A stretch of 63,979 nucleotides of DNA, counting the filler, from NCBI GenBank assembly GCA_964501035.1. It is 4 parts of 4 records of this genome, joined end to end, with 100 filler letters (N's around TTAATTAATTAA, not from the genome) between each part and the next. Parts side by side here need not be neighbours in the genome. Positions count along the whole stretch, not along the records: positions 1 to 20,766 come from CAZCRK010000023.1; 3 more parts are not named here. One strand, 5' to 3'. How positions within the stretch are numbered: the stretch's first letter is position 1; every line of letters starts with the position of its first letter. Positions 1 to 63,979 of this stretch are shown piece by piece. Below the pieces are notes generated by a model. That model searched no databases. It was not told the DNA's origin and worked only from the letters and a program-made list of their open reading frames with translations. The position numbers were made by a program, and so were the translations under genes.

Positions 1-101
1 CAATGCAAAAATAAATTTGAAATATTATTTGTCAAGATTACACTTTGATATTCCTACCCTTTTAGATTAGTTTATCATAAGGTATAAAAAGTAGGAGTCT
101 C

Positions 102-1637
102 ATGTTTGCAAAAATATTATCATGTGCCGTTTTAGGAATTGATGCATACACTGTAAAAGTAGAAGCGCATCTTGAAAATTGTTCACCAACAAAATTTTTA
201 ACCGTTGGCTTACCCGAAGGAGCTGTAAAGGAAAGTAAAGAACGGGTTATGGCAGCCATGAAAAACTCTGGATTTCGAGTTCCTCAAAAAAGAATCACTA
301 TCAATTTAGCTCCAGCAGATATTCGAAAAGAAGGTTCTGCATTTGATTTACCCATTGCAATTGGAATTTTAGCTGCACTTGGATATATTGAGGAGAAATT
401 TCTTTCAAAAGTATTGTTAGTGGGTGAATTGAGTTTAGACGGTCAACTGCGTCCTGTAAAAGGGGTGCTTCCAATGTGTATTTCTGCAAGAAAAAATGGA
501 TTCAAACGAATCATTCTTCCAAAAGAAAATGAAAAAGAGGCATCTTATATCCCTGGAGTCCTTTCAGCAGGATTACGAACTTTAAAAGAAGTCGTTGATG
601 TATTGAATGGAGAGAAAGAAGTTAAACCATCTACTCCAATGAATATAAACAACGCTGATAATAGAACATTTGATGTTGATTTTTTAGATGTCAAAGGGCA
701 AGAAAATGTTAAAAGAGCCCTAGAAGTGGCAGCAGCTGGTGGGCATAATATATTGTTTATTGGACCACCCGGCAGTGGAAAAACAATGTTAGCAAAACGT
801 CTGCCAACAATTTTACCCAATATGACACTCGATGAATCTCTTGAAACAACTAAAATACATTCTGTTGCTGGATTGAATTCATCCAAATTTGGAATAATTC
901 AAAATAGACCGTTTCGATCGCCCCACCATACTATTAGTGATGTTGGATTAATCGGGGGAGGTACTGTCCCTAAACCTGGTGAAGTCAGTTTATCTCACAA
1001 TGGTGTTTTATTTTTAGATGAATTCCCTGAATTTAAGAAAAACGTTCTTGAAGTCATGCGACAACCTCTTGAAAATGGTGAAGTCACTATTTCACGTGCC
1101 AGATTATCCCTCACGTACCCTGCAAGTTTTATGTTAGTTGCAGCAATGAATCCATGTCCCTGTGGATATTACACAGACCCAAACAATGAGTGTACGTGCA
1201 ATTCAATGCAAGTTCAAAAATATTTATCTCGAATTTCTGGACCATTGTTGGATAGGATTGATATCCATATTGAGGTACCTTCCGTTGCGTTTGAGGAATT
1301 ATCAGCTAAACCGGATGGTGTATCATCAAAAGTCATTCAACAAAGAACTCAATCTGCAAGAGATATTCAAGAAATCAGATATGCAAGTAGGGGGAAGTTT
1401 TCTAATTCACATATGGAAAAAAAAGATATTGAATCATTTTGTAAAATTTCAAACGCTGGTGAATCGTTGTTGAAAATGGCAATGGAAAAATTAGGTTTAT
1501 CTGCTAGAGCATATGATAAAATATTAAAGGTATCTCGAACGATTGCAGATATTGAAGGTGCAAATGATATTTCGGAAGTTCATTTAAGTGAGGCTATTCA
1601 ATACCGAAGTTTAGATAGAAACATGTGGAAAATGTAA
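102..1637 (+). CDS. comM: YifB/ComM family Mg-chelatase-related AAA+ ATPase
   Basis: INLAPADIRKEGSAFDLPIA, Walker A GPPGSGKT, RSPHHT, LFLDE, NPCPCG, LSARAY motifs. Confidence 0.93.
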   Translation: MFAKILSCAVLGIDAYTVKVEAHLENCSPTKFLTVGLPEGAVKESKERVMAAMKNSGFRVPQKRITINLAPADIRKEGSAFDLPIAIGILAALGYIEEKFLSKVLLVGELSLDGQLRPVKGVLPMCISARKNGFKRIILPKENEKEASYIPGVLSAGLRTLKEVVDVLNGEKEVKPSTPMNINNADNRTFDVDFLDVKGQENVKRALEVAAAGGHNILFIGPPGSGKTMLAKRLPTILPNMTLDESLETTKIHSVAGLNSSKFGIIQNRPFRSPHHTISDVGLIGGGTVPKPGEVSLSHNGVLFLDEFPEFKKNVLEVMRQPLENGEVTISRARLSLTYPASFMLVAAMNPCPCGYYTDPNNECTCNSMQVQKYLSRISGPLLDRIDIHIEVPSVAFEELSAKPDGVSSKVIQQRTQSARDIQEIRYASRGKFSNSHMEKKDIESFCKISNAGESLLKMAMEKLGLSARAYDKILKVSRTIADIEGANDISEVHLSEAIQYRSLDRNMWKM

Positions 1638-1665
1638 ATTAAATGTCGATCAATATTTAATTAAA

Positions 1666-1697
1666 AACAAAAGGCCTCAAATTAGAGACCTTTTGTT
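1666..1697. terminator. Intrinsic terminator between convergent comM and TonB-dependent receptor genes
   Basis: AACAAAAGGCCTC-AAATTA-GAGACCTTTTGTT; fully paired (one G-U) on the minus strand, T-runs both ways. Confidence 0.75.
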
Positions 1698-1720
1698 ACT
1701 AAGCAGTGATTTTTAAGAAC

Positions 1721-3952
1721 TTAAATACTACCAAATTTATAAACCATAGATAAATAAAAAGTTCGTTGGTCTTGTTTCTCATAATTATAAACTTGTCGCT
1801 CACCATCACCTGAATCGTAACTCAAATTTGATTCAAAAATATCGTTATCTAATAAATCAACTCCCTTAAATGTAATACGTAAGTGATCATCTAGAATTGA
1901 TAGTTGGTATGCAAAGTCTAGTACAAATTTTCCATTTTCCCATTGATATCCCTGTGGCGACTCTTGTTTTGACTTATAGGTTCCATTAATTTCAAATTCT
2001 CCAAAGTTTTGTGTTTTGTAAGATGCAATTAACCTACTGTGTCCGCCTTTAGTAATTCCATTTAATTGAGAGTTGCTGGCTTCTTTGGTTTCCAATACAT
2101 AATAATTTCCAGTAAGTCTTAATTCAACATCACGAAATGGATCAAGTTTAATCAAACCTTCAACCCCATTTAATATTCCTGACCCTGAATTTTCAAAAGA
2201 ATAAAATGGATTTAATTCATCAATATTTTCTACCCATTGAATAGGATCTTGTATGAAATGATTATACGAAGTTAAATCAAACTTTACGTTATTTATTGTC
2301 TTCGTTACTCCAAATTCAATCAAATTAACAAATTCAGGTTCTAGGTATGGATTACCGATTGTATCAGTTATAGAAAAACTATCAATTCGTGGGGTAGGAT
2401 CCAACTGTTTTGCACTGGGTCTATTAACCCGACTTCCAAAACTAGTTCTAAACTGTGTAAATGGGTTTAGTGAATACGTAAAATGTGCAGAAGGATATAG
2501 TTTAGAATAATTTCCGCTGATATTATCTATTTTTGTGTTTACCCATTCATATCTTAAACCTAGTTTAACATTTGCTCGTTCGTTCCATCGAAAAGAAGTT
2601 AAGCTATACAACGCATAAATGTCTTCATTAAATACAAAAACATCATCATTTTGTTGTTTATCAAAAGAATTTAACCGTCCTTTGAAACCAGTTTCAACAT
2701 GAATATCATTAACTTTAGTTCGATAATCTAAAGTAAGTACTTTTCTGTCCTGAATAATAGAACCATCAGTAGTAACCAAATGGTCTGTTAATTCTTGAGA
2801 TTCATTTTGAACATCATGAGAATATTCAGCATCCAAGGCACTGTATTTATTAAAGGAATTATAAGATCCAATTCCAAATACATGTGCATCAATTTCATTA
2901 GAAAACAATGTTTCATCTCCAGTATTTAGGGATTTATCAATACTACCATTATTTTTAATCAAACTACCTTCTATAGTAAAAAGATTATTTTTTGTGAAGG
3001 AATGTTTAATACCACCATTATAATAATTCAATTTAGAATTTCTAATATTGGTACTAGTAACTGAGGAATTTTCTAAAATATATTCGTGGATTGAATTTCC
3101 AGAATGTTCTGCCTTTTCGTAGTTTGTTTTTGCAAACAAGGTTGTGTTTGGTAATCGATAACTAAACGAAGAACCCATATTAAATTTATTCGTATTTCCT
3201 GCATTAACTGTGACTTCACCATTATACCCACTTATCTCTTCATCTTTTAGAACGAAATTGATTATTCCAGTCATCCCATCTGGATCATATTCCGAAGAAG
3301 GGTTTGTAATGATTTCTACACTCTCTATCATAGAAGCAGGAACTGGAACTGAAACTGCATTTGTTGATCTGTCTGTTCCTAAAATGCCTGTCCGCTTTTC
3401 ATTGACTAATACTGAAACATTGGTTGAGCCACGAAGTGAAATGGTGCCATCAGCTCCCACTTCAACTCCAGGGATTTTTTTAATTACATCACAGCATGTT
3501 CCGCCTGACGTTGCTTTATGGTCATCTAAATTAAACACTTTTTTATCTGCTTTAACTTCCAGCATTTTCTTTTGTGCAGTAACATTGACTTCTTCGCCTT
3601 CTAAACTACTTTGTTCAATAAAAATATCGCCAAAAGTCTTTTCAGGGTGGTTCTGATTACACAGCTCAAATGGAAGGCTCCAAAATGAATCAAAACCTAT
3701 AAACTTAACTACTATTCGATAGTTACCTTCAGGAACATTGTGAAATGCAAAATATCCTTCATTATCCGTCATTTGTCCCAACACGATTTTCTCATCTACC
3801 GAGCGAATAAGGGTGACTGTTGCAAATTCAACTGGACCCATCGTTCCGGTTTGCTTAACTGTGCCGTTAACTTTAGCTGCATAGATTAAATTTGTAAAAA
3901 TGGATAAAATTAGAATTGCAATAATTCTTGAAATTTTATTTTTTAAAAGCAT
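1721..3952 (-). CDS. TonB-dependent outer-membrane receptor (carboxypeptidase-regulatory-like N-domain, plug, beta-barrel)
   Basis: Signal peptide; plug motifs IKKIPGVEV, ISLRGS, IEIITNPSSEYDPDG.TGIINFVLK; GNPYLEPE; C-terminal aromatic strand YKF. Confidence 0.88.
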   Translation of the reverse strand: MLLKNKISRIIAILILSIFTNLIYAAKVNGTVKQTGTMGPVEFATVTLIRSVDEKIVLGQMTDNEGYFAFHNVPEGNYRIVVKFIGFDSFWSLPFELCNQNHPEKTFGDIFIEQSSLEGEEVNVTAQKKMLEVKADKKVFNLDDHKATSGGTCCDVIKKIPGVEVGADGTISLRGSTNVSVLVNEKRTGILGTDRSTNAVSVPVPASMIESVEIITNPSSEYDPDGMTGIINFVLKDEEISGYNGEVTVNAGNTNKFNMGSSFSYRLPNTTLFAKTNYEKAEHSGNSIHEYILENSSVTSTNIRNSKLNYYNGGIKHSFTKNNLFTIEGSLIKNNGSIDKSLNTGDETLFSNEIDAHVFGIGSYNSFNKYSALDAEYSHDVQNESQELTDHLVTTDGSIIQDRKVLTLDYRTKVNDIHVETGFKGRLNSFDKQQNDDVFVFNEDIYALYSLTSFRWNERANVKLGLRYEWVNTKIDNISGNYSKLYPSAHFTYSLNPFTQFRTSFGSRVNRPSAKQLDPTPRIDSFSITDTIGNPYLEPEFVNLIEFGVTKTINNVKFDLTSYNHFIQDPIQWVENIDELNPFYSFENSGSGILNGVEGLIKLDPFRDVELRLTGNYYVLETKEASNSQLNGITKGGHSRLIASYKTQNFGEFEINGTYKSKQESPQGYQWENGKFVLDFAYQLSILDDHLRITFKGVDLLDNDIFESNLSYDSGDGERQVYNYEKQDQRTFYLSMVYKFGSI

Positions 3953-3974
3953 GATTGTCTCCTAATAATTTGAA

Positions 3975-4763
3975 TTAATGGCTATGATGTTCATTTTCAC
4001 CATGTTGATGGTGGTCATGATGTTCATCATTGTGATTATGTTGAATTGTATCTTCTTTTTCAACGGGTATTTCTTTATGTTCTATTTCTACAGAACTCTC
4101 TTCAAAATTAAAATATCCATTTAACTGAAAAATTAATAAGAAGATACCAGCCATTATCAATAATTGATTTGTTATTTTTGTAATACTTAGTGAGTATTTC
4201 CTCAGGAGCAATAAAATGGGAAAAGCAATCCCTAATGCTAGTATTTGACCAACCTCTACACCCGCATTAAAAGAAAGTATCTTGGAAAGTAAATGGGTAT
4301 GACCTAACTCAATTTGTTGCAATCGAGTCGATAACCCAAACCCATGAATGAGTCCAAAAATTAATACCATTACTACTTTATTCGGTGCTTCAATTGAAAA
4401 CCACTTATTGAAACCATCAAGGTTTTCAAATCCTTTATAAACAACACTGAATGCTATCACTGCATCAATCAAATAATAATTTGCATTTATCTCATAAAAT
4501 GTAGCAAAAACAAGAGTAATACTATGTCCAATTGTAAATGCAGTTATGAACTTTACAATATCCTTAAACTGTGTTAAAAAGAATATTACACCTATCAAAA
4601 ACAGAATATGATCATAACCAGTAACCATATGTTTTGCACCAAGGTAAAAATAGTCTAAAAGTCCACCTTGCACCATTTCTGTTTTATCAGATTCAGATAC
4701 ACCATGTGCAAAGATTAAGCCGGGTGTAAAGATTAAAGAAAGTTTTAATAATAAGTGTTTCAT
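3975..4763 (-). CDS. HupE/UreJ-family metal (Ni/Co) transporter with His-rich tail
   Basis: AHG after signal, GYDHILF, FTIGHSITL, FGLIHGFG, FNAGVEVGQ; tail HNHNDEHHDHHQHGENEHHSH. Confidence 0.88.
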   Translation of the reverse strand: MKHLLLKLSLIFTPGLIFAHGVSESDKTEMVQGGLLDYFYLGAKHMVTGYDHILFLIGVIFFLTQFKDIVKFITAFTIGHSITLVFATFYEINANYYLIDAVIAFSVVYKGFENLDGFNKWFSIEAPNKVVMVLIFGLIHGFGLSTRLQQIELGHTHLLSKILSFNAGVEVGQILALGIAFPILLLLRKYSLSITKITNQLLIMAGIFLLIFQLNGYFNFEESSVEIEHKEIPVEKEDTIQHNHNDEHHDHHQHGENEHHSH

Positions 4764-4886
4764 TTAAATTGTCTCCTAAAAATTAAGTATCTGTTAAATT
4801 GATTTTCATCTAGAAATAAGAAAAATATTCTAAAATGAAAATTCACGATAGTAAATATCGATATTACTTGAATTTAAAAGGGATTA

Positions 4887-5306
4887 TTAAACGATTAAAA
4901 CTGTAGTTTTTATATCGGGAGGAATAGAATTGGTATTAACCTCAACTTTAATAAAAATAGGTTGAAGTTTTAATTTAAAATCATTAGTTGAAACATATTG
5001 AATCAATTCATTATCAATAAATTTATAACTTGTTGAATTTATTACAAAAGCTAAGTCAGGAGTGTAATTCCATAGATTGATATCAATGCAATTCTCACAA
5101 TCATCTTCATGTGTATCTTCTTTAGGTGTTGGAACTTTACAAGAAATGTCGCATCCAGCTTCGATATTTATATCACCATCGGTTTCAAAACATAAAACTG
5201 GTGCTTTGATTCCGCTTTGAGTTATTATACCAAAGCAAAATATCCACACTAAAAAGTTATTGATTGTTTGTAATCTTCTTGATTTCACTAATTCAATATA
5301 ATACAA
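4887..5306 (-). CDS. Small Cys-rich hypothetical protein, possible metal-responsive leader (start may be GTG at 5288)
   Basis: Hydrophobic N-terminus, VLCFETDG, CxxxC, CxxCxD, C-terminal IPP..TTVLIV; directly upstream of metal uptake genes. Confidence 0.6.
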   Translation of the reverse strand: MYYIELVKSRRLQTINNFLVWIFCFGIITQSGIKAPVLCFETDGDINIEAGCDISCKVPTPKEDTHEDDCENCIDINLWNYTPDLAFVINSTSYKFIDNELIQYVSTNDFKLKLQPIFIKVEVNTNSIPPDIKTTVLIV

Positions 5307-5325
5307 AACGTGTTACTTGTTCCAA

Positions 5326-5360
5326 TGAAAATAATTTGTAACCTATTCTAATCATTATCA
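5326..5360. promoter_or_regulatory. Possible Fur-family boxes in divergent intergenic region
   Basis: TGAAAAT-A-ATTTGTA (5326-5340) and TTCTAAT-C-ATTATCA (5346-5360), partial matches to the 7-1-7 TGATAATnATTATCA box. Confidence 0.3.
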
Positions 5361-5370
5361 TCCAAAATTT

Positions 5371-5583
5371 ATGAAACAGATTACTAATTTACTTTATTCT
5401 TATAAACTACAACTAATAAGTTTAGTGCTTGGCGGTACAGCTGGTTATGCCTTTTATTATTTTATAGGATGTAATTCAGGTCACTGTATGATTACGGGAA
5501 ATCCATTTGTAAGTACAATTTATGGAATGGTATTAGGTTTAGTTTGGACGTGGCCTAATAAAGCAAGAAAGGCAAAGAAATGA
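5371..5583 (+). CDS. Small membrane protein, DUF6132-like
   Basis: GGTAGYAFYYFIGCNSGHCMITGNP (GCxxGxCxIT motif between two TM helices). Confidence 0.75.
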   Translation: MKQITNLLYSYKLQLISLVLGGTAGYAFYYFIGCNSGHCMITGNPFVSTIYGMVLGLVWTWPNKARKAKK

Positions 5584-5966
5584 AATATGGTTATCAACGT
5601 AAATTGAATCATGATTTTGATCACGTGGATGCAACAATACGTGAAAAACTTCAGGAACAAGGGTTTGGTATAGTGACAGAAATTGATGTTCAAAGCACAC
5701 TTAAAGAAAAAGTGAATATTGATTTTAGAAAATATAGAATTTTAGGCGCATGCAATCCTCCGTTAGCACATCAAGCACTTACTCATGAACTCGCAATTGG
5801 TTTATTATTGCCCTGTAATGTAGTTATTTGGGAAAATAACGATAAATCGGTTACAGTTTCAGCAATTGATACTCATGCAATGATGTCGATAACTGGAAGA
5901 GACGATATGGATGAAATGGCGAACCACGTAAACAGCTTACTACAAAAGGCAATCGATAATTTATGA
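5580..5966 (+). CDS. DUF302 domain protein
   Basis: GFGIVTEIDV, YRILGACNP, IGLLLPCNVV motifs; ATGA overlap with upstream gene. Confidence 0.9.
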   Translation: MKYGYQRKLNHDFDHVDATIREKLQEQGFGIVTEIDVQSTLKEKVNIDFRKYRILGACNPPLAHQALTHELAIGLLLPCNVVIWENNDKSVTVSAIDTHAMMSITGRDDMDEMANHVNSLLQKAIDNL

Positions 5967-6127
5967 ACGACTGGATACAATTTTTAGTTATTTATATTGT
6001 TTGGGTGTTAATGAATAGGTACTTGTTTCCTAAAATGGGCATACCAACGTGAGACAACCCGCAACCTCAGGTGAGGAAACCAATTTCATTAATTAAAAAA
6101 GAGGAAAATACGAATGCCAATGTATAA
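5963..6127 (+). CDS. Candidate 54-aa membrane-anchored selenoprotein (TGA 6050-6052 read as Sec); 29 aa if TGA is a stop
   Basis: ATG overlaps DUF302 stop (ATGA); MNDWIQFLVIYIVWVLMNRYLFPKMGIPT-TGA-DNPQPQVRKPISLIKKEENTNANV-TAA; fills the gap to the next gene; SECIS-like hairpin follows. Confidence 0.6.
6065..6076 (+). promoter_or_regulatory. Putative bacterial SECIS hairpin 1
   Basis: CCTC-AGGT-GAGG starting 12 nt after TGA 6050-6052; GGT at +18 to +20. Confidence 0.55.
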
Positions 6128-6311
6128 ATTTAGGTGTAAGACATGCGAAAAAGAATTCGATAAACTGGTCTTTGGATTTGATTCTTCAAATGTTGAATGT
6201 TCGCATTGTAATTCTAAAGATATTGAAAAATTGTTATCAGCACCTAGTTTGGGACAACCGCAAACTTCCTCTGGAGGATGTGGTGGTGGATCAGGATTTT
6301 CATGAGGATAA
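6114..6311 (+). CDS. FmdB-family zinc-ribbon protein, candidate penultimate Sec (GFS-U-G-stop); ends at 6305 if TGA is a stop
   Basis: MPMYKFRCKTC..ECSHC..EKLLS; Gly-rich tail GGCGGGSGFS then TGA GGA TAA; GAGG RBS. Confidence 0.75.
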
Positions 6312-6316
6312 GGAAG

Positions 6317-6333
6317 GAAATTTGGTGAATTTC
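6317..6333 (+). promoter_or_regulatory. Putative bacterial SECIS hairpin 2, overlapping the next start codon
   Basis: GAAATTT-GGT-GAATTTC starting 11 nt after TGA 6303-6305; GGT at +19 to +21. Confidence 0.55.
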
Positions 6334-7035
6334 AAAAATATAATTGTTTTAGTGTTAGGGTTGAGTATTATGGCGTGCGATTCAGAAAAATTAGATATTC
6401 AAGTAAATGTCCAGGGTAGATTAATGGATATTATGCATAATGGTGCACGAGATGGAATTGTACACATTGCTGATTTGTTAGGTGATAATGTTTATGGACT
6501 AGGTCCACTTGAAGGTTTAAACGGTGAGTATATCATCATTGATGGAAAACCTATTCTAACTCGTAGTGTAGATAGTAAGACTGCAAATATTGTAAAAGAC
6601 TATTCTACAGAAAAAGCATTGTTAGCTGTTACTGCTACAGTTCAAGATTGGAAATCAGTTGAAATTTCAAACCACTCCAGTATTGCATCGCTTGAAACGG
6701 AAATTCAAGAAATAGCTAAACAGTCAAACATAGATACAGAAAAGCCATTTCCATTTATGATTAAAGGAAATTTGGGTAAAGTAAATTGGCATATAATTCG
6801 ACCTTCTAAACCAGGTGGTTCACACGATGAACATTTAGCTGGAGCTTGGAAAGAAGAAGTGGATTCGATTGATGCTCAAATTTTGGGTTTTTATTCAAAC
6901 AAACATCATAGAATATTTACACATCATGATTCAAACGTTCATATGCACGTAGTTATAACCGAAAGTGGGTTATCTGGCCATATTGATGCTCTTGAAATTG
7001 GTGAAAAAGTAGAACTCTATTTGCCTGTAAAATAA
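6325..7035 (+). CDS. Acetolactate decarboxylase-like lipoprotein
   Basis: GTG start after AAGGAAGG; lipobox SIMA-C; YGLGPLEGLNGE, GFYS..H..FTHH..HMH..GHID metal-binding motifs. Confidence 0.7.
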   Translation: MNFKNIIVLVLGLSIMACDSEKLDIQVNVQGRLMDIMHNGARDGIVHIADLLGDNVYGLGPLEGLNGEYIIIDGKPILTRSVDSKTANIVKDYSTEKALLAVTATVQDWKSVEISNHSSIASLETEIQEIAKQSNIDTEKPFPFMIKGNLGKVNWHIIRPSKPGGSHDEHLAGAWKEEVDSIDAQILGFYSNKHHRIFTHHDSNVHMHVVITESGLSGHIDALEIGEKVELYLPVK

Positions 7036-7072
7036 CTTTTTAAGCCAGCCCCTTCTGATGTAGATTATTTTT

Positions 7073-7438
7073 ATGTCAGAGGATAAAATCCCATCAAATG
7101 ATGAAGAATTATTGCAAAATTGCATAGTTGAAACATTCCGCTCCAGTGGAAAAGGTGGACAACATGCAAATAAAACTGAATCGGCTGTAAGAATTACACA
7201 TATCCCAACGCAAATTTCTACAATTTGTCAAGATGAACGCAGCCAGTTACTCAATAAAAAGAAATGCATTATACAATTACGTGAAAAATTGATAAAGTTT
7301 TACGAAACGCCTAAAAAACGAATTCCTACAAAAAAACCTTATAAGGCTAAAGAAAAAGTTCTTGACACAAAGAAAAAACAATCTGTCAAAAAGCAATTAC
7401 GCAAAAAAATAGGATTTGATAATATTAATGAAGAATGA
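7073..7438 (+). CDS. arfB: Peptidyl-tRNA hydrolase ArfB/YaeJ-like ribosome rescue factor
   Basis: [21 protein letters not shown], basic tail KKRIPTK. Confidence 0.8.
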
Positions 7439-8183
7439 ACTTTTATCTTATCAGATTCTCGGTTATTCTGCAGGAATTCCATCGGAAAATAGAGGGGTAA
7501 GCTGTACTATTATTAGTACACATCAATCTGATTTCATGATTGACTGTGGTGAAGGCTCTTACTTGCAGTGGAAAAAGCATGGATACTCATGGAAGCGACT
7601 CAAATCGATATTTATTACCCATTTACATCCAGATCATTCCGGAGGGTTGGTGAATTTATTGTTTTACAGAAAACTCCTTGGTGTGTTAACACCTTTAACA
7701 ATTTATGGTCCACCAAATTTACAAGAATATTTAGAAAAATCATTTGAATTTCAAGGAGTAAATATAGAATATGATTTACATATTTATTCAATTGATGAAT
7801 TAGATTCTACCAAAATCGAAAGTGAAATATTTTTTACAACTACGCAGTTAGAGCATAAATTGCCGTGTTGGGGGATTAAAATTGAATCATCTAATAATTC
7901 AATAGCATTTTTTACAGATACACTACCAATCCAGCAAACTATTGATTTAGCTCAAGGAGTTGATGTGCTTATACATGAGGCAACTTTTATGGATAATGTT
8001 AAAGATTTACCAAAAAAAACTTTTCATACCACTGTCCACGAAGCTATGGATTTAGCAGATAAAATGAATGTAAAACGTCTCATTTTAACCCATTTTAGCC
8101 AACGGTACTCTGATAACCAGTTAAAAACGATTCATTATCACGGTGTACCTTGTGTAGTATTTAATAAAAGGCAATCTTTCTAA
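7428..8183 (+). CDS. rnz: Ribonuclease Z (metallo-beta-lactamase fold)
   Basis: [26 protein letters not shown]. Confidence 0.85.
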
Positions 8184-9415
8184 TGAAACACTTTAGTTTT
8201 ATTTTATTATATATTGTTGTTCAAAGTTTTCTTTTTGCAAATGAGCTACCGTATGTACTTGTAGTCTCATTTGATGGATTCAGACATGATTATTTTGAGA
8301 AAACAGAAACACCTAATTTTGATAAATTTGCTAAAAATGGAGTTAAAGCTAAATCTCTACAACCAGTTTTTCCATCATTGACCTTTCCGAATCATTATTC
8401 GATAGCAACTGGTGCATATTCAGGCACACATATGATCACAGGAAATAGTTTTTATGATAAGAAATTTAAAGAATATTATTCATTAAGAGATTCTGAAAAA
8501 GTACGAAACGGAAAATTTTATCAATCAGAACCTATTTGGGTAACCGCTGAAAGACAAGGCATTAAATCAGCTTCTTACTTTTGGGTTGGGTCTGAAGCAG
8601 AAATAAATGGATTCAGGCCATCTATTTATAAACATTACGACGGGAAAATTCCATTCTCTACTCGAGTAGATTCTGTAATATCTTGGCTTCAATATCCTAA
8701 AAAAAATAGACCCCATTTAATCATGTTGTACTTTAGTGAACCAGACCATACAGGGCATGAAGATGGTCCAAATCATAAAAATATTATTTCTACGATACAG
8801 GAAATGGATAATCTTTTAGGATATCTAATGAACCAATTACAATCCATCGAAGAAAATATTGAAATTCAAACCATTTTATTAAGTGATCACGGCATGTCCG
8901 ACGTTTCAAAAGAACGAATAGTTATATTGGACGAGTATATTGCTGAAATTGAAAATTGTTATGTAAACGGCAGGGGAGCACTTGTCCAGTTAGATTTAAA
9001 ATCAGAGATTTCTAACTCTTCAAGTATTGTGTGGAATCAGATAACGAAAATTCCACATTTATCTGCCTATAAAAAAGATGAACTTCCTGAACATTTCCAT
9101 TTTAACAACAGAAATACGGGTGAATTTGTATTGGTTGCTGACGATGGATGGTTAATCTATACAAAAGAATTTGTTGAAAATCGTGAGATTACTGTGAAGG
9201 GTATGCACGGATATGACCCTAAAATTATGAATATGCATGGTATATTTTTAGCTCAAGGGAGTAAAATAAGAAAAGATATAGAAATTGAATCATTTGAAAA
9301 TATTCACGTCTACCCTTTGATTTGTAATCTGTTAGAAATCACACCATACTCTAGTGAAATTGATGGTCCACAAGGTTCTATAGACATATTGAAACCTATC
9401 TTAGTTCATCCATAA
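8183..9415 (+). CDS. Secreted nucleotide pyrophosphatase/phosphodiesterase (alkaline phosphatase superfamily)
   Basis: SFDGFR, PSLTFPNHYSIATG, EPDHTGH, SDHGM, GMHGYD. Confidence 0.9.
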   Translation: MKHFSFILLYIVVQSFLFANELPYVLVVSFDGFRHDYFEKTETPNFDKFAKNGVKAKSLQPVFPSLTFPNHYSIATGAYSGTHMITGNSFYDKKFKEYYSLRDSEKVRNGKFYQSEPIWVTAERQGIKSASYFWVGSEAEINGFRPSIYKHYDGKIPFSTRVDSVISWLQYPKKNRPHLIMLYFSEPDHTGHEDGPNHKNIISTIQEMDNLLGYLMNQLQSIEENIEIQTILLSDHGMSDVSKERIVILDEYIAEIENCYVNGRGALVQLDLKSEISNSSSIVWNQITKIPHLSAYKKDELPEHFHFNNRNTGEFVLVADDGWLIYTKEFVENREITVKGMHGYDPKIMNMHGIFLAQGSKIRKDIEIESFENIHVYPLICNLLEITPYSSEIDGPQGSIDILKPILVHP

Positions 9416-10119
9416 TGCAGTTGTTTTATTCAAATCAAATTGTAGGAAACGAAATAGTAATGGGAAAATCTGACTCACAACATTGCATTCGAACTCTACG
9501 CAAAAAAATTGGAGACCAAATCAATATTGTAGATGGTATGGGTACATATTATCGTGCAGAAATCACCCATGATAGTGCAAGCGAATGTACGTTGAACATC
9601 ATTGAAACTAAGTCAAATTTCGATAAAAGAAACTACTATATTCATATTGCTATAGCACCCACAAAAAGCCATGACAGGTTAGAATGGTTTGTTGAAAAAG
9701 CAGTCGAAATTGGTGTAGATGAAATTTCATTTATTCAAACAAGTCGAACAGAGCGCAAAAAGATTCGTCTAGATAGAATTGAAAAGATTGCAATTACTGC
9801 CATGAAGCAAACAGTAAAAGCAACATTACCCAAACTAAATGAACTTCAAAATTTCAATTCATTCATAAGTAAATCACACAAAAATAATTTGTTCATTGCT
9901 CATTTAGATGAAAGTAAACGTGAGTCAATAAACACTCATAAAATTACTGAAAATTCTTCATTAGTTTTAATTGGTCCTGAAGGTGATTTTACTCCAGCTG
10001 AAATTGATTTGGCAGTTCAAAATAATTTTATGCCAATTTCTCTTGGAAAGAGTAGGTTAAGAACTGAAACTGCCGGAGTGGTTGCATGTCACTTGTTAAA
10101 TATAAAATTTGAAGATTAA
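9415..10119 (+). CDS. rsmE: 16S rRNA m3U1498 methyltransferase
   Basis: EKAVEIGV, IGPEGDF, SLGKSRLRTETAG. Confidence 0.93.
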   Translation: MQLFYSNQIVGNEIVMGKSDSQHCIRTLRKKIGDQINIVDGMGTYYRAEITHDSASECTLNIIETKSNFDKRNYYIHIAIAPTKSHDRLEWFVEKAVEIGVDEISFIQTSRTERKKIRLDRIEKIAITAMKQTVKATLPKLNELQNFNSFISKSHKNNLFIAHLDESKRESINTHKITENSSLVLIGPEGDFTPAEIDLAVQNNFMPISLGKSRLRTETAGVVACHLLNIKFED

Positions 10120-10598
10120 TGAATATTCCATCTAAAGAAATACAAGAAAAGTGGATAAAATCTGCAATGAATGAAGCGATGAAGGCTTTTGATCAAGATG
10201 AAATTCCTATAGGAGCAGTAATTGTTAAAGATGGGCGAATAATTGGTAGAGGATACAACCAATGTGAACAGTTAAATGACCCAACAGCGCATGCTGAAGT
10301 TATCGCAATAACCTCAGCATCAAATACTATTGGTGATTGGCGATTAAATGATTGTCAATTATATGTTACTAAAGAACCATGTCCAATGTGTGCTGGAGCA
10401 ATAATGAATGCTCGAATACAATTTGTTGGTTTTGGAATGTATGATGAACAATCTGGGTGTTGTGGTTCTCTCTATCAATTATGTCGAGATCCACGATTTA
10501 ATCATCAGTCGGCTGTACAGGGTGGAATATTGGAGACAGATTGTTCATTTATTATTCAAGATTTTTTTTCAAATAAACGTAAAACAAGTGATAATTGA
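10119..10598 (+). CDS. tadA: tRNA adenosine(34) deaminase
   Basis: EIPIGAVIV, DPTAHAE, EPCPMC. Confidence 0.9.
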   Translation: MNIPSKEIQEKWIKSAMNEAMKAFDQDEIPIGAVIVKDGRIIGRGYNQCEQLNDPTAHAEVIAITSASNTIGDWRLNDCQLYVTKEPCPMCAGAIMNARIQFVGFGMYDEQSGCCGSLYQLCRDPRFNHQSAVQGGILETDCSFIIQDFFSNKRKTSDN

Positions 10599-10712
10599 AC
10601 TTTATTCTTCTCTATTTTGTTAAATCAACACTTTGAAAAAATATAATTTCACTGTAATTTTTAGTTGTTTTATTGTCTGATATTTATCTAATCCATGATA
10701 TAAAGGATCATC

Positions 10713-12104
10713 ATGAAAAAAATATTCGGTTTAATTTTAATTTTAAATATAATAGTTGGACAAACTCCAAAATATGATAGCCCATTTCTGACAGACGATA
10801 TTCGTGCTTCCATAAAGCAATTGATAAAGTATAATGATATTGCAATAAATGTTGAGGATGATGATGCAAGAATTGATTTTTATAAAGCAGTTTCCGAAGC
10901 CTTTTACATTTCAACAAATAAGTTAGAGGAATTATATTCCAAAAAGACAGAAGAAAAATATAGTCACATTCAAAAATTGGAAGCAAATTACAGTTTAGAA
11001 ATTGTACTACCTGAAGATAATAAACCAGTTTTTACCTATGAATACAAACCAATTAAAATTACACAAAAAGCTAAAGACAAGAATATTCACGAAAAACAAG
11101 CAAAAAAAATGAAAGTTCAGTATGTTAAACTATACTCTTACTTTAAAGATTTAAACAATGCTCTAGAGAGTACTATTAGTGATTTAGAATCAGATATTGC
11201 AAATTTAGAAGCACAAAAAGAAGAAGATGCTCAGATTGAAGTTAATGAGGAACAAGAAGAAGTTTCACCCAATAATATTCAATTAGACACAACAACCGTT
11301 ATTCATTCTGAAGTAGTAGAAGCTGAACCTGATAAAGCTATTACAATAGTATCAGAAGAAACTGATACAAATGAGGAAATTGTTAAAAAAGAAGTCACAG
11401 TAGCAGATATACCTCCAATAGTTGAAGAAGTTGTTGATACAACTCCTTCACATTGCAATATAGGTTTGCAAATGTCAGATGAAAAAGAAAACTCTTTACA
11501 GGTTGTTTATGATTGCTCAGAACCTATTTATGGATTTCAATTTGAACTAACAAATGTAGTTTTGAAGTCAAGTGATAACCCGATATTTGATATACGATTT
11601 AGCGAAAATACTGGGCAAGTATTAGGCTTTTCACTAAAAGGTGAGTCGATGCAAAAAGGACAAGGGTTGCTTGTAGAATTTGAGTATGAAGCACCAGAAG
11701 AAGATTCTGAGATTTGTATGCAAGACGAAGTAATAGCAGGTAAAAGTGGTTCTCAAATATTAGTTGAAAAAGGTCCGTGTTTAATAATTAAAGGCAGCGG
11801 GGTTCCAATTCCTGTAATTGAAGAAGTAGTAATTGAGGAAGCTACGGTAGAAGTTATACCACAAAAAACGAAAGAAACAGTTCAAGTAAATAGTCAAGAT
11901 TCTGAAATTAGTAATTTTCAAAATGCATTTAGAAATGCTCGCAATTCGGGTAATGAAACATTTGAGTTTGAAGGGTTAACTTATTCTACATTAACACGTC
12001 AAGATTTTAGAAGAGCTTTTAGGAACGCACGCGCACAAGGCAAACCGACATTTCGTTTCGGAAATAGAACTTATTCCACAAAAATTAAAGAAGAAGCTGA
12101 ATAG
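10713..12104 (+). CDS. Secreted hypothetical protein: coiled coil, acidic linker, cohesin-like domain, two C-terminal repeats
   Basis: Signal peptide; IYGFQF..VLGFSL segment; repeats FQNAFRNARNSGNETFEFEGLTYST and FRRAFRNARAQGKPTFRFGNRTYST. Confidence 0.7.
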   Translation: MKKIFGLILILNIIVGQTPKYDSPFLTDDIRASIKQLIKYNDIAINVEDDDARIDFYKAVSEAFYISTNKLEELYSKKTEEKYSHIQKLEANYSLEIVLPEDNKPVFTYEYKPIKITQKAKDKNIHEKQAKKMKVQYVKLYSYFKDLNNALESTISDLESDIANLEAQKEEDAQIEVNEEQEEVSPNNIQLDTTTVIHSEVVEAEPDKAITIVSEETDTNEEIVKKEVTVADIPPIVEEVVDTTPSHCNIGLQMSDEKENSLQVVYDCSEPIYGFQFELTNVVLKSSDNPIFDIRFSENTGQVLGFSLKGESMQKGQGLLVEFEYEAPEEDSEICMQDEVIAGKSGSQILVEKGPCLIIKGSGVPIPVIEEVVIEEATVEVIPQKTKETVQVNSQDSEISNFQNAFRNARNSGNETFEFEGLTYSTLTRQDFRRAFRNARAQGKPTFRFGNRTYSTKIKEEAE

Positions 12105-12197
12105 TATTTACATTTAGTTTGATTATTGTAAATTAACATATTCGTTAAATATTAAATTATTCAATCATTTCAAAAAGTATAGTTAAGAGGTAATAAA

Positions 12198-12698
12198 TTG
12201 GCAACATTGATTTTACAAGATACATATCAAGCACTAGAAGAAGAGTTGAAAACTATTGATAAATTGCGTTCACAGACAGCCATGCAGATTCAAGAGGCAG
12301 CTAGTCATGGGGATTTAAAGGAAAATTATGAGTATAAAGCTGCAAAAGAAAAGATGGAATTTGTACTGTATAAAAAACAATTGTTGCAATCCTATGCTCC
12401 ATTTAAATTTATTGAGTTTGGTGATATAGGCATAAAAGAGGTAGGTTTTGGTAGTAAAGTAACAATTCATGAAGAAGGCAAAGTTAAACCCCTAGATTAT
12501 TATCTTTTAGGTCCAATTGAATCTGAATTAAACCTGTATCCTATGACCGTAACGTATCATACGCCATTTGCAAAAGCAATTATGGGAAAAAAAGTAGGTG
12601 AAGAGTTTACATTAAACATCAGAGACAATGATGTTAAGTTTACAATTAAATCTATAGAGAAGATTTCTAAGGCTGAGAAAAAAGTAGCTAAAAAGTAA
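12198..12698 (+). CDS. greA: GreA/GreB family transcription elongation factor
   Basis: HGDLKENYEYKAAK, VGFGSKV, TPFAKAIMGKKVGE; GAGG RBS before TTG. Confidence 0.8.
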   Translation: MATLILQDTYQALEEELKTIDKLRSQTAMQIQEAASHGDLKENYEYKAAKEKMEFVLYKKQLLQSYAPFKFIEFGDIGIKEVGFGSKVTIHEEGKVKPLDYYLLGPIESELNLYPMTVTYHTPFAKAIMGKKVGEEFTLNIRDNDVKFTIKSIEKISKAEKKVAKK

Positions 12699-12741
12699 TA
12701 TTAGAAAATCAATTCTATTTTTAAACCCCTAATGATTGTGA

Positions 12742-13344
12742 TTAAATTTCGCCTGCCCCGATAGCACTAAGATCTCCATCAAGCCAATCTCCAATAAAGT
12801 GATATGCTTTTCGTAATTCATCTAGTGTCGCAATCATAACCATCATATCTTGCTCTTTTCCTGAATGGTCAACTACATAGTTTGGAAGTATGCCACCAAT
12901 TTTAAATCCAAGATTTTGATAGATGTTTAACAATCCTTCTTGTGGGCGCATAAATTTTGTAATGAGTTTATTAATATGTTTATCATCAGCAATATCATAA
13001 AGGTCTTTGGCTAAGGCAAATTGAATTCCTTTACCAATAAAATCTGGATGAACAACTAATCGTAATTGAGCTTCACCACTTTTCCATGATTTAGTTTCAA
13101 TTTCCAAACTCCCATCACCAACAATTATTCCATCATACATAACAACACGTCTTACGATATTGCCTTTTGCACATGTTTTTATTCGACTTATGATATGATT
13201 TCTATCTTCAACATTAGATCTGAAGTAAACTCGTTGATCTTTAGGGAAAGTTAGAAAGAAAGCATGCGATTTATCCACATCGCTTGGTTCGAGGTTTTTA
13301 ATGATAATTTTTGAACCATCTTTTAACTCATATTGAGATTCCAT
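12742..13344 (-). CDS. GNAT family N-acetyltransferase
   Basis: LKDGSKIII, VHPDFIGKGI acetyl-CoA motif; AGGAG RBS before ATG at 13344. Confidence 0.8.
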   Translation of the reverse strand: MESQYELKDGSKIIIKNLEPSDVDKSHAFFLTFPKDQRVYFRSNVEDRNHIISRIKTCAKGNIVRRVVMYDGIIVGDGSLEIETKSWKSGEAQLRLVVHPDFIGKGIQFALAKDLYDIADDKHINKLITKFMRPQEGLLNIYQNLGFKIGGILPNYVVDHSGKEQDMMVMIATLDELRKAYHFIGDWLDGDLSAIGAGEI

Positions 13345-13352
13345 AACTTCTC

Positions 13353-14936
13353 CTATATTATTCCAGCAAACTCTTGAAGTAATCTCCAATTTTGCAATCT
13401 ATCTTCTTGAGATTTTAAAATTGTTTCACTTGGATTTCCATCTTTGTCAAAATGTTTGGCAAATCGATTTTCTGTTTTTGCAAAATGAATGAAATCAATT
13501 TGTTCACCCGTTTTTGGGTTAACATACCAATCATCTTTCTTAGCAGGGTTGCCTTGTAATGAAATTCTTTCAGCCATTTTATCACCTTTAGTAGGGTCAT
13601 AAATATAGACAGGAAAAGTTCTAGTATCTGCTGCTAATTTTGCTTGTTGGACCGCCATATCGTCTGCAACTCCATGTTCTGGTTGACATGTAGTATAAAC
13701 ATTAACTACGGATGGCCCTTTGTATTCATTTGCTGCCATTATTGCTTTGTAGAAATGATTTGTGTGTGCTGCAGTGGTTTGTGCTACAAACACATCTGGA
13801 TGCATCATTGCTAAATTAGCAATTTCTTTTCGTCTTTCAGTCTTACCCTGAATAGATTTTCCATGGAATGACATCTTAGCATCTTGTCCCATAAATGTTG
13901 CGGTTGAAGTTTGTCCGCCAGTATTTGAATAAGATTGAGTGTCTAAAATAAGTATGTTAATATCCATTCCAGATGCAAGTAAACGAGACATAGATTGAAA
14001 TCCAATGTCAAGCATTGCACCGTCACCACCAATACACCAGAGTTTTTTATCTTGCCAACCCATTTGATCCCATCGTGTTCGAACACCCATAGCATCAGCA
14101 GAGTTATTTTCAAAGAGAGAGTTTGTCCAAGGTACCATGAAAGGATTGTAGGGATAGGTGGATCCATATACGGTATTACATCCAGTTGATGCTACTAAAC
14201 CAATACTTTCTTTTCCATAAACAAAACCTGTAGCTGCAAGCATCATACGTAAAGCAGTGCCTTCACCACAACCCATGCAAGACCCTGCACCACCAGTAAA
14301 AAGCATGGTGCTTTCACTTAGCATCATATCTGCAAGGACCCGTTCATTTATATATTCTTTTGGTGTTGGTCCGGTTGATAGATAAAAATCGAATGCAGTT
14401 TGATACTTTGGAATTGTATCATCCACTTTTGAAATCATTGAAAGTGCATCATGATCTCCACATGCCACAACGCATTCACCACATCCTTTGCATTTTGTAG
14501 GGTCGATAAAAATGCCATACTTTGCAGGTTCTTTGCCTTGCTTTTTAGGTGTATTGTAGAATTTTTTTGTTTCAGCCCACTGACCATTAATCCAATCTTT
14601 ATGAGAAGATGAACAATCACCAAGCATGGAATCAAGTTTTGATTCTGGTACGGCTTTACCCAAAATTGCTGTGTCTGGGCATTGAATCACGCATTCCATA
14701 CATGCAACACAATTATCGGCATTATATTCAGGAATATCAGGAGCAATATAACTGAAATCACGTAATGCAGCTGTTCCTGCTGGTATCAAACTTCGAGCGG
14801 TGGTTAAGTCAGCGGGTAACTCAAGTTCGGCAGTACCATTATTATATGCTCCAACAATTCTATCATTAAAATCATTTACATCTAAAATATCAAATGCATT
14901 TTGCTTATTTTGTTTTGAAATTACAACTTCACTCAT
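13353..14936 (-). CDS. Pyruvate:ferredoxin oxidoreductase, ferredoxin plus TPP-binding subunit
   Basis: CVACMECVIQCP and CKGCGECVVAC [4Fe-4S] motifs, GSCMGCGE, GGDG TPP motif, YSNTGGQ. Confidence 0.9.
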   Translation of the reverse strand: MSEVVISKQNKQNAFDILDVNDFNDRIVGAYNNGTAELELPADLTTARSLIPAGTAALRDFSYIAPDIPEYNADNCVACMECVIQCPDTAILGKAVPESKLDSMLGDCSSSHKDWINGQWAETKKFYNTPKKQGKEPAKYGIFIDPTKCKGCGECVVACGDHDALSMISKVDDTIPKYQTAFDFYLSTGPTPKEYINERVLADMMLSESTMLFTGGAGSCMGCGEGTALRMMLAATGFVYGKESIGLVASTGCNTVYGSTYPYNPFMVPWTNSLFENNSADAMGVRTRWDQMGWQDKKLWCIGGDGAMLDIGFQSMSRLLASGMDINILILDTQSYSNTGGQTSTATFMGQDAKMSFHGKSIQGKTERRKEIANLAMMHPDVFVAQTTAAHTNHFYKAIMAANEYKGPSVVNVYTTCQPEHGVADDMAVQQAKLAADTRTFPVYIYDPTKGDKMAERISLQGNPAKKDDWYVNPKTGEQIDFIHFAKTENRFAKHFDKDGNPSETILKSQEDRLQNWRLLQEFAGII

Positions 14937-16864
14937 GCTTCAACTCCTTCACACATTTCAATTACTTCTTTTGGAATTTCAAATACTTCTGAATATCCAC
15001 GTCGTACAGCATTCAAATTATCTTGAACAACCTGCTCACCACGTTTTCCAAAATATTTTCGTAGAGATTTTTCAACCCCTTTTAACAATTCTTCATCTGA
15101 AATTCCAGACTGTTCCATGAAAGGAGTTGCTTTTAAAAAAATTCCTAATAGAACTATACCTTGCATCCTTTGAGCCAAATCAGATCGAGATGATACATCT
15201 CGTGCTATTTCAACTGTATCTAATGCATATACATGAATATTGTTTTCTCGTATTTTTTCCTGTGCCCATAGAGGAATATCTTTCCAAATTTCATTCGTAT
15301 CCGTTTTATGAGTTTGAACAAACAAAATCCCATTGGGTTGTAGTCCTTTTAATGGGTTTGCAAGATTAAATGCATTTATATCATTTAAAGGCACAAAATC
15401 AACAAACTCAAGTTCGTTATGGGTTCTAACTTGTTCTGGACTTATTGTTAAGAAATATGCTGTAGGTAATCCTTTTTTCTCTGAACCATATTTTGGATAT
15501 GCTTGTACGTTCATATCAAACAAATCTGCTACAATCGTTGCGATGACTTTGTTTGTTGTTACAGATCCAAAACCACCAACTGAATGTCCACGCATTGAAA
15601 ATGCACCTTCTGGACGAATATCATAGTTTTTATCTGTTTCAATTCCCAATTCATGTTTTATACCAATTGCAAAATATCGTTTTTTATCAGCAGTCATATT
15701 TTTTAACACTTCAATAATATCTGCAGGTCGTATATCTCGTGAACCAAGCCCAGCAGACCCTGAGTAAATTTTAGGTATAGAATTTATTGCTCCTTCTGAT
15801 AAGGCATCCGTAAAACTAGCTTTAATTTCCATGGTTAATGGATTACTTTCTGCGAGAGGATTATCTAATCGTTCAAGTACAGAAAAAGCTTTAACATTTT
15901 TAAGTGCATTTACAATTTGCTTTGCTGGAAATGGTCTAAATGAAGTGATACTAACTACACCTACTTTTTCACCTGTAGTTTTTCTGATGTAATCTGCAGT
16001 TGCTTCAGATGTTTCAGTTAAACTTCCCATGCCCACAATTGCCCATTCTGCATCATCCATTTTATATGAATTTACTAAATCATATTTTCGTCCTGTAGCA
16101 GCGTGAAACGCTTCCATAGCACTTGTTAACTCGGATTCTATTTTATCAGTATAAGCACGTTGTGCAATTTTTCCTTTCATATAGGAATCTTGATTTTGAA
16201 CCACACCTGACATTGTTGGATGATATGGATCCATGAGGTTTACTAATTTTTCTTGTGGAGCCGACACAAAATCTCTCATAAATTCTGGTTCAGGTAGTTT
16301 TACATTTTCTATGGTATGTGTGGTTAAAAACCCATCCATAATATTGAAAAATGGGGTAGATGTGTCTTCAGCTACACGTCTTGCAATTAGCGCTAAATCG
16401 GCTACTTCTTGAGCGTTTTTAGCAAACAGCATTCCCCAACCGCAATCGGTAACACCCATTACATCATCATGTCCGGCATGTACATTCAATGAGTGTGACG
16501 TAAGTGCTCGTGCACCAATATGAAACACAACGGGTAAACGTTTTCCAGAAATAGTATATAAAACTTCTTTCATAAGGATAAGACCTTGCCCAGATGTAAA
16601 ATTTGTAACTCGACCTCCGGATAAAGCATATCCTTCGCAAGTAGAAGCTGAGCTATGTTCAGATTCTAATTCAATAAAATCAAGTGGTTCATCCCACACA
16701 TTTTTTCCACCATTAGAAACTACAATTTGATAACCTGAACCCATGGTTGTAGAAGATGTTATTGGATATGCACATGCAGCTTGAGAAATATGAGTTTCCA
16801 CCCAAACTACCATTGCTGCACCATCAGCTGTTGATTTTATCCCTGGATATTTAATTTGACTCAT
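14933..16864 (-). CDS. Pyruvate:ferredoxin oxidoreductase, alpha plus gamma domains
   Basis: YPITSST, ESEHS, FTSGQGL, DGFLTTH, YGSEKKG. Confidence 0.9.
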   Translation of the reverse strand: MSQIKYPGIKSTADGAAMVVWVETHISQAACAYPITSSTTMGSGYQIVVSNGGKNVWDEPLDFIELESEHSSASTCEGYALSGGRVTNFTSGQGLILMKEVLYTISGKRLPVVFHIGARALTSHSLNVHAGHDDVMGVTDCGWGMLFAKNAQEVADLALIARRVAEDTSTPFFNIMDGFLTTHTIENVKLPEPEFMRDFVSAPQEKLVNLMDPYHPTMSGVVQNQDSYMKGKIAQRAYTDKIESELTSAMEAFHAATGRKYDLVNSYKMDDAEWAIVGMGSLTETSEATADYIRKTTGEKVGVVSITSFRPFPAKQIVNALKNVKAFSVLERLDNPLAESNPLTMEIKASFTDALSEGAINSIPKIYSGSAGLGSRDIRPADIIEVLKNMTADKKRYFAIGIKHELGIETDKNYDIRPEGAFSMRGHSVGGFGSVTTNKVIATIVADLFDMNVQAYPKYGSEKKGLPTAYFLTISPEQVRTHNELEFVDFVPLNDINAFNLANPLKGLQPNGILFVQTHKTDTNEIWKDIPLWAQEKIRENNIHVYALDTVEIARDVSSRSDLAQRMQGIVLLGIFLKATPFMEQSGISDEELLKGVEKSLRKYFGKRGEQVVQDNLNAVRRGYSEVFEIPKEVIEMCEGVEA

Positions 16865-16977
16865 CACAATGCCCTTTTTTATTAAAAACAAATTTATAAA
16901 ATCCTGTCAAAAACAGGTTGTAAAAATTACAAAACTATAAGGGGTATAAAAAAAGAATAAAAAGAGATTATTGAGTC

Positions 16978-17943
16978 TTATTTTTTCAAAATTGTAAGGA
17001 AAGCATTCCAACCTAATGAATTTAATTTATTTTTCATTTTTCTAAAACCTACACCATATATTTGATCTTCACTCATCTGCATACTTTCTAAGTGGATGTC
17101 TGAAAACGTAGTTTTATATTCATTATAAATCAGCATGCTTCCAAGATTGCAAAATCCTTCAGTTTCTTGTAATGAAAGTTCAATTTGATTTTGCAATAAC
17201 CAAACATGTAAAAGCTCATGCGCTAAAACTGCTTCGAACTCAATTTGTGGTAAATAAGTTAAAATATAAACTGTGAACTCTCGATGTGTATTAAACATTG
17301 TTTTGGTTTCTATTGTATGCGTAAATCCTTTTAGATGATCTGATGAAAGTGATTTAGATAATTTGCCTAATTCTAATTTATCTACTAAATTGATTGGAAT
17401 ATCAATAGGAAAATGTGTTAGTCCTACATTTTCAAAGACATCTAATACATTTTGCAAAGATTTATTGATATCATTTGAAGTTTTCACAATATTGATTTCA
17501 CATAAACTACAGAGATATCGCCCATCATGAATTTGAAACCCACCATTAGTGATTTGTTGAGATATTATTCGTGTACACGAATTGCACTTAACTCCATCAT
17601 TTACATGATTCTTATGGTATTTATTATTCCAACTATCAATAACATACTCTCCTTCAAGTGGTTGTAAACAAATATTGCATTTTGGAAGAATAAATGTTGT
17701 ATAACAAGTAGGATGATAATTTTTGTCTTCAAACTCAATAAAGCTATCTGTAATAGGGTTATTACATTGATTGCATTTCAACTGAATATATTTTGTATAA
17801 CAATTGTTATGATATTGATGGTTTTTATATTCCAACCATGTTGATCCTAATAAAGTATTACAATAGTCACATTTTTCAATAGCAAAAACAAATGTAGGTA
17901 TAATTAAAACAAATATCTTTACAACAGTTCTTAGTGATTTCAT
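16978..17943 (-). CDS. Secreted LIM-like zinc-finger repeat protein with DA1-type HExxH peptidase domain
   Basis: Signal peptide; repeated CxxC-x16/17-HxxC units; LAHELLHVWL, ETEGFCNL, IYGVGFR. Confidence 0.8.
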   Translation of the reverse strand: MKSLRTVVKIFVLIIPTFVFAIEKCDYCNTLLGSTWLEYKNHQYHNNCYTKYIQLKCNQCNNPITDSFIEFEDKNYHPTCYTTFILPKCNICLQPLEGEYVIDSWNNKYHKNHVNDGVKCNSCTRIISQQITNGGFQIHDGRYLCSLCEINIVKTSNDINKSLQNVLDVFENVGLTHFPIDIPINLVDKLELGKLSKSLSSDHLKGFTHTIETKTMFNTHREFTVYILTYLPQIEFEAVLAHELLHVWLLQNQIELSLQETEGFCNLGSMLIYNEYKTTFSDIHLESMQMSEDQIYGVGFRKMKNKLNSLGWNAFLTILKK

Positions 17944-18009
17944 AAAATCTAATTTAGTTTTAATAATGTAAACTATCATAATTTATAATTCATGGAAATT
18001 AGGAAAAAT

Positions 18010-19200
18010 ATGAAAATAGCTTTTTTAACTGCTGGTGGCATTGCTCCATGTCTTTCAGCTTCAATCGGACGGTTAATTAAAAATTATTCAACCCAATACC
18101 CTCAAGCAGAAATGATTGGATATTTAAATGGCTATAAGGGATTGTTGCTAGGAAAATCAATAAAAATTAATGACCATGTAAAATCAAATTCTGAAGTACT
18201 TTATGATTTTGGTGGCAGCCCTTTGGGAAATAGTAGGGTAAAATTAACAAACATTGATGATTGCATTAAAAACAATTACATTAAAAAAGGTGAAACTCCG
18301 CTAGAAGTTGCTGCAAATCAGTTGGTAAAAGATGGAGTTACCATCTTGCATACAATTGGAGGTGACGATACAAATACTGCAGCAGCTGATTTATCCCACT
18401 ATTTAGAAAAAAATAATTATGATCTAACAGTTGTTGGGTTGCCGAAAACTGTTGACAACGACGTGTATCCTATTTCGCAAACATTAGGAGCATGGACTGC
18501 TGCAGAGCAAGGTGCAATTTTCTTTGAAAATATAGCCAATGAAAACACAACAAGTTCAAGACAGTTAATTATTCACGAGGTGATGGGGAGAAATTGCGGG
18601 TGGCTAACGGCAGCTACTGCGTTTGAATATAGAGAACGATTGAAAAAACGAACATTTTTACCCGATATATTAATTGAACAAAGAAGATGGGATGTAGATG
18701 CAGTGTATATTCCTGAGATTGACTTTGACATCAAGAAAGAAGCCATCCGTTTGAAAGACCTATTAGATGAAAAAGATTCTGTTAACATCTTTTTAAGTGA
18801 AGGGGCTGGAGTTGAAAGCATAGTCAGAGAAATGGAATCGAATGGTGAGGAAGTTAAAAAAGATGCGTTTGGTCATTTTAGACTTGATGAAATAAATCCG
18901 GGTGCATGGTTTGGGAAACAGTTTTCAAAATTAATTGAAGCTGAAAAAACATTGGTACAAAAAAGTGGCTACTTTGCACGTTCTGCACCTGCGAACAAGC
19001 GTGATTTAGAGTTAATATTCAATACAGCAGATATGGCAACACAGGTTGGAATTGCAGGACAAAGCGGGGTAATTGGCTTGGATGACGAAGATGCTAGTAA
19101 TTTGCAATGCATAGATTTTAAGAGAATAAAAGGTGGAAAACCATTTGATGTTTCACAGACGTGGTTTAAATCTATGTTAAAAGAAATCGGACAAGTATAA
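18010..19200 (+). CDS. pfp: Pyrophosphate-dependent phosphofructokinase
   Basis: TAGGIAPCLS, GGDDT and PKTVDND (PPi-type Asp/Lys), MGRNCGW. Confidence 0.92.
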   Translation: MKIAFLTAGGIAPCLSASIGRLIKNYSTQYPQAEMIGYLNGYKGLLLGKSIKINDHVKSNSEVLYDFGGSPLGNSRVKLTNIDDCIKNNYIKKGETPLEVAANQLVKDGVTILHTIGGDDTNTAAADLSHYLEKNNYDLTVVGLPKTVDNDVYPISQTLGAWTAAEQGAIFFENIANENTTSSRQLIIHEVMGRNCGWLTAATAFEYRERLKKRTFLPDILIEQRRWDVDAVYIPEIDFDIKKEAIRLKDLLDEKDSVNIFLSEGAGVESIVREMESNGEEVKKDAFGHFRLDEINPGAWFGKQFSKLIEAEKTLVQKSGYFARSAPANKRDLELIFNTADMATQVGIAGQSGVIGLDDEDASNLQCIDFKRIKGGKPFDVSQTWFKSMLKEIGQV

Positions 19201-19248
19201 AGTATAACTTTAAGTGATATTATTATAAAACAATAAATAAGGATAGTT

Positions 19249-20244
19249 ATGTCAGTACATTATAGTGAACTAGGACTAGTAAATACGAAAGAAATGTTTA
19301 AAAATGCAATGAAAGGGAAGTATGCTGTTCCAGGGTATAATTTCAATAATTTAGAGCAAATTCAGGCTATTATTCAAGCCAGCGTGGAAAGCGGATCACC
19401 TGTCATTTTACAAGTTTCGTCAGGTGCACGTAAGTATGCAAACCAAACTATGCTTAGATATATGGCACAAGGTGCTGTGGAGTATGCCAAAGAGTTAGGA
19501 AAAAATATACCCATTGCGCTTCATCTTGATCATGGTGACACATTTGAATTATGTAAATCTTGCATTGACCTTGGATTTTCATCTGTAATGATTGACGCAT
19601 CTCATCACTCATTTGATAAAAATGTTGCATTAACCAAAAAAGTTGTTGATTATGCCCATCAATATGATGTGAGTGTTGAAGCAGAGTTAGGTATTTTAGC
19701 TGGAGTAGAAGATGATGTAGTGGCTGAAAAATCAACATACACTCGACCTGAAGAAGTAATTGAATTTGTTGAAAGAACAAACTGTGATTCATTGGCTATA
19801 TCAATTGGTACTTCTCATGGTGCATTTAAATTTACCCCCGACCAATGTACTAAAGATGAGAATGGTATTTTAATTCCACCCATGCTAAAATTTGATGTAC
19901 TTGAAGCTGTTGAAGAAAAATTACCTGGGTTTCCAATCGTCTTACACGGGTCTTCATCTGTACCCCAAGAATTAGTGGACATGATTAATAACTTTGGAGG
20001 TCAATTAGATGCAGCAATTGGAATCCCAGAAGAATGGTTGCGTAAAGCGGCACAGTCTTCAGTGTGTAAGATAAATATTGATTCTGACGGTCGGTTGGCT
20101 ATGACAGGGGAAATACGGAAAGTTTTAGAAGAAAATTCAGCTGTTTTTGACCCTCGAAAATATTTAGGGCCTGCTCGTGATGCACTCAAAGATATGTATA
20201 TGCGTAAAAATAAAGATGTATTGGGCTGCTCCGGAAATTATTAG
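19249..20244 (+). CDS. fba: Class II fructose-bisphosphate aldolase
   Basis: LHLDHG, SVMIDAS, IGTSHGA, VLHGSS, KINIDSD. Confidence 0.93.
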   Translation: MSVHYSELGLVNTKEMFKNAMKGKYAVPGYNFNNLEQIQAIIQASVESGSPVILQVSSGARKYANQTMLRYMAQGAVEYAKELGKNIPIALHLDHGDTFELCKSCIDLGFSSVMIDASHHSFDKNVALTKKVVDYAHQYDVSVEAELGILAGVEDDVVAEKSTYTRPEEVIEFVERTNCDSLAISIGTSHGAFKFTPDQCTKDENGILIPPMLKFDVLEAVEEKLPGFPIVLHGSSSVPQELVDMINNFGGQLDAAIGIPEEWLRKAAQSSVCKINIDSDGRLAMTGEIRKVLEENSAVFDPRKYLGPARDALKDMYMRKNKDVLGCSGNY

Positions 20245-20333
20245 TTTCATAGGTGTACTCAGACAACAATTTAAAATTATAATTTCTTCAAACAACTAAC
20301 TATATTCTGTCCATTTGGCAGACTAAATTATTT

Positions 20334-20349
20334 TGGCATACATTTTGCA
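20334..20349 (+). promoter_or_regulatory. Sigma-54 (-24/-12) promoter upstream of groES
   Basis: TGGCATACATTTTGCA, exact GG-N10-GC spacing. Confidence 0.6.
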
Positions 20350-20403
20350 AAAGTGCATGCTGTAGTTTAAAATTTTATTTTAATTAATTACTTAGGAGTA
20401 AAA

Positions 20404-20688
20404 ATGAACATTAAACCTCTTTCAGATAGAGTAGTGGTAAAACCACAAGAAGCAGAAGAGAAAACAGCGTCTGGAATTATACTTCCTGATACTGCAAAAG
20501 AAAAACCCCAAATGGGTACTGTTGTAGCCGTTGGCACTGGTAAAATAAGTGATTCCGGTGATACAATTAAAATGATGGTCAAAAAAGGTGATACTGTTTT
20601 ATACGGTAAATATTCTGGAACAGAAATTACAATTGAAGGCGATGAAGTCCTTATTATGCGTGAATCAGATATTTTAGCAATCGTTTAA
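20404..20688 (+). CDS. groES: Co-chaperonin GroES
   Basis: [32 protein letters not shown]. Confidence 0.97.
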
Positions 20689-20701
20689 CCAAGGAGCAAA
20701 A

Positions 20702-20766
20702 ATGGCAAAAGATATAAAATATAATTTAGAAGCAAGATCTGCGCTAAAAGAAGGTGTAGATAATTT
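20702..20766 (+). CDS. groEL: Chaperonin GroEL, N-terminal fragment cut by contig end
   Basis: MAKDIKYNLEARSALKEGVDN after AAGGAG, directly downstream of groES. Confidence 0.9.
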
Positions 20767-20866
20767 NNNNNNNNNNNNNNNNNNNNNNNNNNNNNNNNNN
20801 NNNNNNNNNNTTAATTAATTAANNNNNNNNNNNNNNNNNNNNNNNNNNNNNNNNNNNNNNNNNNNN
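20767..20866. other. Artificial contig linker
   Basis: 44 N, TTAATTAATTAA, 44 N. Confidence 0.98.
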
Positions 20867-21941
20867 TATCACACCATATTTGGTTGCCAATTTGTATTTC
20901 TGAAGCATCACCACCCCAAACCCCAGCACAGTCTTGTACACAATCATTTGTAGTATCCGAATCACATACATCGCAATTATCTAAAAGAGCATCACCATCA
21001 CAAACACCAGCACAATCCCTTTCAGCATCTGTACAACAATCACTATTACCGTCAATATAAGCATCACCATTTGGAGTACCTAAACAATCATCACACTCAT
21101 CACCACTATCATCTGCTTCTACGCAACCACAATCACTTTGCCAATGCGTTCCATCACAAATTCCTGCACAATCGTGAACATTTGTATAACAAGCATCATC
21201 TTCATCGTCGTTGTTGGTTACCCAATCTTCTTCAACAAGCACATCACAAAATTCAAAAGATTCTCCAAATCCTAAACCATCACCATCTGCATCAAACCAA
21301 TAGTTTTCAAAAATTGCAGTTCCATTGCAAACACCCGAACAATCTCTTTCAGCATCTGTACAACAATCATTATTACCATCAATATATGCGATTCCATAAG
21401 GCGTTCCTGCACAGTCATCGCATTCATCTCCACTATTTTCAAAATCTACACAACCGCAATCACTTAACCAGTGTGTTCCACCCCATTCACCAGCACAATC
21501 AGCCTCGCAATCATTGGTTAATTCGCTATCACAAACATCACAATTATCTAATTGTGCTACCCCTCCACAATATTCGTTACAATCATAATTATCAAAACCG
21601 TTGGTTGTTAGTGTAAATAAATCAGATTGTCCTATATTATTACTTTCATCTGTTGATTCTAGGAGTAACGAATGTTGAGCATTTTCAAAGGCACAAATAT
21701 CCCAATCAAATTCGTAAGGGTATTCTGTATCTTCAAATACAATATCACCATCTACAATAAAAATTACTTTTAGTATTTCACTTTCATCAGAGACGGTTAC
21801 TTTTACAGTTGTCAATTCTGTTAAAGTAGAACCATTAACTGGGTAGGTTATGGTAACATTTGGTGCAGTAGTATCACTTTCCGTTGGTGAATCACACGAA
21901 AGTACAAATAACCCTACTATAAATATACCAAATTTCTTCAT
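20867..21941 (-). CDS. Cys/Asp-rich repeat lipoprotein with Ig-like domain, 3' end truncated
   Basis: Lipobox VLS-C; DTTAPNVTITYP Ig-like domain; DCAGxxGG repeats; ends EIQIGNQIW at contig edge. Confidence 0.85.
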
Positions 21942-22080
21942 TTTGAACTCCTATTTTATCAAAAACTGTTAATTTCACTAACACAAATTAACAACGAAAA
22001 CACCGAATAAACGAAAGTGAATAAGTTTAAAGTTGTAAAGTTCTTAAAGTTAAAAGTATCTAGCATCTATTTCCTTATTC

Positions 22081-22176
22081 GTCTAAATCAGGATAAACTG
22101 GATTGATGGATACACTGGATGAAATACAGAAGACTCAATCCTGTAAATATTACCATCCCGCAATCTTGATTTTGAC
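22081..22176. repeat. Degenerate element with terminal inverted repeats (MITE/REP-like)
   Basis: GTCTAAATCAGGAT (22081-22094) versus ATCTTGATTTTGAC (22163-22176), 12/14 complementary. Confidence 0.45.
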
Positions 22177-22186
22177 AGTTTCTGAC

Positions 22187-22235
22187 CCTTTCAAAGGTTT
22201 CAAACCTTTGAAAGGATTACGTTAAGGATTACGTT
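22187..22235. repeat. Perfect REP-like palindrome plus 12-bp tandem duplication
   Basis: CCTTTCAAAGGTTT-C-AAACCTTTGAAAGG (22187-22215); AAGGATTACGTT twice (22212-22235). Confidence 0.75.
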
Positions 22236-25066
22236 TACTTTTCAACTCTATGCCTCTTCACCAATACTTCCATCACTTCTGTGTGAAATGCTCTTCTAAT
22301 TTTATACATTCCACCCTTGTTTCGTGATGGATGTACTCTGTTAGTCAGTAAAATTACAATAATTTCTTCTGTTGGGTCAATCCAAAGGCTTGTACCCGTA
22401 AACCCCAAATGTCCGTATGATTTATGTGAAAAATAATCTCCCGCAGAACTTTTTCCATTTCGTGATGGTGTATCCCACCCCAATGTTCGTTCAGAACCTT
22501 GTGGAATATTTCGACGTTTGGTAAACCTGCGAATATCAGACTCCCAAAAATATCTTTTCCCCAGCCATGTCCCTTGGTTGAGCATCATTTGTGCATATTT
22601 ACCAATATCTTCTGCGTTTGAAAATAAACCAGCGTGTCCCGCAACACCCCCTAATACATGCGCATTTTCATCATGCACGTCTCCATGAACCAATCTATTT
22701 CTAAACAATGCGTCAAATTCTGTGGGAACTATTTGAATTAGTAGACTGCTATCGGGTGTAAACATAGTATTCTGCATACCTAAAGGTCGGTAAATCCACC
22801 TATCTGAAAACCAATCAAGAGAGTGCTTCCCAACTTTTTCTGCAATATATTGCAGTAGAATCATGCCTAAATCACTATATTGATATTGCGTTCCGGGTTC
22901 AAAATCAAGGTTTTGCATTACAATATCATCTATAATTTCGTCAGGAGATTTGACTGGTGTATCTAAAAAATATTGAATAAAGGGTTTTAATCCAGAAGAA
23001 TGTGTGAGTAAATGTTCAATGGTTACTTTGTTTTTCCATTCTCCTGTAAACTGTGGGAAAAATTGATGGATTGTCTGATGCAGACCTAATTTTTTTTGGG
23101 AGATTAACTTCATTATAATGGGGGTAGTTGCAAGTACTTTTGTTAGGGAGGCAATATCATAGATGGATTCGGGTGTAACCGGAGGAGATTGGTTGTCATA
23201 AATATGGTGTCCAAACCCACGTGATGCAATCACATTACCCTGTTTACTTACAAATACTTGTGCTCCAGGAAAAATACTATCAGCAATGGCATCGTTCAAA
23301 ACACCCCATGCTTTATCTAAATTAAATTTTTTAGAGGATGAATCAAATCCTGTTTTTCGATTACTGCTTAGCAGACCATGACCTTGCTTGAAATGTGCAT
23401 CTAAATTGACAGGTAATATTCCCTGAATCGGCTTTCTTCCCCATAGTGCATCGGAGGCTGCCTTTTGAGAAACAGAACCATACCCATACGCACAAACGTA
23501 GGCAGGAAGATAATCATATGATGGCAAGTATGGACTTCCAAAACTCATGACGACAAATGGAATCTGTCTTTTATACATTTGCTCTAACAAATCTGCATGA
23601 GTTTCATCGATTGTGGATTGTCCTTTATCCATTCGAATTCGTACAAGCAATGATACTACTACTAAGTCAGACTGGGATATTTTGTTGATTATTTCATTTA
23701 TCCGAGTTGAGCTAATTTCATCATTTACAATTACATTTTGAACATTCCCATGTGTGTAATTAATATCTCGAATAATTGGGTCAAGCATGTCTCGTACTCC
23801 ATCATCTGTCGATAATACAAGATGCGTTAACGAATTAATTTTTTCAGGTTTTAATGGAATAATTTTATTTTCATTTTTGACTAAAGTAATTGATTTTTCA
23901 GCAATTTCTTTTGCGATATTACCATTGTTTGAAATTCCAATATTTTGCTCAACATTTTCCCAATCTGTTCGTTTATTTTCAAACAATCCACATTCTGTTT
24001 TCATATCCCAAATTCGTTGAACGGATTCATTTATTCTATCTTCAGTAATACGACCTTGGAGAACCGCTTGCTCCAGTGCATCAATGGTTTGGTCCACATC
24101 CATTGGGAGAAGGAGAATATCCGACCCTGCTTCAACAGCACGAAGTGCAGATTCACCTGCCCATGTTGACTGAGTCAGACCACCCATTTCCATTCCATCC
24201 GTAATTACAATACCTTGAAAGCCCCATTCATCGCGTAGTAATTCTGTAGTTATCTTGTATGAATGAGATGCGGGTTTTCCACTTGGATCTAATCCTGGTA
24301 GTGCAATATGTCCCACCATAATCATTTTCACGCCTGCATCCACTGCAGATTTGAATGGTGCTAACTCGATTGATTCTAACTCAGTTCGATTTCCTTTAAT
24401 TGTAGGCAAACTGGAGTGACTGTCAGTAGATGTGTTTCCATGACCAGGGAAATGTTTTGCACAGGCAATAAGACCATTATCTTGCGCACCTTTAATAAAC
24501 TGAGTTCCAAACTTGATTACTGACTCGGGTGAATCGCTATATGACCTAAAATTTATAATTGGATTATCAGGATTATTATTGACATCCATTACCGGCGAGA
24601 AAGTTACATGCACACCCATTGCTCTTGCTTCATCAGCGGTGACCTGACCTTGACTATATGCCAATTGAGGATTGTATGTTGCAGTTACAGCCATATTGCT
24701 AGGAAATAGGGTTGCTCCACGCATCCATTGTCCCAATCCACGTTCATAATCTGCTGAAACTAAGAGTGGAATTTGTGATTTAGATTGAAAATATTGAATA
24801 TTGTGAAACGTGCCATGGATACTACCACCAAATGAAATTACACCACCAATTCCAACGTCTTCTAAATACCTATCAAGTTCTTTTTTATACCAATGCTCAG
24901 TATTATAAAAATCACCTCGTACCCTCACCATAATCATTTGAGCAATTTTTTCTCGCAGGGTTAGATCTTGCCAATGATAAGTATTGGTTTTGATTTTCTC
25001 AATATGCACGGGTGGTGATTGAGTACAACCTAAAATAAAAATACTTAGAAGTAGAAGTTTATTCAT
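22235..25066 (-). CDS. GH3 beta-N-acetylglucosaminidase fused to beta-lactamase-family serine hydrolase (NagZ-AmiE-like lipoprotein)
   Basis: Lipobox ILG-C; ADYERG, KHFPGHG, DSH; SLTK (SxxK), LLTHSSGL, YSD, GHLGFTG. Confidence 0.9.
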   Translation of the reverse strand: MNKLLLLSIFILGCTQSPPVHIEKIKTNTYHWQDLTLREKIAQMIMVRVRGDFYNTEHWYKKELDRYLEDVGIGGVISFGGSIHGTFHNIQYFQSKSQIPLLVSADYERGLGQWMRGATLFPSNMAVTATYNPQLAYSQGQVTADEARAMGVHVTFSPVMDVNNNPDNPIINFRSYSDSPESVIKFGTQFIKGAQDNGLIACAKHFPGHGNTSTDSHSSLPTIKGNRTELESIELAPFKSAVDAGVKMIMVGHIALPGLDPSGKPASHSYKITTELLRDEWGFQGIVITDGMEMGGLTQSTWAGESALRAVEAGSDILLLPMDVDQTIDALEQAVLQGRITEDRINESVQRIWDMKTECGLFENKRTDWENVEQNIGISNNGNIAKEIAEKSITLVKNENKIIPLKPEKINSLTHLVLSTDDGVRDMLDPIIRDINYTHGNVQNVIVNDEISSTRINEIINKISQSDLVVVSLLVRIRMDKGQSTIDETHADLLEQMYKRQIPFVVMSFGSPYLPSYDYLPAYVCAYGYGSVSQKAASDALWGRKPIQGILPVNLDAHFKQGHGLLSSNRKTGFDSSSKKFNLDKAWGVLNDAIADSIFPGAQVFVSKQGNVIASRGFGHHIYDNQSPPVTPESIYDIASLTKVLATTPIIMKLISQKKLGLHQTIHQFFPQFTGEWKNKVTIEHLLTHSSGLKPFIQYFLDTPVKSPDEIIDDIVMQNLDFEPGTQYQYSDLGMILLQYIAEKVGKHSLDWFSDRWIYRPLGMQNTMFTPDSSLLIQIVPTEFDALFRNRLVHGDVHDENAHVLGGVAGHAGLFSNAEDIGKYAQMMLNQGTWLGKRYFWESDIRRFTKRRNIPQGSERTLGWDTPSRNGKSSAGDYFSHKSYGHLGFTGTSLWIDPTEEIIVILLTNRVHPSRNKGGMYKIRRAFHTEVMEVLVKRHRVEK

Positions 25067-26156
25067 TTACATATTCTCTTTTTACACGTTTAGAAACACC
25101 TGTTAAATAAATATACGGAATTGTGTTATACCGTTTAGAAATACTTTCAATATCTGCACCTTGATTTTTGCACCCCCACAGAGAGACTTTATCATATTCT
25201 TGAATATTGGATTCCCCGACTTCAATACATGTAAGGTCCATAGACACTTTTCCTAATATTTTAAGCGAATGTTCTTTGTAATATACGAAACCCGTATTCG
25301 AAAACTCAATCGGAATACCGTCAGCATATCCACTTTGAATAATCGCAATTTCCATATCCTGTTTGGCGATATATGTTTGTCCATAACCGATTGATTCACC
25401 CTGTTTAATTTTCTTTTTCAGAACAACTGATGCAACAAACTCCATTACAGGTTTTAAGGAATTGGTTGCTTCAATTGGATTAACTCCATATAGTGCTATT
25501 CCAGTACGAACTAAGTTAAAATGCGTACTTTTATTGATTAACATTCCTGCACTATTTGCAATATGAAAATATTTAATTTGAAACGGTTGGACATAGGATT
25601 TAATTTCTAAAAATTTTGTTAGCTGATTATTTAACATTTTCTGATTTGTTTCGGCCGTCGCAAAATGAGAATATATGCCTTCTAGTTTGATATATTTACT
25701 CTTTGTCAACAGATCTATAGCTTGTTTGAACTCATCAAAAGCAACACCCATTCGTCCCATACCTGTATCAATATTGATATGCACAATACAACGTGTGTTT
25801 GTTGATTTACATAAATTTTCTAAAACTTGAATATCTAAAATTGAATTTATTGTACAACGCACTTGTGGATTGGTGAAAATATCTAATCCCGATTTTGGTA
25901 GTCGTCCAAGATGTAAAATTGGTTTTTTTATAGATGCATTAATTAAGTCGTGAATTTCTTTTACTAAAGCTACACAATACCCATGAACATTTTCTTTTTC
26001 CAGTTCTTGAGCAATTCTGATGATACCATGACCGTATGCATCTGCTTTTAAAACAGCTAATATTTTGGCTTCACCAATTTGGGATTGAATTGTATTGAAA
26101 TTTTGTCTAAGATTTTGGAGATGAATTTTAACTCGAGGCTGTAGCAAGATACTCAC
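25059..26156 (-). CDS. alr: Alanine racemase
   Basis: AVLKADAYGHG, DTGMGRMG, SHFATA, GYADG, VSMD. Confidence 0.93.
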   Translation of the reverse strand: MSILLQPRVKIHLQNLRQNFNTIQSQIGEAKILAVLKADAYGHGIIRIAQELEKENVHGYCVALVKEIHDLINASIKKPILHLGRLPKSGLDIFTNPQVRCTINSILDIQVLENLCKSTNTRCIVHINIDTGMGRMGVAFDEFKQAIDLLTKSKYIKLEGIYSHFATAETNQKMLNNQLTKFLEIKSYVQPFQIKYFHIANSAGMLINKSTHFNLVRTGIALYGVNPIEATNSLKPVMEFVASVVLKKKIKQGESIGYGQTYIAKQDMEIAIIQSGYADGIPIEFSNTGFVYYKEHSLKILGKVSMDLTCIEVGESNIQEYDKVSLWGCKNQGADIESISKRYNTIPYIYLTGVSKRVKREYVNE

Positions 26157-27126
26157 CTTTTAAAATATCGGATGGTAATATCGTAATGTCATGAAGCTTT
26201 GCTGAAAGTAAACCTGCTCCATATGCTGGAGATAACTCTGAAAATGTCCACTTGATATCAGAAAAATCAAACTGCAAAGCATCATTTAATGTTTTACGGT
26301 AAAATGCATTCCTTATCACACTGCCATTTCCTGCTAGTACAACGGATTTTTCTTTATATCCCACTTCATGCAATAAATCAATTAAATATTCAGAAACTGA
26401 TTTTGTGGCTTCTTGAACTATTGATAATGCTAATTCATTTCCTGTTTCAGCACATGATATAACATGTTTTGCCATAGAAGCTATCATAGATAATGAATTA
26501 TCATCATTAGATAATTTTTCAATTGCGTTAGAAAATACTTCTTCTTCAGTAACCATTAATAAAATATCTTGAAGTTCGATGAGTTCGGCATCGCCAACAA
26601 CTGATGTTTCATTGGCAGCTAAATGCATTATTGCTTGACGACCTATCCAATATCCACTACCAATATCACCCTCAAAATGACCTTTTCCAGCAGAACGATA
26701 TACTTTTCCATCAGGTTTTTTAACAATGCAAATAACCCCAGTTCCAACAGTAACTAATACACCAAAATCTCCTGGACAACTCAGTTCGTAGGCAGCTTCA
26801 GCATCATTTAGAATCAATGTTCGTTGAGCCAGACCTAACTTATCTAATTCTTTAAACACTAAATCTCTACCATCTTTATCAGATGCGGCTGCAAGCCCTA
26901 ACCCAACAGAATCTATGGTATCATTTGCAATTTTTGCTTGATCACATAAATCATTAATTAAATTTGAAATTCTTTGGGCAGCCAACTCTTTATACACAGA
27001 TAAATTGGTTCCTTTTTCATAGGAAATTGCAATCGTTTCGCCCAATTCATTAAATAATACTCCCCTTGAAGAAGTTGCTCCTCCATCAACGCCAACTATA
27101 TAATAACTATCTTCAGAATTTTTCAA
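26128..27126 (-). CDS. BadF/BadG-family N-acetylglucosamine/MurNAc kinase
   Basis: GVDGGATSS, LNDAEAA, VGTG, GDIGSGYWIGR. Confidence 0.82.
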   Translation of the reverse strand: MKNSEDSYYIVGVDGGATSSRGVLFNELGETIAISYEKGTNLSVYKELAAQRISNLINDLCDQAKIANDTIDSVGLGLAAASDKDGRDLVFKELDKLGLAQRTLILNDAEAAYELSCPGDFGVLVTVGTGVICIVKKPDGKVYRSAGKGHFEGDIGSGYWIGRQAIMHLAANETSVVGDAELIELQDILLMVTEEEVFSNAIEKLSNDDNSLSMIASMAKHVISCAETGNELALSIVQEATKSVSEYLIDLLHEVGYKEKSVVLAGNGSVIRNAFYRKTLNDALQFDFSDIKWTFSELSPAYGAGLLSAKLHDITILPSDILKGEYLATASS

Positions 27127-27127
27127 A

Positions 27128-27868
27128 CTATCCTCTAAATTTTTTATGACTTAAAACAACATTTACAAAAAATAATACAATGCATAAAATTAGCATTATA
27201 ACAATTGAGCTTAATTCTATAGAATTATTTTGCACAATAGATTGTAAATTTTCAAAAATTCCACTTAATGGAATAAACTTTATCATTTTTTGAAATGTAT
27301 TTGGGTATATTTCTAGTGGTATAAATGCTCCCAATCCAAATGCAATCACAAGATGTAAAATAAAATTTGAAAATGATGAAATAAACTCATTTCGAATAAG
27401 TAAACCAAACAATGTTCCAATAATTGAAAAGAAAATAACTGAGATAAGTGAGATCAAGCCAATTTGCGCAACTTGAACTACAGTATAATATTCATGATTA
27501 ATAGATGTTGTTAGTACAAATGAAAACAAGAATTGAATCATACCTAAAATACATGCCCATATCATTATCGGAAGTAATATTTGCACGTTGCTCATTGGTG
27601 CTTTTAGATAAATCTCAAGTTGTTCAGAATTACCTCTAATCTTTTTCAATCTATAGAATGATGTTGAAAAAGCAATAAATCCTGAAGACACAATCCAAAT
27701 TCCTGGGGCTACCCAATTTAAATAACGGATATCTAATTGAATCACTTTTGAAAGAGGTATTGCAATAAGAATATGTAACACCATTGGAAACACTGCCCAA
27801 ACAAATACAAGACTCAGTGCTTTTTTACGGAAACTAAACCAATCTCTTTTTAACATTATGGAAAGCAT
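27128..27868 (-). CDS. ABC-2 type transporter permease
   Basis: Six hydrophobic segments, PG motif, GAFIPLE.YP; coupled to ABC ATPase. Confidence 0.78.
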   Translation of the reverse strand: MLSIMLKRDWFSFRKKALSLVFVWAVFPMVLHILIAIPLSKVIQLDIRYLNWVAPGIWIVSSGFIAFSTSFYRLKKIRGNSEQLEIYLKAPMSNVQILLPIMIWACILGMIQFLFSFVLTTSINHEYYTVVQVAQIGLISLISVIFFSIIGTLFGLLIRNEFISSFSNFILHLVIAFGLGAFIPLEIYPNTFQKMIKFIPLSGIFENLQSIVQNNSIELSSIVIMLILCIVLFFVNVVLSHKKFRG

Positions 27869-28794
27869 TATTCTAACCCCCCATCAGTTAAACCTACAAA
27901 CAAATCACGTAAGGTACAAATTCCTGTATCAATATCATCTAACTCATAATTCAATGCTAATTTTAATACATTAAAAAACTGTTTTCGTTCACGTGAATAA
28001 AATTCCAAATCCAAACCTTTGAGCGTTGGACGTAATACACGTGGGTATTCTTTCAACTTATTCATAAATTCATCAGGTGGATTTTTTGTAAAAGATAATC
28101 TATACCGAGTTAACCCGTGGGTCGTCTCAATTAACCTATCCAACGTACCATCCATTTTAATATTTCCATTATGGAGAATTGCAATTCTATCTGCATACCG
28201 CTCTGCTTCGGATAGATTTTGCGTTGTAAACAAAATTGTTTTTGATGTGTGCAATTTATCTAAAACATCCCAAACTTTCGATCGAGTATGAGGGTCTAAT
28301 CCGGCAGTCGGTTCATCCAATAAAATAACTTCAGGATCGTGGATTAAAGCTCGTGCAAAAATTACCTTTCGTAAGTGTCCTGATGCTAAATCACTTGGGT
28401 ATTTTTGCAATTGTTGCTTGAATTCTAATATCTCAGACCATCTTTTAATACTGTTTTGGGCTTCTTTAACGGTTAAGCCGTGTAATTGAGCATAAATTAA
28501 CAGGTTTTCATAAACTGAAAGCTCATCATCTAAGTTATTAGATTGTGGCATATACCCTGTTATTGATCGGGTTTCAATTCCACGAGTTTGAATATCTTTC
28601 CCGTGAATGTATGCCATACCTTTATCTTTTTCAATTAGTCCTATCAACATTTTTAGTATGATAGATTTTCCAGACCCATTTTCACCAATTATTACAAATG
28701 TTGTTCCCTTTTCAACACCAAATGATAAATCAGCAAGGAGTGTGTTTTCCCTTATTGTTTTTGCGATTGCTTTTAATGTTATTGATGCTTCCAT
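27868..28794 (-). CDS. ABC transporter ATP-binding protein (DrrA/NodI-like) with degenerate motifs
   Basis: GENGSGKS, LLDEPTAGLDP; signature LASGH; H-loop TTQN. Confidence 0.88.
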   Translation of the reverse strand: MEASITLKAIAKTIRENTLLADLSFGVEKGTTFVIIGENGSGKSIILKMLIGLIEKDKGMAYIHGKDIQTRGIETRSITGYMPQSNNLDDELSVYENLLIYAQLHGLTVKEAQNSIKRWSEILEFKQQLQKYPSDLASGHLRKVIFARALIHDPEVILLDEPTAGLDPHTRSKVWDVLDKLHTSKTILFTTQNLSEAERYADRIAILHNGNIKMDGTLDRLIETTHGLTRYRLSFTKNPPDEFMNKLKEYPRVLRPTLKGLDLEFYSRERKQFFNVLKLALNYELDDIDTGICTLRDLFVGLTDGGLE

Positions 28795-28826
28795 GAATTT
28801 ATATTATCTTCATTAGTTATTTACAT

Positions 28827-31541
28827 TTAATGCGCTTCATACCAATTATCTCCAATATTCCAATCTACAATTAGCGGAACATCCAAATCCATAGCATTTT
28901 CCATTTCATAAACAACCATTTTAGAAACTTGATCAACTTCATGTTCCGGAACTTCAAATAATAATTCATCGTGAATTTGTAAAATCATTTTAGTTTCTAG
29001 CTGTTGTTCTATCAATTTGTTTTGGATTCGAATCATAGCAATTTTTATCAAATCTGCAGCTGTGCCCTGGATCGGCATGTTAATTGTTGCACGTTCTTCA
29101 GCTTGTACGATATTTTTATTGGATACCATTAAATTTTGCGTATTTCTACGTCTTCCAGAGAGAGTTTTTACATAACCATTATCTCTAGCATCTTTCAAAG
29201 TATTTTCCATGTACTGTTTGATGCCTGGATATGTTTTAAAATAATTATCTATCAATTTTCGTGCATCAGTCATAGATATACCTAGTTCTTGAGACATTCG
29301 AAACGGTCCTGCTCCATACATTATCCCAAAGTTTACTACTTTTGCTGATCGCCTTTGGTCGGGAGTTACTTCATCTTCAGAAATTCCATTAACCAGTGAT
29401 GCAGTACGTCTATGAATATCAACACCATCAGTAAATGCTTTTAACAACTCTGGTTCCCCAGAAAAATGTGCCATTATTCGTAATTCTACTTGGGAATAAT
29501 CTGCAGATAGAATTTTACACCCCTGTTTTTCAGCAATAAATGCTTTCCGAATTTCTTTTCCAAGTTCTGTACGAATTGGAATGTTTTGAAAATTAGGTCT
29601 CGTACTTGACAACCTTCCTGTCGATGCAATGGTTTGATTCAACGAAGTATGGATTCTACCTGTTCTTGGGTTAACATGATTTGGGAATGCATCAACATAA
29701 GTAGATTTTAATTTTTTTACTTGACGATATTCTAAAATCTTTTCTGGTAATGGATGATGATATTTAAGCACCTCTAATACTTCAACTGCCGTACTACGTT
29801 TTTTAATGGGTTTAAGACCTAGTTCATCAAACAAGACTTCTGCTAACTGTTGAGGTGAGTTAATATTAAACTCATGTTCTACCATGTCATAAATAGATTC
29901 AACAATTGTATTGAGTTTTACTTCAAGTTTATCTGAGAAGTTTTTGAGAAAATCTAAATCTACAAATACTCCATTCTTTTCAATTTCTATCAATACAGGA
30001 ATCAAGGGTACTTCTATCATTTCAAATGCTTCAATGAGATTTTTTTCTTCTAAGTCTTTCTTTAAAACCTGTGTTAATGAATATGCAATATCAGCATCTT
30101 CATTAGCATAAAATGCTATATCTTTCAAGGGAACCTCAGCCATAGAAATCTGTTTTGCTCCTTTACCAATTAACTCCTCAATAGGTTTCATTTTGTATTG
30201 CAAATAATCTAATGAGAGGTGGTCAAGTTTTAAAGAATTCCTGTTCGGTTGAAGCATGTGGCCAGCAACCATACTATCGAATTTAATACCCTGTAACTGA
30301 ATGTTATAATTATGAAAAACTAATGCATCGTACTTAATATTCTGTCCGCATTTTGCAATTGTTGCATTTTCTAAAATTGGTTTCAATAATTCAAGAATAT
30401 TTTCTAGGTTAAATGGTGAAAACATATCAGGTAATTTTTCAGGATATTCAACGGGGATATACCAACCTTTGTTTTCTTTATTAGAAAACGAAACACCCAC
30501 AATTTCTGCTTCATGGGGAACAACACTGGTAGTTTCTAAATCAACTGAAATCAATGAAGAAGATGCAAGAATATCAACTAATTCTTTTAGTTCTTTAACC
30601 TCAGTAATTGTTTTATAACTTTTTTTAACCTTTTTAACTGGTTTGATTTCTTCACTTTTAAGAGGTTGATTGTTAATTTGTTTAATTAATGAATGCAGTT
30701 CCAAATCATTCATAGTGTCATTAAGAGAAACAATATCCATATCTTGTTTTACTAATTCTTCTAAATGCAACTCAATTGGCACATCGCAGTCGATAGTGAC
30801 TAATTCTTTTGAAAGATGTGCTAAATCATGACCATTTTTCAATCCATTATATACGCGTTTGTTTTTTATCTCCTCAGTATGGTCAATAATGGTTTCCATA
30901 TTTCCATATTCTAGTAATAATTTGACAGCTGTTTTTGCACCAATACCATCCACACCGGGAATATTATCCGAACTATCCCCAACCATGGCTAAATAATCTA
31001 TTATTTTAATGGGTTCTATACCCCATCTATCTTTTACTTTTTTTGGGTTATAAATGGTGGTTGGTTTAAAACGATTTCCGGGTGAATAAACAAAAACATG
31101 CTCTGTCACTAATTGCATCATATCTTTGTCTCCAGTAACAATGATAGTATCAAGTCCAGCTGATTCTGCTTGGCGAGATAAAGTCCCAATTATGTCATCT
31201 GCTTCAAACCCTGGCTTCTTAACCATTGGAATGTTCATTTGCTCTATTATTTTAAACAGTGGGTTAAGCTGTTCAACCAACTCTTCAGGCATTTTCTCAC
31301 GAGTTGCTTTGTATTCAGTATAAAGTTTGTGTCGAAATGTGGGTTCTTTGCAATCTAAAATAAATGCAAAGTAATCAGGGTTTTCCTCTCTAATCAACTT
31401 TAAAAGAGAGTTGACCACTCCATATATTGCAGAAGTATGACGTCCATCCTGAGTGATAAGCGGATTGTTAATCATTGCAAAATGTGCACGATAAATAAGT
31501 GCCATTCCATCAATTAAATATAATCGCTTAGGTGTAGTCAT
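28827..31541 (-). CDS. polA: DNA polymerase I
   Basis: LIDG..YRA, EADD, GDSSDNIPGV, DLET, ADYSQVELR, LQIHDEL. Confidence 0.97.
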   Translation of the reverse strand: MTTPKRLYLIDGMALIYRAHFAMINNPLITQDGRHTSAIYGVVNSLLKLIREENPDYFAFILDCKEPTFRHKLYTEYKATREKMPEELVEQLNPLFKIIEQMNIPMVKKPGFEADDIIGTLSRQAESAGLDTIIVTGDKDMMQLVTEHVFVYSPGNRFKPTTIYNPKKVKDRWGIEPIKIIDYLAMVGDSSDNIPGVDGIGAKTAVKLLLEYGNMETIIDHTEEIKNKRVYNGLKNGHDLAHLSKELVTIDCDVPIELHLEELVKQDMDIVSLNDTMNDLELHSLIKQINNQPLKSEEIKPVKKVKKSYKTITEVKELKELVDILASSSLISVDLETTSVVPHEAEIVGVSFSNKENKGWYIPVEYPEKLPDMFSPFNLENILELLKPILENATIAKCGQNIKYDALVFHNYNIQLQGIKFDSMVAGHMLQPNRNSLKLDHLSLDYLQYKMKPIEELIGKGAKQISMAEVPLKDIAFYANEDADIAYSLTQVLKKDLEEKNLIEAFEMIEVPLIPVLIEIEKNGVFVDLDFLKNFSDKLEVKLNTIVESIYDMVEHEFNINSPQQLAEVLFDELGLKPIKKRSTAVEVLEVLKYHHPLPEKILEYRQVKKLKSTYVDAFPNHVNPRTGRIHTSLNQTIASTGRLSSTRPNFQNIPIRTELGKEIRKAFIAEKQGCKILSADYSQVELRIMAHFSGEPELLKAFTDGVDIHRRTASLVNGISEDEVTPDQRRSAKVVNFGIMYGAGPFRMSQELGISMTDARKLIDNYFKTYPGIKQYMENTLKDARDNGYVKTLSGRRRNTQNLMVSNKNIVQAEERATINMPIQGTAADLIKIAMIRIQNKLIEQQLETKMILQIHDELLFEVPEHEVDQVSKMVVYEMENAMDLDVPLIVDWNIGDNWYEAH

Positions 31542-31694
31542 TAATTCCGTGTAGAAATGGTGTGAAACATGTGTGAAAGTTTACTGTAAACCAATAACTC
31601 TCACCAATGATAATTTGGTTAATTTTTATTGAAAAAATTAATGTTTAGTTATAGCAAACAAAAAAATATTCTGAAAAGATTTACTTAAAACTAG

Positions 31695-32693
31695 CTATTC
31701 GTTTTCAATTCCCATGAATGCTTTAACACCCAATTCTATTTCTTCACGCACACTATCATTTTCTTGTAGGAAACGCTTTGAGTTTTCTCGCCCTTGGCCT
31801 ATTTTTTCATCATTATACGAGAACCATGCCCCCATTTTTTTAACGACGTTGGCTTTCACTGCTAAGTCAAGCAAATCACCTTCATAGGATATACCTAATC
31901 CATACATAATATCAAACTCAGTGACTTTAAATGGAGGTGCTACTTTATTTTTAACCACTTTAACACGTGTTTTATTTCCAATGACTTGATCGCCATCTTT
32001 AATTTGTGCAATACGTCTAATATCTAATCGTAACGATGAGTAAAACTTAAGCGCATTACCACCAGTTGTTGTCTCAGGGTTACCAAACATAACACCAATT
32101 TTTTGTCGTAGTTGATTGATGAATATAACTGAAGTTCTTGACTTTGCTACCGTACCTGTTAACTTGCGCAATGCTTGTGACATCAAGCGTGCTTGAAGCC
32201 CCATGTGTGAATCGCCCATATCTCCATCTAATTCAGATTTAGGAACCAGAGCAGCAACGGAGTCAACAACAATTACGTCTAAAGCACCACTTCGCACTAA
32301 AGTTTCACAAATATCTAATGCTTGTTCGCCTGTATCAGGTTGGGAAATCAATAAATTTTCAGTGTCTACTCCTAGATTTTTTGCATAAACTGGATCCATT
32401 GCATGTTCTGCATCAATAAAAGCTGCATATCCACCTGCTTTTTGAGCTTCGGCAACAATATGTAATGTTAAGGTCGTTTTCCCAGATGATTCTGGTCCGT
32501 ATATCTCTATTACACGTCCTTTAGGAACACCGCCAATTCCAATTGCAGCATCTAGAGAAATAGAACCTGTTGAAATACTTTCAACATTCTTAACAGTACT
32601 TTCCCCCATTTTCATTATGGAGCCCTTACCGAACTGTTTCTCTATTTCATTAATTGCTAAATCTAAAGTTTTGTTATTTTTTGTATCTGCCAT
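31695..32693 (-). CDS. recA: Recombinase A
   Basis: [33 protein letters not shown]. Confidence 0.98.
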
Positions 32694-32695
32694 GA

Positions 32696-33277
32696 TTAAA
32701 TCCTCTCTGTGTTAATTAGTTGGAACTTTGCTAACTCAGTATAAACTGCTCTTTCTGGAGTTAGTTGACTTTCATATAAATAAATTGAATTTACATCGAT
32801 TTCTACGGGTGAATATACTGTATTTAAAAAAGGATTACAATCAACTTTCCCAAAATCACTATTTTTTGGTACACGTGCTATGGTAATATGTGGTGTAAAG
32901 CTTGTTTTTGTTGTATTAATTTCAAATTTTGAAAGAACTTTGCTCAGTTGGCTATGTAAATTGATCAACTCAGATTCACCTTTTCTGATGCCTAACCAAA
33001 ATACATTTGGTGATTTTTGATTTGGAAATAAACCAGTACCTTCAATTGAAATAGTAAAAGGATTTTGAGTTAGTGCAGATTGTATGTTTTCAACTAAACT
33101 TGGAATTTGGTTTTCATTGAAATTTCCTATAAATGATATAGTTAAATGGATGCTTTTTCCAGAGACCCAACGTAAATTTTTATTGGGGTCTTCAACCATT
33201 GTTCTCATCATTGTGACTATATTAAACACAGAATTATATATTGGAATTCCTAAAAATATTCGTTTTGTTTTATCCAT
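32696..33277 (-). CDS. thpR: RNA 2',3'-cyclic phosphodiesterase (2H family)
   Basis: Two HxT motifs (HLTI, PHITIAR); between cinA and recA. Confidence 0.88.
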
Positions 33278-34496
33278 GTATAAATTTCCTTACCATATTG
33301 ATTGCAGTTATTGCCGTCATTTCTCTATGTTCTTTTCGTGAAGGAATCATATTGAATTTTTTAACATATTGCTTTGAATCACTTGCGATAGCAATATATA
33401 CAATTCCTACTGGTTTCTCAACAGACCCACCACCAGGACCTGATATTCCTGTTGTTCCGATTCCAATATTTGATTCAGTTTTATTTTTTATCCCAATTGC
33501 CATAGCAAGTGCAACTTCTTCACTTACAGCTCCATTAGTTTTGATAATTTGAGGGTCAACTCCAGCAAGAGAATGTTTTAACGCGTTATTATAGGTAACT
33601 GCTCCACCATAAAAAAATCTTGAACTACCCGGAATATCTGTAAAATATTTTGCGATTAAGCCACCTGTACATGATTCAGCTGTTGCCAATGTCATATTAT
33701 GTTTTATCAAATTTTCTGATACTATTTTTGGCAATGTGTCATTATCAATTCCATAAGCATAATGAGTTAATTTAGAATAAATTGTTTTTACAATTTCATT
33801 AAAATTACCATCAAACGATTCATTTTTTTTAAGTCGAACGCTAACACCTGTGTAATGGGGTAAAAAAGCAAATGAGCATTTATTTTTATACAGTTTAATA
33901 GAATCTGTTAGCAAGTCTGATAGTTTACTTTCGATTATTCCTGTAGTTTTAATCGTTGTAATATTATTGGTTTTGTTACGTCGGATATATTTAGGAATAA
34001 TTTCTTTTTTAACCATTGTTTTCATCTCACGTGGTACTCCTGGTAACACAAATATATGAGAATCATTAAGGTCAAATTTCATTCCGAGTGCAGTACCGTT
34101 GTGATTAACAATTGATTCTGCTTTGTCTAATACTACTGCTTGTGATTCATTGTTTGCTGGCATTTCTAATCCACGTTTTTGAAATTTTGTTTCCAATTCT
34201 TTCAAATAGCTTTTATCTAAAACAGACTTTGCTTGAAACACTTGTTTAACAGCTTCTTTTGTAATATCATCATGAGTTGGACCTAAACCACCTGTTACAA
34301 AAATATAATTATAATTATCATTTAATGTAGATTTAATTGTTGTTTTGATATCATTTAGCTTATCCCCAATTGTAATTTTATGAACCGTTTGAATATTGTA
34401 AGGTAGTAACGTTTGGGCAATCCAAGCTGAATTAGTATCTAAAGTAAATCCTTGCAATAGTTCATCACCAATAGTAATTATGCAAGCTGTTAACAT
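33270..34496 (-). CDS. cinA: Competence/damage-inducible protein CinA with NMN deamidase domain
   Basis: IGDELLQG..DTN, GGLGPTHDDIT, PGVPREM, AESCTGG. Confidence 0.93.
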   Translation of the reverse strand: MLTACIITIGDELLQGFTLDTNSAWIAQTLLPYNIQTVHKITIGDKLNDIKTTIKSTLNDNYNYIFVTGGLGPTHDDITKEAVKQVFQAKSVLDKSYLKELETKFQKRGLEMPANNESQAVVLDKAESIVNHNGTALGMKFDLNDSHIFVLPGVPREMKTMVKKEIIPKYIRRNKTNNITTIKTTGIIESKLSDLLTDSIKLYKNKCSFAFLPHYTGVSVRLKKNESFDGNFNEIVKTIYSKLTHYAYGIDNDTLPKIVSENLIKHNMTLATAESCTGGLIAKYFTDIPGSSRFFYGGAVTYNNALKHSLAGVDPQIIKTNGAVSEEVALAMAIGIKNKTESNIGIGTTGISGPGGGSVEKPVGIVYIAIASDSKQYVKKFNMIPSRKEHREMTAITAINMVRKFIHG

Positions 34497-34933
34497 ACAG
34501 TCGTTAACCCAAAAACTATAAACCAAGTAAAAATACCTGCAAGTACATCATCTAGCATGATACCCCATTCCCTTGATAAGCTTTGAGAATCATGTATAAT
34601 AGACGGTTTGAAAATATCAAATATTCTAAACAAAACAAACGCTGAGATCACTAACACAATTTCTTGGGGAATGAAAAGTAATGCTATCCACATACCCACT
34701 ACTTCATCAATAACAACTTCAGAAGGGTCAGAATTTCCAAGTTCTTGTATCATAGCTTTGGAGGTAATCAAGCCAATCACAAACGTAATTATGATTAGTG
34801 AAATTTGTAAAAGAACATTCGTAGGTAGAAGTAACCAAATAATGAGTGCACCTAAACTACCCATAGTACCTGGCATAAATGGTATTTTCCCTAAATAGAA
34901 CCATGTACTAAGTAAAACAAAAAGACGTTTCAT
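34490..34933 (-). CDS. pgpA: Phosphatidylglycerophosphatase A
   Basis: PGTMGS, DPSEVVIDEVVG, FRIFDIFKP, GIMLDD. Confidence 0.92.
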   Translation of the reverse strand: MKRLFVLLSTWFYLGKIPFMPGTMGSLGALIIWLLLPTNVLLQISLIIITFVIGLITSKAMIQELGNSDPSEVVIDEVVGMWIALLFIPQEIVLVISAFVLFRIFDIFKPSIIHDSQSLSREWGIMLDDVLAGIFTWFIVFGLTTVC

Positions 34934-35526
34934 TATTGGAAAAACAATTTTTTTATAGTTTTAAAATTAAAATAGAAATAGTGTATTCCAGTATAAAATG
35001 TCACAAAAGTAGTAAGGAGCATTAGAAACAATACAACATGATAGTCTATCATAAAGTTTGAAGTTGAAATGTTATACGCCTGCATAGTGAGAAAAATAAG
35101 GATCAAAATTATAGTAGATATTTGAATTGTTGTTTTCCATTTACCTACTTTACTTGTAATCATAGTAATGCCCTTATATTGCATGAGCATTCTCAACAAA
35201 GTAATCAAAATATCTCGAAAAGAAATTAATATTAACATCCATAAAAATATTTGCCCCTGTAAAGTGGGTATGTACAAAAATGAAAAGAATGCTGAGAGAA
35301 CTAACAATTTATCGGCAAGAGGGTCAAGAAAAACACCAACTTTTGAAATTATATTATATTTTCTGGCAATTTTACCATCAAAAGCATCAGTAATTGATGC
35401 AATAACAAACACACAAAGTGCAATAAGCTTACTATGTGTAACGCCAGAAAAAAGAAAGTAGATAAATACTGGAGTCAGTAGAATTCTAGATGTGGATAAA
35501 ATATTTGGTACAAATCTAATTGGCAT
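34933..35526 (-). CDS. pgsA: CDP-diacylglycerol--glycerol-3-phosphate phosphatidyltransferase
   Basis: PNILS..R, TDAFDGKIARK..G..LDPLADK. Confidence 0.9.
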   Translation of the reverse strand: MPIRFVPNILSTSRILLTPVFIYFLFSGVTHSKLIALCVFVIASITDAFDGKIARKYNIISKVGVFLDPLADKLLVLSAFFSFLYIPTLQGQIFLWMLILISFRDILITLLRMLMQYKGITMITSKVGKWKTTIQISTIILILIFLTMQAYNISTSNFMIDYHVVLFLMLLTTFVTFYTGIHYFYFNFKTIKKLFFQ

Positions 35527-36119
35527 TAGTGCAAATCAATTCGTTCTTTTAAAGATCGTGAAAGTGTTGCATCATCTACATATTCTAAATTTCCGCCGAC
35601 AGGTACCCCACGAGCTAACCGTGTTACTTTGACATCAAGTACTGATAATAATTTCGAAATATACAATGCGGTTGCATCACCCTCTAATGTTGAATTTGTG
35701 GCAACAATTACTTCTTCCACATCTTTTACTCTGTCAATAAAACCATCAAAATGAAGTTGGTCTGGTCCTACACCATCAAGCGGTGAAATAACACCTCCCA
35801 ATACATGATACAACCCTTGAAAACCAGTTTTCTCCAGTAAGAAAATATCTGAGGGCTCTTCGACAATGCAAATAGTATTCGGATCCCTACGTGAGTTTGC
35901 ACAAATCACGCATACATCTGCTTCGGAAAAGTTGTGACATCGGGAACAGAACTGAATATTTTCTTTCACTTTTAATAATGATTCAGAAAATTCTTGAATT
36001 AACTCTCCCTCTGCTTTAATGATATGAAAACCTAAACGTTGGGCTGTTTTTTTACCAATCCCAGGCAACCTTTCAAAACATTGTATTAAGTTTTCAAGTG
36101 ACTCTGGTAGTCCGTTCAT
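35526..36119 (-). CDS. recR: Recombination mediator RecR
   Basis: LPGIGKKTAQRL, C4 zinc finger, YHVLGG, toprim EGDATA. Confidence 0.95.
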   Translation of the reverse strand: MNGLPESLENLIQCFERLPGIGKKTAQRLGFHIIKAEGELIQEFSESLLKVKENIQFCSRCHNFSEADVCVICANSRRDPNTICIVEEPSDIFLLEKTGFQGLYHVLGGVISPLDGVGPDQLHFDGFIDRVKDVEEVIVATNSTLEGDATALYISKLLSVLDVKVTRLARGVPVGGNLEYVDDATLSRSLKERIDLH

Positions 36120-36433
36120 TACATCCCAGGAATATTTAAACCACCTGTAATTGAAGACATTTTACTTTCTGCTGCTTTCTCAGCATTTTGTAAACCTTGA
36201 TTTACCGCGGATAATACTAAATCTTCAATCATTTCTTTGTCTTCTTCTAAAATTTCTGGGTCAATTTCAATTGAAACTAAATTCTTTTTCCCATTGACAA
36301 CAACATTGACCATGCCGCCCCCTGCTTGACCTTCAACCGTTAAATCAGTTAATTCATCTTGAGCTTTAGCCATTTTAGCCTGCATTTCTTGTGCCTGCTT
36401 CATTAATTTACCCATTCCACCTTTTGGAAACAT
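36119..36433 (-). CDS. ybaB: YbaB/EbfC nucleoid-associated protein
   Basis: MKQAQEMQ, GQAGGGMV, EDLVLSAVN; dnaX-ybaB-recR order. Confidence 0.93.
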   Translation of the reverse strand: MFPKGGMGKLMKQAQEMQAKMAKAQDELTDLTVEGQAGGGMVNVVVNGKKNLVSIEIDPEILEEDKEMIEDLVLSAVNQGLQNAEKAAESKMSSITGGLNIPGM

Positions 36434-36441
36434 AATTTCTC

Positions 36442-38046
36442 CTATCTTAAAATTTCACCTTCGAATGTTTCTAATACTTTCATTAACAAGGGATGATCTT
36501 GTTCTTCACTTTTTTTTTCTTCTGTACTTGTTGAATTTGATGTTTGTTTTACTGTGTATTTAACAAACATTTTTGCACCAAAAATTGTAGATAATATTTT
36601 TTCAATTTTATCATTATCTTTTTCAAGACTTTTAATTTGAAAGCTATGACCATCTTCTAACTCAATAAATAAAGTTGAATTTTTATAATCTTTAACAACA
36701 GCTCCGTCAAGAAAATGAATAATTTTTGAATTTACTGTTTCAATTCCTGCTAAAATTTCATCCCATTTTTCTGTAAAATCAGTTAACTTTAACTCAACTG
36801 GTTTCGGAGAAACATTAACATTACCTACTTCTTCTTTTACCTTTGCAACTTTTGGGGTTTTTGGAGGTGCAATTTGAGTTGGAGTTTGTACTGGTTTTAC
36901 GTTTGGTTTAGATTTTGCATCAAGTGTTTCTTGCCCACTTAATACACGAGTTATTGTGACAGATGTATCCATGGAAGCTAATTTTATAAACAAAGAATCC
37001 AATGCAATTCTAGGTTGTTGAACATACTTTAACTTTGCTTCAAACTGCAAAACCATTTCAAGAATTCGCAAAAAGTCTGTATCTGATAAAGTGCAATTAC
37101 TACTCACTACCCAATCTAAAGACTCCTTTGAAAAATGAGTATTTGCATCTTGTCCTACTTTCAAAGATAAACAATCACGTAGGAAATTATTAAATCCAGA
37201 AATTAAATCTGAAATAGCATATCCAGAGTCAATTACATCATTTAATGTGGATAATATTTCAGATTTTGAACCATTTGAAATGCATTTTAATAACGAAAGA
37301 AACAATGAATCATGAATAACACCTAATGCATCTCGAACAATTTCATCATCTAGATTGTTGTCGGAATAAGCAATCACTTGGTCTAACAAACTTAGAGAAT
37401 CACGTAAACTGCCATCCGCTTTTACTGCAATCAATTCCAAAGCAGAGAAACTGCTTTCAATTTTTTCAAATGTAAGTATATTTTCAAGATGTGATACGAT
37501 ATTTTTAACCGATACACGTTTGAAATCGAATCGTTGAGTACGAGATAAAATAGTTTGAGGCACTTTATGTGGATCTGTTGTCGCCATCATAAATATTGCA
37601 TGAGGAGGTGGCTCTTCAAGAGTCTTCAATAGTGCATTAAAGGCTTCTTTTGTAAGCATGTGTACTTCATCAATGATATAAATTCTGTATTTGCTAGAAT
37701 TAGGTGGATATTTAATTGCTTCCCGAAGTTCTCTAATCTCATCTATCCCTCGATTAGAAGCTCCATCTAATTCTTGTACATCTAAACTCCGTCCACCTGT
37801 TATTTCTGAGCAATTTCGACACTCACCGCATGGATTGTTATCTTTGTTTTGCAAACAATTCAGGGCTTTTGCTAGGATGCGGGCTGTAGTTGTTTTGCCA
37901 ACTCCACGGGGACCAGAAAAAATATAACTATGTGCTACACGATCAATTCGTATAGCATTTTCTAATGTACGAGTAACATGTTGTTGCCCTACGACATCGT
38001 CAAATATTTGTGGTCTATATTTTCTAGATAATACTGTATAACTCAT
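36442..38046 (-). CDS. dnaX: DNA polymerase III subunit gamma/tau
   Basis: RKYRPQ, GPRGVGKTT, IIDEVHML, NALLKTLEEPP. Confidence 0.96.
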   Translation of the reverse strand: MSYTVLSRKYRPQIFDDVVGQQHVTRTLENAIRIDRVAHSYIFSGPRGVGKTTTARILAKALNCLQNKDNNPCGECRNCSEITGGRSLDVQELDGASNRGIDEIRELREAIKYPPNSSKYRIYIIDEVHMLTKEAFNALLKTLEEPPPHAIFMMATTDPHKVPQTILSRTQRFDFKRVSVKNIVSHLENILTFEKIESSFSALELIAVKADGSLRDSLSLLDQVIAYSDNNLDDEIVRDALGVIHDSLFLSLLKCISNGSKSEILSTLNDVIDSGYAISDLISGFNNFLRDCLSLKVGQDANTHFSKESLDWVVSSNCTLSDTDFLRILEMVLQFEAKLKYVQQPRIALDSLFIKLASMDTSVTITRVLSGQETLDAKSKPNVKPVQTPTQIAPPKTPKVAKVKEEVGNVNVSPKPVELKLTDFTEKWDEILAGIETVNSKIIHFLDGAVVKDYKNSTLFIELEDGHSFQIKSLEKDNDKIEKILSTIFGAKMFVKYTVKQTSNSTSTEEKKSEEQDHPLLMKVLETFEGEILR

Positions 38047-38084
38047 ATTTTTTGCATTCTCACAACGCTTTGATTATCAAAATA

Positions 38085-38350
38085 TTGTGCACCGCTGGTT
38101 GAATTTTCTGTTCATTTATCTTTTCATACAGCTAGCTCACAATCAGTAATCTACGGCACATATAAAATATTCTTGCCGCTGCTTCCTTCCAGACCTGACG
38201 GGATTCAGAACAATTATATTGCGTAAAGCTGAAAGTATCAACACCGCTTATATAAGCATATAAACTCAGCAAAACTCGCCCAGCGGGATTCAACCCTGCA
38301 TATAGCGGATTTCAGGCAACAGGAGACCGCTAGCTTCCCGTCTAGCACAT
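38085..38350 (-). ncRNA. ffs: Signal recognition particle RNA, long form with Alu domain
   Basis: Minus strand: 5' GTGCTAGACGGGAAGCTAGCGGTCTCCTGT..AATCCGCTATATGCAGGG (Alu-like); S domain CCGTCAGGTCTGGAAGGAAGCAGCGG; upstream of dnaX; ends approximate. Confidence 0.9.
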
Positions 38351-38417
38351 ATTATTCTATCAAAAATCGAAGTTTATAATTTACATGTATTCTATTGTAC
38401 AAATAAACATTGGGAAA

Positions 38418-38816
38418 TTATTTTTTCTTCTTTTTTTTCTGATTTTCTTCATAATCACTGATATACTTGGGAATGTTTTTATCATCCTTAGATTCTGATG
38501 GATTTGGGGAGGATTCTTTTTTTGTTTCTGCAACTAAACCTTGTTTTGAATATTCATCAGCCTTTTTTAATTGTGAGGCATGTTTTTTAAAAGTGGAATT
38601 TAGAATTTCATTCACATCAGAATTAAAATCTGAAATAGTTTTTTCTATTCTTCTTTCTAACTCATCTAAGACTATTGGTCCGTACGTATTACCAATTGTT
38701 TCCATCATTTCATCCATTTGGATTAACAATTTTCCACGTTTATCATTAGCTGGAGAAATTGTATTTGATGTCTCTTGACTTTTTTTTGTTTTTGGTTTTG
38801 ATTTTATTCGTACCAT
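38418..38816 (-). CDS. Hypothetical protein
   Basis: 132-aa ORF with AGGAG RBS, coupled to upstream gene. Confidence 0.65.
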   Translation of the reverse strand: MVRIKSKPKTKKSQETSNTISPANDKRGKLLIQMDEMMETIGNTYGPIVLDELERRIEKTISDFNSDVNEILNSTFKKHASQLKKADEYSKQGLVAETKKESSPNPSESKDDKNIPKYISDYEENQKKKKKK

Positions 38817-38817
38817 T

Positions 38818-39018
38818 TCACTCTCCTACTTTTCGCTTGAATAATGCACCAAAAATAATTAATGCACTACCAAATCCTAAAACGGGTGCTGAAACATATA
38901 CCCAATATACAATATTAACTTCTCGATGAACATAGTATCCTAAAATATAGCCAACTGATAAGCCAATTAGACTCATGCCTGCCATGATTGTTGCAAATGA
39001 AACAAAACCCAATTTCAT
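38818..39018 (-). CDS. Small two-helix membrane protein
   Basis: Two hydrophobic segments; start overlaps upstream stop. Confidence 0.6.
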   Translation of the reverse strand: MKLGFVSFATIMAGMSLIGLSVGYILGYYVHREVNIVYWVYVSAPVLGFGSALIIFGALFKRKVGE

Positions 39019-41162
39019 TAAAATACCATCTGTAATTCTGCTAAACTTATATTCATTTTATCAATACTACCATCAAAATTTGAATCATACTGCAATTCTC
39101 GATGCTCCAATATTAATTCTAAATTGTATGGAAGTGAAAATCCTATTTTTGCACCGAGCAAGATTGATTCGTCATAATTAGAAAAATCAAATAATGTGGA
39201 TGAATACACTTGAGATGCAAATGCACTAAATTGAGATATTCCTTTTAAAACTTTATCTTGCAATGCAATATTAAAATCGGTGGAATAATATTCATCCGAC
39301 CTTTCAGAAGAGGTCATTTCCTTGAAAAAGGAAAATCCAATATTAACATCAATTATCTTCCTAAAATGATAATTCCAATCTGTCCAAATTCCAATAGTTG
39401 GAAAATTATTTTCGCCTGTTTCTGTAATATCATTTTCATTTAACTCAATAATGGGATAAATATCTTTTGGGAGAAGGTAATACGCATCATTAACTGCATA
39501 ATTACTTAAAAGTTCACCCTGATTGTCAGAGACAATGTTGTCATCATAGGCATTGGCATAACGTATTCGTTCTAGTTCATAATTTGCACTAAAGTATTGG
39601 GGTAAATGAAGAGCAGAATTGATTTGCAATGCAATTTTATAATCATAGTAATTTTTGTAATTTACCCATATTCCTGGCAGAGTAATTCCCCATGTACCTT
39701 CTCTCCACTTATTGTCATCTGTATGATCGGGTTCTAATTGAGCATAATAATGATTCTCAGGTAACCAAATTCCTACTGCTTCTGCAAAAAATGAAACATC
39801 CATTAATGGAGATGAAATCCATTTATATGTTAAATCACATTCAATTGCAGTTAAGTTTCTTTTTAAATGATTGACACTTTCACTAGTTGACCAACTTACA
39901 GAACTTTCAGGTAGTCCAGAAAATTGATTCAAGTCTGACACAATTCCAATTCCTAGAGTTAAAGGAAATCGGTATGAAATAAAAGTTGTTGCTCGCAGAC
40001 CTGAAACACCCCCACCTTTTTGTATTTCCTTTAGACTTGCAGTAAAAGCTTCCAAACTAAACATATTGTTAGGATGATAATATCGAATATATAATCCAGT
40101 ATTTCTATCAAAAGGACTATTTATTTGATTACTATAATTATGAATCAACTGACCATAACCAAAAGTAATTGGTTGTAACTTTCCAATATGGGCAAAAATA
40201 GTTTTGTTAGCTGAGGTGTAATTTAAATAATCAATTCTGTCAATTACATCATAGACATCGGAAAATTCATTCAAATCAATATAGTTTTCATGTGTTAAAT
40301 AGCCATCTATATTTAAAGCAATTCTGATATACTTACTATGATATCGCGGTTTAATATTGACTTTAGAATAATTGTAATTAGACAAAAGCATTCCACCCAT
40401 TGTAAGTGATAATCCTATACCATTATTAACATATTGAAAGGGGTCGTATTTTTCGCCATAAATGGGTATTAAATCGTATTTGCTAATAGGTAAATCTTCA
40501 ACAATTAAATCATCTAGTACTTGCTTATTGAGGTGGGGTGTATATTTTTTATCTAATATATATTTTGGCAAATCCTCATTGTTTTCATTTAAAAGCTCTA
40601 ATGTCCCATCATGAAAAGAATAAATAATGTTATTTTGATTGGCAGTTATTTTTTTGTTCGCAGTTTCGTTAAAAACAATTGCCTTTCCATCTAATATATG
40701 ACATTCGTCATCTCCTAAAAGGTTTGTTGAATACCACATATTTGCTTCTTTACAAAATATTTGACTTGATTCTGAAAAAATATACATTTTTTTAATATTT
40801 CCACTACTATTTTGAAGTAGAAAACTCCCATGATGCACATGGATTGAACGGGTTAAAGATGTTTCGGATAACTTAAATTCTGAAGATTCATCTAAAATGA
40901 TGGATGTATTTTTATCATCATAGGAGATATGTATCGATGAATTTTCATACGTTTGAATTTTATCACCTTCAAATATACTTCTTCCTACAATTATATCAAT
41001 GGGATTTACTTCATCATTTCTAATTACAACTCCATTTCCTGTAAAATGGTAAACTGTAGCAATTTTATCGCCTGCGAATCCTAGTGATACCATTGAAAGT
41101 AAACAAATGATAACATTTAGAAATTGTTTTATGATAATCCTTGATTGAGTAAACGGAAACAT
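39018..41162 (-). CDS. Secreted protein with FecR-like N-domain and probable beta-barrel
   Basis: Signal peptide; GDKIQTYENSSIHISYDD FecR-like pattern; amphipathic strands, terminal Phe. Confidence 0.65.
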   Translation of the reverse strand: MFPFTQSRIIIKQFLNVIICLLSMVSLGFAGDKIATVYHFTGNGVVIRNDEVNPIDIIVGRSIFEGDKIQTYENSSIHISYDDKNTSIILDESSEFKLSETSLTRSIHVHHGSFLLQNSSGNIKKMYIFSESSQIFCKEANMWYSTNLLGDDECHILDGKAIVFNETANKKITANQNNIIYSFHDGTLELLNENNEDLPKYILDKKYTPHLNKQVLDDLIVEDLPISKYDLIPIYGEKYDPFQYVNNGIGLSLTMGGMLLSNYNYSKVNIKPRYHSKYIRIALNIDGYLTHENYIDLNEFSDVYDVIDRIDYLNYTSANKTIFAHIGKLQPITFGYGQLIHNYSNQINSPFDRNTGLYIRYYHPNNMFSLEAFTASLKEIQKGGGVSGLRATTFISYRFPLTLGIGIVSDLNQFSGLPESSVSWSTSESVNHLKRNLTAIECDLTYKWISSPLMDVSFFAEAVGIWLPENHYYAQLEPDHTDDNKWREGTWGITLPGIWVNYKNYYDYKIALQINSALHLPQYFSANYELERIRYANAYDDNIVSDNQGELLSNYAVNDAYYLLPKDIYPIIELNENDITETGENNFPTIGIWTDWNYHFRKIIDVNIGFSFFKEMTSSERSDEYYSTDFNIALQDKVLKGISQFSAFASQVYSSTLFDFSNYDESILLGAKIGFSLPYNLELILEHRELQYDSNFDGSIDKMNISLAELQMVF

Positions 41163-41340
41163 TGCCTAAATATAATATAAGTGACTAAAACCAATTAAGT
41201 ACAAAACAATGAAAATACAAATTTATTTAGTCTTGTTTGCACAATTGGAAACTAAATATGTGGTATAAAATTTTTTGGTGCACCAATGAAATCGATTTTG
41301 AAAAGCAGATGGAGATGTTTGAGAAGTTGCTGTGATAAAC

Positions 41341-41544
41341 ACCAACCAACTTTCACCATAGTTACTCATTGGTTGGTATTATTTTCTTTGCCTTTTACAG
41401 CAGGAATATATCTGGACTAATTTGCTCACTTTTATAAGCCATAACCTATAAAATGCTGGCATCTAATATTAGTATTGGAAATACGGAAACCGATGTTGTT
41501 GTTCGTGTTGTTCGGATTGTTGTTGTTACGATTTGAACAACGCA
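41341..41544 (-). mobile_element. Diversity-generating retroelement template repeat (3' part, about 41480-41544) plus structured downstream spacer; cut by contig end
   Basis: Minus strand CGT TGT TCA AAT CGT AAC AAC AAC AAT CCG AAC AAC ACG AAC AAC AAC ATC GGT TTC CGT = RCSNRNNNNPNNTNNNIGFR; hairpins at 41430-41453 and 41341-41377. Confidence 0.8.
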
Positions 41545-41644
41545 NNNNNNNNNNNNNNNNNNNNNNNNNNNNNNNNNNNNNNNNNNNNTTAATTAATTAA
41601 NNNNNNNNNNNNNNNNNNNNNNNNNNNNNNNNNNNNNNNNNNNN
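41545..41644. other. Artificial contig linker
   Basis: 44 N, TTAATTAATTAA, 44 N. Confidence 0.98.
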
Positions 41645-42012
41645 AGATTTACAAACTTTTCAATTCCATGTTCTTCAACTTCACGTTTAGATTCGAAACC
41701 TAATTCTTTTTCAACTTCAACTTCAACCCAAAGACCTTGACAGTCAAATCCATTTTGATAACGTAAGTCGAACCCTTTCATAGCGTGATACCGTTGGAAA
41801 ATATCTTTTAATGATCTTCCCCAAGCATGGTGAACACCCATTGGGTTATTTGCAGTAATTGGACCATCGACAAATGACCAATGTTTCTTGCCACGGTTTT
41901 TTTCTACTAGAGTATTAAATGTATCATCTTTTTTCCACTTATCAAGAATCTCATGTTCTAATGTAATAAAATCAACCTGATTGTTTACTTTTTTTAACTT
42001 TGTTTTCGACAT
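41645..42012 (-). CDS. ileS: Isoleucyl-tRNA synthetase (type 2), N-terminal fragment
   Basis: [36 protein letters not shown]; truncated at linker. Confidence 0.88.
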
Positions 42013-42113
42013 AACTCCAACTAAATAAAGATAGAAAATTTACATATCGAAACCTGTTGAAAACAACGAGAGAAGATGAAATTTTATCTAGTTATTATAC
42101 TCTTATTCAAACA

Positions 42114-42398
42114 TCACGCACATGCAAAATACTTATGGGCATACAACACCTGACCTGCAGTTAAATAACAAAATTCACCAATGTTATGCATAATATTTTC
42201 AGAATCTTCAAATTCATCGTCAACTAATAGTTTAAACTCTACAACCAATTCTCCTTTTTTAATTCCAACCTGATTGTATTGATATTTACCCACCCCACAT
42301 TGTGTGTTTATTACAATTATCGGAGTTTGGTTACACACTTCTCTCATATAGTAACTATTTTCTTTGGATTCTCTGATTTTAAGTATTTCTTTAGCCAT
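42114..42398 (-). CDS. Hypothetical protein
   Basis: AAGGAAGG RBS before ATG at 42398; 94-aa ORF. Confidence 0.65.
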   Translation of the reverse strand: MAKEILKIRESKENSYYMREVCNQTPIIVINTQCGVGKYQYNQVGIKKGELVVEFKLLVDDEFEDSENIMHNIGEFCYLTAGQVLYAHKYFACA

Positions 42399-42483
42399 TT
42401 TTCCTTCCTTCAATTATTAATTAATCAGAAAATATGACAATTTATTGGATGCTTTTTGTGATGTAAAACAACCAATTTCAATT

Positions 42484-42501
42484 TTGTGATTGGACTCACA
42501 A
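42484..42501. promoter_or_regulatory. CRP/FNR-family or Rex-like operator
   Basis: TTGTGA-TTGGAC-TCACAA, perfect TGTGA-N6-TCACA; a further TTGTGA half-site lies about 30 nt closer to the gene. Confidence 0.6.
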
Positions 42502-42521
42502 AGTATTTTAATTTGGACCTT

Positions 42522-42556
42522 ACACAAAGAACATAGAGTTACTATGCTCTTTGTGT
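42522..42556 (-). terminator. Hairpin downstream of HMA gene
   Basis: Minus strand ACACAAAGAGCATAG-TAACT-CTATGTTCTTTGTGT, 15-bp stem; no clear U-tract after it. Confidence 0.55.
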
Positions 42557-42578
42557 GTTGTTAATATTTTAAAGGATT

Positions 42579-43016
42579 CTATCCTCTATCTTTTGGTAAT
42601 TTGCAACATCCATGCAATTTACTATATGCTGTTTTGTCTGCAGGTAAATCATTTGCTTGATACCCTACATTTGATATTGTTTTTTCAATATCCTGTATTG
42701 ATACTTTGGATTTATCATAATCTATATGAATGACTAAATCATCAATGCTTACAGCAAATTTTTCAATCCCATTTAACTTTTCTAAAGCAGATGACATTGT
42801 CATATCACACATTCCACATTGCGCTGTTGGTATTTTTACCATAGTATGGGTTGAATGCTCAGAAGCATCTGCAACTTGAACCCATTCCATTTCAGCATTT
42901 GCCATATGATTATGGTTTTCTGAGTGATGGTCATCCATTTTATGACCTGCTTTTTCACTAATTGAACAACCAATTACCATGCTCACAACTATTATTATTC
43001 CAACTATATTTTTCAT
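42579..43016 (-). CDS. Heavy-metal-associated (HMA) domain lipoprotein
   Basis: Lipobox VIG-C, His/Met-rich linker, QCGMC, C-terminal YSKLHGCC. Confidence 0.85.
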   Translation of the reverse strand: MKNIVGIIIVVSMVIGCSISEKAGHKMDDHHSENHNHMANAEMEWVQVADASEHSTHTMVKIPTAQCGMCDMTMSSALEKLNGIEKFAVSIDDLVIHIDYDKSKVSIQDIEKTISNVGYQANDLPADKTAYSKLHGCCKLPKDRG

Positions 43017-43089
43017 TATTATTCCTAATTATTAAACAATTTACTCGAATTACACCGTGTTATTCGAAACTTGCAAAAAGCAATATTGT

Positions 43090-43449
43090 TTAAATCAATA
43101 AGGGTAGATTGGTATTATTTGAGGGAGGTTTTTGTTTAAGCTTTTGATAATTAAACTGTTTTGATGAGTAATTTGGAACAATGATTACATCAATTTCAGA
43201 TTCAGTTAATGGTAAATTATTTTCAATAGTTTTAACCAAAACAAAATTATCATGGTTTATTGTATCAATGTAAGTTGTATCGCATGTAACTTTTGATGAA
43301 CACTTACAGGAGTTTGGTTTTTTAGTATTACAACAAGATGTTTTCTCAATTTCAATTTTGCAACATTTTGCAGGAGCACAAGCTAAAACTACTTGAGTTC
43401 CCGCACTAAATGTCAAACAGATTGATAATATAAGATTTATTAATTTCAT
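43090..43449 (-). CDS. Small Cys-rich hypothetical protein, possible metal-responsive leader
   Basis: Signal-like N-terminus, two CC pairs, CxC, C-terminal KPPS..NLPLLI; upstream of HMA gene. Confidence 0.6.
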   Translation of the reverse strand: MKLINLILSICLTFSAGTQVVLACAPAKCCKIEIEKTSCCNTKKPNSCKCSSKVTCDTTYIDTINHDNFVLVKTIENNLPLTESEIDVIIVPNYSSKQFNYQKLKQKPPSNNTNLPLLI

Positions 43450-43455
43450 CCTAAC

Positions 43456-43905
43456 TTATACAATAACACCTTGTTCTTTTAAAAAGTTCCGTTTTCTTAC
43501 AGTTTCTTTGGCTAAATCTTCAAGATTCTCATAACTGAGCATACTTCGAATATTTTCTTTTATCACTTTCCATTGGTCATGTAATGGGCAAGGAACAGAG
43601 TCTGAACAAACGTCTAAACCAATAACGCACATTTCTTCTTCGGGTGGAGGCCCTTCAATAGCATAAACAACGTCTATAATTCTAATATCTCTAGCAGGTT
43701 TATTGAGTTTTAAACCACCAGTACGTCCTCGAGTTGACTTAACTAAATGATGTTTCGTTAAAGATTGAACAAGTTTAGCCAAAAAGTGTCTTGGAATATC
43801 ATAGTCCTCAGCTATTTGACTCACCATTACATTTCCTTTTTCATGATGTTCAGCGAGATAAATCATCGCTTGTATTGCATATTCTGCTGATTTTGAATAT
43901 ATCAT
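43456..43905 (-). CDS. Rrf2-family transcriptional regulator (Fe-S type)
   Basis: YSKSAEYAI, STRGRTGG, C-x6-C-x5-C-x2-H. Confidence 0.92.
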   Translation of the reverse strand: MIYSKSAEYAIQAMIYLAEHHEKGNVMVSQIAEDYDIPRHFLAKLVQSLTKHHLVKSTRGRTGGLKLNKPARDIRIIDVVYAIEGPPPEEEMCVIGLDVCSDSVPCPLHDQWKVIKENIRSMLSYENLEDLAKETVRKRNFLKEQGVIV

Positions 43906-43996
43906 TTTATATTTAATTTCCCCTGAATTATTAGATTAACAAATAAAACGTAAACTACATAATATACGGTAATAATACCTATTAGTGTAAAATGAT

Positions 43997-44548
43997 TTAT
44001 TTTTTCAAATTAATTTTCTTTAAATCATTAATTGTATTTACATTTACAAATTTATGAGATTGATTTGTAATTGGCACAATTGTATGTGGTACACTTTCAA
44101 TAAATTTAGTTAATTTGTAAGACTTGTTTGAAATTGAATTTAAAATTGGTTGTTGTAAACTCGAATGAAAAAATGCACATAATGGGTATAGTTTATCGTC
44201 TAGTTTTGGAACAATCACTCGTGACTTTTCATCATACTCTGATATAAGAAATTTAACGACCTCAATATTTATCAAAGGCATATCTACATTTAGTATAAAA
44301 TTCCATTCTGAATCAGAATGTTTTAAAGCAGTATAAACTCCAACTAAAGGACATTGAATATCTAAAGCATCTTCAACAAAAGGAATTGATGAAAAATATT
44401 TCTTTTTACCAACAACTGAAACCAATTTGAAAATGGGAGCAAAAGTACTAAACAGTTCTTCTGTAAATGTCTGGTTATTAATTTTGGCAAGTGCTTTATC
44501 TGATCCAAACCGGCGACTAAATCCGCCAGTAAGGATATACCCATTCAT
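43997..44548 (-). CDS. mobA: Molybdenum cofactor guanylyltransferase
   Basis: ILTGGFSRRFGSDKA, VDMP, NVNT..D. Confidence 0.88.
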   Translation of the reverse strand: MNGYILTGGFSRRFGSDKALAKINNQTFTEELFSTFAPIFKLVSVVGKKKYFSSIPFVEDALDIQCPLVGVYTALKHSDSEWNFILNVDMPLINIEVVKFLISEYDEKSRVIVPKLDDKLYPLCAFFHSSLQQPILNSISNKSYKLTKFIESVPHTIVPITNQSHKFVNVNTINDLKKINLKK

Positions 44549-44559
44549 GTCTTTTGGGT

Positions 44560-44979
44560 TTAGCAATGATCACAATGTGATGGAATTTTAGTTCCATCTT
44601 CTAAAACAGCATTTTTCCAGATTGGTACGTCCTTTTTCAATTGAGAAATAAACCATCCCATTGCTTCCAATCCATTTACTCGATGTTTTGTCCATATTTG
44701 AACAAGTAACGAAGCTTCTCCAACAGGTATTTCACCAACTCTATGAATACAAAAGAATTCATTAATATCAAACTTTGAAACTGTCAATTCAGCTAATTTT
44801 TGCAATTCTTGTTCGGCCATTCCTTTATAATATTCATAATCAAGTGCTTTTATTTTTTTACCATGTTCAGAATCTCTAACACGGCCATAAAATTGCAATT
44901 CTGCACCATCGTTCAAATGTGTATCATCTGAATGTAACGGTGTAATATACGCATTAGTAATTTTTGTTGTAACTGCCAT
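44560..44979 (-). CDS. moaE: Molybdopterin synthase catalytic subunit
   Basis: GA...FYGRVR, YEYYKGMA, HRVG, LKKDVPIWK. Confidence 0.92.
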   Translation of the reverse strand: MAVTTKITNAYITPLHSDDTHLNDGAELQFYGRVRDSEHGKKIKALDYEYYKGMAEQELQKLAELTVSKFDINEFFCIHRVGEIPVGEASLLVQIWTKHRVNGLEAMGWFISQLKKDVPIWKNAVLEDGTKIPSHCDHC

Positions 44980-44980
44980 T

Positions 44981-45226
44981 TTATCCTCCAGATACCGGTG
45001 GAATTAAAGCTACTTCATCATTATCTTTCAACACATAACTTTCATTCACATATTCTTTATTTACAGCTACCCGGATTGGCAATCCATTGAGTGCTTTATT
45101 GTTTAATGATACAATTTTATCTAACAAATGTTGAACATTTGAATTGTCATCTAAATCCAAACTGATGGTTGATGTGTTTAACGCATAACGAACCAATGAA
45201 AAACACCGTGTTTTTACAGTAATCAT
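44981..45226 (-). CDS. moaD: Molybdopterin synthase sulfur carrier
   Basis: VAVNKEY, DEVALIPPVSGG C-terminus. Confidence 0.93.
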   Translation of the reverse strand: MITVKTRCFSLVRYALNTSTISLDLDDNSNVQHLLDKIVSLNNKALNGLPIRVAVNKEYVNESYVLKDNDEVALIPPVSGG

Positions 45227-46446
45227 ACTAATCTCTCCCAAGGTAAGAGTTGAACTTTCACCTTCTCACCCTTTTTAATATTTCTGTTGCCTGCATTTGC
45301 TTCTAAAATGCAATTTGCACCCAAGCTTGAAGTGAGCATATGTGATCCATGTTTTTTTGAAGGTGAACAGATTAATTTATCATCCTCAATTTTAACATCT
45401 CCAAACAAGAATCTATGTTTCTTTTGTTCAACAGGAAACTCTGAAGCTAATTCTACTTCAATTTTGGGTGAAATAGTAGCATTTTGAAATAATTTTATCG
45501 TTGGATAAACATATTCCATAAAACACATGTAAGATGAAATTGGATTTCCAGGTAAACCAAATATAAGTTTATCCTTTTGTGTTCCAAAAAATAGTGGTTT
45601 CCCAGGTTTTTGTGCAACTTTCCAAAACTGTTCTCTTACTCCTAAGGATTGCATAACGGGTTTGATAAAATCAAATTTGCCCATAGAAATACCACCTGAA
45701 GAAATTAGAATATCTACTTTATCTAAAGCCTCCTCCATAAACAATTCCATAGCTTTTTTGTCATCTTTGACAACCACAGAAAACATAACTTTTCCACCTA
45801 CTTTTTGCACTAATTCTTTTAACACATGGAGATTTGAATTATAAATTTGACCGGGTTGTAAAGTTTCTCCTGGTTCTTTCAATTCATCTCCTAAACCAAA
45901 AATAGCTATTTTAGGTTGTTTGAACACAGAAACTTTCGAAAATCCAAACGTTGCGAACGTACCTATTTCTGATGGTCCAATTTCAGTGCCTTTTCTGATT
46001 AATTCAACACCTTGCTTAATTTCTTCTCCAACTTTTCGAATATTCTGACCAATTTTGGCTGGAGAAAAAAAAGAAACATCTATTTTTTCAAATCCACTTG
46101 TCTGTTCCACCATAACAACGGCATCTGCACCTTTAGGAATTTCAGCCCCTGTCATTATTTGCGTACATTGTCCTCGAGTAATTGATATGTTTGAAACATC
46201 ATCACCTGCAGCAATTGTTGCAACAGATTGCAATAGGATTGGTTTTGTTTCTGACACATTTTTAATATCTTCGCTAATAACAGCAAAACCATCCATCGCT
46301 GAATTGTTAAAAAGAGGTTGATTAAAGGATGCTTTAACGACATCGGCTAAAATTCGTTTATTTGATTGATTGAATGAAACCAATTCAATTATAGGTTCTG
46401 GAATTGAATTTAGAATAATTTTATGAGCTTCATTAACGGAAATCAT
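45223..46446 (-). CDS. moeA: Molybdopterin molybdenumtransferase
   Basis: SAMDGFA, IMTGA, SSGGISMG, KPGKP, GLPGNP. Confidence 0.94.
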   Translation of the reverse strand: MISVNEAHKIILNSIPEPIIELVSFNQSNKRILADVVKASFNQPLFNNSAMDGFAVISEDIKNVSETKPILLQSVATIAAGDDVSNISITRGQCTQIMTGAEIPKGADAVVMVEQTSGFEKIDVSFFSPAKIGQNIRKVGEEIKQGVELIRKGTEIGPSEIGTFATFGFSKVSVFKQPKIAIFGLGDELKEPGETLQPGQIYNSNLHVLKELVQKVGGKVMFSVVVKDDKKAMELFMEEALDKVDILISSGGISMGKFDFIKPVMQSLGVREQFWKVAQKPGKPLFFGTQKDKLIFGLPGNPISSYMCFMEYVYPTIKLFQNATISPKIEVELASEFPVEQKKHRFLFGDVKIEDDKLICSPSKKHGSHMLTSSLGANCILEANAGNRNIKKGEKVKVQLLPWERLV

Positions 46447-47198
46447 AGTAGTACCTTTTTAGATAAAAATATAATTGCAATAATAACAACACTGCCTAAG
46501 ATTTTTTGCATCGTTTTTGGTGTGAACTTGTTCGCACCTAAAAATGAACCCCCAATACCTCCAATTATCACAGCAAAAATTAGTGGTAAAATAGAAGATA
46601 TATCAGGAAAATTTTCTACTCTAGCTAAAATTCCTGAAAATGAATTCAGCCAAATAAACAATGCTCCAGTTGTTGCAGCTTCCTTCTCAGTACCTAATCC
46701 AAAAATAATGATTAATGGAACCAAATAAATTCCACCACCTATTCCAACAGAACCAGCAACAAAACCAAGTATTGAACCTATGCATAATGATAACACAATT
46801 TTACTTCGTTTATCAAGTGATATTTGAACTGTTGGAGAATCAAATATGTATATTCTAATTGCTACAAAAATTAATGTGATTATCAAAATAAAATAGAAAA
46901 CATTTTTGGGTAAGGTAATTGACCCTCCAATGTATGCAAATGGTATAGATGTTATTAAAAATGGAACAATTAATTTTAATTTTCCATGACCCTGCTTGAA
47001 AAAATTTATAGAGCCAATAAATGTAACTACTAAATTCAAGGTTAATGAAATAGATGGGAATACTAAGTAGTTAACTCCTGAAATTGCCATTATTGCAGAA
47101 TAGGATGACCCACCACCCAGGCCAACGCTTGAATATAAAAAAGCGATTACTCCAAAAATACAAGCAAGTAAAATTGGAGATATTAACAAATCATCCAT
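46443..47198 (-). CDS. TSUP (TauE/SafE) family membrane transporter
   Basis: YSSVGLGGGSSY and GSVGIGGGIYLVP internal repeats, about 8 TM segments. Confidence 0.88.
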   Translation of the reverse strand: MDDLLISPILLACIFGVIAFLYSSVGLGGGSSYSAIMAISGVNYLVFPSISLTLNLVVTFIGSINFFKQGHGKLKLIVPFLITSIPFAYIGGSITLPKNVFYFILIITLIFVAIRIYIFDSPTVQISLDKRSKIVLSLCIGSILGFVAGSVGIGGGIYLVPLIIIFGLGTEKEAATTGALFIWLNSFSGILARVENFPDISSILPLIFAVIIGGIGGSFLGANKFTPKTMQKILGSVVIIAIIFLSKKVLL

Positions 47199-48139
47199 TA
47201 GTGTTTCTCACCTTGTTTCATATGGTAGGCATGAAATATTGTTGGAATTAACACACTTAGTGCATCTTTAGCAGCACCTGTACTTCCTGGTAAACAAACA
47301 ACAATTGAATTATTTATCATTCCAACTTTTAATCGAGATAACATGGATGTTTTTATCTTTCCTAACCCGAATGCATGCAACGCTTGTTCTACACCATCTA
47401 ACCGTGCAGTAAACTTTGATGATAATGTTTCAACTGTAACATCTCTTGGACCAATACCTGTACCACCTGATGTAATTATTAACTCAACGTTATTGCCGAC
47501 AAAATTGTCAATAGTATTAATGAGTTTAGCAGGTTCATCTGGAATTATTTCAAAATTGGTAATTTTGCACCCTTCTGCAGCAAATCCTGTCTTCAATATT
47601 TCACCAGATTTATCTATTCCTGATCCTGCAGAAATAGAATCTGATAGAACAATAATTCCAACAGATGGACGGTAATCTGTTTTGTGAGATGATTTTCCAC
47701 CTTGTTTATTTATTAATTTAATAGAACCAATTTCCATGGTATTATCGACAGCTTTGCACATATCATAAATAGTTAATGCTGTTGTTGATACAGCAGTTAG
47801 TGCTTCCATTTCAATACCGGTTGTATCTTTTGCTTTTACAATAGATTGAATGTTAATTTGATTGTCTAATATTTTGAATGTAATATCTGCAAAAGTAATA
47901 TTTAATGGATGACATAACGGAATTAGGTCAGCAGTTCTTTTTGCAGATTGGATTCCTGCAATTTTTGCAGTAGTTAACACATCTCCCTTAGGAATACTTT
48001 TATCTTTCAACATTTTAATGGTACGAGGAGATAATTTAATATAGCCAGTAGCAATCGCTGTTCTAACCGTTGTTAATTTGTCTGTAACATCAACCATTTT
48101 AATATTTCCATTTTCGTCTAAATGTGAAAAACTACTCAT
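47198..48139 (-). CDS. moaC: MoaC-MoaB/MogA fusion
   Basis: SHLD..MVDV, LIPLCHP, GIEMEAL, YDMCKA; then SGGTGIGPRDVT, LPGS. Confidence 0.92.
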   Translation of the reverse strand: MSSFSHLDENGNIKMVDVTDKLTTVRTAIATGYIKLSPRTIKMLKDKSIPKGDVLTTAKIAGIQSAKRTADLIPLCHPLNITFADITFKILDNQINIQSIVKAKDTTGIEMEALTAVSTTALTIYDMCKAVDNTMEIGSIKLINKQGGKSSHKTDYRPSVGIIVLSDSISAGSGIDKSGEILKTGFAAEGCKITNFEIIPDEPAKLINTIDNFVGNNVELIITSGGTGIGPRDVTVETLSSKFTARLDGVEQALHAFGLGKIKTSMLSRLKVGMINNSIVVCLPGSTGAAKDALSVLIPTIFHAYHMKQGEKH

Positions 48140-48140
48140 A

Positions 48141-49130
48141 TTATCCTCCAATTTGCGTCATACTGCTTCGTTTATTTTCAGATTCTCTTTGGGCTTCAAA
48201 GCCATCTACATATTTTAGTTTCATGGCTAAACAAATAGAATCAATCAACTCCTCATCAGAACACCCATCGCGCATTAAATCTCTCAAATTAAACTCATTG
48301 TTAGAATATAAACAATTTAAAATTCTACCATCGGCAGTCAATCTTATTCTATTACAGTTAGCACAGAGTGATCTTGTATATGCAGGTATTACAGCAAAAT
48401 TACCATTATAACCAGGAAGTGAAAAGTGATAATGTTCGGTTTTTGTACCTGGGGTGTTTGATAGATTTGGATAAGCATTTCTCAGTGTTTCTAAAATATG
48501 TTCACTACTCATAAACTTCCCTGTTTTCCAAATTTGATAATCATCAAAAGGCATTAACTCTACAAATCTAACCGTTACTTTGTTATTTTTGGTAAACTCA
48601 ACAAAGTCAATAATTTCATCACTATTAAAATCACGTAAAACAACCATGTTTAACTTGATATTTTGTACTCCAATTTCCAATGATTTCTGAATATTTTCCA
48701 AAATTATTGGTAGTTTATCTCGACGTGAAATTGATTTAAATTTTTCTGCTTGGAGTGTATCTAAACTAAAATTTATTCCATCTATATTTTGGAAGAAGTC
48801 TGAGTGCACAAATTTATCCAATAGAATTCCATTCGTAGTTAAATGAATTGAATTAATACCATGTATCTCACTAGTTGATTGAATAATCTTCCCAATATTT
48901 TTTCTCAAAAGTGGTTCACCTCCGGTAAAACGAACTTTTGATACTCCATATTGTGCTGTTACTTTAATAATTCTTATAATTTCATCAGCAGTTAATAGTT
49001 TATCTAGAGTTTTGAATTCAATTCCATTTTCTGGCATACAATATAGACATCGCAAATTGCACTTTTCGACCACCCCAATTCGGATATAGTCAAACACTCT
49101 GTTAAAGTTATCTGTAATTATTTTTTTCAT
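48141..49130 (-). CDS. moaA: GTP 3',8-cyclase
   Basis: CNLRCLYC radical SAM motif, TGGEPL, CANCNR..C, C-terminal IGG. Confidence 0.95.
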   Translation of the reverse strand: MKKIITDNFNRVFDYIRIGVVEKCNLRCLYCMPENGIEFKTLDKLLTADEIIRIIKVTAQYGVSKVRFTGGEPLLRKNIGKIIQSTSEIHGINSIHLTTNGILLDKFVHSDFFQNIDGINFSLDTLQAEKFKSISRRDKLPIILENIQKSLEIGVQNIKLNMVVLRDFNSDEIIDFVEFTKNNKVTVRFVELMPFDDYQIWKTGKFMSSEHILETLRNAYPNLSNTPGTKTEHYHFSLPGYNGNFAVIPAYTRSLCANCNRIRLTADGRILNCLYSNNEFNLRDLMRDGCSDEELIDSICLAMKLKYVDGFEAQRESENKRSSMTQIGG

Positions 49131-49143
49131 AAATTTATCTTAA

Positions 49144-49174
49144 ATAAAAAAACTCCATCAGCTTGGATGGAGTT
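49144..49174 (-). terminator. Intrinsic terminator in moaA leader (riboswitch expression platform)
   Basis: Minus strand AACTCCATC-CAAGCT-GATGGAGTT followed by a T-run just upstream of the moaA start. Confidence 0.8.
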
Positions 49175-49191
49175 CTATTCCATTTTGTCAT

Positions 49192-49314
49192 TCTCCTTTC
49201 CAAGCCGGGTGGCTGTAAGATTTCTCTACCAACCGTTCCTCAAAATGAGGGGATTCTAAAATCCATCGTTTTAACTATCATAGAATAAATTCCTTAGATA
49301 GTCAAAATCGGAGA
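49192..49314 (-). ncRNA. Moco (molybdenum cofactor) riboswitch
   Basis: Minus strand CTCCGA..CTAAG..CTATG..GAAA loop..GCCACCCG..TTGGAAAGGAG with P1 TCTCC/GGAGA; upstream of moaA. Confidence 0.88.
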
Positions 49315-49336
49315 TATAGTCCTAAATTCTAAGTCA

Positions 49337-49933
49337 TTAACTTACTTTCTTTATATATCCAATATCAACATAACCTATTTCATCAGCTAACTTTTTAAGC
49401 CGTTTCCACTCTGAATTTTCAGTAATTACTGAAAGAGCCATTGGAAATATTATATTATTTTCTCGATATGAATGCTCTCTTAATATCCCAATGATACCGT
49501 TCGCCATAAAATTTAGTTGAGTTTTAAAAGATGCAAAATCAATTTTATCAATATCATGAATTAATGTTAAAAATTCATCTTTGTAAGTCCGTAAAAATTG
49601 ATGTTCCGATTTTAATACATGATGATATTGATGAATTCCTAACTTTTCCAGTTCACTAAACAGCATTTCCTCACGGAGATAATGTGTTTCAGTTTTTTGC
49701 ATTGCTTTAGTAATAAATATAAGACGTTCAAACAATTCAGGTTCATCTACTGGAGATCTCATTTTAGATATTTTAATTTTAATTTCTTCTAATTCGTCTA
49801 AATACCCAAAAATGTCAAAATGTTCTTTATAAAATGTACGAATTACATGATCTTTTGGTAATTCATTCAGATATTTTTCCACAATATCTGGATCGTAATC
49901 TTTACTCTTGCTCATGCTAGAAATTAAAACCAT
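49337..49933 (-). CDS. Hemerythrin (HHE)-like domain protein, DUF438-associated type
   Basis: HVIRTFYKEH, HYLREEMLF, EHQ, HSYRENNIIFP, DEIGY; start may be 49915. Confidence 0.75.
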   Translation of the reverse strand: MVLISSMSKSKDYDPDIVEKYLNELPKDHVIRTFYKEHFDIFGYLDELEEIKIKISKMRSPVDEPELFERLIFITKAMQKTETHYLREEMLFSELEKLGIHQYHHVLKSEHQFLRTYKDEFLTLIHDIDKIDFASFKTQLNFMANGIIGILREHSYRENNIIFPMALSVITENSEWKRLKKLADEIGYVDIGYIKKVS

Positions 49934-49942
49934 ACAATTTTC

Positions 49943-50386
49943 TTAATATACTAATTCTTCTAATGCCTTCCTCTTTTTTAACATCTCTAATGTTAATGTA
50001 TCTAAATTTTCATTACTTAGCATCGATGTAATGTTTTCTTTAATAATCTTCCAATTATTGTGCAATGGACAAGCAACCGAATCATCACAAACATCCAACC
50101 CAATAACACACATTTCTTGTTCAGGTGGAGGTCCGTCTATTGCATGTACAATATCAATAATTTTTATATTCTTAGGGTCTTTATGTAACCTAATTCCACC
50201 ATTTCTACCCTTGAAAGAATCAATCAAATGATGCTTAGCAAGTGTTTGAACTAATTTTGAAAGAAATTGAGGTGGAATATTATAATTCTCTGATATTTTA
50301 CTCACAATAATTTTTGATTCTTCCCTATGTTCTGCAAGATAAATCATTGCTTGAATACCATAAATTGAAGATTTCGAGTAAATCAT
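49943..50386 (-). CDS. Rrf2-family transcriptional regulator, paralog of 43456-43905
   Basis: YSKSSIYGI, SFKGRNGG, CVIGLDVCDDSVACPLH. Confidence 0.92.
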   Translation of the reverse strand: MIYSKSSIYGIQAMIYLAEHREESKIIVSKISENYNIPPQFLSKLVQTLAKHHLIDSFKGRNGGIRLHKDPKNIKIIDIVHAIDGPPPEQEMCVIGLDVCDDSVACPLHNNWKIIKENITSMLSNENLDTLTLEMLKKRKALEELVY

Positions 50387-50497
50387 AATATCCACACTTT
50401 CAAAATATTATAAGAATATGAGGTCTTAATATACTAATATATAGTACTCTAATAAAACAAATATTTAACTAGTAATCATTTTTAATTTATTATTGAG

Positions 50498-51487
50498 TTA
50501 AATGATACTTAATAAATCAACTATTCTATTTGAATAGCCCCATTCATTATCATACCAATTAAGTGTTCGAATAAAGTTTCCACTATTCACTTGTGTGCAT
50601 ATCGAATCATATATTGAGGAATATGGATTGCCAATTATATCTGAGGATACAATTGGAATATCAGAATATTGTAATATATTTGATAAATTATCTTCACGTG
50701 AGGCGTTTAATACTACTTCGTTAACATTGTCTATTGTAACTTGTTTATTAACTTTCACGAATAAATCAACGACTGATCCATCTGGAACTGGGACTCGAGA
50801 TGCAATACCATCTAACTTACCAGCTAGCTCTGGTAATACCGAACCCACAGCACGTGCGGCACCTGTTGTTGTAGGAATAATATTCTCAGCTGCAGCTCGA
50901 CTTCTTCTCCAATCCTTATGTGGAACATCTGCTAACCGTTGGTCATTTGTGTAAGCATGTACTGTGTTTATTATACCTTCTTCAATTCCAAATGCATCAT
51001 GTATGACTTTAGCCATTGGGGCTAAACAGTTTGTAGTACAACTTGCATTGGAAATTATTTTATGACTCGGTAGAAGTCCTGAATCATTCACACCTAAAAC
51101 AACTGTGTAATCAATTTCATCTTTAGCTGGAACCGTTAGAATTACTCGTTTTGCACCTGCAATAATATGTTTTTCTAGCTCATTCTTCGTTCTAAATACT
51201 CCGGTAGCTTCTATAACTACATCTACTTCAAGATCTTCCCAAGGTAGGTTTTTTGGTTCAGAAATTTGAAGCATTGAAACTTTTTCATTTGGAGTATGAA
51301 GGGTCTTATTTTCAATAAATACATCTCCATCAAATCTGCCCATGACTGTATCGTATTTCAACAAATATGCAAGTGCATTGTGATCCCATAAATCATTAAT
51401 TGCAACGACCTGAATATCATCTCTATCATTAATAATTCTGAAAACAGCTCGACCAATTCTACCAAATCCATTTATTGCAACTTTCAT
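50498..51487 (-). CDS. gap: Type I glyceraldehyde-3-phosphate dehydrogenase
   Basis: INGFGRIGR, NASCTTNCL, HAYT, RVPV, WYDNEWGYS. Confidence 0.93.
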   Translation of the reverse strand: MKVAINGFGRIGRAVFRIINDRDDIQVVAINDLWDHNALAYLLKYDTVMGRFDGDVFIENKTLHTPNEKVSMLQISEPKNLPWEDLEVDVVIEATGVFRTKNELEKHIIAGAKRVILTVPAKDEIDYTVVLGVNDSGLLPSHKIISNASCTTNCLAPMAKVIHDAFGIEEGIINTVHAYTNDQRLADVPHKDWRRSRAAAENIIPTTTGAARAVGSVLPELAGKLDGIASRVPVPDGSVVDLFVKVNKQVTIDNVNEVVLNASREDNLSNILQYSDIPIVSSDIIGNPYSSIYDSICTQVNSGNFIRTLNWYDNEWGYSNRIVDLLSII

Positions 51488-52482
51488 TCAACACCCCCCT
51501 TCTCAAGTGAAGCATAAATTTGAATCACATCCAATATTCTACAAGCTTGACAGTATCCATTATCATACCAACTTAACGATTTTATCATACTTCCAGCTTT
51601 GACAGTTGCTTGGCTATCAAATACCAACGATTGCGTGCTTTCAATTACATCACTAGAAACAATTGGATCTTGAGTATATTGAATAATATCAGGGTACTCA
51701 TTTGATTTTTGTTCTAACAATGTATTTACATCTTCAACTGAAACATCTTTTTTAAACACTGTTGTTAAATCAAGTAATGAACCTTTGTGAACAGGTACAT
51801 TTAATGCACTTCCCTTTACTCTGCCAGCAAGATGGGGTAATAAGTATTCTGCACATTTTGGTGACTCGCTCACATTTGGAATTATATTCTCAGCAGCTGA
51901 TCTACTTCGTCTAAATTGGCTTCTAGCAGTATCTTGCAAAGGTTGGTCACTTGTGTATGCATGAACTGAAGTCATATTTGCTACATCTAGCCCAAACTCA
52001 TCATCAAATATTTTACATAATAATGTAAGCGCATTCGATGTAGATGATCCTGCAGAAATAATGGTATCAGAATTTTGGGCAGTATTTTCATTTACTCCCA
52101 TAATTATTATTCTATCAATTTCATCTTTAGGTAGTGAAGATATAATCACTTTCTTTGCACCAGCTTTTAAATGAAATTCTAGTTCAGACTTGTTTCTGTA
52201 TTTACCAGTTGCATCGATTACAATATCTACATCAAACGCATCCCAAGGAACATCGCTTGGAGTTATACCATGAATTATTCGTATTCGTTTGTTACCATTA
52301 ACTAAATAATTGCCTTCAATTTGAATGCTTTCACCAAGCTCATTCTCCTTTTGAAGGAGGTAATGTAGAATATCAGGTTTCCCAATATCACTAATTGCAG
52401 TAATATTAACATCTTTACATTGGTTTGATAACAAATAAACTAGTCTACCAATCCGACCAAAACCCATTAATCCTATATTCAT
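51484..52482 (-). CDS. GAPDH-like protein lacking the catalytic cysteine
   Basis: GFGRIGR, HAYT, WYDNG retained; SAGSSTSNAL in place of SNASCTTNCL. Confidence 0.85.
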   Translation of the reverse strand: MNIGLMGFGRIGRLVYLLSNQCKDVNITAISDIGKPDILHYLLQKENELGESIQIEGNYLVNGNKRIRIIHGITPSDVPWDAFDVDIVIDATGKYRNKSELEFHLKAGAKKVIISSLPKDEIDRIIIMGVNENTAQNSDTIISAGSSTSNALTLLCKIFDDEFGLDVANMTSVHAYTSDQPLQDTARSQFRRSRSAAENIIPNVSESPKCAEYLLPHLAGRVKGSALNVPVHKGSLLDLTTVFKKDVSVEDVNTLLEQKSNEYPDIIQYTQDPIVSSDVIESTQSLVFDSQATVKAGSMIKSLSWYDNGYCQACRILDVIQIYASLEKGGVE

Positions 52483-52511
52483 ATTTACCTCATTTAGTAA
52501 TTTATTCTAAT

Positions 52512-55030
<2,519 letters not shown>

Positions 55031-55032
55031 TG

Positions 55033-56052
55033 CTACCTAACTTTAACCAAATCTCGTTTAACTAGTTCTTGAGCAATTTGCACGGTGTTTAATGCTGCAC
55101 CTTTTCGTAAGTTATCAGATACACACCACATATTAAGCGCATTGTCCATTGAATAATCTCGTCTAATTCTTCCTACAAAAACAGGGTCTTTACCAGTAGC
55201 ATTTATTGCTAGTGGATAAATATTATTTTCTGGATCATCTTCTAAAACTATTCCATCTGCATTGTTCATTAATGTTTTAATATCATCAATTTCAAATGGT
55301 TTTTCAGTTTCAATATTTAGGCTTTCACTATGTCCATTTACAACAGGCATTCTTACCGTAGTTGTAGTCATTTTAATATTTGGATCTAGAATCTTAGCTG
55401 TTTCCTCAATCATTTTCATTTCTTCTTTAGTATATCCGTTATCCATGAATACATCAATATGAGGAAGTGCATTAAACGCTATTTGATGAGGATAAACTTC
55501 AGCAACCATTTCCTCATCTTTTACAAATGCCTTTGTTTGTTGATGCAACTCATCGACCGCAGCTTGACCAGAACCACTAACAGCTTGATAAGTACTTGCA
55601 ATTACTCGTTTAATCTTATATTTCTCATGAATTGGCTTAAGTGCAACTAACATTTGAATGGTTGAACAATTTGGACTTGCAATAATTCCATTATGATTTT
55701 TAAGTGCATCTGCATTTACTTCAGGAATTACTAATGGATGGTCGGGATGCATTCTAAATGCTGTAGAATTATCAACAACCACACAACCACGCTTCACAGC
55801 TTCTGGTGAAAGCTGAAGTGATGCTTCACCACCAGCACTCATGATTGCTAAATTAACACCATCAAATGCTTCTGGTTTAGATTCAACAATAGCGTATTCT
55901 TCGTTTCTCCACCTCACTTTTTTTCCTGCATTATCCGCAACATCCATTAATACTAAATTTTCAATAGGTACATCACTGGTTTCTAAAATATTTCTCATTT
56001 CTGAACCAACATTGCCTAATGCACCTACTATTGCTAAAGTATAATTTTTCAT
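55033..56052 (-). CDS. asd: Aspartate-semialdehyde dehydrogenase
   Basis: VVDNSTAFR, PNCSTIQ, YQAVSGSG, GHSE, DNLRKGAA. Confidence 0.95.
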   Translation of the reverse strand: MKNYTLAIVGALGNVGSEMRNILETSDVPIENLVLMDVADNAGKKVRWRNEEYAIVESKPEAFDGVNLAIMSAGGEASLQLSPEAVKRGCVVVDNSTAFRMHPDHPLVIPEVNADALKNHNGIIASPNCSTIQMLVALKPIHEKYKIKRVIASTYQAVSGSGQAAVDELHQQTKAFVKDEEMVAEVYPHQIAFNALPHIDVFMDNGYTKEEMKMIEETAKILDPNIKMTTTTVRMPVVNGHSESLNIETEKPFEIDDIKTLMNNADGIVLEDDPENNIYPLAINATGKDPVFVGRIRRDYSMDNALNMWCVSDNLRKGAALNTVQIAQELVKRDLVKVR

Positions 56053-57101
56053 AATGATTTCCCTTTTGTATCTATCTTTAACAAGTCTGTTAAAATTGAA
56101 AATCCAGTTTCAATCTTGCCTGCACCTGCGCCAACAATCGTAACATCTCCCATCAAGTCAGTTGAAAATGTAAGCGCATTTGTCGCTCCCATAATACCTG
56201 CCAATGGGTGATTCATAGAAACCATCTCAGGTTTAACTGATGCAACTACTTTCCCGTCAACAATTTCAGTTGAACCTAGTAATTTCCATCGAGAATTTTG
56301 TGATTTTGCTAATTCAATATCATTTGATGTAATTTTAGTAATTCCCTCACAGGAAACATCGTTAATCCCAAAACTATGTCCCATTACAACATTCGTCAAT
56401 ATAGCAACTTTTGCACGAGCATCATAACCCTCAACATCGCCAGTTGGGTCAGCTTCAGCGTATCCTAACTCTTGGGCTTTTAGAAGTGCATCGTTGTAAC
56501 TCATTCCATCTTCCATTTCAGATAAAATGTAGTTGGTTGTTCCGTTTAAAATTCCTTTGATTGATGAAATTTTGCATCCTGCCAATGGACCTTCAGATAA
56601 GTTTAATATTGGAGTTCCACTTGCTACAGTGCCTTCAATCAAAAAATCAACATTGTTTGCTGATGCAAGATTCTTCATTTCTTGGTAAGCTAGTGCAGCA
56701 GGACCTTTATTGCTAGTTACCACAGATTTACCCGATTCAAATGCAGCTTTACAATGTGAAATTGCAGGCTCACCTGTTTGCAAATCAGTAAATGCAAGTT
56801 CACAAATTACATCGGCATTTGATTCTTTAATGGTTCTTATCGCATCCCAACCTGTGTGCAATAAGTCTGCTTTACATTTGCAATCATAATCGTTCAAAGA
56901 CTTTCCATTTTGTGCATAGTCTAATAATTTATTTACATTGAGCCCATCTGAACAATAAACTGATCCTTTCATCATATCAGAAACTGCAACAATATTCCAT
57001 TCATAGTCATATTTTTGTTTTAATTCTTCGGATTTATCTCGTAGGATTTCACATAAACCCTGCCCCACTGTTCCAAATCCAATTAGTGCAATTTTTTGCA
57101 T
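56049..57101 (-). CDS. hom: Homoserine dehydrogenase without ACT domain
   Basis: GFGTVG, VVTSNKG, GILNGTTNYIL, GYAEADPTGDVEG, GAGAG. Confidence 0.93.
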   Translation of the reverse strand: MQKIALIGFGTVGQGLCEILRDKSEELKQKYDYEWNIVAVSDMMKGSVYCSDGLNVNKLLDYAQNGKSLNDYDCKCKADLLHTGWDAIRTIKESNADVICELAFTDLQTGEPAISHCKAAFESGKSVVTSNKGPAALAYQEMKNLASANNVDFLIEGTVASGTPILNLSEGPLAGCKISSIKGILNGTTNYILSEMEDGMSYNDALLKAQELGYAEADPTGDVEGYDARAKVAILTNVVMGHSFGINDVSCEGITKITSNDIELAKSQNSRWKLLGSTEIVDGKVVASVKPEMVSMNHPLAGIMGATNALTFSTDLMGDVTIVGAGAGKIETGFSILTDLLKIDTKGKSL

Positions 57102-57117
57102 TTAAATCTCCAGTTAA

Positions 57118-58530
57118 TTAAATACTATCTAATGCTTGTTCAACATCATTTATGATGTCTTCAACATGCTCAATACCTATTGATAATCGCACATAATTAG
57201 GGAGAATTGAAGCTAGTTTTCTACCCGTTTCTCCTTGTTGTTGATGTGTAGAGATTGCAGGAATTGTTGCAACAGTTTTCACTCTACCTAAATCTGTAGC
57301 TCGCCAAATCATATTCAATTTATCATAGAATGTTCTTGTATTTATGGGTACGTATGGGTCCTTTTCCTTTATCTCAAAAGTCATCATGTATCCATATAAG
57401 TTTTCTTCTTTGCCTGTATCATATTTACTATCAACAAGTGTCAAGTATTTGCTTGCAATTTTTGATTGGGTATGACTTTCTAATCCAGGATAGTTAATAC
57501 TTGCAACTTTTGGATGATTTTCCAAAAACTTTGCTATTTTTTGTGCAGACCGACTCATTTGTGCAATTCGTACACGTAAAGATCGCATATCGTTTAATGT
57601 TAATATTGCATTAAAAGGACTTAGTGCTGGGCCATTATCTCGATATGGCAATAATTTTGTCCACGTTGCAAAATCGGCTCGCATTTCGTCGGGTCCAACA
57701 ATGCTAGGAATATCCATTTTTGATGTCATTGTTCCCACAATTGCCCAACCATTTGATGCCATCACCTTTGATGCAGATTGAACAACAATATCAGCTCCAA
57801 ATTCAAGTGGACGCATTAGGGCAGGAGAAGCGCAGGTTGCATCAACAATTAGTGGTATTCCAAAGCCATGTGCTAAATCTGCTACTTTTTCAATATCAAA
57901 CAATGCTACAGCTGGATTGGATGGCATTTCACCATACACAAAACGTGTACCTTTATCAATTTTAGAAGCCCATTCATCCATATTGTTAAGATCGGTAATC
58001 CATCGAACTTCAATCCCTCTATCTTCCATTTGTCTTGCTGAGAACTGTTGAAAGGTTCCACCATATACTCTAGAAGTAGCAACAAAATTAGGTGGAGGTA
58101 ATGAATCATCTTTTACTAAAAAGGGTTCAATTGCTGTTCGAATTGCTGCCATACCACTTCCACATGCAACACACCCTGCACTTAAATCTGTTCCATATGA
58201 TTCTAACAAAGCAACCGTTTCTTCGAGGAAAAATGTCGAAGGGTTCGCTATTCTTGAGTAGGTCCAAGAAGGCATTTGATATGCCAATGCAACTTCCATT
58301 TCATCAAAATCATGAAAAGCTTGTGCTGGGCTCATATAAATAGGTTCCATTATTGAACCATTATTTAAATTTAAGGCTTGTTGTAAATCGTATAATCCAT
58401 GTGTTGCAATTGTATCAAATTTCCAGTTTTTTGTTTTTAAAATTCGTCTTTGTCTATCTGATGCAATTCGTTTACCCTCTTGAATCCATTTTTGTGTACC
58501 ATTTTCATGGTTAATATCAAATTCTTGCAT
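57118..58530 (-). CDS. Cys/Met-metabolism PLP enzyme (MetY/methionine gamma-lyase family)
   Basis: YSRIANP, SGMAAI, YGGT, EMPSNP, VDAT, SASK, RLSIGIE. Confidence 0.85.
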   Translation of the reverse strand: MQEFDINHENGTQKWIQEGKRIASDRQRRILKTKNWKFDTIATHGLYDLQQALNLNNGSIMEPIYMSPAQAFHDFDEMEVALAYQMPSWTYSRIANPSTFFLEETVALLESYGTDLSAGCVACGSGMAAIRTAIEPFLVKDDSLPPPNFVATSRVYGGTFQQFSARQMEDRGIEVRWITDLNNMDEWASKIDKGTRFVYGEMPSNPAVALFDIEKVADLAHGFGIPLIVDATCASPALMRPLEFGADIVVQSASKVMASNGWAIVGTMTSKMDIPSIVGPDEMRADFATWTKLLPYRDNGPALSPFNAILTLNDMRSLRVRIAQMSRSAQKIAKFLENHPKVASINYPGLESHTQSKIASKYLTLVDSKYDTGKEENLYGYMMTFEIKEKDPYVPINTRTFYDKLNMIWRATDLGRVKTVATIPAISTHQQQGETGRKLASILPNYVRLSIGIEHVEDIINDVEQALDSI

Positions 58531-58532
58531 TT

Positions 58533-59000
58533 TTACTCTCCAATTATTGGAATTTTAGTTTCGTGTTTTAACGTTGAAAGGACTACCAGAGTTTTTAAAT
58601 GTTGAATATTATCTAATTCGGATAATTTATGCAACATAAACTCTTCATAATCTGAAATACCTTTTGTGATTATTTTTAGCAAGAAATCTGCATCACCGGC
58701 AATGTGATGACATTCTAAGACCTCTTGCATTTTTGTGATTGATTTCATGAATTTTTTAACAGGACTATTTCCATGTCTTATCAATGTAACTTCCACATAC
58801 GTAAAACAATCAGCATTTACTTTTTTCGGGTTTAAGAGAGCGACATATTGTTGGATAAACCCATTTTTCTCTAATTTTTTCACTCTCTCTAATGTTGGTG
58901 GTGGAGACATATTAATTTTTTTGGCTAAATCACGATTTGTAATTCTTCCATCTTCTTGAAGAATATCCAATATTAATTTATCTATTTTATCAATATTCAT
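58533..59000 (-). CDS. Lrp/AsnC family transcriptional regulator
   Basis: DKIDKLILDILQEDGRIT, ERVKKLE, ECHHIAGDADFLLK. Confidence 0.93.
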   Translation of the reverse strand: MNIDKIDKLILDILQEDGRITNRDLAKKINMSPPPTLERVKKLEKNGFIQQYVALLNPKKVNADCFTYVEVTLIRHGNSPVKKFMKSITKMQEVLECHHIAGDADFLLKIITKGISDYEEFMLHKLSELDNIQHLKTLVVLSTLKHETKIPIIGE

Positions 59001-59100
59001 ATTACTATATTACTTGTTTTGCCTATAATTCAGTATTTAGTTATGTATATAAATTATTACCCCTTATTATTACAAAGCAATTTATAGATTATTTGAAGAT

Positions 59101-59132
59101 AAAAAAATAGCCCAATTTTGGGCTATTTTTTT
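59101..59132. terminator. Intrinsic terminator downstream of cytochrome c gene
   Basis: AAAAAAATAGCCCAA-TT-TTGGGCTATTTTTTT perfect inverted repeat. Confidence 0.85.
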
Positions 59133-59149
59133 ATATATTTATTGTGAAA

Positions 59150-59584
59150 TTATTTGGTTATCTTGATTTCCACTTTTTCTTTTGGAATATATAATTCACC
59201 TTCAGGTGCTTTACCATTCGCTGGTTTTGTACCTTGCATGGTTAATAAATAGCTTGAAACTTGAAGAACCTGTTCTTTGGTTAACACCGCTTCCCAAGGA
59301 ATCATTCCTTTTGTAATGACTCCAACATTTATGATATGGACAATGTCCTCTAATGATCCACCATGTATCCAATATTCATCAGTCATATTAGGTCCAATTA
59401 GACCTTCACCATTTGCACCATGACAGGCAAGACAATTGGTTGTCCAGACTTCTTTTCCTTTTGCTAAACCTGCTTCATCAACAATTGGTTTCAATTCAGT
59501 TTTTACTTCAATTTGTACTGATTTTAATTCCTCTGCTATACAAAGTCCTAGAATACTAACTAAAATTAATAATATTTTTTTCAT
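59150..59584 (-). CDS. Monoheme cytochrome c, similar to the cbb3 CcoP heme domain
   Basis: Signal peptide; CLACH; GPNMTDEYWIHGG; KGMIPW. Confidence 0.85.
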   Translation of the reverse strand: MKKILLILVSILGLCIAEELKSVQIEVKTELKPIVDEAGLAKGKEVWTTNCLACHGANGEGLIGPNMTDEYWIHGGSLEDIVHIINVGVITKGMIPWEAVLTKEQVLQVSSYLLTMQGTKPANGKAPEGELYIPKEKVEIKITK

Positions 59585-59666
59585 TTTTACCCTTAAGAAT
59601 ATAATTTTGATTAAATGTGGTACTTAAAGTTACACTAAATTTTAAAAGAAATTTGAGGAGTTATTT

Positions 59667-60026
59667 ATGAATTTTATCTTTATAGGTTCATTATTCGGAG
59701 CATTGGTTGTGCTGTTAGGAGCGTTTGGTGCACATGGATTAAAGGATGTGCTCACAGATTATCGGTTAACGATTTATAATAAAGCTGTTTTGTATCATAT
59801 GTTTCATACTATTGGGATTCTGATAGTTGCATTATTACAAAAAATGGATAATTCAATAAATGTAATACCAAGTGCTTGGCTATTTTTAGCAGGGATTGTT
59901 TTGTTTTCTGGAAGTCTATATTTAATGGCCATTTTTGATATTAAATGGTTAGGAATAGTGACACCAATTGGCGGTGTGGCATTTGTCTTGGGCTGGATAC
60001 TGTTCGCAAAAAATATTTTACACTAG
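59667..60026 (+). CDS. DUF423 (YgdD/TMEM256) membrane protein
   Basis: GAFGAHGL, YHMFH, LFSGSLY, TPIGG. Confidence 0.9.
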   Translation: MNFIFIGSLFGALVVLLGAFGAHGLKDVLTDYRLTIYNKAVLYHMFHTIGILIVALLQKMDNSINVIPSAWLFLAGIVLFSGSLYLMAIFDIKWLGIVTPIGGVAFVLGWILFAKNILH

Positions 60027-60038
60027 ACTTATACCCTT

Positions 60039-61922
60039 TTATCTACATGTTAATATTTTACTGTTTTCTTCTTGTTCTTCAAGTAAGTCAAAGTATTCTT
60101 GTTCAAGTTGGGATTCTGATTCGCTGATGCTTTGCAATAATTCAAAATTTGAAAAATGATTAGGGTCATTTTTTTGATTATGACATTCTTCAATTTCTAA
60201 TTCTATTTGGATTAAACGTTGTTTGATTTTTGTCTGTCTATTAGTTATCTTTTTCTTCTTTTTATAATCTACATTCTTCTTTTTATCAATTATAGTTTCT
60301 GTTTTTTCTGATGCAATGTTTTGTTCTGCTTCTTCAGTCTTCCACTTATAATAGTCATAGTTTCCTAAATACAATTTAATATTCTTATTCTTAACCTCAA
60401 TTGTCTTATTGGTAACTTCATTCATAAAGTGCCTATCATGGGAAATACATACTAAACTTCCTTGATAATTTTTAAGTGCATTTTCAATTACATCTCTTGA
60501 TTGCATATCTAAATGATTCGTTGGTTCGTCTAGTAGTAATAAATGTGCAGGAGTAATTAATAATCTTGCTAATGCTAAGCGAGATTTCTCTCCACCAGAT
60601 AACACCTTTACAAGCTTAGTGATTGAATCTCCGCTAAATAAAAAACTACCTAAATAACTTCTAATTTGTGTTTCCGTCCAACTTCCTGATTCAGAAGCAA
60701 TAATTTCATAGACTGTACTGTCAGCATCTAATATCTCTAATTGATGTTGAGCAAAATAATGAACTAATATATTTGGACCAAAATTTAGATCACCAGCAGT
60801 TTGTTTTTCAACTTGTGCTAACATTTTAAGAAGTGTTGTTTTTCCAGCTCCATTGATTCCTACTAAACCTATCTTATCACCACGCTCTACTAACAAGTTA
60901 ATATTGTTAAAAACAATATTATCACCAAATTGTTTAGCTATACTTTTTAACTCTACAACCTTTAAAGGACCCCTTTCAGGTTGGGGAATGTTAAGTGTCA
61001 TGTTCCCTGTTTTATAAGTTGGAGCTTCAATTACATCCATTTTTTCCAATTGTTTAACACGACTTTGAACTTGCTTTGCTTTTGAACTTTTATAGCGAAA
61101 ACGATCTATAAACTCTTCGGTTTGAGCAATTTTTTTTTGTTGGTTTTTGGCCATTGCTTCTTGTAAAACTATCAATTCTTTCTTATCATTTAAATATTTC
61201 TGATAATTACCTGAATATAGCTTTGCGTTGCCTTGTTCTAACTCTAAAATATTGTTAACTGAAGCATCTAGAAATTGTCTATCATGACTTATCATTACAA
61301 GTCCACCTCTCCATTTTGAGAGAAATTTTTCAAGCCAAATAGTAGCTTCTAAGTCTAAGTGGTTTGTTGGTTCATCTAAAAATAAATAATTTGGATTTTT
61401 CAATAAGATACCAGCCAATTGAACTCTCATTCTCCATCCACCACTGAACGATTGGAAGGGTTGAAAACTTTGCTCTTCTGAAAAACCTAATCCACCTAAA
61501 ATTTTCTTAGCTTTATTTTCTAACTCCCAACCATTTAATCTCTCAAACTCTTCTTGGAGTAAACTTAACTTTTTCAATAATAATTTATCAGATGGGGAAT
61601 CTAGGAGTGCTACAGTTATGTCGTGAATTTTCTTTTCTAACGTCGAAACTTCTGGAAAGGATGATAGTACTTCTTCTAAAATACTTTTCTCTGAACCAAC
61701 AACAATCTCTTGTTGCAAATAACCAATTGAAACTGACTTTCCAATATGAACTGTACCAGAATCCACATTTTCAACGCCAAGCATAATTTTTAATAGTGTG
61801 GTCTTACCTGCACCATTTGGTCCAACTACTCCAACTCTCATTCCATCTGTTAACTTAAAAGTAACGTTTTTGAAAAGTATTTTGTCAGGGTACTCTTTAT
61901 GTATTGATTCTATCTGTATCAT
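60039..61922 (-). CDS. ABC-F family ATPase
   Basis: Two NBDs (GPNGAGKTT, FSGGW, LDEPTNHLD; GINGAGKTT, LSGGE), no TM segments, C-terminal coiled coil. Confidence 0.93.
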   Translation of the reverse strand: MIQIESIHKEYPDKILFKNVTFKLTDGMRVGVVGPNGAGKTTLLKIMLGVENVDSGTVHIGKSVSIGYLQQEIVVGSEKSILEEVLSSFPEVSTLEKKIHDITVALLDSPSDKLLLKKLSLLQEEFERLNGWELENKAKKILGGLGFSEEQSFQPFQSFSGGWRMRVQLAGILLKNPNYLFLDEPTNHLDLEATIWLEKFLSKWRGGLVMISHDRQFLDASVNNILELEQGNAKLYSGNYQKYLNDKKELIVLQEAMAKNQQKKIAQTEEFIDRFRYKSSKAKQVQSRVKQLEKMDVIEAPTYKTGNMTLNIPQPERGPLKVVELKSIAKQFGDNIVFNNINLLVERGDKIGLVGINGAGKTTLLKMLAQVEKQTAGDLNFGPNILVHYFAQHQLEILDADSTVYEIIASESGSWTETQIRSYLGSFLFSGDSITKLVKVLSGGEKSRLALARLLITPAHLLLLDEPTNHLDMQSRDVIENALKNYQGSLVCISHDRHFMNEVTNKTIEVKNKNIKLYLGNYDYYKWKTEEAEQNIASEKTETIIDKKKNVDYKKKKKITNRQTKIKQRLIQIELEIEECHNQKNDPNHFSNFELLQSISESESQLEQEYFDLLEEQEENSKILTCR

Positions 61923-61970
61923 GAATTAAGAGCGAAATTTAAGTTGATTGTTTATGACAAATGAATGATT

Positions 61971-62070
61971 NNNNNNNNNNNNNNNNNNNNNNNNNNNNNN
62001 NNNNNNNNNNNNNNTTAATTAATTAANNNNNNNNNNNNNNNNNNNNNNNNNNNNNNNNNNNNNNNNNNNN
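61971..62070. other. Artificial contig linker
   Basis: 44 N, TTAATTAATTAA, 44 N. Confidence 0.98.
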
Positions 62071-62072
62071 AC

Positions 62073-62198
62073 ACTTATAAAAATGATCAAGATTTGCCAG
62101 ATCAAATGAGAAGAGGGGCAGATGCGTGGGAAAAGGAAATTATGATTAGTGAAGTATTTCAAAGGGAAAAATCCCCATTATTAGAATTTTACACTTGA
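62073..62198 (+). CDS. C-terminal fragment of an unknown gene
   Basis: Open frame from contig edge: TYKNDQDLPDQMRRGADAWEKEIMISEVFQREKSPLLEFYT-stop. Confidence 0.5.
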   Translation, partial: TYKNDQDLPDQMRRGADAWEKEIMISEVFQREKSPLLEFYT

Positions 62199-62223
62199 CA
62201 ATTTGTTGAAAAATTGTTATAAT
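62195..62223 (+). promoter_or_regulatory. Consensus sigma-70 promoter with extended -10
   Basis: TTGACA (62195-62200), 17 nt, TATAAT (62218-62223) preceded by TGn. Confidence 0.85.
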
Positions 62224-62256
62224 TATAATATGAACAATTAAATATGAAAAATTGAT

Positions 62257-63918
62257 ATGAGCATTACCAGATATATTCGTAAAAGGATTATAAAGAAACC
62301 TAGTCAAATTGCGATGCAAGAACTAATTAGGTTGACGAATCAAGATAAAATATACTTTTCAAAACAAACACAACGGCTAAAATGTTGGGATGATATTAAA
62401 AAACATTTATATATGCAATCTGTCATATGTAATATGAATCTTACACCAGTTATTTTAGTACATATTGACGCTTGTATTGAATATTGTAAAAAATATTATA
62501 AAGAAGATGTAAAGTTTTTTGAAAATTTGAAAGAAGAAGGGTATGATTATGTCAGTAGTGATGGACAACAAAGAACTTGGGCAATGGTTGAATTTGTAAA
62601 AGGTGAAATTGTAATGAATGAAGGTTTATTTCATTATATTAGATATTTCCATGATAATCAAATTAGCGATCCACACTTTCCGTATACTGATAAAACTGAA
62701 ACAGAGTTTCTTCCAAATTTTTTAGAAGAAAAAGAAAACACTATATTTGATTTTGACACTAGAGAAATGAAATTTGGAGATTTTTCCAAAGAATTTCAAA
62801 CAGAGATTTTAAATGATTTCGTTCCAATTACGATTGTTTATGGGTGTACTAGAAAAGATATGTCGCAGATTTTTCAGGTAGTGAATATAAGTGAACCAGT
62901 AAATGTTCAAGAATTTAGGAATACATTTTATGTAGATATTGCGCCTGAAGTATGTGTTTTGGGTGAAGAGTATTTGAAATATAATGATTATTTGGGTAAA
63001 CCAGAGGCTGGGGCCAAATCAGATGAATTTATTGTATGGTTATGGGAATGGTATGTGTCCCGAAGAGCTATTTTTGATGATAATATTGATGGTTATAAGG
63101 GTACAAAGTATTTTAGTTATACTAAACCAACTTGGATGTATAAAGATAATTCCAGACATTATAATAAAAGATTAGAATTTGCTAATATATTGAAGAAAAT
63201 ATATCCCTCTATGGATTATCTTTTAGTTAAGAAAATTAATGCAAAAGGGAAAGAATCTTATGATATTAAGAAACCAAAAGGAATAAATTGGAGATGGTTT
63301 TTGACCTTTTTTCAAATAATGACAAGAGTTTTAGAAACTAATAAAGTATTGGGTGGCAAAAAAGACATGGAAACGATTTTTAAAGTTTTTGTTAGACAAG
63401 AACTTGCTCGTAGAATAGATACAAATTTTTGTCACAAATCTAGTAAGGGTTCTAATCTTGTATATTCTGATATGCTTTCAAAATCATCAGATGAATATAT
63501 GAATAAAGTACTTGAAATAGCGGAACGAGATCTATTATTAGATTCAGTTGTGAGTAAACTGATTACTACAAAAACTTCAAAATTACGCAAACCAAAAACA
63601 ATACATGATAGAATTGTAGCTTGGAAAAAACAAGGGGGAAACCCAGGCATAAATGGTGAAGAATATAAACCAGCTATTGATCCATGTGATGACCATGAAA
63701 TATCATGGGAAGATATGCTTAATGGTGAGTTATATGAATTAGATCATTTTATTCCGTTAGAAAAGGGTGGAACAGACGAACCAGAAAATCTTTTTTTGAT
63801 ACATTTTGAACATCATAAAAAGAAAGGAACTAGAATTCTTGATAGTTATAAGGATTTATTGGAAGATACCATTGGATTTGTTGAAGTTCCAAGTATGGTT
63901 TCTCCTATGGCAGCATAG
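62257..63918 (+). CDS. DUF262/ParB-like N-domain plus C-terminal HNH nuclease (GmrSD/SspE-like architecture)
   Basis: DGQQR motif, IFQVVN..PVNVQEFRN; ELDHFIPLEKGGTDEPENL..H..K HNH motif. Confidence 0.72.
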   Translation: MSITRYIRKRIIKKPSQIAMQELIRLTNQDKIYFSKQTQRLKCWDDIKKHLYMQSVICNMNLTPVILVHIDACIEYCKKYYKEDVKFFENLKEEGYDYVSSDGQQRTWAMVEFVKGEIVMNEGLFHYIRYFHDNQISDPHFPYTDKTETEFLPNFLEEKENTIFDFDTREMKFGDFSKEFQTEILNDFVPITIVYGCTRKDMSQIFQVVNISEPVNVQEFRNTFYVDIAPEVCVLGEEYLKYNDYLGKPEAGAKSDEFIVWLWEWYVSRRAIFDDNIDGYKGTKYFSYTKPTWMYKDNSRHYNKRLEFANILKKIYPSMDYLLVKKINAKGKESYDIKKPKGINWRWFLTFFQIMTRVLETNKVLGGKKDMETIFKVFVRQELARRIDTNFCHKSSKGSNLVYSDMLSKSSDEYMNKVLEIAERDLLLDSVVSKLITTKTSKLRKPKTIHDRIVAWKKQGGNPGINGEEYKPAIDPCDDHEISWEDMLNGELYELDHFIPLEKGGTDEPENLFLIHFEHHKKKGTRILDSYKDLLEDTIGFVEVPSMVSPMAA

Positions 63919-63925
63919 TAAATGG

Positions 63926-63933
63926 TATAAATA
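63926..63933 (+). promoter_or_regulatory. T4-type late promoter motif
   Basis: TATAAATA ending 3 nt before an ATG. Confidence 0.4.
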
Positions 63934-63936
63934 ACA

Positions 63937-63979
63937 ATGAAAACAAAATACAAATTATTAGTGGAAGATGCAGGAAGTT
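63937..63979 (+). CDS. Start of hypothetical protein, runs off window
   Basis: MKTKYKLLVEDAGS. Confidence 0.45.
   Translation, partial: MKTKYKLLVEDAGS

Follow-up and report, generated by a model that had tools for sequence, protein, structure and literature searches.

Two probable selenoprotein families encoded in a conserved bacterial operon with a possible role in membrane thiol and sulfur stress

The window analyzed here (63,979 nucleotides, filler included, joined from four records of the assembly GCA_964501035.1) contains on its plus strand, at positions 5371-7035, a compact operon of five genes. These encode a DUF6132 protein, a DUF302 protein, a small membrane protein with an in-frame TGA (Sec candidate 1), an FmdB-family zinc ribbon with a second in-frame TGA and a lipoprotein with an acetolactate decarboxylase-like domain (Table 1). 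The tight coupling that an earlier note had described was recovered, all five genes lying where it had placed them, with neighboring frames sharing ATGA at 5580 and at 5963 and 14 nt at 6114, and a gap of 11-14 nt separating the FmdB and lipoprotein genes. An Rfam scan produced one sub-threshold match, to rseX, outside the operon.

Table 1. Coordinates of the operon, its candidate recoding signals and the neighboring genes in the window.
Feature	Position	Strand	Remarks
TonB-type receptor	1721-3952		Behind the 139-aa ORF
HupE/UreJ-type transporter, His-rich tail	3975..4763	-	Context only; PF13795 183.5 bits
Cys-rich ORF, 139 aa, unannotated	4887..5306	-	Context only; no family found; 62% identical in G001
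ECF-type promoter motif, TTGTAACC-N15-CATCC	5336..5363	+	7 nt upstream of the first gene's ATG
DUF6132 two-helix membrane protein	5371..5583	+	PF19628 24.0 bits, cut-off 23.2 (borderline)
DUF302 protein, 128 aa	5580..5966	+	PF03625 91.6 bits, cut-off 23
Candidate single-pass membrane selenoprotein, 54 aa (..FPKMGIPT-U-DNPQ..)	5963..6127	+	Conserved in-frame TGA
Candidate Sec codon 1 (TGA)	6050..6052	+	Invariant column; Cys in homologs
SECIS-like hairpin 1, CCUC-AGGU-GAGG	6065..6076	+	-4.8 kcal/mol
FmdB-family zinc ribbon, putative tail Cys56...Sec64-Gly65	6114..6311	+	PF09723 48.9 bits; TIGR02605 48.4 bits
Candidate Sec codon 2 (TGA), penultimate codon	6303..6305	+	Followed by GGA TAA
SECIS-like hairpin 2, GAAAUUU-GGU-GAAUUUC	6317..6333	+	-4.2 kcal/mol; spans the lipoprotein start codon
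His-rich acetolactate decarboxylase-like lipoprotein	6325 (GTG) or 6322 (TTG)..7035	+	PF03306 54.6 bits, cut-off 25

The copy of the DUF6132 protein in a relative scores 29.8 bits with PF19628, and its motif GC-NSGH-C, i.e., a Cx4C within a GC-x2-G-x-C loop, comprises residues G33, C34, G37, and C39, invariant in 19/19 relatives. The DUF302 protein is related to Thermus TT1751 (PDB 1J3M, E 7e-19) and its Cys58 and Cys79 are invariant in all 22 relatives. Assignment of the zinc ribbon to the FmdB family is supported by scores that exceed the curated cut-offs of both TIGR02605 (31.3 bits) and PF09723 (34.4 bits), as well as by the invariance of the CxxC knuckle residues C8, C11, C29, and C32. 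The lipoprotein, whose signal ends in LGLSIMAC, can be assigned at the level of the Pfam domain only, as it falls below the acetolactate decarboxylase equivalog TIGR01252 (40.7 bits vs a cut-off of 180.65), and a PDB sequence search retrieved no relative. Its gene lies beside or near the TGA-bearing pair in six of the 23 loci inspected (the window, G001, G018, G043, G213, and G204) and it is an accessory member of the module.

The genome encodes selD (378.8 bits, with one TGA within), selA (523.1), selB (375.2), and tRNA-Sec (65.8 bits); selD, selA, and selB are located on contigs C13 and C6, unlinked to the operon. In the lineage, selA was detected in 65/74 genomes and in all 32 of good quality. 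A genome-wide reassignment of TGA was rejected, since this codon closes 534 of the 2064 long frames. Within the operon, TGA is an ordinary stop too, because the DUF6132 and DUF302 genes end in TGA (5581 and 5964, respectively) without hairpins of the kind found after the TGAs at 6050 and 6303.

The membrane protein is predicted to have one N-terminal membrane helix, with Sec about eight residues beyond it. Each of its 65 matches in the class (in 63 of 307 genomes) has a single TGA, always at the same column, and two of them bear one additional stop. Over 38 distinct loci the TGA codon has zero entropy (38/38), compared with 1.9 bits at the third position of the preceding Thr codon, while the Pro codon three places 3' displays 0.77, 0.88, and 1.88 bits at positions 1, 2, and 3, respectively. 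This is a coding pattern, indicating that the reading frame goes on past the TGA. The 20 codons after TGA 6050 differ between the genome of the window (G000) and its congener G001 by five synonymous and five non-synonymous changes, and the TGA itself is unaltered in contigs of runs X1, X2, and X4.

A profile built from 10 closer sequences was used to search for the membrane protein in other phyla and retrieved 74 loci, 31 with TGA and 43 with Cys at the Sec column. The Cys homologs carry the signature LNRWxLPxFG[IV]xT-C-MSGAC, and T29 and C/U30 are invariant in an alignment of 40 sequences. As read from these sequences, the family spans at least six phyla as Cys or Sec form. The earlier note had tied its proposal to the Sec machinery of the host, and TGA-bearing versions were indeed found only in genomes with selA: this gene is present in 11/11 genomes of the order that carry the TGA-bearing membrane protein and, in other phyla, it scored above the cut-off in 10/10 Sec-form vs 3/10 Cys-form genomes.

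The protein has neither a Pfam nor an NCBIfam model and a word-index protein search gave no match. A profile search of a 1.8-billion-protein library retrieved 118 matches, 36 of them exactly 29 aa long (stubs ending at the TGA), and the Cys forms are recorded as "hypothetical protein," also in the ESM Atlas. Homology of the membrane protein to DUF6132 was considered and rejected (hhalign probability 0.4%), and hmmscan detected no match to PF11127 (YgaP-like_TM) in the window protein, seven Cys forms and one Sec-form relative.

In the FmdB gene, which terminates GFS-TGA-GGA-TAA, the sole TGA is at residue 64 and the four knuckle positions are Cys codons. All 37 loci with enough sequence share the tail C-x(3-8)-[SG]G[FY][STG]-U-[AGV](x)-stop; in the protein of the window, the putative penultimate Sec comes seven residues after the invariant Cys. 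At the nucleotide level, G[CGT]N comes next to the TGA in 37/37 loci, and a stop ends the frame either directly or after one extra codon, which would yield Sec plus one or two residues. This codon is unaltered in contigs of runs X1 and X2. Members of the family were detected in 196 of the 401 genomes of the phylum and, among the matches listed for these genomes, every one reaching the last two profile positions contains the TGA and none is a homolog with Cys in place of Sec in the tail. The public record of the FmdB protein is 63 aa long, without the last two residues, and is the only match found by a word-index protein search.

The GGT-loop hairpins reported by the earlier note after both TGAs are present (Table 1). 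In the window they fold no better than shuffled sequences (z -0.07 and -0.54 for hairpins 1 and 2, respectively), and a GGT-loop hairpin at +10 to +22 occurs after about 2% of the stops in the genome (11/534 TGA, 23/1175 TAA, and 7/355 TAG; frames of at least 100 codons, with a criterion set after both hairpins had been seen). Across the class, hairpin 1 has the consensus CCUCA-GGU/GUC/GUG-UGAGG, with 84.7% of cells paired and compensatory changes in four of six pairs; the hairpin of the window is one base out of register relative to it. Hairpin 2, with the consensus UCUGC-GGUC/AGUU-GCAGA in the 3'UTR of FmdB, is 81% paired and 7/7 pairs have changed on both sides; its covariation score of 0.491 compares with 0.221 in shuffles (0/500 reach 0.491) and with 0.08-0.15 when the partner is slid. 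The copy in the window is an AU-rich variant. A covariance model (R1) made from FmdB hairpins of other orders (27 sequences), with an information content too poor to decide, gave no match at 6303 among its 20 matches with E ≤ 10, and none elsewhere in the genome. In other phyla, strong hairpins whose loops are GGU, GUC, or GUU follow the TGA forms of the membrane protein.

The comparative tests agree with the earlier proposal of two Sec codons, and it is highly probable that the TGAs at 6050 and 6303 both encode selenocysteine. Recoding of the two UGAs would be achieved through the usual bacterial pathway by SelA, SelB, SelD, and tRNA-Sec together with the hairpin just downstream of each codon. 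Alternatively, one or both TGAs could be ordinary stops, giving a 29-aa peptide and an FmdB protein that ends in GFS, with hairpins that are incidental or regulate the next gene. The poor folding of the hairpins in the window relative to shuffles, the frequency of TGA as a stop in this genome and the public gene calls that end at the TGA are consistent with this explanation, as is the position of hairpin 2 over the lipoprotein start codon, where it could be a translational element. Such stops are nevertheless very improbable, given the conserved frame with a coding pattern beyond TGA 6050, the alternation of Sec and Cys at this column with a Sec form that tracks selA, the true stop one or two codons past TGA 6303 after a codon that always begins with G, and the covariation of both hairpins across the class. 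Thus, the comparative sequence data already contradict the reading of these codons as stops.

Neither family appears in Pfam, in NCBIfam 20.0, in Table 1 of PMC13188914 (a 2026 catalog of 119 selenoprotein families) or in the papers returned by literature searches, in line with the description of the module as undescribed in the earlier note; the families of Haft and Tolstoy (2025) and Xiao and Zhang (2025) are covered in this comparison as represented by NCBIfam models and that table. The NCBIfam selenoprotein models, including UXX-star, KCU-star, Tso, and Sao, matched neither of the two window proteins at E ≤ 0.1, nor seven Cys forms, one more Sec form and two more FmdB members at E ≤ 1. The two proteins very probably represent selenoprotein families absent from the catalogs checked.

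The gene set is kept together across a class, as a gene-neighborhood check showed. In relatives the order is thioredoxin, ECF sigma, anti-sigma, DUF1858, exported rhodanese, DUF6132, DUF302, Sec candidate 1, FmdB-Sec, and MATE, with genes for SQR-like, DsrC, and DsrE proteins inserted at the G018 locus, and the rhodanese is present at 10 of 18 class loci. In G000 the genes for the rhodanese, thioredoxin and sigma factor lie apart from the operon, and the sigma and anti-sigma genes are on another contig. The motif TGTAAC[CT]-N15-CATC[CTA], or a near variant, is found upstream of the thioredoxin/sigma/anti-sigma genes in the 13 relatives displayed (13/13) and is also present in G001. The 64-kb window has a single copy (0.02 expected); in G000, the motif also precedes a rhodanese lipoprotein gene on contig C30. 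The strict motif is found seven times in the genome vs five expected from base composition, and it is informative only by its placement before two cluster genes. Near variants were recognized by eye before 7/7 stand-alone FmdB-Sec genes of another class, two of which pass a regular expression looser than the motif used for G001. A scan for sigma-70 promoters gave 13 sites vs 15 expected, and a terminator scan gave none. The anti-sigma factor has an HxxxCxxC motif in 9/11 relatives and in the G000 copy on contig C18, and one representative scanned did not match Pfam zf-HC2. The operon probably belongs to the regulon of an ECF sigma factor.

The 139-aa Cys-rich ORF is the immediate divergent neighbor of the operon, with the HupE transporter and the TonB-type receptor behind it. 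The earlier note had proposed a promoter region shared with a metal-uptake locus, which was not borne out: the HupE neighborhood is common only to G001, the sole other genome of the genus, and absent at the other 21 relatives' loci inspected, and the operon has its own ECF-type motif. The shared promoter was rejected as a functional link, being genus-specific. In G001, HupE is surrounded by OEP, HlyD, and RND-like efflux genes.

The most frequent position of the membrane protein gene in other phyla is directly downstream of a rhodanese/YgaP-like_TM gene (23/74 loci), and ECF sigma, thioredoxin, ArsR, TauE, and Pyr_redox_2 genes, as well as HlyD, AcrB, and MacB efflux genes, are found nearby. 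A function in thiol or sulfur stress is favored over metals because the context in relatives consists of rhodanese, thioredoxin, DsrE, DsrC, SQR-like, and TauE genes. Judged from gene neighborhood alone, the locus is somewhat better explained as a thiol/selenol sulfur-stress module than by metal uptake. Of the module envisaged in the earlier note, the thiol/selenol basis is supported; the link to a metal-uptake locus, with a HupE neighborhood shared only within this genus, is not. The explanation as a whole, i.e., two genuine selenoproteins in a conserved ECF regulon for membrane thiol and reactive-sulfur stress, is held with a confidence slightly above even.

The main competing explanation is that both putative selenoproteins handle metals or metalloids (Zn, Ni, Cu, Hg, As), the Cys...Sec tail and the juxtamembrane Sec binding soft metals and passing them to transporters or reductases. 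Several observations would fit such a role: the proximity of HupE in the window and G001, the ArsR, LMWPc (ArsC-like), and DUF523 genes upstream at f3 loci and ArsR at f5 and f27 loci, the multicopper oxidase gene downstream in G018 and G043, the efflux genes mentioned above for other phyla and G001, and the His-rich nature of the lipoprotein. ArsR-family regulators, on the other hand, include persulfide sensors too, which counts against metals. A tie between a DUF302 gene and arsenic genes is described in a passage of PMC5061849. Metal handling is nonetheless thought unlikely, since HupE and the TonB-type receptor adjoin the operon only in this genus and its recurrent partners are rhodanese (10/18 loci in the class and 23/74 elsewhere), thioredoxin, DsrE, DsrC, SQR-like, and TauE.

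The module could instead traffic selenium, with the rhodanese and the Sec/Cys proteins as carriers in the uptake, detoxification or delivery of selenide or selenopersulfide, e.g., to SelD, whose selenium donor in vivo is given as unresolved in section 7 of PMC13188914. The presence of two putative selenoproteins in one operon and the nearly universal selA of the lineage (65/74; 32/32) agree with such traffic. However, the operon is unlinked to selD, selA, and selB, and the core role of the membrane protein cannot depend on selenium use because its Cys form occurs in genomes where selA was not found (7/10), making this option quite improbable.

Returning to thiol and sulfur stress, a mechanism may be outlined. 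Thiol oxidation or persulfidation would free the sigma factor from the HxxxCxxC anti-sigma factor, and the freed factor would transcribe the operon from the GTAACC-N15-CATCC promoter, in addition to the thioredoxin and exported rhodanese genes. At the membrane, the acceptors of sulfane sulfur or oxidizing equivalents would be the rhodanese, with its CRSGNRS loop, the Cx4C loop of DUF6132 and the Sec next to the membrane helix; the flexible Cys...Sec arm of the cytosolic FmdB protein would resolve the adducts, like the GCUG arm of thioredoxin reductase, and hand them on to DUF302 and thioredoxin. A more daring version, to which we assign a low probability, is a relay of micro-proteins formed by the membrane selenoprotein, DUF6132, the exported rhodanese and the FmdB arm. 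Under a redox-sensing ECF switch, it would act as a selenium-using functional analog of DsbD/CcdA, moving sulfane sulfur or reducing equivalents from one side of the inner membrane to the other.

If confirmed, the two families would join a catalog of about 119, both having been cut short or missed by current gene calling. The membrane family would be among the smallest membrane selenoproteins proposed to date and an unannotated partner of YgaP-type rhodaneses in at least six phyla, and the FmdB family would add Sec to the tail of a zinc ribbon that is very common and has no assigned function, offering a handle on the role of this tail. Combined with the shared promoter motif, they define a testable putative ECF regulon (thioredoxin, rhodanese, DUF302, DUF6132, and the two selenoproteins) of marine bacteria that are abundant and for the most part uncultured, and DUF302 and DUF6132 would gain a concrete biochemical setting. 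Were the relay real, its FmdB component would be widespread within a large marine phylum, and its membrane component, as Cys or Sec form, would occur in at least six phyla.

Among known systems, SigR-RsrA controls a thiol-stress regulon in Streptomyces. It resembles the present case in having an ECF sigma factor, a small HxxxCxxC anti-sigma factor and a thioredoxin gene in an autoregulated operon; in contrast, the promoter here is GTAAC[CT]-N15-CATC, the anti-sigma factor does not match Pfam zf-HC2 and the members are two putative selenoproteins, DUF302, DUF6132, and an exported rhodanese. Membrane rhodaneses of the YgaP type (PF00581 plus PF11127) have, in other phyla, the small membrane protein encoded directly downstream (23/74 loci), and the Cys form of this protein has a Cx4C beside the membrane helix; unlike the YgaP type, it is a separate protein of 45-80 aa with one helix.

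Thioredoxin reductase has a C-terminal GCUG. This enzyme and the bacterial families UXX-star and KCU-star, named in Table 1 of PMC13188914, resemble the FmdB protein in having a flexible tail whose Sec is one to three residues away from the C-terminus and close to a Cys that could form a selenenylsulfide. The FmdB protein differs from them in the lack of a flavoprotein body and in a Cys-to-Sec spacing of 4-9 residues instead of adjacency, and the three FmdB members scanned did not match NF041114, NF041211, or NF033934. An FmdB selenoprotein was described from GOS metagenome data (Zhang and Gladyshev, 2008; PMC2398784) and is listed as "UxxU" in Table 1 of PMC13188914. It belongs to the same TIGR02605/PF09723 family of small zinc ribbons and is likewise of marine origin, but there, according to the published passages, Sec takes the place of knuckle cysteines in the CxxC motifs, whereas in the window the knuckles are all Cys, the putative Sec is penultimate or antepenultimate in the tail and the hairpin lies in the 3'UTR. 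Identity with that subtype was rejected, since no TGA is found at a knuckle Cys.

The Tso "three selenoprotein operon," with a rhodanese/DsbD-like TsoB and a UxxxxU motif (Haft and Tolstoy, 2025, as cited in PMC13188914), is comparable as a multi-selenoprotein operon with a rhodanese and a membrane protein bearing a U/C-x4-U/C motif; the Tso-related models NF045694, NF045695, NF045708, NF045809, and NF047643 found no match in the proteins scanned. Lastly, DUF302 genes are placed within sox clusters and in the sqr operon of Synechocystis in passages of PMC5037610 and PMC5061849, tying the same domain to sulfur-oxidation and sulfide genes. The DUF302 protein of the window differs from these in that it has no signal peptide, is 128 aa long, is closest to TT1751 and is coupled to two putative selenoproteins.

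Comparison with related genomes showed that the operon carries two predicted selenocysteine (Sec, U) codons and is part of a conserved set of genes that share one type of promoter. Its five genes are coupled by overlaps of 4, 4 and 14 nt and a remaining gap of 11-14 nt, and TGA is also used as an ordinary stop in the operon since the TGA codons at 5581 and 5964 end the first two genes right at the next ATG. The last gene encodes a lipoprotein that scored below the cut-off of the acetolactate-decarboxylase equivalog model (40.7 vs 180.65 bits). Window positions 1-20766 correspond to contig C23 of a 1.87 Mb genome in 167 contigs (95.7% complete); positions 20767-63979 are N or lie outside this contig. 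Directly behind the operon, and overlapping its own next gene, is a gene for an RF-1/GGQ-only protein (ArfB model, 53.8 bits vs a cut-off of 100), a layout also found in G001, the other genome of the same genus; the presence of a release-factor-like rescue protein beside two UGA-recoding genes may be a coincidence.

Features of the operon and its flanks, in window positions
Feature	Position	Strand	Remarks
Promoter motif	5336-5363		TTGTAACC-N15-CATCC; 7 nt ahead of first ATG
DUF6132	5371-5583	+	24.0 bits, cut-off 23.2; loop GC-NSGH-C
DUF302	5580-5966	+	91.6 bits
54-aa membrane-protein frame	5963-6127	+	MNDWIQFLVIYIVWVLMNRYLFPKMGIPT-U-DNPQPQVRKPISLIKKEENTNANV; TGA 1 at 6050
FmdB zinc ribbon (FmdB-Sec)	6114-6311	+	PF09723 48.9 bits, TIGR02605 48.4 bits; end ...GGCGGGSGFS-U-G-TAA, TGA 2 at 6303
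Lipoprotein with AAL_decarboxy domain	6325 (GTG)-7035	+	54.6 bits
RF-1/GGQ-only protein, 121 aa	7073-7438	+	87.6 bits
139-aa Cys-rich ORF	4887-5306	-	N-terminal hydrophobic stretch; no family match; 62% identity in G001 (L241 5741-6139)
HupE_UreJ_2 gene		-	183.5 bits; opposite strand to operon
TonB-type receptor		-	opposite strand to operon

The genome encodes selA (523.1 bits) adjoining selB (375.2 bits), a tRNA-Sec (65.8 bits vs a gathering score of 47) and selD (378.8 bits; locus L001, G000 C13:7047-7973), which has its own in-frame TGA (..STGAG-U-ACKL..). General reassignment of TGA does not occur, since it is the stop codon of 534 of the 2064 frames that reach 100 codons. The selD TGA is followed by a hairpin, GUCC-AUC-GGAC, with no GG in its loop, indicating that the SECIS elements of this organism are heterogeneous.

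Six-frame searches reading through stops detected the membrane protein, with a single TGA at the identical place, in 9/41 relatives and 11/74 genomes of the order; the weaker matches in the order, one 23-aa fragment and three stop-free matches within long ORFs, were regarded as false. At class level the protein is present in 63 of 307 genomes, and all 65 matches contain the TGA (two with one extra stop). Over 38 distinct loci TGA 1 never varies, while the Thr codon just before it has 1.9 bits of entropy at its third position; a Pro codon three codons past the TGA (32/38 loci) carries 0.77, 0.88 and 1.88 bits at positions 1, 2 and 3, so that the pattern past the TGA is that of coding sequence. 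A profile of the family compared with 1.84 billion protein representatives gave 118 matches at E<=0.001 and none at 1e-10. Thirty-six of the 118 are exactly 29 aa, the length up to the TGA (library protein P0028 ends ...GIST), and the longer ones (43 sequences examined) are mostly Cys forms (..W..LNRW.LP.FG[IV].T-C-MSGAC...). In two public gene predictions of the family, P0009 and P0104, the Sec column is occupied by Trp (..GIST-W-M..), which suggests that TGA was translated as Trp by the gene caller. Residues W14, G26, T29 and C/U30 are invariant in a 40-sequence alignment, and neither Pfam nor NCBIfam has a model matching the Sec or the Cys form. At L018/L064 (G003:C38) the membrane selenoprotein lacks an in-frame standard start codon and its N-terminal helix is split across two frames, suggesting a frameshift or assembly error. 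Upstream of the FmdB-Sec genes at L229 (G092) and L233 (G317), ACC-TGA followed by a CCUCAGG(A/C)UGAGG hairpin places the membrane selenoprotein in one additional family and in a different class of the phylum as well.

Of the 38 distinct loci, 37 have the FmdB gene behind the membrane-protein gene, and the other stops 100 nt past TGA 1. All 37 FmdB genes end with C-x(3-8)-[SG]G[FY][STG]-TGA-G[CGT]N, at most one more codon and a stop; C56, G61 and U64 of this tail are invariant and F62 nearly so. Based on a profile search (E<=1e-8), the FmdB-Sec family is present in 196 of 401 genomes of the phylum. Among the 150 matches listed, all those reaching profile positions 69-70 carry one TGA, the remainder (including the window's own) end at position 68 or earlier, just short of it, and no Cys form of the tail was seen. 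Of 20 additional loci taken from other families and classes, 19 likewise have a gene ending in U, standing alone or following ArsR, DUF302 and rhodanese genes, so that this family is wider than that of the membrane protein.

RNA structure past the two codons was also conserved among relatives. In 27 sequences, all outside the window's order, the FmdB 3'UTR contains a hairpin (consensus UCUGC-GGUC/AGUU-GCAGA) starting 13-17 nt past the UGA, with 81.0% of cells paired vs 67.1% in shuffles, both-sided changes in 7/7 pairs and a covariation of 0.491 vs 0.221 (0/500 shuffles reaching 0.491; 0.08-0.15 with the partner slid). The hairpin after TGA 1 (CCUCA-GGU/GUC/GUG-UGAGG; 36 sequences) sits within coding sequence; 84.7% of cells are paired, compensatory changes occur in 4/6 pairs and covariation is 0.235 vs 0.122 (0/500 shuffles), but conservation of a P-Q-x-E peptide partly confounds the helix. 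In the window itself both hairpins are weak variants, CCUC-AGGU-GAGG (-4.8 kcal/mol, z -0.07) and GAAAUUU-GGU-GAAUUUC (-4.2 kcal/mol, z -0.54), and a genome search with a covariance model of the 27 FmdB hairpins had no hits, missing even the window's copy. By a cruder test, a GGT-loop hairpin follows both TGA 1 and TGA 2 and is absent after both ordinary upstream TGA stops; at +10..+22, a criterion fitted post hoc to the window's hairpins, such a hairpin is found behind roughly 2% of the genome's long-frame stops. The operon's sequence was found in seawater and brine metagenomes, and relatives carry Por_Secre_tail domains. Independently assembled seawater or brine contigs, from runs of which one may be the source sample, retain TGA 1 in three studies (X1, X2, X4) and TGA 2 in two (X1, X2); right after TGA 1 the X4 strain has one synonymous change and D31G, the latter toward the class consensus.

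A scan of other phyla, with one genome per species, yielded 80 loci in Planctomycetota, Desulfobacterota-type, Myxococcota-type, Acidobacteriota, Verrucomicrobiota and Omnitrophota records. The core motif, present in 74, has TGA (T-U-MSxxC) in 31 and Cys in 43, and the TGA forms show strong hairpins at about +15, whose stems vary and whose loops are GGU, GUC or GUU. selA was above cut-off in 10/10 Sec-form vs 3/10 Cys-form genomes, the loci having been chosen by form before this check, from mutually non-independent genomes of unknown completeness. Because the Cys form is also present in genomes that yielded no selA, a role of the module specific to selenium is less likely.

Neighbourhoods were compared by clustering 18 usable class loci and the window and scanning representatives against Pfam. 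The usual order in the class is a CitMHS/TrkA_C permease (11 loci), thioredoxin (12), ECF sigma (13), a small anti-sigma (11), DUF1858 (6), a rhodanese with signal or anchor (10), DUF6132 (14), DUF302 (16), the two selenoprotein genes and MATE (10). The rhodanese loop is CRSGNRS in 9/10 and HxxxCxxC is found in 9/11 anti-sigmas, one of which, when scanned, had no Pfam match. Only some loci include the AAL_decarboxy-like gene (window, G001, G018, G043, G213, G204). At L234/L235 (G089, G090) a conserved 110-114-aa ORF (..IPSEYPDP.QPAGSHFGRA.WYLF..) without a Pfam match lies between anti-sigma and DUF1858; an ORF resembling it is present at L101. In other phyla, the membrane protein is most often preceded immediately, on its own strand, by a rhodanese/YgaP-like_TM gene (23/74 loci), and ECF sigma (12), HlyD (12), ArsR (9), AcrB (9), thioredoxin (8), TauE (7) and Pyr_redox_2 (7) are also nearby.

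The motif TGTAAC[CT]-N15-CATC[CTA] or a near variant precedes the thioredoxin gene in 13/13 relatives printed. It occurs once in the window vs 0.02 expected and is retained in G001. Elsewhere in the genome, a GTAACT-N15-CCCTC variant precedes thioredoxin, sigma and anti-sigma genes (contig C18) and ATTTGTAACT-N15-CATCT precedes a rhodanese, a 230-aa lipoprotein (contig C30). Over the genome the strict motif is not enriched (7 found vs 5 expected); its placement, not its frequency, is the evidence. By eye, GTAAC[CGT]-N15-[CT][AG]TC variants lie 40-65 nt before 7/7 stand-alone FmdB-Sec genes of another class, 2/7 of which pass a regular expression looser than the motif checked in G001.

Based on these associations, it can be hypothesized that a thiol-sensing anti-sigma frees the sigma factor, switching on thioredoxin, rhodanese and the operon. 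Sulfane sulfur or oxidising equivalents would be accepted at the membrane by the rhodanese Cys, the DUF6132 Cx4C loop and the juxtamembrane Sec, which the positive-inside rule tentatively places on the cytoplasmic side, and the Cys...Sec arm of FmdB would resolve the adducts toward DUF302, with its two invariant Cys, and thioredoxin. DUF302 genes are known from sox clusters and an sqr operon in the available text of PMC5037610 and PMC5061849. In G018, which belongs to the family of the window's genome (L242, C52, ~6368-8374), SQR-like, DsrC (108 bits) and DsrE-like (113.6 bits) genes lie between anti-sigma and DUF6132, and a glutaredoxin/GST_N-like gene, a di-haem peroxidase and a multicopper oxidase lie behind the selenoprotein pair; in G018 and G043 the promoter motif also precedes the SQR-like (directly upstream in G018) and multicopper oxidase genes. 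A metal or metalloid role is a serious rival to such sulfur chemistry, given nearby ArsR, ArsC-like, multicopper oxidase and efflux genes; ArsR, LMWPc and DUF523 replace the sigma pair in one family of related genomes (f3), and ArsR is present in two others (f5, f27). The earlier note had read the divergent genes as a metal-uptake locus. The HupE neighbourhood is common only to the window and G001, where HupE lies between OEP and HlyD/RND-like genes; as the Cys-rich ORF heads this row, HupE there belongs to an efflux-type, not an uptake, operon.

NCBIfam 20.0, the sole comparison with the families of Haft and Tolstoy (2025) and Xiao and Zhang (2025), gave no match, and the supplements of both papers may bear on the claim of novelty. 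Table 1 of a 2026 review (PMC13188914) covers 119 selenoprotein families and, in the part consulted, has neither a tail-Sec FmdB nor a membrane family with a T-U motif. In the published literature searched, nothing was closer to either selenoprotein than the GOS-type FmdB, described in the available portion of that study as two sequences with CxxU (PMC2398784) and in the corresponding portions of reviews (including PMC13188914) as U/CxxU or UxxU. As characterized in these portions, the known FmdB selenoprotein carries its Sec in the zinc knuckle, whereas in the FmdB-Sec described here it is located on the tail.

Follow-up and report, generated by a model that had tools for sequence, protein, structure and literature searches.

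A probable small single-helix selenoprotein encoded between DUF302 and FmdB-type genes in a bacterial genome

Genes and reading frame at the locus

We analysed a window of 63,979 nucleotides (filler included) consisting of four joined parts from four records of assembly GCA_964501035.1, of which positions 1 to 20,766 come from CAZCRK010000023.1. Within this first part the plus strand carries the genes listed in Table 1, and the first-pass annotation had proposed that a hidden small membrane selenoprotein is encoded between two of them. The frame reads MNDWIQFLVIYIVWVLMNRYLFPKMGIPT-TGA-DNPQPQVRKPISLIKKEENTNANV-TAA. Its ATG (5963–5965) shares the letters ATGA with the TGA stop of the DUF302 gene, and the 29 sense codons of MNDWIQFLVIYIVWVLMNRYLFPKMGIPT are followed by TGA at codon 30, 24 further sense codons and TAA at 6125–6127, with the tail sharing 14 nt with the start of the next gene. 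Downstream of the TGA, CCTC (6065–6068), AGGT and GAGG (6073–6076) form a hairpin. Everything that the annotation had described was confirmed, including the absence of the gene from the ORF track: translation table 11 yields only a 29-residue ORF (5963..6052), and only when the minimum length (min_aa) is set to 25.

Table 1 Features at the locus, with coordinates counted along the window.
Feature	Coordinates	Strand	Description	Basis
DUF6132 gene	5371..5583	+	Small membrane protein with two helices and a GCNSGHC motif; opens the local cassette	PF19628, E 3e−5, 24.0 bits against a cut-off of 23.2
DUF302 gene	5580..5966	+	DUF302 protein; TGA stop overlaps the ATG of the peptide gene	PF03625, E 2.9e−26
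Candidate mini-selenoprotein gene	5963..6127	+	54 codons and TAA; N-terminal hydrophobic helix, FPKMGIPT-U motif, hydrophilic tail	Translation with TGA as U, homologues, alignments A2 and A7
In-frame TGA	6050..6052	+	Codon 30, putatively read as Sec	Alignment column, Cys codons in relatives, TGA conservation
Hairpin	6065..6076	+	CCUC-AGGU-GAGG, apical hairpin of the presumed bacterial SECIS, 12 nt 3′ of the UGA	Covariation, association with TGA
FmdB-type gene	6114..6305	+	Zinc ribbon of 63 residues; its first codons overlap the last ones of the read-through frame	TIGR02605 E 7.1e−13, PF09723 E 6.7e−13

Long intact ORFs were found across the window with table 11 and TGA was the stop of only around 20% of the long open frames in the source genome, indicating that the genetic code is standard. 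The Sec machinery which a selenoprotein would depend on was found in this genome, with selA (523.1 bits against a cut-off of 267.9), selB (375.2 bits against 242.25), selD (378.8 bits against 125) and a tRNA-Sec with the anticodon tca all located on contigs outside the window. The selD gene itself contains one in-frame TGA.

The TGA codon in homologues and its Cys counterparts

The evidence points to Marinisomatota (SAR406 / Ca. Neomarinimicrobiota / Fidelibacterota) as the phylum of the window. In a sample of 401 genomes of this phylum, with a family match defined as E ≤ 2.2e−4, we found the peptide in 66 genomes (68 matches). All 68 matches have TGA at codon 30 and none has TAA or TAG; no Cys form was found within this sample. 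The TGA codon is the only invariant column in an alignment of 66 sequences (A2), where W14, K24, G26 and T29 are conserved at ≥ 90%. When the DNA of the whole collection was scanned with the pattern PKMG[VI]PT-TGH-xxP, allowing TGA, TGC and TGT, 38 of 38 matches had TGA; 36 of these are family members, while L116 and L129 lack an upstream hydrophobic helix and were discarded as chance matches. TGA conservation was also read in 10 relatives from one homologue search, the 11th match of which (G058, E 0.04) and weaker ones were not family members on inspection. It should be noted that the genomes are related, and so the homologue counts do not represent independent events. One homologue (G003) contains a 1-nt frameshift in a T run.

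In the same phylum sample selA was present in 304 of the 401 genomes, including 64 of the 66 which carry the peptide; the remaining two carry selD with an in-frame TGA. Two families almost entirely without selA (f7, 1/37; f26, 0/33) gave no peptide match at E ≤ 2.2e−4, the one match counted for f7 (1/37, G223) having an E value of 0.0047, which misses this threshold, and reading through TGA and TAA.

A profile search of 1.84 billion proteins returned 978 cluster representatives (50% identity) at E ≤ 0.001, and the whole-collection pattern scan found homologues with the conserved motif in several phyla. The frame is very short and matches no library family, as would be expected of a frame that is open by chance within an intergenic spacer, but this homology evidence already excludes such a reading, to which we assign virtually no probability.

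Among the best 150 of the 978 profile matches, 100 terminate precisely at T29, while the following position is Cys in 41, W in 6, R in 2 and E in 1, so that Sec forms (100 truncated and 6 W) outnumber Cys forms (41). The W residues suggest that some pipeline translated TGA as Trp. They could also be taken to mean that UGA does not encode Sec but, through an altered code or near-cognate decoding, Trp, Cys or Gly. This is extremely improbable given the standard code, the complete Sec machinery with a similarly interrupted selD, the alignment of Cys, the usual counterpart of Sec, in relatives, and the positioned hairpin which follows the codon. The 100 matches ending at T29 are what would be expected from an ordinary stop, in which case the product would be a 29-residue membrane peptide, exactly as output by gene callers, and the hairpin would serve the FmdB-type gene as a ribosome-binding or regulatory structure. 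Against this, TGA occupies the position in 68/68 phylum matches and 38/38 pattern matches although it ends only a fifth or so of long frames, and relatives exist in which the same column holds a true Cys codon.

These relatives were examined with a metagenome query built from 12 close Cys-form sequences. In the one close subgroup recovered, comprising 78 metagenome loci, the codon is TGC or TGT in 58 and TGA in 20, and an MSGAC-like sequence follows it in all. True Cys codons from relatives in other lineages align to the TGA column (T-[U/C]-MSGAC), the Sec/Cys column is invariant in alignment A7, and the conservation of MSGAC after both forms again argues against an ordinary stop. A Cys codon in the TGA column with conserved flanks on both sides constitutes a classical Sec/Cys pair. 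In most members from outside Marinisomatota a second Cys lies near the Sec, with U-x(1-5)-C found in 14 of 18 by pattern scan.

Conservation also continues beyond codon 30, in the form of the MSGAC sequence or of an xxP..Q.EE tail. The tail after Sec is 13–34 residues long and Sec lies approximately 10 residues past the helix. Marinisomatota tails are of low complexity (E 17.5%, K 11%), and the tail in the window, DNPQPQVRK..., deviates from the subgroup consensus xxPYPQVEE. The frame is open for at least 13 codons past the TGA in 67 of 67 homologues; as a stand-alone test this is too weak, since frame +1 is likewise open in 46 of 67. Where the frame ends is more informative: in 59 of 63 loci the first in-frame stop falls between −17 and +15 nt relative to the FmdB ATG, vs 24/63 and 4/63 for the other frames, which is a further point against TGA being an ordinary stop.

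The same abutment of stop and start would suit a selenium gauge, in which both products are intended and the supply of Sec-tRNA sets read-through to the FmdB start, thereby coupling FmdB synthesis to selenium, while the peptide itself matters less. Sec insertion in bacteria competes with termination, and FmdB follows the peptide gene in 61 of 68 Marinisomatota loci by tblastn (63 by motif) and in some loci from other phyla (L131, L137). However, the peptide is itself strongly conserved at W14, K24, G26 and T29, the Cys forms retain the same protein despite needing no gauge, and FmdB follows the peptide in 0 of the 66 MSGAC-subgroup loci with enough flanking sequence. We consider a gauge of this kind improbable as the principal explanation; it is compatible with Sec decoding and not exclusive of it.

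The hairpin downstream of the TGA

The first-pass annotation had likened the hairpin to the E. coli fdhF element, which has GGU in its loop at about the same distance. Taken alone, the hairpin in the window does not stand out from chance (4 bp, −4.8 kcal/mol, z = −0.8 vs shuffles), and its significance comes from the comparison of homologues. Averaged over 64 homologues, z reaches only −1.17. Across 65 homologues the helix position is paired in 85.4% of cells, compared to 44–56% when the 3′ arm is slid, and 23 cells show double changes vs 4.4 in shuffles, none of the 500 shuffles having as many as 23. The stem starts 8–15 nt 3′ of the UGA and the loop mostly begins with G (GGT 17, GTC 10, GGC 8, GTG 5). 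In the source genome the apical loop lies 17 nt from the TGA in selD and 16 nt from it in the peptide gene. It should also be noted that the stem overlaps the P-Q-x-E-E codons, meaning that protein and RNA constraints are entangled. An Rfam scan of positions 5000–7500 at E ≤ 10 identified no SECIS family, giving only snoRNA and sRNA matches at chance level.

Within the MSGAC subgroup the hairpin tends to occur with TGA and not with Cys codons: 8 of the 10 genes with TGA have a positioned stem of 7 bp or more, compared to 4 of the 53 with Cys (Fisher: p = 5e−6). Folding z-scores also separate Sec from Cys genes (p = 0.002). Raw folding energy was rejected as a discriminator, with both classes at approximately −13.7 kcal/mol (Mann–Whitney: p = 0.48).

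The hairpin also bears on whether the TGA is an ordinary stop. Its 3′ arm, UGAGGA, resembles a Shine-Dalgarno sequence and, in L040 and L041, the shortest loci, precedes the FmdB ATG by around 12 nt, and the weakness of the hairpin in the window would be no surprise were it not a SECIS. However, the FmdB ATG is found anywhere between 41 and 195 nt from the TGA (median 70), a spread which precludes a fixed ribosome-binding role for the hairpin, and the hairpin is associated with TGA and not with TGY codons. An ordinary stop is very unlikely overall.

The proposal that the TGA encodes Sec is thus strongly supported, by the invariant TGA, the Cys relatives, the conserved flanks, the covarying hairpin and the Sec machinery. 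On these comparisons of sequence the peptide is very probably a genuine Sec-containing protein. With only slightly less assurance, we interpret 5963–6127 as a gene for a 54-residue single-helix membrane protein in which UGA at codon 30 would be decoded as Sec by SelA, SelB, SelC and SelD under the direction of a stem-loop, the short structure starting 12 nt after the UGA presumably providing that signal.

Relationships, gene neighbourhood and possible role

The annotation had been unable to assign the peptide to a named family, and this did not change. Searches of Pfam and NCBIfam with the window peptide, 66 Sec members and 20 Cys forms gave nothing meaningful at E ≤ 1; a resemblance to the FeoB-associated Cys-rich membrane protein was dropped, as this family is absent from the matches of the 66 Sec and 20 Cys forms at that threshold. 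Table 1 of a 2026 review (PMC13188914) lists 119 prokaryotic families, none of which combines small size, a single helix and a PT-U motif, the families of Haft and Tolstoy 2025 being compared through that table and the NCBIfam models only. For one Cys form the nearest cluster in the ESM Atlas is a ‘hypothetical protein’ with no Pfam family. In the literature on bacterial selenoproteins, DUF302, FmdB, DUF6132, YgaP and Marinimicrobia we found neither the family nor the cassette described, though supplements (PMC2398784, PMC12013277) could list the peptide unnamed. Across the libraries and literature examined, we found no other small single-helix bacterial selenoprotein.

The peptide nevertheless shares features with known systems. 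As in known prokaryotic selenoproteins with U-x-x-C or C-x-x-U motifs, the UGA appears to be recoded by a hairpin just downstream and Cys homologues exist, but the spacing in peptide relatives is U-x4-C as opposed to U-x2-C. SELENOK and SELENOS are likewise small, their one N-terminal membrane helix being accompanied by a single Sec within a hydrophilic cytosolic segment that is probably disordered. However, their Sec is near the C-terminus rather than 13–34 residues from it, there is no sequence relationship (no meaningful Pfam match for the 66 members at E ≤ 1), and the peptide's decoding would be bacterial, with the SECIS within the coding frame. We therefore rejected membership of these families, the likeness being one of general architecture.

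DUF6132 and YgaP-type (DUF2892) proteins are small membrane proteins with a Cys pair beside a helix, as are relatives of the peptide, and one or the other adjoins the peptide gene in many loci. The GC-x-[ST]-G-x-C of DUF6132 is very like the T-C-M-S-G-A-C of Cys-form peptides, a likeness by motif only; both groups have two helices and their own Pfam models, neither of which the peptide matches. FmdB is itself reported as a rarely encountered selenoprotein family, the GOS study reporting two Sec-containing sequences with a CxxU motif, vs 807 Cys homologues (PMC2398784). In the FmdB-type neighbour here, by contrast, all four ribbon cysteines are Cys and the selenoprotein is a separate upstream peptide.

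Of the 68 Marinisomatota loci, 64 have a DUF6132 homologue upstream of the peptide gene and 55 have DUF302 directly upstream of it; a C-x-[ST]-G-x-C motif was found by regular expression in 41 of 68 upstream regions. The FmdB-type neighbour has invariant C8, C11, C29, C32, C56 and G61, including an invariant C-terminal Cys in ...GGCGGGSGFS. The wider cluster in this phylum contains thioredoxin, ECF sigma, zf-HC2 anti-sigma and rhodanese genes. Gene neighbourhoods differ between phyla: elsewhere the neighbours include ArsR, thioredoxin, YgaP-type TM domains and FmdB, and further rhodanese-YgaP, MBL-rhodanese, TauE, pyridine-nucleotide disulfide oxidoreductase, zf-HC2 and AhpD-like CMD proteins. 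Sulfide-detoxification genes are also found among the neighbours of the peptide.

With such thiol- and sulfur-stress neighbours, the peptide may hold a selenol at the membrane for redox chemistry on thiols or sulfane sulfur. We put this role forward tentatively, at just short of an even chance, as it derives from the neighbourhood only. Net charge averages −1.0 ahead of the helix and +2.0 over the 12 residues preceding Sec, and the N-terminus would be outward, with the basic NR..PK segment and Sec at the cytoplasmic face near the membrane. The selenol, or the U/C-x4-C pair in relatives, may act as a redox-active or sulfane-sulfur-accepting centre recycled by thioredoxin. Its partners could be the small Cys proteins of DUF6132 or YgaP type and, in Marinisomatota, also the FmdB-type zinc ribbon. 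As 44 of the 65 distinct Marinisomatota tails tallied have no Cys, a redox pair would need an outside partner in this phylum, and the invariant C-terminal Cys of FmdB could be the resolving thiol that most of these peptides lack; this specific pairing of Sec with the FmdB Cys is, in our view, unlikely. Slightly less likely again is that peptide and FmdB together form a membrane-tethered Se–S switch, in which Sec insertion would gate FmdB translation by stop-start coupling, Sec would form a selenylsulfide with the C-terminal Cys of FmdB, and the pair would sense sulfane sulfur or oxidants or relay them to the adjacent ECF sigma/zinc anti-sigma module. If true, bacteria would have a signalling device with a 54-residue selenoprotein at its core, and the retention of the Sec machinery by marine SAR406-type bacteria would be explained in part.

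Gene callers either miss this gene or truncate its product at 29 residues, and a family with at least 978 representatives is consequently missing from annotation and from selenoproteome counts. Marinisomatota are an abundant and almost uncultured ocean lineage, and the neighbourhoods tie DUF6132, DUF302, FmdB-type ribbons and YgaP-type domains to thioredoxin, rhodanese, ECF sigma/anti-sigma and sulfide detoxification, which provides a testable context. Two natural domain fusions of the peptide with thioredoxin were found among the metagenome loci (L177 and L185).

The gene, its locus and the Sec machinery of the host

The first-pass annotation had described an ATG overlapping the stop of a DUF302 gene, a TGA at codon 30 and a frame running on up to the next gene, with a hairpin 12 nt past the TGA, and all of these are present exactly as described. 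The frame reads MNDWIQFLVIYIVWVLMNRYLFPKMGIPT, then the TGA, then DNPQPQVRKPISLIKKEENTNANV, and ends at a TAA (6125-6127) after overlapping the start of the FmdB-type gene by 14 nt; under table 11 only its 29-codon first part is an ORF. The window comprises contigs C23, C24, C25 and C143 of one 1.87-Mb assembly, joined by paired N runs (20767-20866, 41545-41644 and 61971-62070), and only the first contig (1-20766) is contiguous with the gene.

Features of the probable mini-selenoprotein locus
Feature	Position	Strand	Match	Remark
TonB-dependent receptor and HupE/UreJ-type protein	1721-4763	-		divergent upstream; HupE/UreJ-type protein has a His-rich C-terminal tail
DUF6132 gene	5371-5583		PF19628, E 3e-5	upstream of DUF302
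DUF302 gene	5580-5966		PF03625, E 2.9e-26	TGA stop overlaps mini-selenoprotein ATG (5963)
Mini-selenoprotein gene	5963-6127	+		in-frame TGA at 6050-6052
Hairpin CCTC-AGGT-GAGG	6065-6076			12 nt 3' of the TGA
FmdB-type zinc ribbon	6114-6305		TIGR02605, E 7.1e-13; PF09723, E 6.7e-13	63 residues
Acetolactate-decarboxylase-family protein	6319-7035		PF03306, E 1.3e-14	after the cassette; under the NCBIfam equivalog cut-off
RF-1-domain protein	7073-7438		PF00472, E 7e-25	121 aa; ArfB-like peptidyl-tRNA hydrolase

Several genes around this cassette (DUF6132, DUF302, mini-selenoprotein, FmdB-type ribbon) were also recorded. The acetolactate-decarboxylase-family gene recurs downstream in 8 of the 68 loci of the phylum sample described below. 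The RF-1-domain gene, which is two genes downstream of the UGA-recoding gene, occupies the same place in 2/68, in a same-genus relative only. The TonB-dependent receptor and HupE/UreJ-type genes look like a metal-uptake pair.

The genome encodes SelA (523.1 bits, cut-off 267.9) and SelB (375.2 bits, cut-off 242.25) side by side on one contig, SelD (378.8 bits, cut-off 125) with an in-frame TGA of its own (n = 1) and a tRNA-SeC with anticodon tca (ARAGORN), all outside the window, and the host organism is thus equipped to make selenoproteins. The genetic code is otherwise standard, since long table 11 ORFs lie all across the window and TGA closes ~20% of open frames of at least 200 codons in this genome (TAA 64%, TAG 16%).

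Across 401 genomes sampled from the phylum, selA was detected in 304, and cross-reading two tables placed it in 64 of the 66 genomes with the mini-selenoprotein gene. The two remaining genomes, G234 (93% complete) and G354 (70% complete), both have a selD with an in-frame TGA and are therefore Sec users in which selA and selB were unassembled. The two families almost entirely without selA (f7, 1/37; f26, 0/33) gave no mini-selenoprotein match at E ≤ 2.2e-4. It should also be noted that G234, where selA was not found, has two full-length selD copies (contigs C18 and C5), each with an in-frame TGA.

Conservation of the TGA, the downstream frame and the hairpin

When 60 relatives were searched in six frames, 10 clear homologues were recovered, the window's own counted, each with TGA at the same position, straight after [ST]-T. 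One of these, from G003 (L010/L050), is frameshifted by 1 nt in a T run close to its N-terminus, through an error of assembly or because the copy is decaying, and was left out of the profile built from the other nine. Run against the 401 genomes, this profile matched 68 times at E ≤ 2.2e-4, in 66 genomes; all 68 have exactly one in-frame TGA at the Sec column, and Cys forms were not found in the sample. The Sec codon is the sole invariant column in an alignment of 66 sequences, with W14, K24, G26 and T29 conserved at ≥ 90%, and the subgroup consensus is M-x-D-[hydrophobic helix with W]-N-R-x-x-L-P-K-x-G-V-P-T-U-x-x-P-Y-x-P-Q-x-E-E.

The DNA pattern P-K-M-G-[VI]-P-T-(TGA/TGC/TGT)-x-x-P, run on the whole collection at one genome per species, had TGA in 38/38 matches, 36 of which we judged to be family members and two to be chance because no helix lies upstream. 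Carriers include, by their labels, Candidatus Neomarinimicrobiota, Marinimicrobia or Fidelibacterota, which we take to be synonyms of Marinisomatota (SAR406), and also Deltaproteobacteria, Desulfobacterales, Myxococcota, Spirochaetes, Acidobacteria/Bryobacterales, KSB1, Ignavibacteriaceae and Caldimicrobium. As several carriers in the first group share identical peptides with the phylum sample, the phylum of the window is most likely Marinisomatota.

Cys forms were found elsewhere. Searching 1.84 billion cluster representatives with the profile gave 978 matches at E ≤ 0.001; among the best 150, 100 stop exactly at T29, being gene calls truncated there by the TGA, 41 continue with Cys (mostly T-C-M-S-G-A-C), and the remainder have W (6), R (2) or E (1). 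We read the W cases as TGAs that a pipeline translated as Trp. With 12 Cys forms as queries, metagenomes yielded 80 loci, of which the peptide was readable in 78, with TGC (47), TGT (11) or TGA (20) at the Sec column and the same flanks throughout (e.g. FGVQT-U-MSGACTRVPR and FGIQT-C-MSGACSRPAQ). Tails are also alike across the Sec/Cys divide, as in U-SVPHPRRSAR from an Acidobacteria record and C-AVPQPRRSAR from database proteins. P23, G26, T29 and the U/C column are invariant in an alignment of the window's peptide with 11 other Sec and 9 Cys forms; the family thereby fits the classical Sec/Cys criterion, which shows that the sequence past the TGA is translated. A further Cys lies 2-6 residues past Sec in 14/18 Sec forms outside Marinisomatota, and 44 of the 65 distinct Marinisomatota tails tallied are without any Cys. 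At two metagenome loci (L177 and L185) a linker joins a Cys-form peptide (T-C-MSGAC) to an entire thioredoxin domain containing WCGPC.

The frame past the TGA is open for 13-34 codons in 67/67 distinct sequences, which alone is weak evidence because an open run of 13 codons or more is also present in frame +1 in 46/67. The end of the frame tells more: the first in-frame stop falls within -17 to +15 nt of the FmdB-type ATG in 59/63 loci, compared with 24/63 and 4/63 in the other two frames. The distance from TGA to this ATG is 41-195 nt (median 70). Genes would be packed in this way where ribosomes as a rule translate the long frame to its end.

The hairpin statistics come from related sequences, and individual copies are small (mean z -1.17; 4 bp and z -0.8 in the window). 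In 62/64 distinct Marinisomatota sequences an uninterrupted stem of 4 bp or more begins 8-15 nt past the UGA, with the consensus YCCUCA-GNN-UGAGGA and mostly G-first loops (GGT 17, GTC 10, GGC 8, GTG 5). When 65 sequences were aligned with MAFFT, unfitted, 85.4% of the cells of the six-pair helix are paired, against 44-56% with the 3' arm slid by 1-3 columns. Changes on both sides occur in 5/6 pairs, and double-change cells number 23, compared with 4.4 in shuffles, with 0/500 shuffles as high. Covarying stems include CCUCA/UGAGG, UCUCA/UGAGA, GUCCA/UGGAC, AGUCA/UGACU, CAUCC/GGAUG and AUCCCC/GGGGAU; the stem shares bases with the P-Q-x-E-E codons. The cleanest hairpin test is the MSGAC subgroup (relatives reading T-[U/C]-MSGAC), in which both TGA and Cys codons occur: a contiguous stem of ≥ 7 bp, starting 8-18 nt past the codon with a loop of 3-6 nt, is present in 8/10 distinct TGA genes vs 4/53 distinct Cys genes (Fisher p = 5e-6). 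The apical loop lies 16 nt from the UGA in the mini-selenoprotein gene and 17 nt in this genome's selD.

The conserved TGA, the Cys forms, the hairpin covariation and the gene packing together support the first-pass reading of the TGA as Sec, and 5963-6127 is very probably a real selenoprotein gene.

Relation to described families

The proposal that the peptide fits no named family also held: the window's peptide, 66 Sec members and 20 Cys forms are all without a match among Pfam and NCBIfam models, the nearest ESM Atlas cluster is an unnamed hypothetical protein, and our database look-up gave no source name. A review of May 2026 (PMC13188914) lists 119 prokaryotic selenoprotein families in its Table 1, among which a small single-helix PT-U protein is absent. 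NCBIfam models of the deep-Sep families DG, DW and DF (PMC12013277) do not match the peptide. No description of the family turned up in the literature searched, where the families of Haft and Tolstoy 2025 were compared through the PMC13188914 table only. Within this scope the family appears undescribed, though supplements of selenoproteome surveys may include it as an unnamed candidate. The decoding mechanism is ordinary, already known bacterial Sec insertion; the protein family and its architecture are new.

Anatomy, neighbourhood and possible function

A single hydrophobic helix separates the short, acidic N-terminus of the peptide (mean net charge -1.0) from a basic segment that precedes Sec (mean +2.0), and the positive-inside rule would place Sec on the cytoplasmic face, close to the membrane. 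In the 68 Marinisomatota loci the cassette partners are DUF6132 (64), DUF302 (55) and the FmdB-type ribbon (61). Seven long contigs, scanned for part of their genes, showed a wider cluster with an HD/GAF protein, a CitMHS/TrkA_C permease, thioredoxin, an ECF sigma factor, a zf-HC2 anti-sigma and sometimes rhodanese before the cassette, and MatE and pterin-4a dehydratase after it. Neighbours in other phyla include ArsR regulators, thioredoxin, YgaP-type membrane domains, FmdB, an AhpD-like CMD protein and a zf-HC2 anti-sigma with a YgaP-type domain and a cytochrome-bd-like/cytochrome-c protein, as well as rhodanese-YgaP, an MBL-fold/rhodanese fusion, TauE and a pyridine-nucleotide-disulfide oxidoreductase, which look like a sulfide-detoxification set. 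One genome report (PMC5037610) places DUF302 inside sox clusters and speculates on a role in trithionate oxidation.

From this anatomy and neighbourhood, the peptide is best read as a membrane-tethered selenol, or a U/C-x4-C pair, which would serve as a sulfane-sulfur acceptor or pass through a selenylsulfide cycle, with thioredoxin reducing the oxidised centre. A role in thiol or sulfane-sulfur redox is a tentative but reasonable proposal. In addition to the four ribbon cysteines, the FmdB-type partners share an invariant C-terminal Cys, ending ...C-x(3-5)-G-F-[ST] (63 sequences), and this Cys is a candidate resolving partner in Marinisomatota, though a specific pairing with the peptide seems improbable.

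In the same 63 partners the Cys and the G-F-[ST] ending, invariant or nearly so, follow a Ser/Gly-rich linker, and the window's ribbon ends ...GGCGGGSGFS. The window's DUF6132 protein carries GCNSGHC between two hydrophobic segments, and C-x-[ST]-G-x-C is found in 41/68 upstream regions. The T-C-M-S-G-A-C stretch in Cys-form peptides is closely similar to this motif, a hint of common chemistry or ancestry. At one homologue locus, a 66-aa ORF (L145:6722-6919, minus strand) that lies between the anti-sigma and DUF302 genes has a weak match, under the cut-off (E 1.5e-5), to DUF1858, a selenoprotein family listed in the 2026 review (PMC13188914).

What the first reader, a model, noticed from the sequence alone, without database searches (positions are those of the whole stretch)
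41480..41544. Diversity-generating retroelement template repeat at contig edge
Seen: non-genic minus-strand run of AAC/AAT codons reading RCSNRNNNNPNNTNNNIGFR. Established: DGR templates place AAY codons at variable positions for adenine mutagenesis, and targets with the FGE-type C-type lectin fold end in R..R......GFR. Inference: the genome carries a DGR diversifying FGE/CLec proteins. No reverse transcriptase, Avd or matching variable region is visible in this window; none follows the template, so they must lie past the break or elsewhere, or this is an orphan template.
Basis: partly seen in the sequence, partly recalled or inferred. Interest (0 to 1): 0.8.

Follow-up and report, generated by a model that had tools for sequence, protein, structure and literature searches.

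The report
DGR template repeat cut by contig end
The Asn-codon run is the tail of the template of an ordinary diversity-generating retroelement that rewrites the tip of a lectin-like surface protein in a marine bacterium, and its enzyme gene is missing only because the assembly broke there.

Summary

**What the stretch is.** Window 41476-41544 (minus strand) is the last 69 nt of a DGR template repeat (TR). It is cut by the end of contig C24.

**Cognate variable repeat.** The matching VR lies at the end of contig C2, in a 579-aa FGE-sulfatase/C-type-lectin lipoprotein-like gene. An Avd gene follows it.
- All 10 TR-to-VR1 mismatches fall on TR adenines (P about 1e-5).
- The two VR versions on C2 differ at 28 columns: 25 at TR adenines and 3 from a one-codon indel.

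**Where the RT is.** No RT is in the assembly.
- Relatives carry target-avd-RT-TR on single contigs; one has an Avd 90% identical to this one.
- Mapping the two contig ends onto that contig gives a gap of about 1.17 kb. That is below this assembly's 1.5-kb shortest contig.

**The flank.** Directly 3' of the TR, at 41338-41474, lies an Rfam RT-14 RNA. Its parts follow the order of the Bordetella phage spacer RNA. Its conserved linker pairs with the sequence just upstream of the TR in 10 related loci.

**Verdict.** This is a new member of a known kind, architecture avd-RT-TR. General interest is low. The modest added value is a DGR role for RT-14. This scan has noted DGRs many times on other DNA.

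The parts
41476..41544 (-). 3' 69 nt of the DGR template repeat (TR), truncated by the end of contig C24; the 5' part of the TR is not assembled
   Evidence: It is 83% identical to VR1 and 75% identical to VR2 at the end of contig C2. All 10 of 10 mismatches to VR1 lie at TR adenines, and every non-A position of the 69 compared is identical. It matches the TR of metagenome contig L036 at 66 of 69 positions.
41471..41491 (-). GC-richer constant end of the TR with an IMH*-like boundary: the TR reads CCAATACT where the VR reads CCAGGACT
   Evidence: TR/VR homology stops here. The same AT (TR) versus GG (VR) difference is seen in G003 and G030. Calling it IMH* rests on analogy with PMC5758913 (passages read).
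41338..41474 (-). RT-14 RNA (Rfam RF02921), the structured RNA directly 3' of the TR; proposed equivalent of the Bordetella phage DGR spacer (Sp) RNA
   Evidence: 48.5 bits against a gathering score of 48.1, E 1.1e-5, full model 1-144. It is the only RT-14 match in the genome. RT-14 lies directly after a TR in G003, G039:C80 and L039, and in L036 at 45.4 bits, just below the cut-off.
41430..41453 (-). First hairpin after the TR: a stem of about 10 bp capped by a tetraloop; proposed Avd-binding stem-loop
   Evidence: Predicted in the MFE fold and in the alignment fold, where the pairs are kept through changes on both sides. Its position and shape match the Avd-binding stem-loops predicted in 207 of 278 Avd-type DGRs (bioRxiv 10.1101/2023.10.23.563531, section 10 read). 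Binding itself is inferred.
41403..41412 (-). 3' strand (GATATATTCC) of a long-range duplex whose 5' strand lies just upstream of the TR, in the unassembled gap; proposed cPRT-Stop duplex equivalent
   Evidence: In 10 related loci the pre-TR and post-TR segments pair. Cognate pairs average -14.1 kcal/mol and non-cognate pairs -8.1; permutation p is about 5e-5. The two strands lie 193-214 nt apart. The partner strand in G000 itself is not assembled.
41338..41380 (-). Long terminal stem with a conserved GAGUA / GAAAG internal loop, followed by a short T-rich stretch; proposed RT-binding element and possible transcript end
   Evidence: Present in the RT-14 model alignment and the MFE fold. The stem sequence differs between G000, G003, G007, G030 and G001 while pairing is kept. 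The role is inferred.

Best explanation
Window 41476-41544 (minus strand) is the 3' end of the template repeat of an Avd-type diversity-generating retroelement. The gene order is target(VR)-avd-RT-TR, architecture B2 of Wu et al.

**Proposed mechanism.**
1. The TR and the RT-14 RNA that follows it (41338-41474) are transcribed as one structured RNA.
2. The reverse transcriptase and Avd bind this RNA and copy the TR into cDNA, misincorporating opposite adenines.
3. The cDNA replaces the variable repeat at the 3' end of a 579-aa secreted, lipoprotein-like FGE-sulfatase/C-type-lectin gene on contig C2. This recodes the AAY positions of its ligand-binding surface.

**State of the assembly.** The element is split. 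The target, VR and Avd end contig C2. The TR 3' end and RT-14 begin contig C24 as read on the minus strand. The RT, the last Avd codons and the TR 5' part fall in an unassembled gap of about 1.17 kb.

**Shown here:** the TR/VR relation, Avd, the target family, the RT-14 match, and the architecture in relatives.

**Inferred:** the physical adjacency of C2 and C24, an intact RT in this organism, and the roles of the RNA parts.
For: **TR/VR relation**
- All 10 of 10 TR-VR1 mismatches in the 69-nt body fall on the 25 TR adenines (hypergeometric P 9.6e-6), and non-A positions are identical.
- Against VR2, every substitution within the repeat body is at a TR adenine; there is also one 3-nt insertion, and the few non-A differences lie past the body in the IMH-like end.
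- VR1 and VR2 differ at 28 columns: 25 at TR adenines and 3 from the indel. The 5' half of this comparison uses the TR of L036 as a proxy.

**Protein parts on C2**
- Avd: NF033474 at 108.1 bits (cut-off 80); PF22296 at 73.7 bits.
- Target: PF03781 at E 1.5e-54 plus Ig domains. Its PDB matches include formylglycine-generating enzymes and Treponema variable protein 2y3c.

**Architecture in relatives**
- G003 has target-avd-RT(374 aa)-TR. G001 has avd-RT(358 aa)-TR. G007 and G030 have the same order.
- L036, whose Avd is 90% identical, carries avd-RT(373 aa)-TR-RT-14 on one 1,988-nt contig.
- The C2 end aligns up to L036:426 and the C24 end from L036:1603 (87% and 89% identity). This gives a gap of about 1.17 kb, and the shortest contig kept in the assembly is 1,510 nt.
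- The RTs of the relatives match RVT_1 at 88-104 bits. The L036 RT matches PDB 8ub7 at E 2.3e-55.

**RNA**
- RT-14 match.
- Long-range duplex.

**Population data**
- In runs X1 and X2, contigs over the flanks show 0 differences (352 and 474 nt).
- The contig over L009 2146-2230 shows 11 differences in 85 nt.
- Contigs run 55 nt (X1, X2) and 215 nt (X3) past the C2 end.

**Target site**
- A GC-rich inverted repeat follows the VR (z -4.28).
Against: **No RT found in G000.**
- The PF00078 scan gave 0 candidates.
- tblastn with 2 and then 5 more DGR RTs from relatives gave best E values of 2.4 and 0.29.
- An intact RT in this organism is therefore inferred, not seen.

**Adjacency not shown.** No read or contig bridges C2 and C24.

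**Incomplete TR.** The 5' part is missing, so only 69 nt could be compared directly.

**VR2 indel.** VR2 has an extra codon relative to the TR fragment. It may come from a co-assembled strain with a slightly different TR. Indels opposite AAC are reported in PMC5758913 (Figure 4 legend read).

**Decay is possible in this lineage.** A related genome (L043) holds a decayed avd/RT remnant.

**Limits of the read data.**
- The runs were Logan contigs, not raw reads, so per-position hypervariability could not be measured.
- Only 4 VR-area differences were listed, all in run X4, whose flanks also differ by about 8%.

**Marginal RT-14 score.** It is only 0.4 bits above the gathering score.
Confidence: 0.9

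Rival explanations
1. Orphan or decaying element: the TR and RT-14 RNA persist on C24, but the RT has been lost or broken in this organism. The VR differences would then be a fossil of past activity or a mix of strains.
For: No RT is found in the assembly by three searches. A related genome has a truncated Avd followed by an RT start with an in-frame stop (L043). VR2 carries an indel relative to the TR fragment.
Against: - Avd is open and full-length up to the contig end, with 114 aa matching 2-104 of the 104-position model.
- The TR is identical to the VRs at all non-A positions.
- Metagenome contigs continue 55-215 nt past the C2 end.
- The closest complete relative has an intact 373-aa RT.
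- The predicted gap is shorter than the assembly's shortest contig, which by itself explains the absence.
Confidence: 0.06
2. Not a template: the stretch is the ordinary C-terminal end of an Asn-rich FGE/C-type-lectin gene, either an undiversified VR or a paralogue, whose 5' part lies past the break.
For: The frame is open from the contig edge for 35 codons and ends ...IGFRISNTN..., like a CLec C-terminus.
Against: - In G003, G001, G007, G030, L036 and L039 the homologous segment starts a few tens of nt after the RT stop codon and lies in no target gene.
- It is followed by RT-14 RNA. The real VRs are followed by a stop, a GC-rich hairpin and avd.
- Every diversified VR position reads A here.
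Confidence: 0.02
3. Binning or assembly artefact: C24 and C2 come from different organisms, so the TR on C24 serves a DGR of another genome.
For: The genome is a metagenome bin with 1.33% estimated contamination. VR2 and VR1 were joined by 10 N. Metagenome contig L035 looks like a TR/VR chimera.
Against: - GC content is 0.339 for C2 and 0.333 for C24, against 0.338 for the genome.
- TR and VR share three 3'-end bases that differ in the L036 TR.
- Both ends map in the right order and orientation on single contigs of relatives.
Confidence: 0.02

Closest known systems
DGR cassette architecture B2 (avd-RT-TR) with CLec-type VR, as classified by Wu et al. 2018 (PMC5758913; passages read)
   Same: Avd accessory gene. 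VR at the C-terminus of a C-type-lectin-fold target. TR downstream of the RT in the relatives. A-to-N differences only. An IMH-like constant 3' end. A GC-rich inverted repeat after the VR.
   Different: The RT and the TR 5' half are not assembled here, so the order is read from relatives. One VR version has a one-codon insertion.
Bordetella phage BPP-1 DGR (mtd-avd-TR-brt) and its Sp RNA (bioRxiv 10.1101/2023.10.23.563531; abstract, sections 10 and 19 and passages read)
   Same: The order of RNA elements after the TR is the same:
- a stem-loop with a tetraloop next to the TR;
- one strand of a duplex that pairs with sequence upstream of the TR;
- a short stem-loop followed by adenosines;
- a long stem with interior loops.

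Avd is present. The RT of relative L036 matches PDB 8ub7 at E 2.3e-55. That entry is titled only 'Reverse transcriptase'; that it is bRT is my recollection.
   Different: - The TR and its RNA lie after the RT, not before it.
- The RNA family is RT-14, not the RT-10 that Weinberg et al. place in BPP-1 (PMC5737381).
- The target is an FGE-sulfatase-type lipoprotein-like protein, not a phage tail fibre.
- The Avd has no PDB match by sequence.
Rfam RF02921 RT-14 RNA (Weinberg et al. 2017, PMC5737381; RT-motif section read)
   Same: Full-length match above the gathering score. The family was defined by proximity to RT genes.
   Different: - The paper assigns no function to RT-14. It names only RT-10 as likely DGR-linked and speculates about the others.
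- Here RT-14 directly follows a TR in 5 of 5 loci where it was found beside DGR genes. Two more matches, G001:C19 and G039:C31, came; the G001 one lies at the TR flank, and the G039:C31 context was not examined.
- Its 'unpaired' linker pairs with pre-TR sequence.
Treponema denticola TvpA (PDB 2y3c), a DGR variable protein with the FGE-type CLec fold
   Same: The target's C-terminal domain matches 2y3c at E 1.5e-27 over residues 340-576. The VR lies at the C-terminus.
   Different: The N-terminal part differs: Big_7 and Ig-like repeats here. The best PDB matches are true formylglycine-generating enzymes (6muj, 2q17).

Membership tests
Diversity-generating retroelement | TR/VR pair whose differences lie at TR adenines | tested here: met
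   10 of 10 mismatches to VR1 lie at A (P 9.6e-6). VR1 and VR2 differ at 28 columns: 25 at TR adenines and 3 from an indel. Only the 3' 69 nt of the TR is available.
Diversity-generating retroelement | DGR-type reverse transcriptase encoded near the TR | tested here: inconclusive
   Not found in G000. Present between avd and the TR in G003, G001, G007, G030, L036, L038 and L039. The gap in G000 is about 1.17 kb.
Diversity-generating retroelement | Accessory variability determinant (Avd) | tested here: met
   NF033474 at 108.1 bits (cut-off 80). PF22296 bAvd at 73.7 bits (cut-off 40). The gene is cut by the C2 end after 114 aa.
Diversity-generating retroelement | VR at the C-terminus of a target with a C-type-lectin / FGE-sulfatase fold | tested here: met
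   PF03781 at 185.8 bits over residues 321-575 of 579. PDB matches to FGEs and to TvpA 2y3c.
Diversity-generating retroelement | IMH / IMH* boundary, with an inverted repeat after the VR | tested here: met
   Homology ends at TR CCAATACT versus VR CCAGGACT, and the same is seen in G003 and G030. A GC-rich hairpin follows the VR (z -4.28). Function was not tested.
Diversity-generating retroelement | Ongoing diversification of the VR in the population | tested here: inconclusive
   There are two VR versions in the assembly. VR-area contigs are fragmented and divergent next to flanks with no differences. Only contigs were available, not raw reads.
Rfam RF02921 (RT-14 RNA) | Covariance-model score at or above the gathering score over the full model | tested here: met
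   48.5 bits against 48.1, model positions 1-144 of 144, E 1.1e-5. The margin is 0.4 bits. Support comes from homologous matches in G003 (51.2), G039:C80 (57.3) and L039 (62.8).
BPP-1-type Sp RNA (cis-priming DGR RNA) | Duplex between sequence upstream of the TR and sequence downstream of it (cPRT Stop) | tested here: inconclusive
   Supported in 10 related loci. In G000 only the 3' strand is assembled (41403-41412).
BPP-1-type Sp RNA (cis-priming DGR RNA) | Priming of cDNA from an internal Sp nucleotide, and binding of RT and Avd to the RNA | not testable with these tools
   This needs biochemistry. The parallel order of elements is the only evidence (preprint passages).

The most novel reading that the evidence does not exclude
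RT-14, an Rfam motif with no assigned function, would be the spacer-RNA equivalent of a widespread lineage of Avd-type, FGE/CLec-targeting DGRs.

- It always sits directly 3' of the TR, whether the TR lies before the RT (avd-TR-RT) or after it (avd-RT-TR).
- Its conserved 'single-stranded' linker is really one strand of a duplex of about 10-12 bp that closes a loop of about 195 nt around the whole TR.
- In the avd-RT-TR form, the template RNA is then the structured 3' end of the avd-RT transcript, and the last RT-14 stem doubles as the transcript end.
Probability: 0.6. Interest if true: 0.35.

Novelty: new member of a known kind. Interest (0 to 1): 0.25.

Why it matters
**For this genome.**
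- It links two contigs, C2 and C24.
- It explains two assembly breaks.
- It shows that the organism hypermutates the binding tip of a secreted lectin-like protein. This is a common strategy in marine and other uncultured microbes.

**For annotation.** It shows that a 65-nt AAY run ending in GFR at a contig edge is a reliable flag for a DGR whose RT has been lost from a bin. Surveys that require an RT hit will miss such elements.

**For DGR biology.** The useful by-product is that RT-14 can be read as the TR-flanking RNA of one DGR lineage. The TR-enclosing duplex extends predictions made for the Bordetella phage element.

Tried and rejected
- **Exact-pattern scan** of metagenome contigs with 27 nt of the TR flank: 0 matches.
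- **RT searches in G000:**
  - The PF00078 scan gave no candidate.
  - tblastn with the RTs of G003 and G001 gave a best E of 2.4.
  - tblastn with five more RTs (G039:C80, G042:C13, G030, G007, G042:C14) gave a best E of 0.29.
- **Six-frame scan** for other Asn-rich xGFR sites or AAY-dense windows: none besides this site and an AT-rich low-complexity spot on C3.
- **RT-14 scan of 61 relatives:**
  - It ran with stricter filters and missed even G000's own copy.
  - It found 3 matches (G001, G003, G039), all in genomes that also have Avd.
  - It is too insensitive for an association test.
- **Laying sequencing runs:**
  - Only Logan contigs were available, and no listed piece spans the stretch.
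  - The parts of the VR without cover say nothing.
  - The letters of the contigs that run past the C2 end are not shown, so the RT could not be read.
  - Records 6 and 13 (X1, X2) start to fit exactly at the TR/VR 5' boundary and differ from VR1 at 11 of 85 positions. They may be the missing TR 5' half, but this could not be verified.
- **Avd against PDB sequences:** no meaningful match.
- **Earlier notes of the scan:** nothing on this genome. The word search listed many unrelated DGR findings, and none was used.
- **MAFFT alignment A2:** it puts two of the ten loci one column out of register for the long-range duplex. I therefore scored duplexes per locus rather than by column counts.

Full report
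**1. The observation**

The window is a string of contigs joined by N/TTAATTAATTAA/N linkers. N runs lie at 20767-20866, 41545-41644 and 61971-62070. Positions 20867-41544 are contig C24 of a 167-contig, 1.87-Mb genome bin that is 95.7% complete, with 1.33% estimated contamination.

Read on the minus strand from the contig edge, 41542-41483 translates as RCSNRNNNNPNNTNNNIGFR. The frame runs on for about 15 more codons to a TAA stop. Eleven of the 20 codons are AAC or AAT.

This is far from chance:
- Only two 20-codon windows with 10 or more AAY codons exist in all six frames of the genome. The other is an AT-rich low-complexity stretch on C3.
- Of 364 xGFR sites, this is the only one preceded by 5 or more Asn in 12 residues.

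**2. The matching variable repeat, target and Avd**

A search of the genome with the stretch found two related copies at the end of contig C2:
- C2:75198-75274, 83% identical;
- C2:75355-75434, 75% identical.

C2 ends with three features.
- *A 579-aa ORF.* It starts with a signal peptide ending in ...FTSC. It has a Big_7 domain, Ig-like repeats and a C-terminal FGE-sulfatase domain (PF03781, 185.8 bits, residues 321-575). Its PDB sequence matches are formylglycine-generating enzymes and the Treponema DGR variable protein 2y3c. Reading the signal peptide as a lipoprotein signal is my own inference.
- *Two versions of the last 130 nt or so of that gene*, separated by 10 N (VR1 and VR2). I take these to be alternative assemblies of one variable region.
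- *An Avd gene.* It scores 108.1 bits against NF033474 (cut-off 80) and also matches PF22296 bAvd. The contig end cuts it after 114 aa.

In the 69-nt body shared with VR1, all 10 mismatches lie at the 25 TR adenines (8 A-to-G, 2 A-to-T). The probability is 9.6e-6 if mismatches were placed at random. Every non-A position is identical.

Against VR2, every substitution within the repeat body is at a TR adenine, and there is one 3-nt insertion beside the AAC run. Wu et al. describe such indels opposite AAC (PMC5758913, Figure 4 legend read).

VR1 and VR2 differ from each other at 28 columns: 25 at TR adenines and 3 from the indel. For the 5' half of that comparison, the TR of relative L036 stands in for the missing part.

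TR/VR homology ends at TR CCAATACT versus VR CCAGGACT. The same AT/GG difference recurs in G003 and G030, as expected of an IMH*/IMH boundary.

A GC-rich inverted repeat follows the VR (z -4.28).

**3. Where the reverse transcriptase is**

The assembly holds no RT:
- The PF00078 scan found no candidate.
- tblastn with seven DGR RTs from relatives gave nothing better than E 0.29.

Relatives explain this.
- G003, in the same family with an Avd 74% identical, has target-avd-RT(374 aa)-TR on one contig. The TR starts a few tens of nt after the RT stop.
- G001, in the same genus, has avd-RT(358 aa)-TR.
- G007 and G030 show the same order.
- Metagenome contig L036, with an Avd 90% identical, carries avd, a 373-aa RT, the TR and the downstream RNA on 1,988 nt. 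Its TR matches the window's fragment at 66 of 69 positions.
- These RTs match RVT_1 at 88-104 bits. The L036 RT matches PDB 8ub7 at E 2.3e-55.

The C2 end aligns to L036 up to position 426, and the C24 end from position 1603. The missing piece is therefore about 1.17 kb. That is shorter than the shortest contig in the assembly, 1,510 nt, so a separate contig of that size would have been dropped.

The order avd-RT-TR is architecture B2 of Wu et al. (PMC5758913, passages read). Two other DGRs in the same order of bacteria (G039:C80, G042:C13) have the classical avd-TR-RT order.

**4. Population data**

Eleven run rows from six studies of seawater and brine metagenomes hold the C24 stretch or part of it; one of them may be the source sample. 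All are kept as Logan contigs.

I laid four runs on C2:74696-75889.
- *Flanks:* the X1 and X2 contigs show 0 differences over 352 nt and 474 nt.
- *VR area:* it is covered only by short, divergent pieces. X1 and X2 show 11 of 85 differences; X4 shows 22 of 126 and 15 of 83.
- *Beyond the C2 end:* contigs continue by 55 nt (X1, X2) and 215 nt (X3), so DNA exists there.
- *Listed differences:* the four in the VR area, all in X4, lie at A or at a TR-adenine position.

This fits a hypervariable VR, but contigs cannot give per-site frequencies. The flanks in X4 are also about 8% divergent.

**5. The RNA after the template**

Window 41338-41474 (minus strand) matches Rfam RT-14 (RF02921) over the full model, at 48.5 bits against a gathering score of 48.1. 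It is the only copy in the genome.

RT-14 also lies directly after the TR in four related loci:
- G003, at 51.2 bits;
- L039, at 62.8 bits;
- L036, at 45.4 bits, just under the cut-off;
- G039:C80, at 57.3 bits, where the TR precedes the RT.

Weinberg et al. defined RT-1 to RT-19 by their nearness to RT genes. They linked only RT-10 to a DGR (BPP-1) and speculated about the rest (PMC5737381, section read). No paper in the searchable library holds both 'RT-14' and 'diversity-generating'.

The element's parts follow the order that Handa et al. describe for the BPP-1 spacer RNA (bioRxiv 10.1101/2023.10.23.563531; abstract, sections 10 and 19 and passages read).
- *A stem of about 10 bp with a tetraloop next to the TR* (41430-41453). 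This resembles their Avd-binding stem-loop, which they predicted in 207 of 278 Avd-type DGRs.
- *A conserved AGUCCAGA followed by GAUAUAUUCC* (41403-41418).
- *A short stem-loop followed by adenosines.*
- *A long stem with a conserved GAGUA/GAAAG interior loop* (41338-41380).

In 10 related loci, the segment corresponding to GAUAUAUUCC pairs with a GGG-led segment just upstream of the TR, 193-214 nt away.
- Cognate pairs average -14.1 kcal/mol and non-cognate pairs -8.1.
- None of 20,000 permutations of partners did as well.
- These loci are related to each other, so the p value overstates independence.

This matches the cPRT-Stop duplex of the phage element. In G000 the upstream strand lies in the gap. 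I predict it will be complementary to GATATATTCC, G-U pairs allowed.

**6. Verdict**

The stretch is a genuine DGR template repeat end, with its downstream RNA, cut by an assembly break.

The element is an ordinary member of a well-described class, so general interest is low. The scan has noted DGRs on other DNA hundreds of times.

What is modestly new is the reading of RT-14 as the TR-flanking RNA of this DGR lineage, together with the TR-enclosing duplex.

Three points remain open:
- an intact RT in this organism;
- the physical link between C2 and C24;
- whether VR1 and VR2 are alleles or two genes.

Noticed in passing
G000 contig C117:1684-2670 (L010:1195-2181), outside the window: A second FGE-sulfatase protein (328 aa, PF03781 188 bits) ends 23 nt before the contig end. 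Its C-terminal region looks like the VR of a different DGR lineage. Against the TR of G039:C80, a genome of the same order, 17 of 22 mismatches are A-to-N. No matching TR, Avd or RT is in G000, so the genome probably has a second DGR that is also lost at an assembly break.
   Followed up: partly
L043 (CAYLYH010000001.1, first 3.5 kb): Another genome holds a 5'-truncated Avd (residues 31-113, 98% identical in protein). It is followed by an RT start with an in-frame stop, at the very start of a 151-kb contig. This looks like a decayed copy of the same DGR lineage.
   Followed up: partly
L024 (G003:C4) 10592-11137 and L029 (G030:C74), directly after the TR/RT-14: In two relatives the cassette is followed by a REP-associated tyrosine transposase (NF047646, 95.7 bits) flanked by repeated hairpin elements. 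In G000 and G001 other genes follow. The cassette therefore sits in different neighbourhoods and may move.
   Followed up: no
L035 (Ga0233445_1029613) about 1690-1850: After the RT, the TR-like repeat turns into a VR-like 3' half (TAC, GGC and AGC codons, with CCAAGGACT at the end) and is not followed by RT-14. This is probably an assembly chimera between a TR and a VR, or a second target.
   Followed up: no
L024 (G003:C4) VR, about 13000-13130: The G003 target gene is frameshifted inside its VR by a 7-nt deletion relative to its TR. This is either an assembly error in a variable region or a disrupted target.
   Followed up: no
window 39018-41162 (-): The 714-aa ORF that follows the DGR RNA has no Pfam match and only a weak LapA retention-module hit (E 5e-4, below the cut-off). 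It starts with a signal-like hydrophobic segment.
   Followed up: no
window 41593-42012 (-), start of contig C25: The N-terminus of a class I aminoacyl-tRNA synthetase-like gene is cut by the next contig break. It is not adjacent to the TR in the genome, because the linker separates two contigs. The family name is my reading of the sequence, not a search result.
   Followed up: no
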